This document shows positions 1-64,000 of a stretch of 64,000 nucleotides of DNA, piece by piece. A program made the translations under genes and the position numbers. Position 1 is the stretch's first letter; each line of letters starts with the position of its first letter. Below the pieces are notes generated by a model, which was not told the origin of the DNA, made no database searches, and saw only the letters and a program-made list of their open reading frames with translations. Origin of the DNA: Octopus sinensis (Eukaryota); contig NC_042999.1 of the NCBI RefSeq assembly GCF_006345805.1, positions 63,612,001-63,676,000 of the forward strand, read 5' to 3'.

Positions 1-802
1 CAAATTCGATGATGATGATAATTATTAGCTGCAAGCCGGCAGAATTGTGAGCACAAACCCGTCTCTGTCTGTTACTTTTTAAATATCACTTGTTTCAGTC
101 ATTGGACTGCAGCCCTAATGGGGCATCACCTTGAAGGGTTTAGTCAAATAAATCAACTCTGGTACTTATTTTTAAATCTGATACCTATTCTCTTGGTTTC
201 TTTTCCTGATGCACCTACAGGGATGTAAACAAACCAACATTGGCTGTCCAGTGGTTGACACACACACACACACACACAAAGACATATGGTTTCCATGTAC
301 CAGATTCACTCATAATACATAGCTAAGCCCAGGGCTATATAGTAGAAGGCATTTTATCCAATGTGCAACACATTGGGACTGAATATGAAACCACTTGGTT
401 GCAAAGTGAGCTTCTTAACCACAGATCCATGCCTGCATCTTTTGAGCACAGTTAAATTGGGAAACTGCAAGAATCATAAGTGTTAGGCAAAATGTCTGAA
501 TTCAAATCCTGCTGAAGTCGACGACTTTGCTTTTCATAATTTTTGGAGTTGATAAATGAGGTACCTGTCAAATACAAAAGTTAATTGTTCCCCACACTCC
601 CATCAAAATTTCAGGTTTTTTGCCTAATGCAGAAAAAATTATTATTATGATTATTATTCAGTGCTATATTTAAGAGATGAGGAATTATGTACATTATTTA
701 CATTAGACAGATGAGGGCAAATATCCGTCGAATGTAAATAATGATTATGATTATTGTTATCATGATTGCACACTAATTATTTCATTATTCTTTTACTTCT
801 AG

Positions 803-833
803 TTATCCGAGCAACCATGGTGTGGTGCCATCG
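803..833 (+). CDS. NADK: Candidate NADK 5' exon with ATG at 817 (MVWCH-R); alternative donor after 900
   Basis: Polypyrimidine acceptor cttttacttctag|803 and Kozak-like gcaaccATGG. The donor CG|gtaaat is phase 2, matching exon 3008. A second phase-2 donor AA|gtcagt after 900 also closes an open frame. No homology support. Confidence 0.35.
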
Positions 834-1812
834 GTAAATATTTGTTGCTTGAGATGACACTGACTTCACATATGTCCTATGATGATGTATTGTATCACAA
901 GTCAGTTTGGTTCATACTAGCTTTGTCACATACACAATTAAACAATGACAATGATGTCAAACCAGTGAGGGACCCTCATGTGGTTGCTTGATCTACTAGT
1001 AATAATTTCTAGATCTCACTCATAAAAGCAGGACATATTTAATCATGTAATTCAGAGTTATGTGTTTTGAAGAAAGACATGACAGTTTGGTTTTTCAGAT
1101 GACTACCACCTTTGAAAAGAATGACACTATAGATAATGTGGGCCTAGATATACTTAGAAAGAAAACAAAAGATTGTCACGAGTGATATATTTTTGTCTTT
1201 TAGGAAAACACATTAGATAATAATGATCTTGGGTACATTGTACCTAGGGAAAATGTTGGGATGGTCATAGCTGAAACATTTTTGATCTAGCATCTGCTAG
1301 AACAGTAGTGACTCACTTCTGGTCACACAACAATGATCACATCAACAATGATAAAGCTAATATAAACTTGATATTTTTTTCATTTGTTTTAATGATTATA
1401 GTTATAAAGGTGATGAGATGGTAGAATTGTTAGCACACCAGACAAAATACTACAGCATAAGAGACTGATAGAATAAGGACCATTCAACTAAAACCCTTCA
1501 TGGTGGTGTCTCAGCATAGCAACAGTCCAAAGACTGGAACAAGTAAAAAATAAAAACATCAATGTTTAAATATAAGATGAAGCTGTCATAGCAGGAAGAT
1601 CTTAGACCATAAGTCTGCTTGATCAGGGCTAAATTTAATCAACAACAAATATATGCAGTTCTAAATTATATAGTTATTATTTGTCTTCAATTTGATACAA
1701 ATGTTCCCTGCCTACTTTTATGTGAGCAATTCATATGTTTTTGTTTATTTACTGCAAATATCTCTGACTGTAGAACAAAAGCAAGAAATAATGTTTGTTT
1801 AAACTGTTACAG

Positions 1813-1941
1813 CTTTGGAGTGTTTCCACGCGGAGATATCAACATTTTATTTGACAGTTTCAGTAACACCCTCAGGAACAAACATTCAATACTCCAGCAG
1901 AATGTCAAAGATCAGCTGTTAACAACATTTACAAGTTATAA
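1813..1941 (+). CDS. NADK: Candidate symmetric (phase 2-2) NADK 5' exon FGVFPRGDINILFDSFSNTLRNKHSILQQNVKDQLLTTFTSY
   Basis: Acceptor ttacag|, 129-nt open frame, weak donor AA|gtaaaa; in frame with exon 3008. No homology support. Confidence 0.25.
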
Positions 1942-2622
1942 GTAAAACTCCATTAACTCATAGTCTGGAAACACATACACACGCATGCGCACACATACAC
2001 ACACACACACACATTCTCTTTCTCTCTTTCTATCTATCTATCTTTCCCCCAATGCTTCATAAACTCATAAGCCTTATGCACTTTTAAGAGTAAATGCTTA
2101 CCTCTAGGGTTTCATAGTTCGGTGGATAAAAGATTAATCATCCCTTGAATAGGAGGCCTGGTTTACTGCAAGTCACATCACATTTCCAGATGACCTCATT
2201 CCTATTCCCCTGTAGAAAACTAAATTAATTGAGCTGATGTTGACAGTACTCTGTCCCAGAGAAGTATAACAAAGTACCTGAAGTGGATTTGATCTGGCAA
2301 CCTATGAACAGGTTGTTCAATACACCCTCCTACAAACTAACAGCTGTTGTTTCTTCCCTAAGTACAAACCAACATTTTTCTTAATCCTACCTGTCACTTA
2401 AATATGAATGTCTTGTCTTCTGACTATTTCTTTCAGTAAGAATAAATAAACATTAGTCGTTCAACTGCATTTACTATCAAAACTGGACACTAATATAACA
2501 TTTATATGATCTATATTGCAATTGCTCTTGTAACACTAATCATATAACATGTGGTCTCTATTGTGATTGAACTTATATCACTATGCTGTAAATATTAATC
2601 ATAAAACATATGTGTACATTAA

Positions 2623-2842
2623 CCCTTTTGTTACTGAATTTATTTTGAGATGCTCTTTGTTTCTTTCAATTACTTTAAATATAACAAAGAATTTAGTAAA
2701 ATAACTTAGTTATCATTGAGCTAGTGTTAGGAACATAAATTGTGACTAAGGTTTGGTGGAAGATTTTAATTGAAAACTTATGAAAACAAGACATTTGTAC
2801 TCAGAGCCAGGGCCAGTTTCAGCCTGGTTGGTAATGAAAGGG
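2623..2842. mobile_element. piggyBac-like MITE
   Basis: TTAA|CCCTTT...AAAGGG|TTAA termini; the same family occurs inverted at 58990-59192. Confidence 0.8.
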
Positions 2843-3007
2843 TTAATATTAGTTTTATATTGCAATATATATATAGACACTATGAATTCATGACCAAGTC
2901 GTTAAATTCTTATTAATATTCCACTCCAAACCCTTTTATATTAATTTCGCACTGTGCTCTATCAATGTTTCTGATTTTATGGTTTAATTTTTTTTTTTTT
3001 TTTTCAG

Positions 3008-3137
3008 AACAATTCCGGAACAAACAGGACAGAAACTAAAATGGTCAGAACCTCCAGAAACAGTTCTGGTGCTTAAAAAGTCATTTGGTGACAATATGTT
3101 TGAACCATTTATTGAGGTTCTCTTCTGGCTTACTTAT
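3008..3137 (+). CDS. NADK: NADK exon [43 protein letters not shown]
   Basis: Poly-T ttttcag acceptor and gtaagt donor. Aligns by eye to human IQDPASQRLTWNKSPKSVLVIKK...PFKEL. Confidence 0.88.
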
Positions 3138-5994
3138 GTAAGTATGTTATATTTGCTGTTTCCACTGTTATGCCACTTGGTGATATTCATGAAGGATACC
3201 CAGTTTGAAAATAAGCCAGTCTAATCTCATCCTGTTATCAATAATCTTTTAGTCTGTGATTGCTTAACAATGACAAAAATAACAAAAACTCCAATTTAAT
3301 AATAGCCAGGTTCACACCCACCTGTCTCGCTATCATCATCATCATCAATAGTATTAATATGCTAAATTTTTGTTTTTGTACGTACCTGCTGCATGCGTCA
3401 CACTTCAAAGGAGTGGCAAAGCAAGAGAGAGGTGGACAGAGAGGAAGTAAGAGAGAGAGAGAGAGTGAAAGAGACTGAGTGGTGTTTGTTTTATGTTTTT
3501 AAATGTTTCAGAGAGGACGTAAGAGAGAAAGAGAGTGAAAGAGACAGTGAGTGGTGACAGGGTTCATTTTGTGTTTTTAAATGTTTATCACATTGCAACA
3601 GAAGCAGATACATAGATACATACATACACACATTGTTAAATCAAAAGTGGGAAAGAAGAGGAACACAAAGGAAGTGAGAGACGGTAGATACATAAATCCA
3701 AAGAAAAGTTCATACATAGGACACAGAAAATATTGGCTGTCAATTTCACTTTTCAATACCACACGAGGATAAAATTAACTGACAAATGGCTGAGTACTCC
3801 ATAGACATGCATAACATTAACGTAGTTCTCAAGGAGATTCAGCCTCACACAGAATATGACAAGGCTGGCGCCTTTGAATTACATCTACAACTCGAGACAT
3901 ATGAATGTATTTGTGTGTGTGTGTATAGTATAGGTTAGTTAAAACATGTTTGCAATAATAAGTGTTATGTGATCGAAATAACCACAATTACCAAACTTTC
4001 ATTCATAAATCCATTTATTATTTCATTATTTTGCATTTCAATTTGTACATTTGTACCCAGAAATTTTCAACAACTGCATGCCAGAAGAAATGGAAAAATG
4101 AGTAATTTTATCTCCTAAAAATTCTGACTGTCTTGCAATAAATGTAAAAGTTCTTAATATCATACCAGGGGCACTTAAAACGTATTTAGGCACAGATTCA
4201 GTGTCCTGCAATAATGAAGAGGAGGTTCAGAACTATCCATTTGAATTCATAAACTCACTCACTCATCGCCTCAACTTAAAAGTAGGAGCTATTGTAATGC
4301 TACTAAGAAATCTTTCCATCAGTCAGGGATTATGTAATGGAACTTGCATGAAAGTGCAAAGACTTCATGAACATTGTGTAGAGGCATTATTTGTAACGGG
4401 CTCCAACAGAGGTCGTACATTTCTAATTCCCAGAATTAAATTTAGCCCAAGTGATGCAAATATTCCATTCACACTAAACAGACTTCAGTTTCCACTTCAA
4501 CTTGCATATTCAATAACAATAAGGCTCAAGGGCAAACATTTGAAAAAGTTGGAATACGTTTGCCTCGACCGGTTTTTTCTTATGGCCAATTATATGTCGT
4601 ATTTTCAAGAGCATGAGCTATATCAAAGTAGGAGTTATGACACTCAATTGGGATAACAGTCAAAGCCAAAAACACACAAAATATTGTCTACCATGAAGTA
4701 CTGTGAGGAAGACCACCGCACCAGTTAGCATCACCACCACACCAGCTGCTCCATCATTACGCATCCACATTACACCTTTAAGATCAACATACCAACAAAC
4801 CACAAAATCGCACCAGCCGGCATCACTGCTACCTCCAAGGCCATCGTATATATATATATATGTATATGTATGTATGTGTGTTTGTGTCTATTTGTCACAC
4901 CACCATTGCTTGACAACTGATGTTGGTGTGTTTGCGTCCCTGTAATTTAGCTGTTCAGCAGAAGAGACTGATAGAGTAAGCACCAGGCTTACAGGGAATA
5001 AGTCCAGAGGTCAATTTCTTCGACTAAAGGGTGGTGCTCCAGCATGGCCACCATCAAATAACTTAAAGAATAAAAGAATATCAGAAAAACATTCCGTACC
5101 ACTAAACCAAGAAGGTCCTTTGAATATATACGATGTATTTTAAGGTTAAATAGTAATTCCGTTTACATTTGTGTGACTGAGATATTTTGGTTGGATTGTA
5201 TAGTCTTTGGTGTTACATTACTTTCTATATTCTGTAACTCACTATATACTTTTCTAGGCCTGAAATTTTTGTGGGGCGGGGGGCCAGTTGATAAGATCGA
5301 CCCCAGTACACAATTGGTACTTAATTTATCGACCCTGAAAGGATGTAAGGTAAAGTCGACCTCGGTAGAATTTGAACTCAGAACATAAAGACAGATGGTC
5401 ATAATATGCAAACATGGCATCAGTACAGTTTACAGATGCTTACATTTTTTATGTTTTCCGTGAATTTTTCACAGGTCCAGCTAGTTATAAACAAATAGCA
5501 GTAGTTTCTCTGAGCTACTTATAGTGTTTCCTTTTTTAGAAGAAGTAATCAATTATTACATAATATACTTTTATTTAGTCTCACAGCATGGCAGCTTGTG
5601 CAAGGGTCTTCTATAGTCCTGGGATAACCACACCTTGTGAGTGGATTTGGTACATAGAAACTGAAAATTTGTTGTGTATGTATATATACATACCAGCCTA
5701 AGATGTTTGTTTTCGTTCGGTTTCCTTGTATGTCTCCACTGACCTGTTTTTGTTCCCAACTTTGACCCTCCATAAATCTCAAATTTTATTTTGGTACTTA
5801 TGGGAGCAACTGTCTTCAAAGACTCATATTGTCATTCAGTGCTCGAAATGAGGTGTAGATAGACAGCGGACGATTGATGAGGGGTCGTTCTTTATGTTAC
5901 TTGTCCTGTTTTCCATTTGTTTCTCTCGTTGTTAGCGTATTGAATTAATTTGTTTTTGTATTTCATGTTGTTTACTGTTGGTGATGTCCTGTAC

Positions 5995-6051
<57 letters not shown>

Positions 6052-6267
6052 CATCATCGTTTAACGTCCACTTTCCATGCTAGAATGGGTTGGACAATTT
6101 GACTGAGGACTGGCGAACCAGATGGCTGCACCAGGCTCCAATCTTGATCTGGCAGAGTTTCTACAGCTGGATGCCCATCCTAACGCCAACCACTCCAAGA
6201 GTATTATTTATATTATTTGATTGAATGCCATGCATCCATTTCCAAGTATATATATATATATACATAT

Positions 6268-6315
<48 letters not shown>

Positions 6316-7032
6316 CACATGCATATCTTTTCCATATCATTTAGAGTAAAATTATGTGTTTTCTATACTGAGCATACCCAACTGTCACCTATTATCTCTC
6401 TCTCTCTTTCAATATATATGTGTATATGTATGTATGTATGTGTAGATATATTTATATACATACATATATATACATATATTTATAGTGTGTGTATGTTTAT
6501 GTGTGCCTTTGTCCAGGCATCACATGATGGCTGTAAATGAGCATCATTGTCATACAAGCAAGGTTCTTCAATTCCAGTCTTCCGTGAAAAACATGTCTGG
6601 TTACGTGGATATAAATATTACCGTACTTGGAAACAGGTGAGGGCTGGCAACAGGAAGAGCATCCAGCCATAAGAAAATCTGCTTCAACAAGTTTCATCTG
6701 ACCTGTAGAAAAGTGGACTTTGAATGATGATGATGATTCAATAAATAGGCACAGGCTGTGGTTATAAAGCTTGCCCCGCAGCCACATAGTTTGGTCTTCA
6801 ATCCCAATGCCTGGTATCTTTGACAAGTGTCTTCTAATATAGCCTCAAGTCTTTTAGTCATACATAGTGAGTCCAATGAAAAGTTATATGTTTTTGACAA
6901 GTAAGCACATTTCCATGTGCTTTCATGCATGCATTTTTATTCTGTTTGTACATGTGTTTGAATGTATTTATTTTTCTTTTTGTGTATATGTGTGCGTGTT
7001 TAGTTTTATATATATATTTATATATATATATT

Positions 7033-7066
<34 letters not shown>

Positions 7067-7093
7067 ATCGTCATTTAACGTCCACTTTGACGA

Positions 7094-7138
<45 letters not shown>

Positions 7139-9134
7139 TAAACACGCACACACATATATATATATATACAGGGTGGCCCAAAACTAGGTTTACAGTTATC
7201 ACAGAGCCACTTTAAATTTCTTTTAAAACATTTTTTTACATTTAAATTTCTCTCTTACAAACTGAAAAGGGAGCTTGATAAAATTAACTAAATTAGCATA
7301 GAATAATGGTTTCATAATTTTTTTTTATAATTAAGATTTAAGTCAAAATTATTAATCTAATTTTTGTTTTTAACTTTTCTTTATAGTTTAGTCTGTAGTC
7401 AGGGGAGTGTGTAAAATGATGTGTATATGTGAGTGTGAGATAGGCTTTTGCACAATTTCACTTTACCAAATTCCCCTTGCAAGGTGTCAGTCAACCCAAA
7501 ACTATGATAAACAACATCTGACCCAGGATTGAACCTGGAATTATGTATTCATACAGTGAGCTTCTTGACTACATAGCTATGTGTTTGTTTATACAAAACT
7601 ACTTGATTTTCTCGTTATTTTAGTACCACCCACCCACCCACACACATACATGTAAATATATATATACAAAGATAGATAGCTGGATAGATAGATAGATAGT
7701 TATAGATGCACAAATATATATATATAGATACCTGATGAGACCCCAATAAGGCTTGAAAATCAATTATCGCCAGTCTTGTAAAAAATATAAATATGTGTTC
7801 TACAAAAAATATTGAATAATCTTCGTTTTATTGATTTTATTATGACTACATAAAAACAAACATTACCTGCCTGTCTGTCACTGTGTGTGTGTGTGTGAGG
7901 GCACATGGTTTAGTGGTTAGGGTATTTGGCTCACAAACATAAGGTTGTGAGTTCAATTCCCAGCAGCACATTGTGTCCTTGCGCAAGACACTTTATCTTT
8001 CATTGCTCCAGTCCACTCAGCCGGCAAAAGGACCAGCCTTGTAACATTTCTCTGTGTCATGCTGAATCTCCATGAGAGCTATGTTAAGGGTACATGTGTC
8101 TGGGGAGTGCTCAGCCATTTTGCACATTAATTTCACTAGCTGGCTTTTCCATTGATCAGATCAACTGGAACCCTCATCATCGTAACCAACAGAGTGCCAG
8201 TAAGTAGTGTGTGTGTGTGTTATTGTAACAGATGCTAAGATATTAAAGATTCTAATCTTAAAGTCAAAAAATACAGCAGTGTTGCTCAATACCTCCATGC
8301 TCATAAATCATTGATTAACAATTATAAACCATCAGCTACACTTGTCTGCTCACACCTGTATGTACACATGCATGTTGTAAATCACGAAGACAGTCTTTTT
8401 GATATTTCCTTTAGCAATTTTTTTTCTGTGAAAACTAGTTGATGTAAGGCTGTGCCTTCTTTTGAAAGTGTCAACAGATTAAAAAAATATATGCCTACAC
8501 AAAATCTTATTTCCTTATATCCTGTTACACAGCTTGAATATTAACTAGCTAGCTGTGTCTACTTACTCCTTTGTTATTATTACTTCCTTCATGGTTTTTT
8601 TCCCCTCATTAATTTTGTCTAAAGTATATGACCATATTCATGTCCTTTGAAAGAGGTGAGGTTGATCCCTTTAATGTGCAGCTTTAATCTGTTGCACTAT
8701 CTACAGCTGCAAAAAGGACATATACATGAAGGGATTTCCAGAAGGCCAGCATTCTTAGAAAAAAGGCCCTGGCATTATAATTAATTCTGGGCCATTTGCA
8801 GTTGGATTCCACTTAAAGCATGAAAGGGCCAATTGGTGATAGAGTTCAACCGGGTAGTTAAGTCTACTAACCAAAAACGAGTAGAGTCCATCCAATGGAC
8901 TTCAATGTGGCCTTTTATTAAACCAGTTTCGCTCACATTGTTGGATATGGTCCAAAGTTATGGTAGAAATTATTAGCTTATGATGCCTCACAGTGTGCTC
9001 AAAACTCAGGAAACCCTGACATAATCTAGATCATGTTTACATCTGTTGCAATTATGTGATCAAATCCACAAGCACTCCATGTGTGAGAACCAATGAAGGA
9101 ACCTCTGTGTAGTGATTGATATACTACAAATAAC

Positions 9135-9198
<64 letters not shown>

Positions 9199-11036
9199 TC
9201 ACACCCTACATGGATAAAGGGACATTGGATTATCTAGTTCTTGCAATATTATAGCAAGTTGGGAAGGAAAAAGATGAGATGGTCATGGCTAGAACACCTT
9301 TAATCATTGGTCAGAATTGACCTAGGGCACACCACCAACAATGACACTATGTATGTCACTCACATCTATACATGCTCAATGTAGTTAGTCTTTCCTCCTC
9401 CTGCTACTACTGTAGATAGTCTCTTCTGACTCCAACTGAATGAACATCATCAAACAGTGTAGACAGGTCTGAAATTGTTTTGTATTTCCTTCATCCACTC
9501 TCTCTCTCTCTCTATCTCCTTATTTCTTTATTGCCCACAAGGGGCTAAATATAGAGGGGACAAACAAGGACAGACAAAGGGATTAAGTCGATTACATTGA
9601 CCCCAGTGCGTAACTGGTACTTAATTTATCGACCCCGAAAGGATGAAAGGCAAAGTCAACCTCAGCGGAATTTGAACTCAGAACATAACAACAGACAAAA
9701 TACCTATTTCTTTACTACCCACAAGGAGCTAAACACAGAGAGGACAAACAAGGACAGACAAGCGGATTAAGTCGATTATATCAACCCCAGTGCGCAACTG
9801 GTACTTAATTTATCGACCCCGAAAGGATGAAAGGCAAAGTCAACCTCAGCGGAATTTGAACTCAGAACATAACAACAAACGAAATACCACTAAGCATTTT
9901 GCCCAGCGTGCTAACGTTTCTGCCAGCTCGCTGCCTACACTCCATCTCCCTCTACACTCAGCACTTGACTGAAATGTCCAAGTCCTTTTATATTTTTCCT
10001 TTTATTGTTTCCTCTACCCTTACCTTGGAACTGCAATCCTCTCAAAACAACGGCTATAAAAAACAGCAGATGAGTTATTTATATCCAGCTGAAAAATCAA
10101 ATTACTTCAATAAAAAAAATGGTAACAGTTGGTCTATAAGAGGTGTTCATAGAAAAGTTTGATATGTTTAAATGCTGCAAAGAATTAAAAAGGCATTTGG
10201 TTTAGGTTCTTTTCTTTTGTATGAACCTGAAAAAGAGGGATGTGACCATATTTCTAATATTTTTAATGAAACACATAAACTAATTTTGACAATCAAGAAT
10301 TCAGAGCTGTTCAGTAAAATAATTAATTAAATTTTCCTTTATTAAGATGGTGTTTAGAACATAATTTAACAAAAAGTTCATACATAAAATTATAGAAGAG
10401 TACAATTTAAATATAAACACTTCAGAACTTACCTGTTTAATGTCATAAAAACAGGGATGATCTTAGGCTGGTTGGTATCAAAAGAGTTAATGTAAAAAGT
10501 AGTTGTGATACTTGTGCCAGTAGCACGTAAAAAAGCACCATCCGAACGTGGCCAATGCCAGCGCCACCTTGACTGGCTTCTGTGTCGGTGGCACGTAAAA
10601 AGCACCCACTACACTCACAAAGTGGTTGGCATTAGGGAGGGCATCCAGCTGTAGAAACACTGCCAGATCAGACTGGAGCCTGGTGCAGCCTCCTGGCTTC
10701 CTAGACCCCGGTTGAACCGTCCAACCCATGCTAGCATGGAAAACAGACGTTAAACGATGATGATGATGATGATAATTGAAGTCACAAAGCTACAAGATAA
10801 TGTATGATTAATTGAAAACTATGTGCATTACTAAGCATTACATTTGACAGAGTAATCTGACTGTTAAAGGGTTAAAGTAATTATTCCAGAAATCTCCTTA
10901 TATCCATAGAAAACAACAATACATCTATAGGCCAATGTAATTTGTTGTTCTGTTTTATGGAGAAATCAAATGCCAACATAGACTAGTTTTTCATCAAAGA
11001 GTGATAAAAAATTTTAAAGTGTTGGAAACATTAATC

Positions 11037-11112
<76 letters not shown>

Positions 11113-14100
11113 CTCTCTGCTTATTTATTATTTTACACTTGGTAAATGGAAACTGAACTGAAAGAAGCCCGTCGTATATGTATATGTTAGTGTGTCTGTG
11201 TTTGCCCCCCCCCCCATCGCTTGACGACTGATGTTGGTGTGTTTACATCGCTGTAACTTTGCTGTTCGGCAAAAGAGACCAATAGAATAAGTACTAGGCT
11301 TACAAAGAATAAGTCCTGGGGTCGATTTGCTCGACTAAAGGCGGTGCTCCAGCATGGCCACAGTCAAATGACTGAAACAAGTAAAAGAGTAAATAGCTAC
11401 AATAATTGTGACCTCATTACATACAACCAGCGTGTTGTACTATTAAACAGGGCACACAATCCCTTATTACTTGAGAATGCCTGGCTGTCGAAAAGGCCAC
11501 ACTCTTACCTTACTACTGAGTATTTAAAGTAGGAAATTCTTAGGAGGCATTTACCTATCAAAGTTGTCACAACAAAGCACAAATGTTATGACAAAATTAG
11601 TATCAAGAAAATATATGTAAAATACAGAAAAATTAAAACCATTTCGGTCCTAGGATTTATCTCACTTAAGCTCATTGTACATTACTTGGCCTAGTGGTTA
11701 GAGCAGCAGACTCGCGGTCGATGGATCGCAGGTTCGAAACTCAGAGTGCGTGTTTATGAGCGAAACACCTAAGCTCCATGCGGATCCAGGAGAAGGTTAT
11801 GGTGAACTTCTACTGACTCTTTTGCCACAACTTTCTCTCCTCCTTCCTCCTGCATCTTGCAGCTCATCTGCAACGGACCGGTGTCCCGTCCAGGTGGGGA
11901 ACCTATACGCCAAGGAAACCGGGAAACCGGCCCTTATGAGCCAAGCATGGCTCGAGAAGGAACAAACAAATTATAAATTACTTGCAGTATAACTAGTGAC
12001 GCCAGAAGACTTATGTGACCCTCTCTCCTGCATATCACCCCTCCTACTCTCATTTTTATCACCCTAGCTCTCTCACCATCTTGAGTTATACACTTAAGAG
12101 ACCTCATCAGATCTCCATGTATCTCTACCTATACTCACCATAGGTCATTTGGTATTGACATCCATCATTCACTCTCAGACCCCTTGCTGTCTATCACTCT
12201 CACACCTATCCTTACTGGTACTGTTACCGTGATAAAATGCAGTCAATACACTCTGTTAAGTGTAGGGTTGTGAGGACTGTTTTCAGTTTTGTCACACATA
12301 ACATTCTCTCTAATATTGATGCCATGTAAAAAGCACCCCGTAAAGTGGTTGGTGCTACGAAGGGCATCCAGCCATAAAAACCAAACTAGAAATTAAATTT
12401 ATGAGTGAGATTTGGTCCTCTGACCCCCAGAAGAGAGCAGAATTGACCTGCCCAACTCATGCCAGCATGGAAAATACATGTAAAACAATGATAATGATAC
12501 AGAGTGCTGGGTTCACATTCATGCACATTATGCAACTGCAATCTTTCCCTGACCAATGCACCACTCACCTGACAGTGTTGCTCTATCACCGTTAGCCAGA
12601 TCTTGAAGGTCAATGATAAACAGAATTTGAACTCAGACTTCAAGAGCCAGGTTAAATGTTGAAAATCATCTTGTCCAACATTCAAATTCTGCCAATCTTC
12701 CACTCTGGACTGGTACTTTATTTAGTGACCCTTCACTCAAAAAAAGGAAGGCAAAGACCTTGGTGAGATTTTAGCTAAAAGTGTGGCGAGCCAGAACAAA
12801 TACTTCCTGGAATTTTATCTGATGCTCTAACAACTCTGCCTGTCCCCTGTCTTTAGATAAGTTTAGGCTACATTAGGACAGAGTATGTAAGAATAAGAGT
12901 TACGCTGAATGTATTGAATACACTGTCATTTTAACATCCACTTTTCCATGCTTGCACTGATCAGACAGGGTTTAATGAGGCAGATTTTCTACAACCAAAT
13001 GCCCTGTTTATTGCCAACTCTTGCTTGTTTCCAGGTAAGGTAATATTTCCAGATATGTTTCTGCAGAAAATTAATTAATGATGTTCATTTACCAACAATT
13101 ACACAGTGTCAAAATAAGGAGACAGAAACAGTTGCACACTCACGTTCATATACATACCACACATGTACACATACACATACGATGGGCTTCTTTCTGTTTT
13201 CATCTACAAATCCACTCACAAGGATTTAATATTACTGATATTTGAATATTTTCTTTTTATATTTCCAGGAGAAAAAATTGACTGTGTTTGTAGAGTCAAA
13301 GGTTTTAAATCCTATATTTTTCAAGGACGAACGATATGACGGCATAAAAAATCATCTACAAACTTTCAATCAAGGTACTTTTTTTTTGCTTTCTTGTCTT
13401 TCTTATTTCTTGTAATTACAGTGAAAATAACTGGTGGTTGTATTTTATTACTAGCTCTATGACCCGGCAATGCCGGGTCATAGTGCTAGTGCATGCATAT
13501 ACAGCTGCATGTGTGCGCACATACACGCGAGTACTGTCCAAATCTCCGATCAATCACATACAGCTAGCTGGCATTCAATTGGCGTATCAAGTTTCGGACA
13601 TTTTGATTGGATTTTGGATAGAAAATTCACAAAAAAGTCACTTCTATTGATTTTTTAATGGCTTTGCAGGGTGACTGAGGAAATGTAAAGATGTGCACGA
13701 CCACCCTTGGACGGTTTACAATGACCATAGAAAGTGCGAGCCCTCTAACTGAAAAATTGTGGATTTGTATAAAAGACACGCACGCAGACATTTTGCCGTT
13801 TATATATATAGAGATATGGGTGTAGCAAATCAACAGGGTCGTTTGAATGTTGGATAGAATGCCTTGTGATATCTGTTTCAACTCTCTGAACCTTGAGATC
13901 AAAATCCCGTTGAGGTCAACTCTGTCTTTCATCTTTGCAGAGCGAATAAAAAAATTTATCAGTTTAGGGCAGTGGAGTGGCAAAATTGTTAGTGTTGGGC
14001 ATCTTGTGCTTTCCAGTTTAGTTCTATACATCCTGAGTTCAAATCTCACCCCATCACCAAAAAAGTCATGACACTTCTGTCAGGAGTTACAGCTGATAGA

Positions 14101-17100
14101 TAGTATCAGCAACTGGTTTGATCAGCAAAATGACATCTACCACCATCACACAATCGTGGGTGACAGGATCTGTAGAGCATCAGATAAAGTTTCTTGCAGC
14201 ATTTAATTGCACCCTTTATTTTCTAAGTTCAGTTCCCACCAAACTCCACTTCACTTTTTGTCCCTCTGAAGTTGATATAAATGTAGCAGTCAAATACTGA
14301 TACTGAAATCCTCCCCCAAAACTTAGAAATTGATAGTAGATGGCAGAACAGTGGTATTTGGATTGTCCTTTAAAATTTTGAGTTCAAACCCTGATGAGAT
14401 CAACTTTGCCTTTCAGCCTTCCAAGGTCAGTGAAATAAGTCCTTGTCAAGTACTGGGGATGGTATAATTAATAATAAGGCGGTAGGAAATCATCATCATC
14501 ATCATCATTTAGCGTCCGTTCTCCATGCTAGCATGGGTTGGACGGTTCAACTGGGGTCTGTGAAGCTGGAAGGCTTCATCAGGCCCAGTCAGATCTGGCA
14601 GTGTTTCTACGGCTGGATGCCCTTCCTAACGCCAACCACTCCGTGAGTGTAGTGGGTGCTTTTTACGTGCCACCTGCACAGGTGCCAGACAGAGCTGGCA
14701 AACGGCCACAAACGGATGGTGCTTTTACGTGTCACCGGCACGGGGGCCAGGCGAGGCTGGCAACGGACACGAACGGATGGTGCTTTTACGTGCCACCAAC
14801 ACGGGGGCCAGACAGAGCTGGCAAACGGCCACGAAACGGATGGTGCTTTTACGTGTCACCGGCACGGGGGCCAGGCGAGGCTGGCAACGGGCACAAACGG
14901 ATGGTGCTTTTACATGCCACCGACATGGGGGCCAGACGCGGACGCTAAATGATGATGATGATGATGATGATGATCATTATCACAGTTGATTCCTCATATT
15001 GGCATATTCTGAAATTAAATCTAAAAGTGAAATAATGTAAGTTCAGTAAGCATAACTGTAATTAAATGGAATTCTAAAGATAATTAGCATATATTAATGT
15101 AGTAAATGCTGCTGGATTAGACTTTGCTTTTGTCTTTATAGGATCAATAAAATAAAGTATTGGGCATGTAGTAGTTCATGACTGTCAATATAATTGTCTG
15201 TACCCTACCTCCCCCAAATGTGTGACCTTGTAATATATGTCAGAAATTATCATCATCATCATCATCATCATTTAGCGTCCGTTTTCCATGCTAGCATGGG
15301 TTATCTTTATTTAATGTCTGTTGTCCATGCTGGCATGGGTTGGACAGTTTAACCAGGGCTGGTAAGCTGAAGAGCTGCACCAGACTCCAATCTGATTTGG
15401 TGTGGTTTCTACAGCTGGATGCCCTTCCTAATATGCCAACCACTCCGAGAGTGTAATGGGTGCTTTTACGTACCAGCTGCCATGACCATGCTCTCACTTA
15501 ACTCAATGGGTCTTCTACTCAAGCACTGCATATTGCCAAAGCTCTTGGTCGTTTGTCATTGCCTTTGTGAGGCCCAACACTCGAAAGATGCTTTTTATGT
15601 GCCACCGGCACAGGAGCTAGTTTTCAGCATAATAATGGTTTCAGATTTTTCCACAAGAGCAGCAGTTTTGGGGGAGGAGATGAGTCAATTACATCAACCC
15701 CCAGCATTCAACTGGTACTTATTTTATCAACCCGGAAAGGATGAAAGGCAAAGTTGACCTGAGCAGAACTTGAACTCAGAATGTAAAGAGTCAGAAGAAA
15801 TGCTGCTAATCATTTCAGCCAGTATGCTAATGATTCTGTCTGCTTGCTGCAATATAATAATGCCAATCCAGCCATCAGTCAAATAATGGTGCTAATTAAC
15901 CCAATTTTATTCTCTATTTTTTTTTTAGTCCTTGTGATTAAAAAGTATTAATGGCAAGACTGTATCATAAAAGAATCCTTAAACCCAGTTTGCAGTGATG
16001 AAACAATACTAATTATATTAAACAAAAATTAAATTTTAAACACCATTTTTTTTTTCTTAAACAGATAATGAAGACCTAACAGACCGCATAGATCTTGTGA
16101 TATGTTTAGGAGGAGATGGAACCTTGATGTATGCAGCATCTCTTTTCCAGGTATTTTCTTTTTTTTAGGTCTTACATACACGTTCCCTATATTTATTTAC
16201 ATTAGTGATATCAGCTTTAACAACGTTAAAAGTAATTTAAAATTAGAAAGTAAATATATTCTCATATATAGCTGCAGACGTGGCTGTGTGGTTAAGAAGC
16301 CTGCTTTGCAACCACATGGTTTCAGGTTCAGGCCTACTTCATGGAACATAAAGCAAGTGTCTTTTGCTATAGCCCTAGGCCAACTGATGCCCTGTGAGTG
16401 ATGGAAAGTGTATGAAAGTTCATCGTGTGTGTCTTTGTGTTTAACCCTCAGCACCACTTGGCAACCAGTGTTGGTTTGTTTATGTCCCTTTAACCTTGTG
16501 GTTTGGCAAAAGAAACTTACAGAATAAGTACTGGAGTTGATTTGTTCAACTAAACCCATCAAGGTGGCGCCCCAACACGGACACAGTCCATATAAGAGAT
16601 AAAAGATTAAAAAAGAGAAAAATGTATATTTACTCTTAAATCCGAGTAAATCCTTTATTTGTAAGGTTATAATCTTAGGAATATATGTATGATTATATAT
16701 ATATATTTGGATATGCAAAGAAGGGAAAAAGTTCTCAATGAATACATGAGAAAAAGTACAAATCAAAGCATATAATTTGTTTGCTTGAAGTAGCCGATTC
16801 ACTCTATCACTATTAAGAGTTTCTTTCCAATCTCAAAGCGTCCTTGATACTGTCTTTCAGCTGCATGGAGAATACATGACAGGAAACTCCATGTAGCAAA
16901 AATGAATTATCAACCTGTTAATGAGGTTATAATTTTTAATACCCTTGCTATCTTCAGAGATTAATCATTTTATCATTTATTAAAAAAAAAATTTCCCCTT
17001 CTTAACAATACAATGAATAGCTCCCACAAAAATCTAATTAATAGCAACGCATTTCAGATGCTTAGATGTTATTTTATTGCTTTTCTGAATTCTTTATTTG

Positions 17101-20100
17101 AATATGAAATTATAAACTTGATAAGTTGAGTCATTTGTAATGAATTTATTCTTATAGTGTTTTAATGTGTTCTTCAACAGCAAAGTGTACCCCCAGTAAT
17201 GTCTTTCCATCTTGGCTCTCTTGGATTTCTTGCACCATTCCAGTTTCGGGAATTTAAAGAAGACATCACACAAGTTTTAGAAGGTATATTGAATGTTGTT
17301 TTTATTATAATTCAGTGAAGGCTAATGGTTAGCAGATTTTGTAGAGCAGGCAGTTAAAGCTTTATGTTGTTTAGTGATGTCCCGTTATATTCCAAGTTCA
17401 AATCCCATTGAGATAGATTTTGCTTTTGTACTTATTTCATCAACCCAGAAAGGATAAAAGGCAAAGTCACCCTCAGTTCAATTTGAACACAGAACATAGA
17501 AGACAGAGGAAATGCTACCTAGCATTTTGTCTGGTGTGCTAACAATTCTGCCAGCTCACCTCCTTAATAATAATAATAACAATAACAACAGCAGCAGCAG
17601 CAGCAACAACAACAACAACCACCACCACCACCACCAAATTTGATGACTGGTACCCATGCCAGTGGAGTGCTAACAGCTCCATCCGAGTGGGATCACTGCC
17701 AGAGCAGAAACATTGAAATAGAGGGTGAGAGACTTTGCAAATGAAAATGGAGTACTCTGCAGTGACTGCAACAAATATTTAAATTTGTGGAAAATTAAGG
17801 TTCAAAAATTCAATAAAGTTCAGAAATAGAAATTATAGGAAATTTCTTGGAAATATGAATTTATAAAAAAATTTCCACATGGTCAAGCTTTTAATAATTG
17901 CTTTCTTTTAGTACTTTTAGTAACTATTACATATTCAATTAACAAGCAGCTTTCTCCATTATGATATAGATATAGCATACAGGATCCATTCTTTCTATTT
18001 CAAAATACTGCTTAATATCATCTGCATATTTTAACACAGCAGCCATGCTTCAGGTTGGCATCTATTTAATATACATAAAAAGCAACACGGGACTAAGAAC
18101 AGATCCCTGCAGGACACCATATGTTTTTGCATTGAGTGCAGAAAGTTGTCCTAGTACAATGACTACCTCTTTTCAACCAAGAATGAAAGGCTTTAACTAG
18201 TAATAAAACTTGACTGTTGCACTCATTACAGAGTCCACTTCCCAATATGACATGGGATTTGGTATGTTTACAACAAACAAGAATTCAAATATTAATCATT
18301 CAAACCTGAAATAAGGAGTAGGCCATTTTCTTTCATAGTGTAAGTTTTTAAAAACTGGAGTTACAGCATACAATAACGAAAAGAAATATGACAACAGAAT
18401 ATCAATTTAATGAAACTGGATACAGTATTAACAGTAGTCAGTAAATTAACCACTGGAAAGCAACACCATGATAATAATTAAGAAGGCAGCTCCCTAACGA
18501 CAGTTACTCTTTTACTTGTTTCAGTCATTTGACTGTGGCCATGCTGGAGCACCACCTTTAGTCGAGCAAATCGACCCAGGACTTATTCTTTGTAAGCCTA
18601 GTACTTATTCTATCGGTCTCTTTTGCCGAACCGCTAAGTTACAGGGACATAAACACACCAGCATCGGTTGTCAAGCAATGTTGGGGGGACAAACACAGAC
18701 ATACACACACACATACATAATATATATACACACATATATACGACGGGCTTCTTTCAGTTTCCGTCTACCAAATCCACACACAAGGCTTTGGTCGGCCCGA
18801 GGCTATAGTAGAAGACACTTGCCCAAGGTGCCACGCAGTGGGACTGAACCCGGAACCATGTGGTTTGTAAGCGAGCTACTTACCACACAGCCACTAATGA
18901 GGAACAATAATGTTTATGAATTGAAATATTATTTATTACCAGTAAATTAACAGTCAGAAATATTGAGTTCTAACAAAGGCACATGCTGAAGGGAATATAG
19001 ACAATCAGAATGAACCCCAGACTAGAAACCTACTCCAAATGATTGCAAGAAAGTGAATAAAATTACATATGTGTGCCAGCATACACCATCAAGAAATATA
19101 TATTTATATAAAAGGCAGCAAGCTGGCAGAAATGTTAGCACGCAGGGCGAAATGCTTAGCGGTATTTCGTCTGCCGTTACGTTCTGAGTTCAAATTCTGC
19201 TGAGTTCAACTTTGCCTTTCATCCTTTCAGGGTCGATAAATTAAGTACCAGTTGCGCACTGGGGTCGATATAATCGACTTAATCTGTTTGTCTGTCCTTG
19301 TTTGTCCCCTCTGTGTTTATCCCCTTGTGGGTAGTAAAGAAATATATATATTTATATATAGGTGATGGCATAACTATATGATTAAGAAGTTCACTTCCCA
19401 ACCACTAGGTTTCTGGTTCAGTCTCACTGCATGGTACTTTGGGCAACTGCCGTCTATTGTAGCCCCAGGTCACTTGTGAGTGGACTCAGTAGATGGAATG
19501 ATAGTAACTTCAAAGTTTTGGCAAGCTAAGTCATCATCATACTGTGATGCCTTTAAGTTAATTTTAGCTTTATATAGTCACTCTTAAAATAATTTTTTTT
19601 TCAAGTATGTCTGGTAAAGTATTGTGGAGAAATTTTTATTGATTAAATTTGGGGTTATGTTACTGTTCAGAGTTTATTCATACATGTAGAACTTTGTAAA
19701 CAGCTGTGTATATTTAGGTGTGTCAGCTTCAGGTCATGGGTTTTTTTAGTGATTCTCAAAAAGGATGTAGGTAGATAGAGGGAGTGTTTTGGTCAGCAGA
19801 TATATCTCTAGTTTTAGTTATTTTTGGTTTGACATTGTAATGTTTAAGGTTGCAAGTTTAGTCCAGCCTTTAAAAACTTAGTAATTAGGTGTGTCAGCTT
19901 TTCCGTGATGGAATTTTTAAAGAATCACAAAAGAGTGTAAATAAGTGGTGTGTTTTAGGTGGTCAGTAAGTTAAGGTATGTATCTCTCTAGACTGCTGTG
20001 TGCTTTGCAATCATTAGGTCTCGAGTTTGATAACAATGCACAACATTTTAAGCAATTTTTCACCATTGCCCCAGCCGCTCAGATGGAATGTACCTGTAAT

Positions 20101-23100
20101 TCAGCGGTCCAACCTTGTCACACTCTATGAATACTGATTTTTTCCTAAAGATTCACTTAAGGGAACACTTTTTTCTTTTATCTTTTATTTGTTTGAGTCA
20201 TTGGACTCTGGCCATGCTGGAGCACCACCTTGAAGGGTTTTAGTCAAATAGATCAACACCAGTACATATTTTTTAAAGTCTGGTACTATTCTATTGGTCT
20301 CTTTTGCCAAATAGCTAAGTTACAGGAACATAAACAAACCAACACCAGTTATCAATTGGTGAGGGAGAAACAAAGACACACACACACACATATATATGCA
20401 ATAAGCTTCCTCATAGTTCTCGTCTTCAAATTTGCTCACAAGTTATTGATTAGCTCTGGGATATAGTTATTTCTTTATTGCCCACAAGGGGCTAAATATA
20501 GAGGGGACAGACAAAGGGATTAAGTCGATTACATCAACCCCAGTACGTAACTGGTACTTAATTTATCGACCCCGAAAGGATGAAAGGTAAAGTCGACCTC
20601 GGTGGAATTTGAACTCAGAACGTAGCAGCAGATGAAATACTGCTAAGCATTTCGCCCGGCGTGCTAACATTTATGCCAGCTCGCCACCTTATAACCACTC
20701 TGGGTTATAGTAGAGGACATTTGCCCAAGGTGCCACACAGTGGGACTGAACCCAAAACCACATGGTTACAAAGCAAGCTTCTTAACCACTCTTAACTTCT
20801 TAACCTGCATCTACTCGGCCACCTACACTGCCTTTCAGAAATAGATTGTTCTGTTATTTGAACTACTAGAATATTTACTATCAAAACTGACGAATATCTA
20901 CTTACTTATTGTGAGGTATCTAGTTTGCCTGCTCTCAATTTGTACTGCCCCCTCTGATATATCCACTGTAAACTAATGCTAATTTGTTCTCATCTAAAGG
21001 TAACGCTACTTTACTACTTCGAAGTCGACTGGAATGTATTGTCTGTAAAGCTGGTACGGAACTGTCAAAAAAGAGTGACTGGAAGAATATTCTGGTAAGA
21101 TTTTGTCTTTTGCTTTATGTAAAATTGTATTCTTTATTCTTTTCTTTTATTTGTTTCAGTCATTTGACTGCGGCCATGCTGGAGCACCACCTTTAGTCGA
21201 GCAAATAGACCCCAGGACTTATTCTTTGTAAGCCTAGTACTTATTCTATCGGTCTCTTTTTGCTGAACTGCTAAGTTACAGGGACGCAAGCACGCCAGCA
21301 TCGGTTGTCAAGCGATGTTGGTGGGAGAAACACAGACACACAAACATACACACAGATATATATACGATGGGCTTCTTTCAGTTTCCGTCTACCAAATCCA
21401 CTTACAAGGCTTTGGTTGGCCCGAGGCTATAGTTGAAGACACTTGCCCAAGGTGCCATGCTGTGGGACTGAACCTGGAACCATGTGGTTGGTAAGCAAGC
21501 TATTTACCACACAGCCACTCCTGTGCCTGTTAACAAAAGTTGGGATGCAGTGGGACTGAATCCGGAACCATGTGGTTGGTAAACAAGCTACTTACCACAC
21601 AGCCACTCCTGTGCCTGTTAACAAAAGTTGGGATGCATGGTGTTCAGTTATTCCACAGATGAAAAATGCATTAAATACTACAAAACATACATGTAGGGCA
21701 GACACCAGAACATTAATACTTCAGTTATCGACCGAAAAATATTAATACCTAGTTTCATGCCTTTAATGGTAAGACCAGGAAACTGAAGTATATATATGTG
21801 TGTTTGTGTGTCTGTGTTTGTTCCCCACCCAACATCGCTTGACAACCGATGCTGGTGTGTTTACGTCCCCGTAACTTAGCGGTTCGGCAAAAGAAACTGA
21901 TAGAATTAGTACTAGGCTTACACAGAATAAGTCCTGGGGTCGATTTCCTCGACTAAAGGCGATGCTCCAGCATGGCCACAGTCAAATGACTGAAACAAGT
22001 AAAACTGTAGATAGTACAGGTTGTATGGTTCACCTTTATAACCAGTGGCAACACTAAGGTTTACTCAGAGGCAATCTTGATGATTAAGTCTGCCTGTGGG
22101 AAAAACTACTCAAGACAGTTTAGTGACATATCCAGGCAGAGAACTAGAGTTGCACTCCTCCTTCCCTGTGGATTCTTGTACGACTTGTGTACTTTATAGA
22201 CACTTGTGGAAGCAATTAGATCCTACCTCTCCAACTTACAGATGTTCCCATTAAATAAACTTATAGCATCTCTTTTTAATCGCTTCCAGGTACTGAATGA
22301 AGTTGTTCTTGACCGAGGATTATCTCCCTATTTGTGTAATCTGGATTTGTATGTAGAGCGACATTTAGTGACGTCTGTACAAGGTGATGGTGAGTTGTTG
22401 TTGTTCTTGTTATTATTACTATTGTTTCACCTCAGGCCTAAGATATTCAAGCCGTGACTGTCATTATTTTTGTATCTCAAGCATTACATTATCCAATGTG
22501 TCCCTTCTTTTTTATAATGATATAAGATGGGGTTTGAGTTATTTTAGCAGGTAGTGTAACTACAGTGAAGGCGCATGGCTCAGTGGTTAGAGCGTCGAGC
22601 TTACGATCATGAGGTTGTGAGTTCGAATCCCGGACCGGGCTGCGTGTTGTGTTCTCGAGCAAGACACTTTATTTCACGTTGCTCCAGTTCACTCAGGTGT
22701 AGAAATGAGTTGCGATGTCATTGGTGCCAAGCTGTATCAGCCCTTGCTTTTCCCTTGGATAACACTGGTGGCATGGAAAGGGGAGGCCGGTATACATGGG
22801 CGACTGCTGGTCTTCCATAAACATCCTTGCTGGGACTTGTGCCCGGGAGGGTAACTTCCTAGGTGTAATCCCATGGTCAGTCATGACAGAAGAGGTTCTC
22901 AGCAGTGTAACCACTTAGAGGCTTCTTTGTTGTCTCCTATGACTCCTGCAGGTTTTCCACTATGGACCAAGGGACTGTATAAAGGATGTTCATCTTGGTT
23001 TGTACGATTATGTAATGGTTGGCTTATGTGACCTCATAGGAGTTGTCTCATTGGCTCATGCAATTGCATGGAGACTTCTTCATATGCACTTCGACTGCTT

Positions 23101-26100
23101 GTTTGTTTGAATGGCTAAGCAGAAGCAACTGCAATTGTTCGTGTAACTATTTAAAGATTTCTATATTGGCTTGTGTAACAATGTAGAGGTATTGTTGGTA
23201 GTTTGTGCAACTGCAAGCAGGTCCTTTGTTGGCTCATGTGACTGCATAGACACTCACCTTCTCAGTAAAAACATGTTTCAACCTAGTATCCGTTGTCAAC
23301 CATAGCATTAAGGAATTTTCATCTTTTTGTTTAATCTCCTATAATTACGAATGAATTAACTATTAAGAGATACATAGCTGCTATCTCCAGTAACCGAGTG
23401 TCCACCACTGACAAGGCCAAGGAAGACCAAAATCATGTGATCTGGTGGTCTCAGGACCGGTGGGCATTTATCTCCCTGTTAACAATCTATTCACCTGTTA
23501 CAACATTGGCCTATATAACACACGCACTCATGCAGTTTAATCTTTGATGCTATTCTAAGTAACTGACTGACTGTAATGATAAAAATAGGAATTTTTAAAA
23601 ATAATCATAGTAGAAAAAAATGATTTGTACAAGGGGATGCTAAAAAGTTCCTGGCTTTAAAAGTATCAGAAAAGGCTTGGTTGGAGGCCCAAACTTCTGA
23701 GTTCTTTTACAGGGCTTAGAAAAACTGAAGGACCACTGCAATAAGTGTGTGAATCTAAGAGGGGAATATGTTGAATAAAATTATGATTAGATAATTTACT
23801 AATCCTCCTATATTTTTTTTTTACCCAAAGCCAGGAACCCCCTTGTATAACTAAATTAAGAACGAGTTGGGGGCTTTTCAATGAACAGATCACTTTTTTT
23901 TTTGTCTTAAATTGTTTCTTATAAGATATGTTATTAATGATAAAGAAAAAAGAGAAAAAGGTTACTACAAATTTGTTGATTGAATTTTTCAGGTATTATT
24001 ATATCTACTCCTACCGGAAGTACAGCCTATGCTGTTGCTGCAGGTGCCTCTATGATGCATCCTAGTGTTCCTTCCATCATGATAACCCCCATCTGCCCTC
24101 ATTCATTGTCTTTCCGACCTATTGTGGTACCAGCTGGAGTTGAGATAAAGGTTAGTTCATTCGCAATAATTTACTGAGCGTTTTTTTTCCATATATTCTA
24201 CATTGATTTTTAAAATTATTTTTCTTCCTTTTTCAGTTATTGATTTTTTTTTTAAATGTTAGTGTGGTGATATATGTCAGTAGCCCTACTGTGCTCTATT
24301 AACATCAAGGTAGATATGTTTATAAGGATAATTCCCACTCCTGCACATCACCTGTTGTCACAGAGTGAACCTGACACAAAGAGACATGAAGAATTATAAT
24401 CAACCATGTCTGTCAATGTCAGACTGAACTATAACCTAGACCAAGAGCTTAAGAAATAAATAGTCATGGTGTATATAGAGTGAACTATGCTAGTTCTCAT
24501 GTAATTCATTTGCAAATGTGACTAGTCAACCACGCTCTTACATATGTCGTCTTGTTTCAGGGGAGCTATAATAGAGCAGGTTTATCTTTCAATGATACTC
24601 CGGTTGATGACTATCTTGTTTATTGGGTTTCATTTAGTAACATAGTGAATCTAGTGTTACTACAATATCCTATGTATGCCTTTTTCAAGATGGTAGGATA
24701 TTATTGGAGGGAGATTTGACAGCTGCTCCTTGTAGGTCCAGTAACTGTTGGGGCGGTAACACAATTGAAAGTAGCTGTTTTTTCCAAAGGCATGAAACCT
24801 CTACTCACACAAGTCACTGCCAGCTCTCCCTCTCTCCTGACCTAGATAATATTATAGTGCTCTAATTTAGCTGTTGACATGGGATTCTTTTCTTTGTGTA
24901 ACTGCTTCACTTATTTGACATTCTATTTATTAAAAAAAACAGCAAAAACTAATTGTTGTTATTGTTGTGGCAAGCTGGCTGAACTGTTAGTGGACAAACT
25001 GCTTTGAGACATTTTATCTATCTTTGTTGATTTTCCCCTTTCGTCCTTTTGGAATCGATAAAATGAGTACCAGTTGAGCATTGGGGTTAATGTCATCAAC
25101 TTCCCATCTTCCCCGAAATTTCAGGTCTTCTACCTTTAGTAGAAAGGATTATTATGTGGTGGTATCAAACTCAGTAGAAAATCACACAGAATGCCTTGCA
25201 GTATTTATTCTGGTTCCTTATGTCCTGAGTTCAAATTGTGATGAAGTCATCTTCATCTTTAATTTTTCCAGGATTGATAAAAAATAATAAAAAGTACTAG
25301 TCAAATACTAAGGGTAATTCAGACAACTAACCCCTCACCTTCCGCTACTGGCCTTGTGCCCAAAGATGCTGTGTCATACATAGGAGATAACAAAGGACAC
25401 CAAATTAATTGGTGATATGCAGTGCTGCAGAAAACCCAACAATCTGTGGAAAAACATGCATGGCATTGGGAAGGATGTCTAACCATGGAAACCATGCCTA
25501 AACAATACATCAGATCCTTTTGAACCTGTGTCAACATGGAAATGGAACGTAGACCCTGAAAGGGCACTGGTAGTAGTGGCAAGGGTGACATCAGCAGTGG
25601 AAATTATTATCTAAGGTGGTGACCTGGTAGAATCGTTAGTACACTAGGGAAAATGCTTCATGGCATTTCGTTCATCTTTTATATTCTGAGTTCAGATTCC
25701 ACTGAGGTCAACTTTGCCTTTCATTCTTTCAGGGTCTATAAAACAAATACCAGTTGAGCACTGGGGTTGATGCAATCAACATATCCCCCCACCCCACCCC
25801 CCAACCAAAATAAATTGTGGACCTTGTGCCAAAATTTTAAACCTTTATTATTAAAATTGGTGAGTTGACAGAATCGTTACAACATCAGAAATAATGCCTT
25901 GTGGTATTTGTTTCAGCTGTTTACATTATGAACTCAAATCCCACCAATGTCAACTTTGTCTTTCATCCCTAAGGGATCAATAAAATAATGTACCAATCAA
26001 GCACTAGAGTCAGACACAACATACACTTTTAAGCGGGCATAAATATTAACTTTTACTATTATCACTATGTTTCATCTTGAAATTATATTTGGCTTATATT

Positions 26101-29100
26101 CGATGGATCTGCATAGGCACAGGAGTGGCTGTATGGTAAGTAGCTTGCTTACCAACCACATAGTTCTGGGTTCAGTCCCACTGCGTGGCACCTTGGGCAA
26201 GTGTTTTCTACTATAGCCTCGGGCCGACCAAAGCCTTGTGAGTGGATTTAGTAGACGGAAACTGAAAGAAGCCCGTCGTATATACAAGTATATGTATATA
26301 TATATATATGTTTGTGTGTCTGTGTTTGTCCCCCCAACATCGCTTGACAACCAATACTGGTGTGTTTACGTGCCCGTAACTTAGCGGTTTGGCAAAAGAG
26401 ACCGATAGAATAAGTACTAGGCTTACAAAGAATAAGTCCTAGGGTTGATTTGCTCGACTAAAAGGCGGTGCTCCAACATGGCCACAGTCAAATTGACTGA
26501 AACAAGTAAAAGAGTATACTAAATTTATATAATCACAGGTGTAGCTGTGTGGTAAACAGTTTGCTTCCCAACTACATGGTTCCAGGTAGTGAGGCACCTT
26601 GGTTAGATGTCATCCACTACAGCCTTAGGCCAGCAGTATTGACTAAACACCTGACCTCAAAATTGTTGTTGTTGATGGCTATGCTGTTATAGAAACAATA
26701 TATGTCAAAGAGCGAGCTGGCAGAAACATTATCATGCCGGGCGAAATGCGTAGTGGTATTTCGTCTACTGTTACGTGCTGAGTTCAAATTCCACCAAGGT
26801 CGACTTTGCCTTTCATCCTCTCGGGGTTGATAAATTAAGTACCAGTTACGCATTGGTGTCGATATAATCAACTTAATCCCTTTGTCATTATTTGTCCCCT
26901 CTACGTTTAGCCCTTTGTGGGCAATAAAGAAATAAGAAACAATATATGTCAAAAAACAGAGTGCTGAACAGAAGATTTTCCATGCAAATATTCGTGATTA
27001 ACAAATATTTTTGTGAGATGGTCTTACAATATTTGTAGACCCAAGTATTGCTATATTCTAGAATGTGCCTAATCTTTAATCATATAAGATAGCTTGTTTT
27101 TTACCTTCACAGAAGCAATTGTGTATCATTCCAATTGTACGTTACAAATGCGTTGAGAGATACATTTCTGACATATCTTCATGTTTTAATTCATTTGCTC
27201 AACCAGTGTCATTCATTGGCTTGTCTGCTTACTTCTGTAATCATTTAATCGTTTAGTGTTGCGGTTGATTATTAACACACTATTATCATTAAGAAATAGT
27301 TAATAGCAACAGAAGCAGCATTAATACCAAAAGGTATATTTAACCCCACTTAAAAGTGGATGTTGTGTTAGCACACAGGATATTGCAGTAGTTACCATGA
27401 AAGAAATTTTTGTATTGGCTTTCTATGTGATTCTATATACCATTAACAGAGATACATAGCTGCTATCTCCAGTAACCGAGTGTCCACCACTGACAAGGTG
27501 AAGGAAGACCAAAATCACGTGATCGTTGGTCTCAGGACCGGTGGGCATTTATCTCCCTCTCAACAATCTAGATGTGGAGGCGCAATGGCCCAATGGTTAG
27601 GGCAGCAGGATCGTGGTTTCGATTCCCAGACCGGGTATTGTGTGTGCTTATTAAGCAAAAACACCTAAAGCTCCACAAGGTTCGGGGAGGGGGGGCGACC
27701 CCTGTTGTACTCTTTCGCCCCAACTTTCTCTCACTCCTTCCTGTTTCCTGAGTAACGCTGTGATGGACTGGCGTCCCGTCCAGCTGGGGGGAACACATAC
27801 GCCACAGAAACCGGGAAACCAGGCCCATGAGCCTGGCTAGGCTTGAAAAAGGCGCATAAATAAATAAAAAAAACAATCTAGACAAGAGTGCTTTTATGCA
27901 ACAAAAGCCAATATGAGAGTTTTTATTGTGGTAAGACCTCAGTGGAATTTGAACTCAGGGTGTAAAGACAGATGAAATGCTGCTATGGTAATGATTCTGC
28001 CAACTCACTGCCTTTTGATGGCAATTATATTACTATAGTATCAATCAAAATCAAAATCAAATTTGATGACTGGCATCCATGTTAGCAGGGTGCAATGAGC
28101 ACCATACGAGTGTGATCGTTGACAGAGCGGTTAACTGGCTTCCGTGCCAGTGGCACACAAAAGGCACCATTCGAGTGAGATCGTTACCAGCATCGCCTTA
28201 CTGGCACTTGTGCCCTGAGCTAGTCGGGTGCCAAGAGCACCATGTAATATACTATTATAATCTATATATCTCTTATTATAAAAGGCAGATTTTATCTGCC
28301 TCCCTTTGTCACTTATAGAAATCTACAATATAGGATTTCTTCAATTACAATTTACTTAGCATTTTTAAGAGTAGAATGCATCGGGTCATGCCAGGTCCAG
28401 TTTTTAAAATTTAAACTCCAATTAAGCAAAATTTACAGAAAACTCACATTCTGGTGTGTATGTCAAATGCTTTTCTTAGTCTGGTTTACAGCACACGCAA
28501 ACGCACACACACAGTGTGCAACGAATAAAGTGAAACTAATTCACTGTGTGTTGACAGGTAGAAAATAGAATGCGATGGCAATGTAATATTTGTTTCTGTC
28601 TATGACGCTGATAGATACATGAGTAAAATGTATGGGAAGCTAAGAGATAAGAGTGAGTGAAAATGTTCTTGGAAGAGAGTAAATAGCGAGAGTGATTTGA
28701 GGAAGACTTTACATTAAATAACCGTAGTGGCTTGTATATATATATATATACATACATAAGACAGTAAGGTGTGATTTGAGGGAGATTTGGCTGCTATTTC
28801 TACCATGTCTAGCTGCCATGTAGGGGTCTCCCTCATAGGCTCATACATACATATATACATAGACTAGCAGTATCGCCCGGCGTTGCTCGGGTTGTAAGGA
28901 AAATAACTATATAAGCATTTTTAGAGAGTTATAGCCAAAAAATAGCAAAAAAATGCATTAAAAATTGAAAAAAGATTAAGGTAAATTTTTTTTTTTAATC
29001 GTTGACACATCGTAGATATTTTTAGAGAGTTACTTCCCTTATATAAAAGCGAAAAAAATGCATTAAAATGGAAAAATATGATGGTAAATTTTTTTTAAAT

Positions 29101-30846
29101 CGTAGACTCACGCTAATACCCAGAAGGGCTCGATATGAATCACGACTATAAGATACCCGCTTTTGGTTAAACTGCACCGCAAAATGTATGAGTAGTTACG
29201 AATCTAAATCATAGGAGACAGACACACAACTTCACTCTTATATAAAGATGCTTTTTTTTTTCAGTCATAGAGTTAGATTTATGAAGGTCTTCAGTAGAAA
29301 ATCCTTCGAATTCTGACTCGCTGCTTGATATAATGAAATTCGTATCCATTTTTTGTCAGAATTACAAATTTTGAAAACACAATAGGAACAAATTTCGGAA
29401 AAAAATCTCCCATAATTCACGGAATTAAAATTACACTTTGATTTTTGTACAAAACTGTATTTGAAGTGTTTACGAAGTATAATACGTGTTTTCACGAATG
29501 TACTAAAGAGATTTACTCGGATATTCTCATTTAAATATGAATAGGTAAATTCGGGCGGTTTGGTAACGAAAGGGTTAAACGGATGCATACATTTATTAAT
29601 AACTATATATAAGTGTCGTCTGTTTATACATAAACACTGTTTCATACTTTCAGTTTAGTCTTCCTCAAATCACTCTGTCGCTATTTACTCTCTTCCAAGA
29701 ACATTTTCACTCACTCTTATCTCTTAGCTTGCCATACATTTTACTCATGTATCTATCAGCGTGATAGACAGAAACAAATATTACATCGCCATCGCATTCT
29801 ATTGTCTACCTGTCAACACAGACACAGTAAATTAGTTTCACTTTATTCGTTGCACACTGTGTGTGTGCGTTTGCGTGTGCTGTAAACCAGACTAAGGAAA
29901 GCATTTGACATACACACCAGAATGTGAGTTTTCTGTAAATTTTGCTTAATTGGAGTTTAAATTTTTAAAACTGGACCTGGCATGACCCGATGCATTCTAC
30001 TCTTAAAAATGCTAGGTAAATTGTAATTGAAGAAATCCTATATTGTAGATTTCTATAAGTGACAAAGGGAGGCAGATAAAATCTGCCTTTTATAATAAGA
30101 GATAAGACAGTAAGGTGTGATTTGAGGGAGATTTGGCTGCTGTTTCTACCAGGTCTGTTAGGCCTTCTCATGTAAACTCAAGCTTTCTCATGCCTTGAAC
30201 ATAAGACCAAAGCAGAGAATGTATTCTTTTATTCTTCTGCTTTTTCCAGCCATTGGTCTGTGGCCATGCTGGGGCAATGCCTTGAAGAATTGTAGTTTAA
30301 TGAATCAACTCCAGTTTTATTTTTGTAAGCATTGTACTTATTCTATCTGTTTCCTTTGTCAAACCACTAGGTGACAGGGATGTAAACAAACCAACATTCG
30401 TTGTCAGGCAGTGGTGGAGGACAATCACAGACACGCACACACACACACATACATGCATACACACATACATACATACATATATATATATGTGTGTGTATAT
30501 ATATATTGCAGCGTGGAAGGTGTTTGTAAGTCATTTAAGAAACACACAAAAACCGTTAGATTCACTTCAACATTTAAATTTAATTTGCCAAAATATTTTC
30601 CTCGCTTTGAGACCGCGACCTGTTCACTGACAAAAATATCGTGCTAACAGGTCGCGGTCTCAAAGCGACGAAAATATTTTGACAAATTAAATTTAAATGT
30701 TGAAGTGAATCTAACGGTTTTTGTGTGTTTCTTAAATGGCTTATAAACACCTTCAACGCTGCAACTGTTTTCGTTCCTGCACACGATCTCAGATCAAGTC
30801 ACTTGCTATGCAAGTACATCTCTGTAACTATTTATATATATATTTA

Positions 30847-30912
<66 letters not shown>

Positions 30913-33900
30913 TGGTAAAAACAGTAAGATAACAAAAGAAAGAAAGAGACCTCAATATTATGTAAATAGAGGAAATCTTTATATATAAAAGTGAGGTTGT
31001 GTATCTGTCTCCTACGATTTAGATTCCTAACTACTCCCACATTTTGCGGTGCAGTTTAACCAAAACCGGGTATCTTATAGTCGTGATTCATATCGAGACC
31101 GTCTGGGTATTAGCGCGCGTCTACGATGAGTCTACGATTTAAAAAAAAATTTACCATCAATTTTTCCCATTTTTAATCCATTTTTGACATATATAAGGGA
31201 AGTAACTCTCTAAAATTTATTATTAAATCTCAGAACGTAAAAAGCTACAGTAACACCCCTCCCCCTTTCTGGTTAGCCATATTGAGATGGCTATTATACT
31301 TTACATCTCTAAAAATGCTTATATAATTATTTCCCTTACAAACCCGAGCAACGCCGGGCGATACTGCTAGTATATATATAAACGGCAAAACGTCTGTGTG
31401 TGTGTCCTTTATACAAATTCACAATTTTTCAGTTAGAGGGCTAGCACTTTCAATGGTCATTCAAAACCGTCCAAGGGTGGCCGTGCACATCTTTACATTT
31501 CCCCAGTCACCCGGCAAAGCCATTAAAAAATCAATATAAGTGACTTTTTTTGTGAATTTTCTATCCAAAACCCAATCAAAATACCCGAAACTTGATACTC
31601 CAGTTGAATGCCAGCTGTATGTGATTGGTTGAAGATTTGGACAGTACTTGCGTGTATATGCATGCACTAGCACTATGACCCGGCAACGCTGGGTCATAGT
31701 GCTAGTAAAATATTAAAGTAACATAAGAGTAACCTCTTGTGTTACTTTGATATGTTATATTGCTGTAATAAATTGTTCTGTATGATGTATTGTTTTTTTT
31801 TATTCACAGTTGACCTGAATATTGCTCAGATCAAACTGCTAGACAGAAGTCATTTATAATTTCAGCATGCATTCATGCAAATAAATATTTCATATCTTTA
31901 TTTCATACCTGATTTGTAATAAGTATCTGTGTCCATGCTTTTATTTGGGTTGATGAATGTCTGTATATGACTTTATATATTTGCATGTAGACTCAGTGTA
32001 CAGACTAAATTTTACAGTTTACATCAACAGAACAGAAAACTCAGTATTCCATCCGAACATAAAAATATTTTAAAAAATGAAAAATAGTAGCAATTAGATT
32101 ATGGCTGGGAAATAACAGTTTATTCAACATAGCCACCCTCAGCTTCTACCACAGTCTCAAGACAGCTGCAGAACCTAGCACCTGCCTTCCTCATTGTGAG
32201 AAGATCTTTGAACACCTCCTTCATCTTGATTTTTGCAGGTAGAGCAGTTGGTATCTTTCTTAATCGTGCCCCACACATAGTAATTCAAGGGATTGCAATC
32301 AGGGGAATTAAGGAGGCTACAAATTGGGGCTAGTGAAATAGAAATTCTCCAATAACCTGTGACTCTTTACAGAGGTATGGCAAGGTGTCATAGTGCTAGT
32401 AAAATATTAAAGTAACATAAGAGTAACCTCTTGTGTTACTTTGATATGTTATATTGCTGTAATAAATTGTTCTGTATGATGTATTGTTTTTTTTTATTCA
32501 CAGTTGACCTGAATATTGCTCAGATCAAACTGCTAGACAGAAGTCATTTATAATTTCAGCATGCATTCATGCAAATAAATATTTCATATCTTTATTTCAT
32601 ACCTGATTTGTAATAAGTATCTGTGTCCATGCTTTTATTTGGGTTGATGAATGTCTGTATATGACTTTATATATTTGCATGTAGACTCAGTGTACAGACT
32701 AAATTTTACAGTTTACATCAACAGACAGAAAACTCAGTATTCCATCCGAACATAAAAATATTTTAAAAAATGAAAAATAGTAGCAATTAGATTATGGCTG
32801 GGAAATAACAGTTTATTCAACATAGCCACCCTCAGCTTCTACCACAGTCTCAAGACAGCTGCAGAACCTAGCACCTGCCTTCCTCATTGTGAGAAGATCT
32901 TTGAACACCTCCTTCATCTTGATTTTTGCAGGTAGAGCAGTTGGTATCTTTCTTAATCGTGCCCCACACATAGTAATTCAAGGGATTGCAATCAGGGGAA
33001 TTAAGGAGGCTACAAATTGGGGCTAGTGAAATAGAAATTCTCCAATAACCTGTGACTCTTTACAGAGGTATGGCAAGGTGCCAAATCCTGCTGCTACATA
33101 TACAGCCTTCCATCAGCAACCCAGACAGTTTCACATAGTCATCTGAATTGAGCCTAAGGCCGTGTTCATCAGTTGTTGGATGAACTTCAGATTGTGAACA
33201 CATTCTGAACACAATCAGAATGTGTGCTATGTCTCTTCCTGCTGGCCACAGCTCTGTAGTGTCCATTGCATGTTTTACAGCCTTTACTGTGTTCACAGAG
33301 CATTCAACAGCAGTAATGATGTTGGCATTTTGATATTTGGTGCAAATCGTCATGATACAGGTAACTCTTTTCTAGTAATCAGGTGGCTTCCAGTCCTCCA
33401 TGTCAACTAACATTAACTCAACTTCAATCTTTATACTGTTCACCAATGCATCAAGCTGTTCGTGAAAAAAGTGGATATAAAAATTTGTCTAATTTAGCCC
33501 GATTTAGAAAATAATTTTTTGTAACTAAACACTTTCAAACTTCGGACACTGGTAGAACACACGTCATTGATTGGTTGAAATTACTGAAATAGGATAACTT
33601 TAATATGAGTAAAAGGTGTTTTATATGACACATTCTACCAGTGTCCGAAGTTTGAAAGTGTTTAGTTACAAAAAATTATTTTTTAAATCTGTAGGTCAAA
33701 AGGTAAAGATCCTGTATGCTTATATACTTTTGTGTGAGAAGTTAATTCTGTGTACAGCCTATTCTGGACACAGCTTATTCAAAAAGGTGTGAAAGTCTTT
33801 TAAATATTTGGTGTTGCAGTTGATGGTATCCAAAGAAGCACGCAATACAGCATGGGTTTCCTTTGATGGTCGTAGCAGACAGGAGCTGAAGGTTGGTGAT

Positions 33901-36417
33901 TGGTAAGTTATCTCTGATTTATAGTTGTTATTGTCACTTTTTAGCCCCAGGTCAGCACTGATTAAGAAAGTCTGAGATAAAAGGTATTCCACAAAAGCAG
34001 GAAATTCAGGATCACATGATCATTGTAATCAGTATGTTTTTTACTAAGATGATGTGATGTGATATAAGAGAGATTTTGCTGCTAATTTTAGCACGTCAAG
34101 CAGCCATATTGTGGCTCATCTATATCATAGCATTTACATTTTATGTCCCTCTCAACAGTACTGAATAGTCTAGTCCAGTTTGCTGGACATTGTTGTAGAG
34201 CTGAAAAAGAGGTAATTTCTACTCTTCTCCTCTGGAAGCCATCTACTCGCAATACCAGAGGGCGCACACTCTCCTACCCTGATGTAATCACCAGGGATAC
34301 AGGCATCCAGCAACAGGACCTCCGTAATGCCATGATGGACCGTGAAGTCTGGCGTAGCATGGTAAATTCCATTGTCTCGACCACGGTCGAACAATGATGA
34401 TGATGATGATGATAAAAAAGAGACACACTAGTAAATCTTTAGCATAAAACACTAAGTATATATTGTATCCCAAAAGAGATGATAGGGCCTACAAGTCTTG
34501 TACAAGACATATATATATATATATCTTTTTGGGTCTGAAGATTGATTAATATTACCACTTTCTTTGAAAAGTTGGGTAAATATTGACTGTCTCAGTCCAA
34601 AATTCACTTGAACAAAGATAAAATTGTGCTAACAATTGTAGTGACTTTTGTAGCACACTTAAACAGTATACAACAAAATACGCATGCATATACATACATA
34701 TATGTGCATGCATGTTATATATATATACATATATATATGTGTATATATACACACACACACATTATATATATATATATATATGTGTGTGTGTTTGTGTGTG
34801 TGTTTGTCCCCCTAGCATTGCTTGACAACCGATGCTGGTGTGTTTACGTCCCCGTCACTTAGCAGTTCGGCAAAAGAGACCGATAGAATAAGTACTGAGC
34901 TTCCAAAGAATAAGTCCCGGGGTTGATTTGCTCAACTAAAGGCGGTGCTCAGCATGACCGCAATCAAATGACTGAAACAAGTAAAAGAGTATATATATAT
35001 ATATACACACACATCATCGTCATCGTTTAATGTCCGCCTTCCATGCTGGCATGGGTTGGACGGTTTGACTGAGGACTGGCAACCCAGAAGGCTGCACAAG
35101 ACTCCAATCTGATCTGGCGAAGTTTCTACAGCTTGATGCCCTTCCTAATGCCAACCACTCCAAGAGTGTAGTGGATGTTTTTACGTGCCACTGGCACGAG
35201 GGTCACTCAAGCAGTACTGGCATCAGTCACACTTTTTATGTGCCACCTGCACAAGAGCCTATCCGAAGGCACTGACGACAACCAAGTTCAAATGGTGTTT
35301 TTTACATGCCACCGGCATGGGAGCCGGTCAGCGACCCTGTCAACGACCAAGCTCGAATGGTGCTTTTAACATTCCACTGGCACAGGTGCCAATCAGGCAG
35401 TACTATCATCAGTCGCAACAACGATTTCACTTGCCTCAACAGGTCTTTGCAAGTTTAGTTTATTGTCCAATAATTGAAGGGTACTCTTAAATGGGCTGGT
35501 TATACAGCACTGGCATAGGCCACAGTTATGGTCCCACTTGGCTTGCCAAGTTTTCTCAAGCACAACATATCTCCAAAGGTCTCAGTTCCTTGTCATTGCC
35601 TCGGTGAGGCTCACTGTTCGAGGGTTGTGCTTCACCACCTCATCCCAGGTCTTCCTGTGTCAATCTCTTCCACAGGTTCCCTCAACTGCTAGGGTGTGAC
35701 ACTTTTTCACACAGCTGTCCTCAACCATTTGCAACACATGACCATACCAGTGCAGTCGTCTCTTTTTCACACCACATCTGATGCTTCTTAGGTCCAACTT
35801 TTCTCTCACGGCACTTACACTCTGTTTATCATTTTATGGTATTTATTTTACTCTGAAAAATGCTTAGAGACTGCTTTGTAGAATAATTTCAGTATATTAG
35901 TTCTAATTTGATTTGCAAAAGGTATTTTAAATCATATGTTATCTTTAGAATGATTTTTATGGAGGTTTTATATTTTTATATATATATACATATATACACA
36001 CATTCACATATGAAAGTGCTAGCAAACAAGATTATTTTATTAGACTTTATATATAAACCATTAGGGAAAATATTGATTCTGAAAATAAATAGAAAGGGAA
36101 TTTTTTCACAACTAAAAATACTGATTGTACAGTTAAAAAGCAATAAAATTCAACGTTCACATTCATTTAATATAAATGTTTTGCCTGTATATTTTTACAT
36201 TCATAATGATGTGAATTTTTGCCTTTGCAGTGTGAAAATCAAGACAGCAACTCATCCCGTTCCTTCAATATGTTGTAAAGATCCCATTGATGACTGGTTC
36301 AACAGTCTAGCTGAATGTTTACATTGGAATGTACGGAAATTACAAGGAGGACCTTCATCGACCACGAGTATGGCTAGTCTGAATTCTGATGAAATAGATT
36401 TTAATCATAGCAGCTAA
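3008..36417 (+). CDS. NADK: NAD+ kinase gene, spliced CDS join(3008..3137,13269..13374,16065..16150,17181..17283,21000..21094,22290..22389,23993..24150,33820..33902,36231..36417); 5' end uncertain
   Basis: All nine exons have AG acceptors, the eight internal ones have GT donors, and phases are continuous. The translation contains the NADK motifs [54 protein letters not shown] and [16 protein letters not shown]. Confidence 0.96.
4060..4706 (+). pseudogene. Degenerate Helitron RepHel PIF1-like helicase C-terminal fragment
   Basis: [58 protein letters not shown], then frameshifted [25 protein letters not shown] and [10 protein letters not shown]. Contains an internal stop, a deletion and frameshifts. 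Confidence 0.9.
11041..11118. repeat. (CT)n microsatellite
   Basis: Direct inspection; a similar tract is at 9138-9180. Confidence 0.95.
13269..13374 (+). CDS. NADK: NADK exon [35 protein letters not shown]
   Basis: tttccag acceptor, G|gtactt donor, phase 0 to 1. Matches human ENMIVYVEKKVLED...FCTFRE. Confidence 0.88.
13451..13814 (-). mobile_element. Non-autonomous Helitron (family B)
   Basis: On -: 5' TC-(TA)n start, 3' hairpin ctatgacccggc...gccgggtcatag and CTAG end; + copy at 31371-31705. Confidence 0.8.
14488..14975 (-). mobile_element. RTE-tail retroposon containing a ~62-bp minisatellite (14655-14935)
   Basis: (CAT)n-tttagcgtccg...ggatgcccttcctaacgcc family, with other copies near 6050, 10500, 35015, 45100, 48390, 50660, 52050 and 55885; five ggtgcttttacgtg units. 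Confidence 0.8.
16065..16150 (+). CDS. NADK: NADK exon (D)[28 protein letters not shown]
   Basis: GGDGT catalytic motif; acag| acceptor and |gtattt donor. Confidence 0.97.
17181..17283 (+). CDS. NADK: NADK exon [34 protein letters not shown]
   Basis: Conserved GSLGFL; caacag| and |gtatat. Confidence 0.97.
18017..18210 (-). mobile_element. Decayed LINE reverse-transcriptase fragment (CR1/L2-like)
   Basis: Minus strand reads [19 protein letters not shown]...VLKYADD. Confidence 0.75.
21000..21094 (+). CDS. NADK: NADK exon (G)[31 protein letters not shown]
   Basis: GNA..LRSRL motif; ctaaag| and |gtaaga; phase 1 to 0. Confidence 0.93.
21462..21637 (+). repeat. ~88-bp tandem duplication of a SINE head plus flank
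   Basis: gtgggactgaa...cctgtgcctgttaacaaaagttgggatgca occurs twice. Confidence 0.85.
22290..22389 (+). CDS. NADK: NADK exon [33 protein letters not shown]
   Basis: NE motif; ttccag| and |gtgagt. Confidence 0.97.
22568..22900 (+). mobile_element. tRNA-derived SINE family D
   Basis: A-box tggctcagtgg and B-box gttcgaatcc; its body recurs inverted at 45990-46240. Confidence 0.85.
23363..23489 (+). repeat. ~125-bp dispersed repeat with a hammerhead-like core (copy 1)
   Basis: Highly similar to 27443-27570; short inverted termini gagata...tatctc. Confidence 0.85.
23630..23845 (+). mobile_element. mariner-derived MITE
   Basis: TA|caagggg..gttcctggcttt...aaagccaggaacccccttg|TA; retains the transposase C-terminus [21 protein letters not shown]. 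Confidence 0.85.
23993..24150 (+). CDS. NADK: NADK exon (G)[52 protein letters not shown]
   Basis: Conserved Gly-rich region; tttcag| and |gttagt. Confidence 0.98.
26115..26515 (+). mobile_element. tRNA-derived SINE family A (full length)
   Basis: Head aggagtggctgt.tggtaag...ggttcagtccc, internal (TA/TG)n, tail gactgaaacaagtaaaagag. Other copies: 18507-18893(-), 21142-21527(-), 47061-47449(-), 55480-55877(+). Confidence 0.88.
26710..26934 (+). mobile_element. tRNA-derived SINE family B with 19-bp TSD
   Basis: gagctggcagaa...gagttcaaattc...gactttgcctttcatcc core; TSD agaaacaatatatgtcaaa at 26691 and 26935. Other copies: 9522-9935(-), 19112-19345(+), 20468-20690(-), 54385-54790(-). Confidence 0.9.
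27443..27570 (+). repeat. ~125-bp dispersed repeat with a hammerhead-like core (copy 2)
   Basis: Highly similar to 23363-23489. Confidence 0.85.
27573..27871 (+). mobile_element. tRNA-derived SINE family C with 11-bp TSD
   Basis: A-box tggcccaatgg, B-box gtttcgattcc, (TAAA)n tail, TSD aacaatctaga; a relative lies at 11688-11970. Confidence 0.88.
28268..30103. repeat. Long inverted repeat, arms 28268-28708 and 29657-30103 (Helitron-like 5' end)
   Basis: ~440-bp arms that are near-exact reverse complements. Confidence 0.92.
28864..29248 (-). mobile_element. Non-autonomous Helitron (family A)
   Basis: On -: TC start, cccgagcaacgccggg hairpin and CTAG end; further copies at 30976 and ~46279. 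Confidence 0.82.
30507..30764. repeat. Hairpin with ~118-bp arms and ~21-nt loop
   Basis: ttgcagcgtggaagg...gcgacctgtt versus aacaggtcgc...ccttcaacgctgcaa, with few mismatches. Confidence 0.93.
30976..31370 (+). mobile_element. Non-autonomous Helitron (family A)
   Basis: A|TCTTTATATATAAAAG...cccgagcaacgccgggcgatactgCTAG|T. Confidence 0.85.
31371..31705 (+). mobile_element. Non-autonomous Helitron (family B) directly abutting the family A copy
   Basis: Reverse complement of 13451-13814; ends with hairpin plus CTAG|T. Confidence 0.8.
31694..33080 (+). repeat. Tandem duplication of ~694 bp (31694-32387 and 32388-33080)
   Basis: Copies appear identical apart from a 1-nt indel (caacagaacag vs caacagacag). 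Confidence 0.95.
32800..33190 (-). mobile_element. Degenerate Tc1/mariner-superfamily (DD37D/maT-like) transposase fragment
   Basis: Minus-strand remnants [23 protein letters not shown] and [14 protein letters not shown]; partly duplicated at ~32110-32387. Confidence 0.75.
33502..33689. repeat. Inverted repeat (~57-bp arms), MITE remnant
   Basis: gatttagaaaataattttttgtaactaaacactttcaaacttcggacactggtagaa and its reverse complement, 1 mismatch. Confidence 0.85.
33820..33902 (+). CDS. NADK: NADK exon [27 protein letters not shown]
   Basis: Near-identical to human [17 protein letters not shown]; ttgcag| and |gtaagt. Confidence 0.97.
34165..34413 (+). mobile_element. 5'-truncated RTE-like LINE 3' end
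   Basis: [40 protein letters not shown], followed by a (GAT)n tail. Confidence 0.8.
36231..36417 (+). CDS. NADK: NADK last coding exon (C)[61 protein letters not shown]
   Basis: tttgcag| acceptor, conserved [17 protein letters not shown] stop. Confidence 0.96.
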
Positions 36418-38202
36418 CCCCAGTCTCTTCCTTTTGGACCTCTTCAACATCTAGCTTACACAATCTATTCGGCTATTATTGGCTGGATTGTTCATCACAC
36501 TTTTGCTGAGAGTGAGAGAGAGAGAAAGAGTTGTCTTGATCATTATCATCATTTTACTGGAAACAAATGAGTGATTGTCTAATGAAGTATATGGAAGTCA
36601 ACATTTTATAAAAAGCTGGTTGTTATTCTTAAAATTGGACTATTAATGCTGGTTGTTTCCTTTTAAATTATTGCAGTACAGTCATATACTGATTTTTGAA
36701 ATTATCAGCACAGACTGTACATAAAGTTTCTTCCAATCAATATAGGTCTCAGCAGTGATACTCTGCTTTCCATTGTTTTACTATTATAATTAAGGTGGTG
36801 GAGTGGTAGAAGCGTTAGAGCATTGGACAAATGTCTTATGGTATTTAGTTACAACCCTTTACATTCTGTGTTCAAATCCCACCTAAGTCAACTTTACCTT
36901 TCATCTTTCTGAGGTCAATTAAATATAATACCAGTGCAATACTTGGATCAATATAATTGACTAGCTTCTCCTTTAAGTTTGAGGCCTTGTGCAAAATGAT
37001 TATTTATTAGACACTTGGGCCAAGACCTACAAGATTTCATTGAAAACCATCTTAGACCAATATAACAGTAGATGGTTATGCTTGTTACATATTTTGTTAA
37101 TACACCCTTTATTTATACATTTTGGTGACTGCTCCGGACTTGTGTACTTATTTCCTGACATTATGTACTGTTTAGTATAATTAATTATTCAAGTTCTGTA
37201 ATTTGTTGACATTAATATAGTTACAAAGAATTTGTTTTATTAATGGATTTTCTTTTCCATCTAACACCTTCATAAAACATGAAGCTGAACAGAACATTTC
37301 TATATTATATAATAGTTTAGGCAGGATATTTCTATACATAAAAATTTAGACTGGGACACTTCTATATGTATAATGTAACTGTTGAGACTGGACATTACTA
37401 TCTGTATAAAATAAGTATTTAGACTGGATATCTTTATCTGTATAATGTAACAATTCAGACTCTTCACCACTTCAGTTGGATTTTCTTACCTTTGTTGACT
37501 GTTAACTAAATGTCACCATTTTGTGTTCTCCTCCTAACTGTGATAAGCATACAAGAAATCAAAACAAGACATTGTAATATTGTAAATAATTATAAAACTT
37601 CAGTGACGTGAGGTAAACTTTTCTTGTTGTTTTGAGGCTTAAGCAGACAAAGCTAGACTGTACCTTCTCTATTCCTTTGAGGCTTTTTCATTGCTCAATA
37701 CTTATCGTTTACTTATATAGTGAAGAAATAATATATGTATGTGTATATATTATGAATATATAATATATACATTTGTGCATGTGAAAAATTTTTATGCCCT
37801 GTTACTTTAAGAGAATAGCTTTTACATAAGCCAAAAGAAAGAAAGCTATGAAGCATTTCACAGCTTTTCTAAATCAACAACAAAGATTCAGACAGACCAG
37901 TGTCTTCAATTAAAGTGCTGTATTTCTTATGCTGTAACTGTTCAAATTGGCAATGGTTGTTAACTCTTTGAAATGCTAATTTTAATTTATTCTCTTTTTG
38001 TTGATGTTGAAATTTTTAGAAAATTTCAACTCTACACTTCATATTATTATATAAAAAAAGATTATTAATTTAATATTCCAAATTTTAGATCTGATGGCTC
38101 TACTTTCATAACACTTCCATTATCAACCTGTTCAAAAATTTGGTAACTGACTACCATCTTATTGTATTTTACAATATTTGATATTCTTAATAGAAAACAA
38201 AA

Positions 38203-38208
38203 AATAAA
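38203..38208 (+). terminator. Candidate NADK polyadenylation signal (second AATAAA at 38237)
   Basis: AATAAA ~1.8 kb after the stop codon with U-rich sequence downstream. AT-rich context makes chance hits likely. Confidence 0.35.
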
Positions 38209-38736
38209 CATTTTATATTTCATTCCATTCTCAGCAAATAAATTGCTGTGTAAAAACAAACAAAAAAAGACAATATTAAAATATTTTTTTACTCAAAAGC
38301 ATTTTTGTTTTTCCTTGGCTTCTATCTTTCTCATCAAATACAAGCTACAATTCTTTTTTATATCTTGTTTTGTTACTCACTTGTCACACTTGGCTGCATC
38401 TGGTTTCATTCCTTATATCATCATTGCTTTAATGTTCACTTTTCCAAGCATTGGTCAGACAGAATTGGTTGAGGTGGATTTTCTACGACCAGACATGTCT
38501 TCATGGAAAATTGCAAATGAAGAACACTACTTACACAACATAATTAGCTACATTCAGTTTCCATCAACCAAATCTCCTTACAAGGAATTAGCCCAGGACT
38601 ATAAAAGACACTTTACCAAAGTGCCACAGTGGGACTGAGAGCACAACCATGTGGTTGGGAAGCAAACTTACCACACAACCAAATATGTTTGTAAAGTATT
38701 AACATAAGACTCCCAAGATTTAAAAAGGAAACAAAT

Positions 38737-38742
38737 TTTATT
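38737..38742 (-). terminator. Candidate M6PR polyadenylation signal
   Basis: TTTATT on + (AATAAA on -) ~800 nt past the stop, near the edge of the AT-rich unique sequence. Confidence 0.35.
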
Positions 38743-39536
38743 TTATAACTCTTAAGTGAAATGATTTTCATTCAAAATGCATTTGGAAAGACAAGGCAAA
38801 GAAATATATATAAATAAATATTAGTGGAATCTTAGGGAAAATGGGAAAACCTGAAACCAGTTGTAAAGAAATAGCTAGTACAATAATAGAAAGGACTCCA
38901 ATGTTGGCTGGAAGAGTTAAAACAGGAAGTATTTTGTGAAGTTTCATACAAATCAGTTCATCAATAATAGAGTATTTAGTTTTTCTATAAACCCCACAAC
39001 AAATAAAATGAGGAACAATTCTATATCTATTCAAGTGATAGCACCTCTGGACAGATATTTTTAAAAAATAATTTTGACAATCAAAGATTGTTGCCATGTG
39101 TGCATATCTATAGCATATATATATATATGGTTCTGGAAATCAATTGGACTCTTCATTGAAATCCAATTTGTAAATCTATCTCTTTCATTTACAACATAGT
39201 AAATTTTTTCAATCATTCTTACAATTGTTTTCATGACAAATGATAAAAATAAGGTGTGTGTATTTATGGTTACTGAAGTAAAAAGAAATATGCGATATTT
39301 TTTAAAGAAATGTATTTCATTTTTTAAAATACTTTCAATAATACTAGTATTTAAATTCAGAAACCAAGAGAATTGTACACAGATACTGTGAGTTCCTTCT
39401 TGACAAAATTTCGAAAAAAAAAATATTATTTTATGAGATTGAGTGCTTAACTGATAATACTCTAAATTATTTCACAGACATCACTTGATTATGTGTCCTG
39501 CTTTTATATTCCCCAAATACCTATTTGGCTCTGTTT

Positions 39537-39656
39537 TCACATTGGAAGTAAGTGTTCATCACGCTCATCTTCATCTTCAAGCTGGTCATCACCAATTCCT
39601 TTATAAGTTTTCTGTTGAGTTGAACTTCCAGATCGACAAGTTAAGTTACAGCCATC
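39537..39656 (-). CDS. M6PR: M6PR last exon [39 protein letters not shown]
   Basis: ttctag| acceptor on -; acidic cluster-dileucine DEHLLPM C-terminus. Confidence 0.97.
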   Translation of the reverse strand, partial: DGCNLTCRSGSSTQQKTYKGIGDDQLEDEDERDEHLLPM

Positions 39657-42600
39657 CTAGAAGAAAGGCAAGAAAAACGATCATTAAATTGAGACAATAT
39701 AAAGAAACAAAGTGTCTTTTGTGAATATTAAGGCATTCATCTGTTTCATAAGTCTACAAAGTTATTTACTGGAGATAATATTTTAGGGTGAAACCCACAC
39801 CTACCACACTGGTATAATCCATAGAGATAGAAAATATCACCAATACAATTGGCACCTGTGCTGCTACAATAATTGCCAGAACAATACATGGAGTGCAGCT
39901 CCACATTCAATCTTAGGCTTCTTACACTGAGTTTTCTCAAGTTATTAGATCCAACAGTAGGATCATCTCAGACCAGAGTTTCACTATTGTCTTAGTATGA
40001 AAACTGGAAGAGTTGATCTTAGCGTGCTGTGCTAATGAATTACATTGCTTAACAATCTTACAATGCAGCTACTATTTACAGTGATGAGTTGATCTTATAG
40101 TGTGGTACCTATTTTTAGTTAGGTGTACTCAAGCCATTTCAGAATTAGCTAAGACACACAACAATGCAGTGAAAGGATACATACAGCTAACCCCTTGGTC
40201 CACTATCAAGTATACTATCAACTTGGTCATCCATTCTGAAATAACAATTCATAATGACTTTTCTTACATCGTAAGCTAGTGTATGTTATTCCACAAAACT
40301 TCACCCACGTTAACAACTTCAAATTTCATCAAAGTATATGACACTATACATCATGAACATTTTCTGGAAACCACTACTCTGTCCAACTCTAATCATTTGG
40401 ATAACAAATTTTTTATTCCCACCATTTTTAATTCTCAACAGCTCAAGATACACTCTTTGATAAATGTCTGTGTATACATGTAATCCGCTCTCTTGCTCAC
40501 TCCTCTGCTACTTCTACTACTCCCAAAACTATTCTACTCATTGGCTGTTTGAAAGATGTCTTTTGTATAGAAATTTCACTGAACATCTTTTTGAAGTTAA
40601 TGTAGTTATAAATTTTGTAGTATAGAACTGTTGCACTCCACTCACACTAGCACTGCTGATGTAAAGGCCAAACCATCTGTCAGCATCAATCAGTATCCAC
40701 TCCTACCTGTATCTCTTCCTCACCTCCAAACTCAAGAATTACTGTCTCTGCCTAATAGAAACAACACCAAAACTACAGTAAGGTAGCAGTCTCACCCAGC
40801 CATCTTAACACATGTTAAGCAAAATTGCTTTTGGCCTTTCATATGGACAGTGTCTCCTTTTTGGATGTGGAAAACACTTGCTGTACCACTGAACAATAGA
40901 CTATATAACTGTCTACCACAAACCCTAATCCTCCCTTAAAATTATATGGTACTTCAAAACAGCTGACTGAGATGCTACCAGTTTTGGGGGAGGGGTTTTT
41001 ACCAACTTACTCTGACTCATCTGAGACAGTTAAACAGGTAACTGAAACCACTGTACTTCTAACATTTCTTCACATTTTTCATATAACCAAAGCTCAAGAT
41101 CTCTGAGTGGTTATTCCACAGCTGTGCTGCAGAGGTACAAGCAAAGAACACTGCTTTCTTGAAGAAAATGATTCACTGCAAGACTGCCATCTGTGGAACA
41201 AAGAGTGCTTTGTGTACAACATAAAAGCACCCCCATCCCCTCTCTTTCTCTCCCCTACCAAACTGCAGTAGTGCCTTTTGGTCTCTTGCTATGAGGACCT
41301 CTGCTAAATTTGTAGAACCTTTCTACCTACACTCCTCAACCCAGTCAGTAGTATCCATAATGAAAAATTTTCAAATTTACTCTGCTCTCAACTAAATTCT
41401 CCTAATGCTTACAATATCACTACTATATCTACACACACACAGTAACGAAATGAGACAACCCCTCCAACTAACAACAAAATCTACTCTAGGACTAGCTCCT
41501 ATCCATAACATCCTTTAATCTCTCTCCTAGGAGTTCTACTAATCTTTAGAGACATGCCACACACTCCAAAAGAGCAACATCTCTGACCTTTATAAGCAGG
41601 ATGAGATTTGGGTGCTACTGTCTTAACATATTCCTCAGTTCCCAGCACATAGGAGAAACACAAGATGGTCATGGCTGGAATACCTTTGATCATAAGTCTG
41701 CACAGTCAGCTTTAGCCAGGGGTTAAAAAATATCGACTTTTGATCTAATGCCTCTACACCAACTACTACAATTTGTTTCCCTTGAAACAGAAAGGGATCA
41801 GCCTGCTTTATCTGCTAGAAATAGTAAATACAGATCAGTCAACCATCTTTAAAAAGAAAGGAAGGACACATTGGATAAGGAACACTGTATGAATAAAGCA
41901 GATGCTAAGGTCACAACTGGCATACCATTAAACATAGATCTACTGAAGTGGTGCAAAACAACTATTCCACTCTCACTGATGAAACTGAATTCTCTACCAA
42001 ATATTGTAGTACACATATTCTAAATCTTCTTTCCCAAAATTTACACTCCTTTCCCACAGTCTTCACTAACTCTGATGGCACCATTCTCCTCAGTGAACAC
42101 ATAAAATGGTTGCAAGCCAATGAAAGCTCATTTTTTTAAAGTAACCTGCTAGAAATAGCAGTTAAATTTCCAACAAATTTTTGACAGGGAAAGTACATTA
42201 GATATATAGCTCACTGCCTAGAGAGATAAAAAAAAGATGATCATGACAGAACATAGTTAATCATAGCTCTGCACAGTTAGAGTTGGAATGGGGCAAAACA
42301 ATAATGTAGAATAATAGTGAAATGAGTTTCCAGTTATTATAAGTCAGCTTAGGCAGTAAAATGGTAGAAACAGAGGTTAGTTCTCAATACATTCTCAGTT
42401 CAAACCTTACCAGAGTCACCTTTACCTTTCATTCCTATCACTGTCATTTTATTCGAATCAATATGGATTGATTCCAATTATTCATACATGACTCTTCTAC
42501 AATTTTGCCCCTAGTAAGAAATCATTATCTTCATTTCACATCCACTTTTCCATGCTTGCATGGGTCGGGACAGAATTCATTGAGGCAGATCTTTTCAATT

Positions 42601-43909
42601 GAACAAGACCCCAGGCATGTTTGATGTAGAGAAGTAGAAACAAGTAACACCATTTAACCCTTTAGTATTCAGATTATTCTGTCAAATGTAATGCTTATGT
42701 AATCAAATTGGTTTGAATTAATCATGCAAAAGCATCATAGCACTGAAATTTTGAGGATGTGACTGCTTATTCTTAGAATGACATTGTAGGATAAGTGTGC
42801 AAAGCCAGATCTGGACGGTTTGAACATAGAACAGGTAGAATATTTGGGCCGGATATGGCCGGTTTAAATGCTAAAGGGTTAAGGAGGCTTTTGTTTACAA
42901 AGATCACATAACATGAGAAAACCTGTCAGGAACCATCGGCTGTTTCCAAGTACGGTCATATGGTGGCCAGACGTTTTTTCACAGGAGACTGGAATTGAAG
43001 AACATCACTTGCATGATGCTGATGATGTTTGTTTACAGTCATCACATCATATCAAGAAACGGTACACACACATACATACATATATATACATATACACATA
43101 CACACATACATACATATATATACATATACACACACACATACATACATATATATACATATACACATACATACATACATATATATACATATACACATACATA
43201 CATACATACATATATATACATATACACATACATACATACATACATATATATACATATACATACATACATACACATATATATACATATACATACATACATA
43301 CACATATATATACATATACATACATACATACATACATATATACATATACACATACATACATACATACATATATATACATATACACATACATACATACATA
43401 CATATATATACATATACACATACATACATACATACATATATATACATATACACATACATACATACATACATATATATACATATACATACATACATACATA
43501 TATATACATATACACATACATACATACATATATATACATATACACATACATACATACATATATATACATATACACATACATACATACATATATATACATA
43601 TACACATACATACATACATATATATACATATACACATACATACATACATATATATACATATACACATACATACATACATATATATACATATACACATACA
43701 TACATACACATATATACATATACACATACATACATATACACATACATACATATACACATACATACATATACACATACATACATACATATATACATATACA
43801 CATACATACATACATACATATATATATATATACATACATATACATACATATACATACATATATATATACATATACATACATACATATATATATACATACA
43901 TATACATAC

Positions 43910-43942
<33 letters not shown>

Positions 43943-45904
43943 CATATACAATACATACATATATATAATACATACATATACATACATATATATATATACA
44001 TACATATACATACATACATACATATACATACATACATACATATACATACATATATATATATATACATACATATACATACATATATATATATATATACATA
44101 CATATATATATATATACATACATATACATACATATATATATATATACATACATATACATACATATATATATACATACATATATACATATACATACATACA
44201 TGTATATATTATATATACACACAAGCTTCTTTCAGTTTCCATCTACCAAATACACTCACAAGGCTTTGGTTGAGCCAGTGCTATAGCTGAAAAGATTTGG
44301 CCAAGGTGCCATTCAGTGGGACTGAACCCAACTGGATGCCCTTCCGAACCCAAGACCAATCGGTTGGGAAGCAAGCTTCTTACTAATATTAAAATCATCT
44401 TAAAGCAGCGTGCTGGCAGAGTTGTTAGCAAGCTGGGCAAAATACTTAGTGGCATTTAATCCATATTTATGTTCTGAGTTCAAATATCACTAAGTTCAAC
44501 TTGCCTTTAATCCTTTTGGAGTCAATAAACTAAATACCAGTTGAGGACTGGGGTTGATCTAATTAACTTACCCGTTCTCCTGAACTTGCTGGCTTTGAGC
44601 CAAAATTTGAAACCAATATTAATAATCGTCTTGACATTAATAATAAAAGATTAATTATAGACCTACTTACCGCCAGTAAGTTACCAAAATCTTGCCAAAA
44701 TCCATAATTTGGTATTTGTTCAAGGCCCTTTGCTTCTAAGACAAACCTCATGTATAAGAAGCCAATAACAAAGTAGGCAACAACAATACTGATAAAACTG
44801 TCAAAGAGACAACATATTAAAAACATATTTTAAAAAGGAAATAAGGATCTTATATTTTAATCAATCATAATTTAATTTGAAGCGGGTGTTAAAAGCTAAC
44901 TAGAAATAATAACTTTACAATAGCTTATAATATAAGAACATGTACAGTGACATTACAATTACTACTGCCTATACAACCCCTAATAAACACTAATTCCCAT
45001 GAGGAGAGTGTGAGTTCTGACACTTGGGAAGATAAAAATAAAATATGAGTAGAATCAAAATGATATTACTTGACTATTTTTATTGTTCTGCTAAGTCATC
45101 ATCATCATCGTTTAACATCCGTTTTCCATGCTAGCATGGGTTGGACGGTTCAACCGGGGTCTGGGAAGCCAGGATCTGCACCAGGCACCAGTCTGATCTG
45201 GCCGTGTTTCTACAACTGGATGCCCTTCCTAACGCCAACCACTCCGTGAGTGTAGTGGTTGCTTTTTACGTGCCAGGCGAGGCTGGCAACGGCCATGATC
45301 GGTTGGTGCTTTTTACGTGCCACCGGCACAGAAGCCAGTCAAGGCGGCGCTGTCATCGGCCACGTTCAGATGGTGCTTTTTACGTGCCACCTCCAAACAT
45401 GTTACAGACTATTCTGACCTCATCAGCAATGCATAAGCTGTCAAAGTAGTGATGGAAGAATTGCTAAGTAAATATAAAAGTTTCAGTAGTTAATTCAACT
45501 GCATGACTTTGATAATATGGTCAGTGTCATCTACAGAACACATTACATACTGATGTTTGTGAGGACCAAACTTTACAGCAGGGGTGCTCAACCAGAGTCC
45601 AGATGGCCTTTGTGGGTCTAAATAAGATTTTCTTATTAAAATTTGTGCAGTAAATTGCTGATACTTCTACAATGCACAAAATATTTTTATTTTTTTAGAC
45701 AACAGGTGCAGGAGTGGCTGTGTGGTATGAAGCTTGCTTCCTAACCACATGGTTCCAGGTTCAGCCCCACTGTGTGGAACCTTGAACAAGTGTCTTCCAC
45801 TATAACCTTGGGCTGACCAAAGCTTTGTGAAACAGAAAGAAGCCCATCATGTGTATGTGTGTGTGTGCGTGCGAGTGTGTATATATATATATATACATAT
45901 ATAT

Positions 45905-45990
<86 letters not shown>

Positions 45991-46246
45991 GATCTGGGGC
46001 CCCCTTCGGTCACGACAGAGACCTTGGGATTGCACCTAGAAAGTTACCCACCCAGACACAATTCCAGGCAAGGCTGTTTATGGAAGACCAGCAGTCGCCC
46101 ATGCATATCGGCCTCCCCTCTCCATGCCACCAGTGTTATCCAAGGGAAACGCAAAGGCCAATACAGCTTGGAACCTGTGACATCGCAACTCATTTCTACA
46201 CCTGAGTGAACTGGAGCAACATGAAATAAAATGTGCCTTCACATAC

Positions 46247-46278
<32 letters not shown>

Positions 46279-46573
46279 TTTTATATATAAAAGTGAAGTT
46301 GTGTGTCTGTCTCCTACGATTTAGATTCCTAACTACTCCCACATTTTGCGGTGCAGTGTAACCAAAAGTGGGTATCTTATAGTTGTGATTCATATCGAGC
46401 CCTTCTGGGTATTAGCGCACGTCTACGATGAGTCAACGATTTAAAAAAAAATTTACCATCATTTTTTTTCCATTTTTAATGCATTTTTTCGCTATTTTTT
46501 GCCTATAACTCTCTAAAAATGCTTATATAGTTATTTCCCTTACAAACCCGAGCAATGCCGGGCGATACTGCTA

Positions 46574-46638
<65 letters not shown>

Positions 46639-49600
46639 ATATGTGTGTGTGTATGTATATATTTGTGTGTGTGTGTGTGTGTGTCTGTGTCATCCCCCCA
46701 TCGCTTGTCAAATGATGTTGGTATGCTTACGTCGCCTATAACTTAGTGGTTTGGCAAAAGAGACCGACAGAATAAGTACTAGGCCTACAAAGAATGAGTC
46801 CTGTGGTCAATTTATTTGACTAACGGCAGTGCTCCAGCATGGCCACAGTCAAGTGATTGAAACAAGTAAAAGAAATAAATTCCTAATAATATTTAATCGT
46901 AAAGTTACAGTAGGATGTTTCTTATACACATCAAAAGGCTGTGAGGGTCCAGTAGAATAAAATGGGAACAAAAGGGGATCCATAGGAAAAAAATGGTTGG
47001 AAAACACTGCTTGACAGTATGAGAGCACCATAGTTTACTACAACTACCAACTTTTTTTTTTTTTACTTGTTTAAGTCATTTGACTGTGGCCATGCTGGAG
47101 TACCGCCTTTAGTTGAGCTATTTGACCCCAGGACTTATTCTTTGTAAGCCTAGTACTTATTCTATTGATCTCTTTTGCCGAACCGCTAAGTTACGGGGAT
47201 GTAAATACACCAGCATCGGTTGTCAAGCGATGTTGTGGGGGACAAACACAAACATATACACACACTCATATATATATATATATATACGACGGGCTTCTTT
47301 CAGTTTCCGTCAACCAAATCCACTCACAAGGCTTTGGTCAGCCCGAAGCTATAGTAGAAGACACTTGCCCAAGGTGCCACGCAGTGGGACTGAACCTGGA
47401 TCCATGTGGTTCGTAAGCAAGCTACTTACCACACAGCCACTGCTACGCCTACAGTCACTCCTTCGCCTACAATTTTTATAAATCTCTCTCTCGCTTTCTT
47501 TCTTCCAACGGGTGTAATTGGTAGAACATGTTAGAGTGATATGAATAGTAGGAAGGTGTATTCCATAGCTGAATGTCTGATTCTGTAATATAAGAGAGGC
47601 TGGAAATGGCAGGAATAATAGTTTTTACTAAGGGAGATAAATCTTGCTTGCATAACTTCGCGCAAACGAAATAAACAATCTTTAACAACTTAGCTATGAA
47701 CAAATTGAGCTGTAAGAGGTAACATGCTACATTTCGACCTACAGCCAACAATTGAGCTCCTACGTGCTTTAAGTAACAGTCAAACCATTTACAAATTTTT
47801 TGAAGGAGAAACAACAGCAACTTAAATATAAGACAACTTTCCAATATCTTATAATATAAGACTGGGTGCAGTGATATGACTATTAAAAACTAATGTTACA
47901 ACAGCTATTAATACTAATATTTCAGAAATGAGTTGTAGCAAAAGTTAATGATCTGTGAACTTACACAATTACAATGATAGATCCAACACTTATTGATGGT
48001 TGTTTCTTACAGACAGATGGATGTAAAAGTGTAAACACATAGTAGTTATCAGTTTTCTTGATGTTTTGAGAGATAATTTGAATTTGGGGATTATCCTGTA
48101 AATAAGAGAAAAACAAACAAATCAAGTGAACATTGTAGGCAGGAAACAAGAACATATAACATACTGGTAATGATTTCAATATCAAACAAAAAAGCACTGA
48201 GTTGGTAGAATTCTTATCATGCCAGACAAAATGCTTTGCAGCATTTCTTCTGGTTTTATGTTCTGAATTCAAATTCTGCTGTGGTCAACTTCGCCCTTAA
48301 TCCTTTTGGGATCAATAAAATAAGAACCATTGTGATCAGTGTAACTGACTGGCTCACTTCCCCCAAGCTTTCAACATTGTGCCTATATCATCATCATCAT
48401 CATCGTCGTCATTTAACTTCCGTTTTCCATGCTAGCATGGGTTGGACGGTTCGACCGGGGTCTAGGAAGCCAGAAGGCTGCACCAGGCTCCAGTGTGATC
48501 TGGCAGTGTTTCTACAGCTGGATGCCCTTCCTAACGCCAACCACTCCGTGGGTGTAGTGGGTGCTTCTATGTGCCACCGGCACAGGGGCCAGAGAAGGCT
48601 GGAAACGTCCACAATCGGTTGGTGCTGTTTACGTGCCACCGCCATTGATGCCAGTCAAGGCGGCGCTGGCATTGGCCACATTTGGATGGTGCTTTTTAAG
48701 TGCTGCCGGCACAGGTATCACAACTACAATTTCAATTTGATATTTATTTTGATGTTGATATACTTGACTCAATAGGTCTCCTCAAGCACAGCAGGTCGCC
48801 CTACAATCCAAGGTAAGCACAGCAGGCCGTCCTGCGAGCCATGAACTCACTTCATCTGTCAGGTCTTCGCAGTCACAGCATATCTCCAGAGGTCTATACT
48901 AGAAAGAAATACTGGTTTTAAATTTCGGCACAAGGCTGGAAGTTTTTGGGGAGGGGGGTAAGTCAATTACATCAGCCCCAGTGTTCAACTGGTACTTATC
49001 TTATTGACCCTGAAAGGATAAAAGCAAAGTCGACCCTGGTGGAATTAGAACTCAGAACGTAAAGATGGACCAAATGCTGCTAATCATTTTGCCCAGCATG
49101 ATAACAATTCTGCCAGCTCTCCGCCTTGGACTAGAAAGAAATATTAAGCAATCATCATTATAATCATTTAATGTTCATCTTCCAAGCTGGCATGGCTTGG
49201 ACTATACATAGCAAAACTTCAATATTATGTATGTATCATCATTATCACTTACATCAATTTTTCCATACCTACATCTCTTCTAAGCTAATATTCTTCTGAA
49301 TAAATGCTGTTGCAACTCTTTCTGTTACTTTAATAACTTCCCCCACCAATTTGATGACTTCAAGTAGATTCTTTTGAGAGCAATTCATTTTTTTTCTTGC
49401 AGTAGTTGATAATGAAACTGGTATGACATATATTAGATATGACACCTCTCTGTTCTACTTGATTATGCAAATATCAAGAACAGAATGTCTTCAAATTTAT
49501 CAAGTATTTTCAGCATTTTAGAGACTATCTCTAATGGTCCAGCTGTTTTCATTGCCTCATGTACCCTTTCAACCACTTAATGATTAACTGATTTTAAACA

Positions 49601-50622
49601 GCTGTTCCTCTGTTAGGCAGTGGATAACAGAATTGTTAAGAGTGTTTGGATGAAATATCATGTAGTATTTCTCCTGACTACTTTTATTCTATATTCCTGG
49701 ATGATAGATTAATCAGTCACCCAGTCTGACTTAACCTCCTGATCCCTGGATGCCCTTAATGCAGGTCCCTCAGTTTTAAGCATCAAGGCTAGGTTTCCAG
49801 TCATAAGTTAACTTCCTCCTCAACTCCCACCAGTCTTGGAGGTTCTAAAAAAAAGTAGCATGGAAAACAAATCAAACTGTTGGACGTTGTCCTCCTTTTC
49901 TTGATTAAGCTGAAAAAATAAATTTCATTAGTCTGGGAAAGTCCCACATATGTCATGGATTTAATCCTGCCTTCTCAGACAAATTAATAAAACTAGATAA
50001 ACAAAAATTACTTACATCAGTTGCAGATTCGTCACAAATGATCATAAGAAGAGCCTTCTTCTTATTGTAGGTATTGCGATATTCTAACGATACCCAGTTA
50101 TCTGTTGAAGTATAAATATATAGAATATATGCATAAATATATAGAATATATGTGTGTGTTTGTATACATACATACATAGTCATTCATTTTAAGTCCATTT
50201 TCATATGAAAGCAAAAATAGGAAGAACACTTACTGAGGCATTAATTTGCAGATGAATGAACTTCTCAATGCTAGCTCTCAACTATTTTTCAAGTAAAGAA
50301 CCTTTATATATCACTTGTCATCAAATTAACAGTTAAGTTCAACGTAACATCACTGTTCATTTTGGTCAAATGTTTCATACAAATATGTGGAATGTAAATA
50401 TTCTCATACACAGATACCACACACACACACATTAATCATTGAAATTCCAAGCAAGTCTGATTTTCATTTTTATTACTTACAATTTTTACAATTTTACAAT
50501 ATTATAATGATAGAATATCATATATCTATTGTGATAAGACTAGTATTTTCATGCACTATGCAATGATTAGGTTTATGTAGTAGTAGTGACAGTTGTATTC
50601 CACAATTGACAACTATATATAT

Positions 50623-50657
<35 letters not shown>

Positions 50658-51112
50658 TACTGCCTGACTGGCCCTCATGCCAGTGGCACGTAAAAGCATC
50701 CACTACACTCTTGGAGTGGTTGGCATTAGAAAGGGCATCCAGCTGTAGAAACTCTACCAGATCAAGATTGGAGCCTGATGCAGCCATCTGGTTCAGCAGT
50801 CCTCGTCCAACCCATGCCACCATGGAAAGCGAATGTTAAACGATGATGATGATGATATATATATATATATATTTAAATAATGAGGGAGATAAATTAATAT
50901 TAATTTTAATATCAATTTAAAACCAGTAGTCTAGCATACAAAAAATCTGAGAAATCAGAGAAAATTCTAATATATGTGTATATTGGCAGGGCAAGACTGC
51001 TAGGTAGTCAGCCGTATGCTAAAAATAGATCATCAACGATCAAACGATCGTTGATGATCTATTTCTAGCATACGGCCGACTACCTAGCAGTCTTGCCCTG
51101 CCAATATACATA

Positions 51113-51143
<31 letters not shown>

Positions 51144-52859
51144 GGTTGTTTATATATCATTATCCTCATCATTGTTTTACCATCTACTTTTCCATACTTG
51201 CATGGATCAGATGAGGCCAGATACCCTTCCTGTTACCAACTATCTTTTGTTTCCAAAGAATTAATAATCACCCAGTCTACTGAACAATTAACAGCCCAGA
51301 TATGTTTTATGCAAGGAACTGGAAACAAACAACACTGTTTAAGGAGCTTTCTGTTTACAAAGATTACACAACATGTCAATATATGTTGTGAGGCTCGGAT
51401 ATCCTTTCAAGGTGGACAAGAAACCAAGGACACCAGCAGGATCCATTGTTTACAAATCAGTAAATATGAGGGAAACACACAAACACATTTTCCAACACAT
51501 GCCAGTGTGGAAGATGGATGTTAAACAACAATGAAGACGATGATATAGATATACAACGCATACACACAATGTGCTTCTTCAGTTTCTGTTAACCATATCC
51601 ACTTAGAAGGCTTTGGTCAGCCTGGGGCTATAGTAGAAAACATTTGCCTAAAGTGCTATGCAGTGGGACAGAATCCAAAACTATGTGATTGGGAAATGAA
51701 CTTCACTAGCCACATAGGAATTATTTAAAGTTAGTGAATATTAAATAAAAATTCATAAAAATAAAAATTTAAAATTTATAAAATACAATTAAAAATTTAT
51801 AAAATAAAAATGCAACTCAGTGCAAGGAAGTAAAATCTGCAAGTCCCAGGTAAACTATTTCTGGGGAAACAAAAGGAGATAATATCCTTGTTGGAAAATC
51901 TTTGATCATATATCTGCTCAATCAGAGCTAATCTAAGGCTAATCATAACAACATACATTATAGGCATACCATTTACTGTTCAGGTTTCACAATCATACAT
52001 GCTTATGCAATTTTAAAATGCCATTTTAGAACAAAATAAAAAAACTGAAATCATCATCATCATCATTTAACGTCCGCTTTCCATGCTAGCATGGGTTGGA
52101 CGATTTAATTGAGGACTGGCGAACCAGATGGCTGCACCAGGCTCCAATCTGATCTGGCAGAGTTTCTATAGCTGGATGCCCTTCCTAACGCCAACCATTC
52201 CGAGTGTGTAGTGCGTGCTTTTACGTGCCACCAGCATGAGAGCTAATCTGGCGGTACTGGCAACGGCCATGCTCAAATGGTGTTTTTTACGTGCCACCTA
52301 CACAGGAGGCAGTCCAGCGACCTTGCTTGAATGTTTTGTTCATGTGACAGTCAGGCGATGCTGGTAACGATCACGCTCAAATGGTGCTTTTTACGTGCCA
52401 CATAATAATTATTTTATTAAATTCGTCATTGCTTTCAAAATAACTGTAAACAAAGGCAGCATATTTCAACAAAACTATAGTAATGAAAAGATTAATGACT
52501 TTGTGAAATTCAATATCTTGAGATTTGTCTTCACCACTTCATCCTAAGGTTTCTAGGATCACCCTCTTGCAATTCTTCCATCCACACTGAGTTCTTGGCA
52601 CATCTTTAGCAAGCTGTTATCACTCACCTACTTCACATGAGCATATCAACACAGAAGAAAAACAAAATATTTAAAAAAATTTTGTTACTTACCCCCATCT
52701 AATATGTAGGTGTTCGTGATATTGCCAATGACAGTACTGGTCTTGTCAGCACTTTTTATCTGTAGTACAGCAATATCATCTTGGTTAGCACTCTCCATAA
52801 TTGCAGTACATACACCAATGTTATAAATATATTTACCCATCATACCAACAACTTTAAAC
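39537..52859 (-). CDS. M6PR: Cation-dependent mannose-6-phosphate receptor homolog, 5'-partial: complement(join(39537..39656,44671..44797,47965..48095,50016..50101,52693..52859))
   Basis: Phase-consistent GT-AG exons encoding an MRH domain, the TM segment [24 protein letters not shown], and a tail [24 protein letters not shown]...YKGIGDDQL...ERDEHLLPM* that closely matches vertebrate CD-MPR. Confidence 0.95.
42658..42878. mobile_element. piggyBac-like MITE, second family
   Basis: TTAA|CCCTTTAG...CTAAAGGG|TTAA. Confidence 0.75.
43062..44222. repeat. Compound (TA/CA/TACA)n microsatellite expansion
   Basis: ~1.16 kb made almost entirely of A, C and T, with an exact 30-bp unit repeated at 43501-43700. 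Confidence 0.97.
44671..44797 (-). CDS. M6PR: M6PR exon (V)[42 protein letters not shown]
   Basis: Transmembrane segment plus AKG.EQ.P...FW.D.G; tgacag| and |gtaagt. Confidence 0.96.
46279..46574 (+). mobile_element. Non-autonomous Helitron (family A) within a (TA)n tract
   Basis: Same termini and body as 30976-31370, with internal differences. Confidence 0.8.
47965..48095 (-). CDS. M6PR: M6PR exon [43 protein letters not shown]
   Basis: ttacag| and |gtaagt on -. Aligns to ...FYLFEMDSSLAC...LSVGSILLV. Confidence 0.92.
50016..50101 (-). CDS. M6PR: M6PR exon (D)[28 protein letters not shown]
   Basis: caacag| and |gtaagt on -. Aligns to NWIMLIY...RRAVVMISC. Confidence 0.9.
50971..51116. repeat. 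Near-perfect palindrome, 71-bp arms, 4-nt loop
   Basis: tatatgtgtatattggcagggcaagactgctagg...catcaacgatc AAAC gatcgttgatg...ccaatatacatatata; 3 mismatches. Confidence 0.95.
52693..52859 (-). CDS. M6PR: M6PR exon [55 protein letters not shown]
   Basis: ttaccag| and |gtaagt on -. Aligns to YIFRVC...GLVQINK...VVGRLNETHIFNG. Confidence 0.9.
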
Positions 52860-53229
52860 CTGGTAAGAGACAAAAAGATAGGAAGAACAATTTACAAGTT
52901 TTCACCCCGTTACATAGAGTTTGTATTGTTTTGCGTTTGCTTTTGTGTGTATTTTTTTTGTTCTGGAATGTCCAGAGATATTAATAGAGTTATGTCCCTT
53001 ACTTGGTTTTAAGATCTTGTCTCCTACAAGGAGTTTTTGCTTACTAATTACCTTGATAATCTCAGTAGACCAAGATTTTTTCAACTAATGTTTTTCATAT
53101 GTGAAATACTACTTCTTTTGAATTTAGTATAAGGAATACTATTCCACTAAGGTATTTTCCTAAGCCATATTGCAGAAATCCATAAGTATCACTACATTCT
53201 CTCTCTCTCTCTCATACACACATACATAT

Positions 53230-54095
53230 AAGCTGGGCAAAGTTCAGAGAGCTCCTAACTCTGCTGCTAACAAAGGGTCTCTATCTCACAGAATGAAAGG
53301 CCCGTGTGCAAACAGCTATGCTACACAGCAGAGAAACATGGACTGTGACCATCAAGGACATGCGTAGGCTTGAAAGAAATGAAGCTAGCATGCTTCACTG
53401 GATGTGCAACATAAGTGAGCATGTATAACAGAGTGTAAGCATCTTAAGAGAAAATTGGGCATAAAAAGCATCAGATGTGGTGTGCAACAGAGACAACTGT
53501 GCTGGTATGGTCATGTGAGGTGTATGGACGAGGACAGCTGTATAAAGAAATGCTGATCTCTAAATGTGGAGGGAACCTGTAGTAGAGGTAGACCAAGGAA
53601 GACATGGGACGAGGTGGTGAAGCATGATCTTTGAATGTTGGGCCTCATGGAGGTAATGACTAGTGACCAAGACCTTTAGCAATATGCTGTGCTTGGGAAG
53701 ATCCGTCAAGCCAAGTGAAATCATAGTCATGACCGATGCTGGTGTCACATAACTGGAACCCGTGCCAGTAGCACATAAAATGCACCTTTTGTGCATTGGG
53801 CCCCATGGAGGCAATGACAAATGACCTAGACTTTTGGCAATATGCTGTGCTTGAGAAGAAGACTCATCAAGTCAAGTAAAATCAGTTGTAGCTGATACTG
53901 GTGTCACACAACTGGCACCTGTGCTGATGGCACATGAGAGCACCCATTACACATTTAGGGTGGATGGTGTTAGGAAGGGCATCAAGCCATAGAAACCATG
54001 CCAAATCAGACTGGAGTCTGGTGCAGCTCGGCTTACCACCCTAGGTTAAACCGTCCAATACACATCAGCATGGACAACGGACATTAAATGATGAT
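53230..54095 (+). mobile_element. RTE-clade LINE 3' fragment (ORF C-terminus plus 3' UTR)
   Basis: Decayed LREKLGIKSIRCGVQ.RQLCWYGHV.CMDED...[20 protein letters not shown], then aggaagggcatc and a GAT tail; a similar fragment lies on - at ~35560-35825. Confidence 0.8.
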
Positions 54096-55400
54096 ACACA
54101 CACACACACATCATCATCATCATCATTTAACTTTCATATTCTATGCTGGCATGGGTTGGACAGTTTGACTGAAAACTGGTAAGCTGCATCAGGTTCCAAT
54201 CTGATGTGGTATGATTTCTACACTTGGATGTCCTTCCTAACATCAACCACTCCCAGAGTGTAGTGGGTGCCTTTTACATACCATTAGCACAGGTGCCAGT
54301 TATGTAACACCGTCATTGGCTACAACTACAATCTCACTTGGCTTGATAGATCTTCTCGAGCACGATATCTTTTCTACTCTAAGTACAAGGCCCGAAATTT
54401 TGGGGGAGTGGAGTCAGTCAATTAGATCAACCCCAGTATGCAACTGGTACTTAATTTATCAACCCCAAAAGGCTGAAAGGCAAAGTTTACCTCGGTGGAA
54501 TTTGAACTCAGAACATAAAGACAGACAAAATACCACTAAGCATTTTGCCTGGCATGCTAACGTTTCTTATTTATTTATTGCCCACAAGGGGCTAACCATA
54601 GAGGGGACAAACAAGGACAGACAAAGGGATTAAGTCAATTACATCGACCCCCAGTATGTAACTGGTACTTAATGTATCGACCCCAAAAGGATGAAAGGCA
54701 AAGTTGACCTCGGCGGATTTTGAACTCAGAGCGTAATGGCAGACGAAATACCGCTAAGCATTTCGCCCGGTGTGCTATTGATTCTGTGAGCTCAATGTCT
54801 TTCAGGCACGACATATTGCCAAAGGTCTTAGTTAATTGTCACTGCCTCCATGAGAACCAATATTCAACCAGTGCCCTTTACATGCCACTGGCATGTGTGC
54901 CAGTTTGTGACACTGGCATCAGCCATGACTACGATTTTATACATGTGCATGTGTGTGTGTGCGTGCATGTGTAGTAGTAGTAGTATACATACAAAAATGA
55001 TAAATGTATGCACTTGTCATTAGTCTGAAACAATTATGAACAGTCTTAATCCAAGTTTCAATCTTTATTGGGGTCTCATCAGGTATCTACATCACTTGAC
55101 TAATTACAGAAAAACAAGCAGCCACTCTGTTTACAACACAACAAATCCAATAACTTCAGAGAACTGGAGCAACTAATTGTACACTGTAAGTGTTTAACAC
55201 TATTTAATATCAGCCAAAAGGGTGTCCCAGTCTACACAGTATCAAGGTATGATATGTAAACCTACACAGTATATAAACCTATGTAGCAGACATACATACA
55301 AACATAGCAAATTTACCTATTTCTCTCTCTGTATATATATATATATATATATCAACCCATGCTAGCATGAAAAACGGACGCTAAGCGACGATGATGATGA

Positions 55401-55467
<67 letters not shown>

Positions 55468-55632
55468 TAGAGATAGATGAGTGGTTGTGTGGTAAGAAGT
55501 TTGCTTCCTAACCACATGCTTCCAGGTTCAGTTCCACTGTGTGGCACCTTGGGCAAGCATCTTCTATTATAGCCTCAGGCCAACCAAAGCCTTGTGAGTG
55601 GATTTGGTAGATGGAAACTGAAAGAAGCCTGT

Positions 55633-55671
<39 letters not shown>

Positions 55672-58600
55672 GTGTGTCTGTTTCTCCCCCATCACCATTT
55701 GACAACCAGTGTTGGTGTGTTTATGTCCCCTTAACTTAGTGGTTCAGCAAAAGAGACCAATAGAATAAGTACCAGGCTTAAAAATTAAGTACTGGGATCG
55801 ATTCCTTCTACTAAAAATTCAAGGTGGTGCTCCATCATGGCCACAGTCTGATGACTGAAACAGGTAAAAAATAAAAGATATATCGTCATCATTGTTTAAC
55901 ATCCACTTTCCATGCTAGCATGGGTTGGATGATTGACTGAGGGCTGGCGAACAATATGGCTGCACCAGGCTTCAATCTTGATCTGGCATGCCCTTCCTAA
56001 TGCCAACCACTCCGAGAATGTAGTGGGTGCTTTTATGTGCCACCGGTACGGGGCCAGTCAGGTGGTACTGGCAACAACCTCGTTCGAATCTTTTACACAT
56101 GCCACCGGCACAGGTGCCAGTAAGGCGATTCTGGTAACAATCACGCTTGATGGTGTCTTTTACGTGCCACCGGCACATAGGCCAGATAGCAGCTCTGGCA
56201 ACGATCACGCTCGGATGGTGCTCTTAACACCCTACTAGCACGGGGCTCAAGTGCTAGTAAAGCGATGCTGGTAACAATCACACTCGAATGGTGCCTTTTA
56301 TGTGCCACTAGCACGGAAGCCGGTTAGTTGCTCTGTCAATGATCACACTTGTATGGTGCTCTTTGCACCTCACTAGCACAGATGCCAGTCATCGAATTTG
56401 CTTTTGAATTTGATTTTGATTTTATTAATATAAAAATTAGTCTTAGTCTTGCCAGAGGGGTTGAATACACTTCACTGAAGTCTTAGCTTAGCTCAGTTCT
56501 TCCCACTCTCCATAGACCATGAAAGAAAGAAAGATCTCCATCCATCATAGATGCAAGCTGTCACAAGCCTACTCCCAGGCCAGGTCTATAAGGAACAGGT
56601 CCTCCTCACAATGTGGTTTACACTAAAAAGAAGCTCTTACATGTCTACTCAAGGGCCTACGTAGGACATGTTTGAATATGTTCTGCTGTCTTGCAGCATC
56701 AAATGAGAACAAGGAATATTCACAACCCTTGATTTTGCTATGATCTGGGACTCTTTAATACCATCTCTAGAGTAATGCAAGCCACTCAAAGGTTGGTCTT
56801 CAAATCAGCAACCAAAAGACAAAATGATTAATGGGGAGGCACGGCAGCAACAAGCCTGGCTGGTGAAAGTTGAATAAGACTGAAACATGTATACTTTTTT
56901 TATCAATTGGCTTTAAAAACCAGATATGATCTAATTTGCATTATTTATCTTTATTTATCCTCATCATCATTGTTTTGACATCTACTCTTCCATGCTTGCA
57001 TGGATCAGATGGAATATATTAAAGCAGATTTTTCTATGGTCAGATATCCTTCCTGTTGCCATCCCTCACCAGTTTCCAAGTAAGGGAATATTTCCCATAG
57101 CCGGACATGCCTCTGCAGAAGACTAGAAATGAACAACACTACCAGTCAGTGGCACTCACTCACAGCTATCACGTGATGTGAGACAAGGACACACACACAC
57201 ACACACTATCATTTAACATCCAGTTTTCCATGCTTGGAAGAGTCAAACAAATTTGTGGAAGCAGATTTCCTACAACTAGATGCCCTTCTTGTCACCAACC
57301 TTCACCTATTTCCAAGTAGCTAATATTTCCCATGACTGGACATGTTTTCCATGGAAAACTGCAAACAAATAGCATAGCTTGTCTGACGGTGATGCTCGTT
57401 TACAACAATCACAAGATGTCAAGACACAAGTATGTGCAAACATACACACACACAAAGGCCTCTTTCAGTTTCCGTCTGTCAAATTCACTTACAAGTTTTT
57501 AATCAGCTTATAGCAGAGGACTCAAAATGCCAATTTGCATTATTTATACTACACAAACATTCCAATCAACTTATAGGACAAATCTCTTTTGCCTGTAGTT
57601 TAGAGGCCCTTGTAGATTAAATGCCCTTGGTAAGAGACCCTTGGTAGGAGGCTTTGTTAACTAATTACTTGGATAATCTCAGCTGACTGAGGACCCTACT
57701 TTACATGTATTTAGTATGCTAAATTTTCTGCTGATATATTTCCCTTCAGCCATATTGTTAAAAGGACATATTGCAGTTGTATAGTTAGTTACACATAGAA
57801 AGCATGGCTCTTAGCTATAAGCAATAACAATAAAACAACTACAGCATGTACTGCTGACAAGTAAAAACCACCAACTGTTACTAGATTGTGTGATAATGAA
57901 TTAACATGAGCACACTGCCAACAAGTGTGGTGTGTCTTGACAATCAATGATTTCAGACATGAATGTATACATATGGTATTTCTATCAACAAATGTAGGAG
58001 ACAGAGTAATTAATAATGAAACACCAGAAGTTTGTCATGAACTAGAGATTAAGAATAAGAATATGCATAAACACAAAACAAAAAACGAAATATAGTGAGA
58101 TGTATGTGTTTGTGTGTGTGTGCACGTATGCACGCGTTTACTTTATTCTCCTCTTAAATCATAAACTACTTATATGTCCAGTTTATAAGCCAGTCGAAGG
58201 TGACTATGTGGTCGTTCAGTGTGCTAGAAACAGCAACAAAATCTGCTTCTTATCACATCCTGCCATCTTGAAAATGGAAAACAAATACTATGACCTAGAA
58301 AATAGGTTGAAACAGTCACAGCTGCATTTATGGGTTTGCAGGATCAGAGTTGACCTTGGACTAAATAATAATTGCTAGTCTCCTTTTATATTTCCATTTA
58401 CATTTTAGAGTACTTCATAAGAATATAAGGATCTGTTCAGTTTGAAAAATTCTGAGAGCCAAACTGAACAGATCTGAATATAAACCAACCTTAGCACTTA
58501 ACTGGTATTTTATCATATCTTAACCAAAGATTGTTGTTTTTTAATCCTCTAATTTGCTGTCTATGTATTAGCTGAAGAAAGACAATAGGTTCTGTCCTTT

Positions 58601-58989
58601 TTTTTTCTCAAACAAAAATATAAATTTTAGAAAGAAGACTGCAGCTCAACTACTTGATAAAAATGTTACATTAGAGAAATGTTTTCCTGCCATAAAAATC
58701 ATTGAAAACTTCATTATAAATAGAGTGATTTTTTAATATGTAAATTTCATATTAGTAACTGCACTAATATTGATTTCTGACAGTGACTCACATAACTGGG
58801 GTGGGTACAGTTTATTAAATCAACTTCAGTGTTGGACCCGTGTTGTATATTGTTAATCCAGTAAAGATGAAAGGTAAAGTTAAGCTCAGCAAGATTTGAA
58901 ATCAGAACGCAAAGGGCTGCAAACAGATACTGCCAGGAGGTCTAGACTGGCACACAATTTAACTGTGCTCATTACGTTACTAGCATTAA

Positions 58990-59192
58990 CCCTTTCGTTA
59001 CCAACCCGGCTCTGAGGTACAAATGTCTTGTTTTCATAAGTTTTGAATTAAAATCTTCCACCAAATCTTAGTCACAATTTATGTTCCTAACACTAGCTGA
59101 AAGATATAAGTTATTTTACAAAATTCTTTGTTATATTTAAAGTAATTATAAAAAACACAAGGCATCTCAAAATAAATACAGTAACGAAAGGG
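58990..59192. mobile_element. piggyBac-like MITE (family of 2623-2842)
   Basis: TTAA|CCCTTTCGTTAC...GTAACGAAAGGG|TTAA; the internal sequence is the reverse complement of 2623-2842. Confidence 0.85.
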
Positions 59193-59365
59193 TTAATATA
59201 GTTTTGTTGTTGGAAGTCAAATAATTTAGTTGACTTCGATCATTAAGTTTAGCAGAACCTAACACCAACTGTTCTAATGGTGATAAGCTCTGACTAACAT
59301 ATATTCTGTGACTAAATATGATAAAAGGGAGTCAATCTAAATAGTCCAGTTTCAACTAGTTCTGA

Positions 59366-59411
<46 letters not shown>

Positions 59412-59633
59412 ACTAAATATATATTCTAACCGAGGCCATCACATTTTTCATTAAGACATGGTGTTTGTATCTATGACTACACTAATTAATAGACTATTCA
59501 TTTTGTTTTTTTAAGTCAGAAAGATGTGTGTTTTGAGGAAATTCAGTTATTTCTATCAGGTCACGTAAAGTTTCCTTCATTTGTTAATAATATGGTTGCC
59601 TAGCCCCAAGTCAGGACTGACCAAGCAGGGTGG

Positions 59634-60402
59634 GATCTAGTTGGTTTGGTTGCCAGCATTTCAATAATTAAAGTTTATCAAAAAGTTTAAAATTTGGCAC
59701 ATTAATAAACTTTTCCAAGCTGAATTGCTGGAGTTATTTCACTTTTTCCAGAAAAATGTTTTTAAAAAGTTATAGAGGTTTAAAGTTTGATGATTTTCAC
59801 TTAGTCAGGAAACAGGATTTGGAAGCTGTCATTCTGTGCATGACTGCACGTTCTCAACATTCTGTCAATTGCATGTTTTTATATGAAACTGTAAACAAAT
59901 CAAATTCTGCTTAATGTACAACATAACCCTTCATAACTTCTTTAAATTTGGAATTTTCTGAAAATTTTTGCAAATTTGTACTATACACACAGGAATTCAT
60001 ATAATAATGGAAAAATTTTTTAAATGGGGGGGGCATGATTTTAGGCATATTTAGCTGCTGTTTTTACCACATCTCACAACCAGGGCACAAGCAACAGAAC
60101 ACAGCATCAACGCATGTCGCATCGCATAGAATATACCATTCAACACACGTGCTTTCTCCCTGACAAAAGAGCTCTCATGTTTGGCTTGTTACTATGGAAA
60201 CATGTATCAATGAGTCTGTGGCTTACAATTGGCTAAAATGACCCAAAAGTTTCAAACTTTAATTGCTAATAACTCTTTATTCATTAATTTATAGCGAAAA
60301 TAATTTTCACGTCATTCATTAGCTTATAAAAGTGTATTATTACACTGAATATGAAATCAATTCGAACAGAAATTGATGCTGGCAGCCAAACCAATTAGAT
60401 CT
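59634..60402. mobile_element. Non-autonomous DNA transposon with ~26-bp TIRs
   Basis: gatctagttggtttggttgccagcat ... atgctggcagccaaaccaattagatc; it interrupts an older repeat, with gcagg near both ends. Confidence 0.75.
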
Positions 60403-63400
60403 GCAGGCTAATAAAGATATTCCAGCTATAACCACCAAAATTTTTTTCAACTGTGGTTTGAGGAGATTTTGCTGCTATTTCTAGCAGGTAGAGTGTCTAG
60501 AACAGTCTCCCTCACTGACTTAGGCAAATATGTTTTGAGAGGAAGAGGACATTCTTAGGATAACTATTCTGTTAGAAGTTGAATATCTTCTAGTCAATTA
60601 AAACATTATTCAAAGTGTTGTCTTAATGTGATCTTAGGTAATTTTGTTGCTATTTTTAGAACGTCGAATGACCACGTAGAGGTTCCTTCATTTAGCTGGT
60701 CTAGTAGAGGTAAATTTAAAATTTCCTTATTTAGGTCATGTTAGTTATAGAAGTATTTTCAGCTACATAATAACCAAATGTTACCTCTACAAAAATAGAA
60801 AATATGAATAACAACAAAGCTAAAAAAAAAACTGTTAATATGGGAATAAGGCAGCGAGCTGGTAGAATTATTAACACACCAGGGAAAATGCTTAGTGGCA
60901 TTTCATCCGTCTATACATACTAAGTTCAAATTCCACCGAGGTCAACTTTACCCTTCATCCTTTCAGAGTCGATAAAATAAGTACCAGTCGATGTAATCAA
61001 TTTACTCCCTCCCCTGAAATTGCTGGCCTTATACCAAGATTTGAAACCAATATGATAGAAGGGAGTCAAACTAAATAGTTCAGTTCCAACTGGTTCTGTC
61101 TGTGACATCATATGTCAACAATTTCTTTTCTAGCTATAAAAAGGCTAATTATTGTAAAATTGTAGCCAATTAAATATACTCCATTATGTGGATGAACCAA
61201 TGAGGAAAACTTGTGATTATTATAAATGTTAAAAGTAGCAATCAAAATTCTCTTATATCACACCCTATCGTTCTTTTTAAAAATTGGATGAGCGTATTGG
61301 GTAAATATAGTCTAAAATCACCTATATCCTAAAAACGGGATAGATATGGCTGGAATGCCTCTGATCAAAGGTTTGACTCCGAACTAAACAGCTCCATTTC
61401 AGTAAATAAGTCACAGGAAACCGAGCGTGTAAAGTAGAAGGTTCAAATCATACCAGTGACATTGCCCCGTACCTAGACACTTAATTCTCGCTGGTCCTGT
61501 CCATCTAGCTGTGTAAACAGTCTACTGTTACAAGACACAACACAAATCTTCAACAGATGCCATAGAATGAATACAACTTTATTTCTCTTAGTATAGGACC
61601 TCCCCCCCCTCACCATCCTACTACGGCGTCACCCTGTCACATCTCTCTGTACCAGAGTTCTACTAGAGGCACAAAAACCTGAAACTTCAGTGGGAGGAGA
61701 CAAGTCGATAACATTGACCTCAGTACTTGATTGGTGCTTCGTAAAGATCCAGAAGAAATGCCACTTAGCGTTTGGTCTGACGTGCTAACGATTCTGCCAA
61801 GTCACCACCTAAATAGATCATCAATTATATTTTTGTGAAGAGGAAGAATAGAAGGGTAGCATTTCAGACAACTCGTCGTTGGAGAGGAAAGATATATCTA
61901 CTGGTGTTGCAAGATAAAATAGGATTAGTGAATGAAACTTAAGACTAATGATATGCAATACACTAGACTACCACTAGTCCGGTAAAATCAGTAATCCGGC
62001 ACTTATTTCAGCTCCAAAATAATTCAAATTTCCCGGGTTGCAGTACCAACCGGGCGCTGCGAATTGTTGGCGCTACTTGTTGCATAAATACACTCGTATC
62101 ATTAATAAGCAAAGGCAGGCCTTTCGAGTTTGTTTTATTTAATTTATTATTATATCTTTTTCCCTTTTAGCCCCAGCCACGATTCCAATGCATAAAGGAA
62201 GTGCTATAATTTTGTATGTAGAGGCTCCAATGCGTTGTTTCATTCGGGAACCTAATGATGTTTAGATAGTCCTGGTGAGGCGCTAACTAGATTGTTATAA
62301 ATCATTTCATCCAGTGCTGTAGTCTCTCTTAATCCTGCTTCTAATAGTTTAGTATAATGATTCGGCTTTAAAAGGTGGTGGACTGGGGAAACGACGATCG
62401 TGATATTAAAATCGGCTGCTGTGTCGAAATATTACTGACAATATCTTGATGTCAACTGGTATGTGTGAAACAAACATGGATTCTTTGTAAGTTACAGAAG
62501 GAACGTTTAACGTGGTCGCTCGATTTGTTAGAAGTAGCAGCCAACTCTTTCTCAAACCAAACCTAACCGTCTTACAGAGGAAAGCACACATAAAATAATA
62601 CACTGGGAGATGTATTGGCCTGGAAAAAGAAAACAAAATAAAAACGACGGCTCATGGCTAGAATGTCTGATCACAGATCTACTCATTCAGGTTCAACGAC
62701 AACTAATTTCGAGTCAATGTTCGACCTACCAAAAAAAGTAGCCAAATCGCACTCCAATCAAATCCTACCATCTTAAAAAGAGTACACTGATTCATGTAAT
62801 CCTTGGTTCCTTGCACATAGAGAAATAACGAGATGATGGCTGAAATGCTATAGATCATAGGTCTTCTCAATAATAGGTTTAAAGTTGACACGAACTTTAG
62901 GACTCACAAGACCGGAGGTTAACCGGTTTCCATGACGATTACAACACTATTCAACCTTAAACGGAATTTTACAGCTGAGTGGACTGGAGTAATGTGAAAT
63001 GAAGTCTTTTGCTCAAGAATACAATGCGCCAACTGGTCTGGCCAGGAATCGAAACCACGATCTAACGATCCTGAGAGCAACACCTTAGCCACTGGGCCAC
63101 GCGATTTCACTTAATCAAGGTTCACTTGGTGCTAAACAACATTTCAAAACTCCAGACAAGAGTAAGAGCAAATCAGATAGTGTGAAATTCATGAATGATT
63201 CATAAAGAGAAATAATTCATCTTCAGATCGAAACCAGGCCGCCGGAGCGTTTATTTACAATCAACAGCGTCGACCAAAATGTCGCTGTTTATTTTCGACA
63301 AGACAACAGACATTTTATGTTAGGTTATGGCTGTCGTCGTTAATTAGGCTCAGGAAGGCAGTCTTGATCACGCCGACCTATAATCAAAGTGTTACAGCTG

Positions 63401-63886
63401 TACATTTTCAATTTTTACTTTTTTTTTTCGTGCTTCGTAAGATTACATTAAATTTTCATTTTATAAGACGGTACATTTGAATAAAAAAAAAATTGGGTCT
63501 ATTTTAAACCGGTCGAGCGACCACATACAGACTCACACGATGAAAGAAAGTAAATGTGACATTTATGCTTTTCCCCCCAGATACATTAGCAATGTAAGTG
63601 AAGTAGTTACAAACTGAGGATCGAAATTGGGTGACAACTATATTACAGCAAGAGCATTTAGATTTCTAGCGTTGTTGCTTAGCACCAGGTCAGCCATAAT
63701 CGAACAAAACTTATGTCCAAAGACATTCCCACCACGACCATATCTTTTGTCTAACATTGTGTATCTACGATTATACTATCAAATGTCTAAAAATTTAACT
63801 GCAATTTCGAGCATGTCAAGCGACCACATTAATTCTAATCTCTGGCGTTTGTAGCAACGCCATATATGTCTCTCTCTTTCACACAC

Positions 63887-63931
<45 letters not shown>

Positions 63932-64000
63932 TCATCAAATAAATAATGCGGTTGTTTTATACTTTTATTTTTCAAAATTAAGATAAACAAAGTTCTTTTC

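What the first reader, a model, noticed from the sequence alone, without database searches (positions are those of the whole stretch)
47965..50101. CD-MPR homolog that appears to have lost its mannose-6-phosphate pocket but kept its sorting signals
Seen: the spliced lumenal domain reads ...IAVLQIKS...[22 protein letters not shown]...[17 protein letters not shown]. Established: in bovine CD-MPR, Gln66, Arg111, Glu133 and Tyr143 are essential for Man-6-P binding; the Asp103-Asn104-His105-Cys106 loop contacts phosphate and Mn2+; Cys106 pairs with Cys141. My manual alignment keeps Gln66 and Tyr143 but gives Arg111->Lys and Glu133->Gln, shortens the D-N-H-C loop by ~8 residues, and loses both Cys106 and Cys141. 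The C52, C119 and C153 equivalents remain. The tail keeps FW, two Cys, YKGI and DEHLL. Paired loss of a disulfide in an otherwise intact gene suggests evolved change rather than decay. Inference: this is a lysosomal sorting receptor with a different or M6P-independent ligand.
Basis: partly seen in the sequence, partly recalled or inferred. Interest (0 to 1): 0.72.

Follow-up and report, generated by a model that had tools for sequence, protein, structure and literature searches.

The report
Octopus lysosomal receptor missing sugar pocket
Three Octopus species and an argonaut have an intact gene for one of the two receptors that deliver enzymes to lysosomes, but it lacks two of the four residues and the loop that grip the sugar-phosphate tag in a cuttlefish and most other animals compared, so it likely no longer reads that tag and likely does another sorting job, while the second receptor, whose binding residues are intact, would handle tagged cargo.

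Summary
Observation confirmed. The window holds five of six coding exons of the octopus CD-MPR ortholog. The spliced exons equal RefSeq XP_029634022.1 residues 61-269, and 4 of 4 contig sets laid join exon 3 to exon 4 with no recoding at the Arg111 site. Arg111 is Lys, Glu133 is Gln, the phosphate loop is 6 residues instead of 14, and Cys106 and Cys141 are gone. The same state holds in O. vulgaris, O. bimaculoides and Argonauta. In 69 non-octopod orthologs, including the cuttlefish/squid-type sister group, Glu133 and both cysteines are invariant. The loss therefore dates to the incirrate octopod stem; it is not an error or recent decay. The rest of the M6P pathway is present: a CI-MPR with the QREY tetrad in five domains, GNPTAB, NAGPA and LYSET. 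The predicted fold and the tail signals are kept. Best reading: an M6P-blind receptor, freed by redundancy and kept for M6P-independent trafficking. No ligand is identified; a cargo-free scaffold role is nearly as plausible. Pocket-degenerate CD-MPRs arose separately in arthropods and others (17 of 92 representatives), and Drosophila LERP is a precedent. This is a new variant of a known kind.

The parts
52693..52859 (-). Coding exon 2: strands 1-5 of the MRH domain, with Y70 (bovine Tyr45), C77 (Cys52), Q93 (Gln66) and an octopod-specific N-glycan sequon at N106
50016..50101 (-). Coding exon 3: holds the shortened loop, K130 and C138 (Cys119)
50061..50078 (-). Remnant phosphate loop, 6 codons (14 in 67 of 69 non-octopod orthologs); the His105 and Cys106 equivalents are absent
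50058..50060 (-). K130 codon AAG at the Arg111 site; one A-to-G change from Arg, but no such change in the contigs laid
48096..50015 (-). 1920-base GT-AG intron, skipped in the contigs of 4 of 4 runs; contains dispersed repeats, no alternative exon found
47965..48095 (-). Coding exon 4: Q154 (Glu133 site, 48068-48066), N161 (Cys141 site, 48047-48045), Y163 (Tyr143), C173 (Cys153), stalk and start of the TM helix
44671..44797 (-). Coding exon 5: TM helix and membrane-proximal tail with F221-W222
39537..39656 (-). Last coding exon: C233, C237, YKGI (39605-39594), acidic cluster, DEHLL (39560-39546) and stop

Best explanation
[quoted passage not shown] Shown: orthology, the losses, their sharing by Octopus and Argonauta, splicing, and the presence of a CI-MPR with five QREY domains plus GNPTAB, NAGPA and LYSET. 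Predicted: the MRH barrel still folds. Inferred: no M6P binding (about 0.85 on its own); cycling through the tail motifs; redundancy as what allowed the loss; carriage of cargo through protein surfaces, as reported for Drosophila LERP (the weakest step).
For: Orthology: sister to the pocket-intact decapodiform sequences (UFBoot 99; SH-aLRT 99 in the quick tree). Pocket: Gln66, Cys106, Glu133 and Cys141 are 69 of 69 in non-octopods, and all but Gln66 are lost in 4 of 4 octopod sequences. A review names Q66, R111, E133 and Y143 as crucial by mutagenesis (PMC11422237, passage). Expression: the joint is present in 4 of 4 runs. Fold: the AF2 model matches bovine CD-MPR at Z 17.9, rmsd 2.2 A over 138 residues. 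Rates: lumenal stem 0.72 vs 0.22 in decapodiforms (1 of 60 bootstraps reversed); TM and tail 0.18 vs 0.18; within the crown the lumenal domain changes at a decapodiform-like pace, 0.41 vs 0.35. That is a burst followed by ordinary constraint. Back-up: CI-MPR P0090 is encoded in G000 with QREY in domains 3, 5, 8, 9 and 11; GNPTAB CR1-CR4 lie in order on one contig; NAGPA and LYSET match. Precedent: LERP (PMC4610224, passages).
Against: No binding data and no candidate cargo. Lys at the Arg111 site occurs in 4 of 69 orthologs with an otherwise complete pocket, so that change alone is not diagnostic. Outside the pocket the stem acceleration is not significant (5 of 60 bootstraps reversed; relative-rate tests median p 0.2-0.56). 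For O. sinensis the whole-domain relative-rate test is also not significant (p about 0.17; for Argonauta 0.016-0.026). At 37 family-conserved columns Octopus and Argonauta differ at 9 while a decapodiform pair differs at 0, which fits relaxation as well as a new role. The AF2 model was built on an alignment in which 20 of 24 rows have the intact pocket. LERP itself is not essential in flies.
Confidence: 0.45

Rival explanations
1. The lumenal domain has no ligand. The protein is kept because its tail (and presumably its dimer) helps recruit AP-1/GGA coats or retrieval machinery, and the barrel is conserved only to fold and leave the ER.
For: TM and tail are 89% identical between Octopus and Argonauta against 68% for the lumenal part. 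The former pocket loop drifts: the Glu133 site is Gln or Arg or Pro (hand reading), and the Cys141 site is Asn or Lys. Change is concentrated in the pocket.
Against: The crown lumenal/tail difference ratio equals that of a pocket-intact decapodiform pair (34:10 vs 28:8, Fisher p=1). Y70, Q93, K130 and Y163 are kept in 4 of 4 sequences. That MPR tails drive coat formation is recalled, not from a call.
Confidence: 0.28
2. The pocket was remodelled to bind a different glycan, such as neutral high-mannose or an octopod-specific modification, using Y70, Q93, K130 and Y163 once the phosphate loop was removed.
For: Those four residues are kept in all four octopod sequences. MRH domains that bind unphosphorylated mannose share the fold (OS-9 and glucosidase II beta, Z 9-10).
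Against: The QREY tetrad is the usual criterion for sugar binding (bioRxiv 10.64898/2026.10.22.760878, passages). That the Arg and Glu contact the mannose ring itself is recalled. The Glu site is unconstrained in octopods.
Confidence: 0.15
3. The receptor still binds M6P, weakly or after A-to-I editing of the K130 codon to Arg.
For: AAG is one A-to-G edit from AGG. Heavy recoding in coleoids is recalled. Lys occurs naturally at this site in 4 of 69 orthologs.
Against: No T>C at 50059 in 4 of 4 contig sets or in organism D, although contigs drop rare variants. A-to-I editing cannot turn CAA into a Glu codon or restore eight deleted codons and two cysteines.
Confidence: 0.1
4. Assembly, annotation or exon-choice artefact, or a pseudogene beside an intact copy.
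For: Genome searches give lower bounds: one search missed a second, distant MRH-type gene on C9307, which one search found.
Against: The same state appears in four independently annotated species and in spliced contigs. A search with an intact ortholog finds no closer copy. The C9307 gene is a distant type with a different tail.
Confidence: 0.02

Closest known systems
Bovine/human CD-MPR (M6PR; PDB 1C39, 1KEO, 3K41; Pfam PF02157)
   Same: Single MRH domain, TM helix and tail; PF02157 at 341 bits; best structural match; Tyr45, Gln66, Tyr143, two of three disulfide pairs, and the FW, Cys, tyrosine and DxxLL tail motifs are kept.
   Different: Arg111 is Lys, Glu133 is Gln/Arg, the loop with His105-Cys106 is shortened by 8 residues, and the Cys106-Cys141 pair is lost.
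Decapodiform CD-MPR (P0180 Sepia pharaonis; unnamed P0004, P0005, P0183)
   Same: Sister group in the tree; P0005 is 80% identical over TM and tail.
   Different: Full QREY tetrad, loop and both cysteines; P0005 is only 40% identical over the lumenal domain.
Drosophila LERP
   Same: An MPR homolog without the M6P residues that keeps GGA/AP-1 tail signals; reported not to bind phosphomannan yet to partly rescue sorting (PMC4610224, passages).
   Different: LERP is a five-repeat CI-MPR ortholog in an animal reported to lack parts of the tagging pathway. Here the single-domain CD-MPR is affected, and the pathway genes and CI-MPR sites are present.
Pocket-degenerate CD-MPR-like proteins of arthropods, a flatworm and an acanthocephalan (e.g. 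Penaeus P0122, Procambarus P0141, Homalodisca P0093, Chamberlinius P0094)
   Same: Two or more tetrad changes by alignment column, most with an acidic-dileucine tail.
   Different: Separate origin: the octopods nest among molluscs. 13 of these 17 keep both loop cysteines, and many are long-branched. Their genomic context was not tested.

Membership tests
CD-MPR (M6PR) ortholog | Signal peptide, one MRH domain, one TM helix, short tail | tested here: met
   P0024 is fully encoded in G000; Pfam; model
CD-MPR (M6PR) ortholog | Phylogenetic placement among CD-MPRs | tested here: met
   Sister to decapodiform CD-MPRs, UFBoot 99, in a 30-sequence tree
CD-MPR (M6PR) ortholog | Tail motifs FW, two Cys, tyrosine motif, acidic DxxLL near the C-terminus | tested here: met
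   the roles of the motifs are recalled
CD-MPR (M6PR) ortholog | Homodimer through the C-terminal sheet | not tested
M6P-binding P-type lectin | Complete Gln-Arg-Glu-Tyr tetrad | tested here: not met
   Q-K-Q-Y (Q-K-R-Y in O. bimaculoides)
M6P-binding P-type lectin | Phosphate/cation loop with His105-Cys106, and six lumenal cysteines | tested here: not met
   Loop of 6 vs 14 residues; four cysteines (35, 77, 138, 173)
M6P-binding P-type lectin | M6P-inhibitable binding | not testable with these tools
   Needs a binding assay
LERP-type M6P-independent receptor | Multi-repeat CI-MPR ortholog | tested here: not met
   Single domain, CD-MPR clade; it may work like LERP but is not a LERP
LERP-type M6P-independent receptor | Sorts hydrolases without M6P | not testable with these tools
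   Needs rescue in MPR-null cells

The most novel reading that the evidence does not exclude
On the incirrate octopod stem the CD-MPR was rebuilt into a receptor for a new, non-M6P cargo (a burst of lumenal change followed by renewed constraint), in an animal that kept the whole M6P pathway. The octopus/cuttlefish ortholog pair would then expose an M6P-independent function of CD-MPR that is hidden in mammals and may explain why animals keep two MPRs.
Probability: 0.3. Interest if true: 0.72.

Novelty: new variant of a known kind. Interest (0 to 1): 0.48.

Why it matters
Why animals keep a second, small M6P receptor beside the CI-MPR is not settled (own knowledge). Octopods offer a natural separation-of-function allele: pocket removed, fold and tail kept, tagging pathway present, and a close sister lineage with the intact pocket as control. 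Swapping the two orthologs into MPR-null cells would test directly what a CD-MPR does without M6P. It also shows that the database name 'mannose-6-phosphate receptor' probably misdescribes these proteins, and that pocket loss recurs in animals. Interest is limited by the lack of any ligand and by the precedents.

Tried and rejected
Misalignment: rejected; no Arg or Glu is available near the needed positions. Alternative or duplicated exon: none among 3393 frames; the best non-gene hit had E 0.91. A-to-I rescue: not seen in contigs. Loss of the whole M6P pathway: rejected. Compensatory gain of sites in the octopus CI-MPR: rejected, because the same five-domain pattern occurs in P0057 and P0086. 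Vampyroteuthis, cirrate or Nautilus orthologs: none named among the hits, so the loss cannot be dated more finely. The run search listed no holder on record as RNA; RNA status is a guess supported by the skipped intron. Runs X23 and X24 laid nothing, which is no evidence. The PF09451 genome search found nothing, and its control found nothing either. The Atlas search with the C9307 exon gave only leads under 0.9; with the lumenal domain it returned MRH-type clusters. Six papers sought by id were not held, so the primary mutagenesis data were not read. Earlier findings: none returned.

Full report
1. The gene. The finding covers two exons of a minus-strand gene. Five coding exons lie in the window (52859-52693, 50101-50016, 48095-47965, 44797-44671, 39656-39537). 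The four introns between them have GT/AG ends, and spliced by coordinates the exons equal residues 61-269 of P0024. P0024 is RefSeq XP_029634022.1, named CD-MPR of Octopus sinensis. Residues 1-60 are encoded at G000:C3:63678959-63678780, beyond the window. PF02157 found only this locus in G000. A search with a pocket-intact ortholog found this locus and one distant gene on C9307.

2. The observation. Against bovine CD-MPR and orthologs, Tyr45, Gln66 and Tyr143 are kept. Arg111 is K130, Glu133 is Q154, Cys141 is N161, and Cys106 is deleted with its loop. One search aligned 73 sequences: all hits except a short O. vulgaris form (P0002), with P0007 replaced by its full-length cluster member P0183, plus P0024 and P0026. 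Among the 69 non-octopods, Gln66, Cys106, Glu133 and Cys141 are 69 of 69, Tyr143 is 68 of 69 and Arg111 is 65 of 69 (Lys in 4). The loop is 14 residues in 67 of 69 and 6 in all four octopod sequences (O. sinensis, O. vulgaris, O. bimaculoides, Argonauta hians). This set was collected by similarity to cephalopod queries and favours slowly evolving orthologs. No other Arg or Glu is placed to fill the pocket, and no alternative exon exists in the window.

3. Transcripts. The run search listed 24 runs, none on record as RNA; I laid 8 of them. In one search, 4 of 4 runs (two organism codes, four studies) had a contig of 874-2026 bases skipping the 1920-base intron. Exons 3 and 4 were identical to the window in two runs and differed by one synonymous base in the other two. 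The K130 codon AAG is one A-to-I edit from Arg, but no such change appeared; contigs drop rare variants. In one search, X22 (organism D) covered exon 3 with 11 differences and no gap, so it has the same short loop. Only 4 of the 11 differences are listed, none in the K130 codon. Read by hand, its loose ends show direct joins to exon-2-like and exon-4-like sequence and a Pro at the Glu133 site. X23 and X24 laid nothing.

4. Timing and constraint. The octopod proteins are sister to four pocket-intact sequences (UFBoot 99; 30 of the 73 sequences used). One of these clusters with Sepia pharaonis M6PR; the other three are unnamed and called decapodiform by kinship only. The loss therefore lies on the stem of the sampled incirrate octopods. 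In one search (19 sequences, 60 column bootstraps each) the stem lengths, octopod vs decapodiform, were: lumenal 0.72 vs 0.22 (1 of 60 reversed); lumenal without 20 pocket and loop sites 0.65 vs 0.24 (5 of 60); TM plus tail 0.18 vs 0.18 (26 of 60). Relative-rate tests over 24 outgroups were significant for Argonauta (14-15 of 24) but mostly not for O. sinensis (3-4 of 24), and mostly not once the pocket was excluded (1-6 of 24). Within the crown, the lumenal-to-tail ratio equals that of a decapodiform pair. However, 9 of 37 family-conserved columns differ between Octopus and Argonauta against 0 of 37 in that pair; four of the nine are in the former Glu133-Tyr143 segment. So the pocket is dismantled and drifting, and the rest is under roughly ordinary constraint.

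5. Structure. The AF2 model (mean pLDDT 71, 74-90 in ten-residue blocks over residues 41-150) matches bovine CD-MPR best: Foldseek E 8e-11, TM 0.75; Z 17.9, rmsd 2.2 A, 138 residues. A pocket-intact control, P0006, matches better: E 8e-15, TM 0.85. No residue-level superposition was possible, the model leans on intact homologs, and the dimer was not tested.

6. The pathway. G000 encodes a 2340-residue CI-MPR (P0090, near-identical exon by exon; named). A pattern scan scored 12 of its 15 domains (1, 2 and 7 did not match the pattern) and found QREY in domains 3, 5, 8, 9 and 11; domain 15 lacks it. The Gln call in that scan is loose; I checked these five by eye. P0057 and P0086 show the same five, so this is not an octopus gain. 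GNPTAB CR1-CR4 exons lie in order on C7, and NAGPA and LYSET match. These three genes were detected by single domains or exons, not rebuilt in full. The distant C9307 gene keeps Arg, Glu and Tyr equivalents but has no DxxLL, and its Gln exon was not found. It could be a further back-up.

7. Mechanism. Inferred: with M6P recognition covered by the CI-MPR, the octopod CD-MPR lost the tetrad residues and the loop. It likely still folds and cycles through its tail, and it is kept for an M6P-independent role. I put loss of M6P binding at about 0.85. Untagged cargo (0.45) and a cargo-free scaffold (0.28) cannot be separated with these data; an altered glycan ligand (0.15) and residual M6P binding (0.10) follow. 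Recalled and not from a call: that conservative Arg111 and Glu133 point mutants abolish binding in bovine CD-MPR, the role of Asp103/His105, the roles of the tail motifs, and heavy recoding in coleoids.

8. How unusual. Of 150 representatives, 105 were 150-450 residues long. Of those, 13 were left unscored as fragments; of the other 92, 63 have the full tetrad, 11 have one change and 18 have two or more, Argonauta among them (column-based, so some divergent rows may be misaligned). Nine of the other 17 carry names: a millipede, three crustaceans, three insects, a flatworm and an acanthocephalan. In a quick tree of 42 selected rows the octopods sit among molluscs, apart from these (the careful search did not finish). 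Pocket loss therefore recurs. What marks the octopod case is the clean deletion of loop and disulfide, an intact sister lineage, and a retained pathway.

9. Literature. Seen as passages only: PMC11422237 (a review: four residues crucial, three disulfides needed for folding), PMC7481795 (CI-MPR is the primary receptor, with sites in domains 3, 5, 9 and 15; CD-MPR is a dimer), PMC4610224 (LERP) and bioRxiv 10.64898/2026.10.22.760878 (QREY criterion; 'mollusc' occurs 0 times). Ten searches listed no paper on cephalopod MPR pockets; the octopus search gave two unrelated titles, seen as listings only. Most subscription papers are not held. The preprint's supplementary table of 329 MPRs was not seen and may include an octopus sequence.

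10. Verdict. New variant of a known kind, interest 0.48.

Noticed in passing
G000:C9307:64360-73682, minus strand (L037, L048): A second, distant single-pass MRH-type gene: Arg, Glu and Tyr equivalents kept, no Cys106/Cys141 equivalents, tail ending in a tyrosine motif without DxxLL; the 5' exon was not found before the contig end.
   Followed up: partly
P0090, G000:C9:49655184-49815479: The octopus CI-MPR has QREY in domains 8 and 11 as well as 3, 5 and 9. Domain 11 binds IGF2 in mammals. The pattern is shared with other CI-MPRs in the set, so domain 11 may ancestrally be a sugar site.
   Followed up: partly
P0028 (unnamed, 2559 aa): A CI-MPR-like protein with QREY in 15 of 16 scored repeats; P0041, P0042 and P0078 have 9-10 (loose pattern scan).
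   Followed up: no
run X19 on window 50015-50081: A 164-base contig in a DNA-sized run joins exon 3 to exon-4-like sequence with an in-frame stop (hand reading): a possible processed pseudogene in organism C.
   Followed up: no
window 52721-52723: The N106 sequon is the only lumenal N-glycan site. It is fixed in the four octopod proteins and apparently kept in organism D; other lineages mostly have Lys or Arg there.
   Followed up: partly
window 48030-48032: A further residue that is Glu in 97% of orthologs, three after Tyr143, is Thr in the octopods.
   Followed up: no
window 4102-4653, plus strand: An open frame with a Pif1 helicase 2B domain (E 1e-14), probably a Helitron fragment.
   Followed up: partly
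window 42900-44200: About 1.2 kb of AT-rich microsatellite in the last intron.
   Followed up: no
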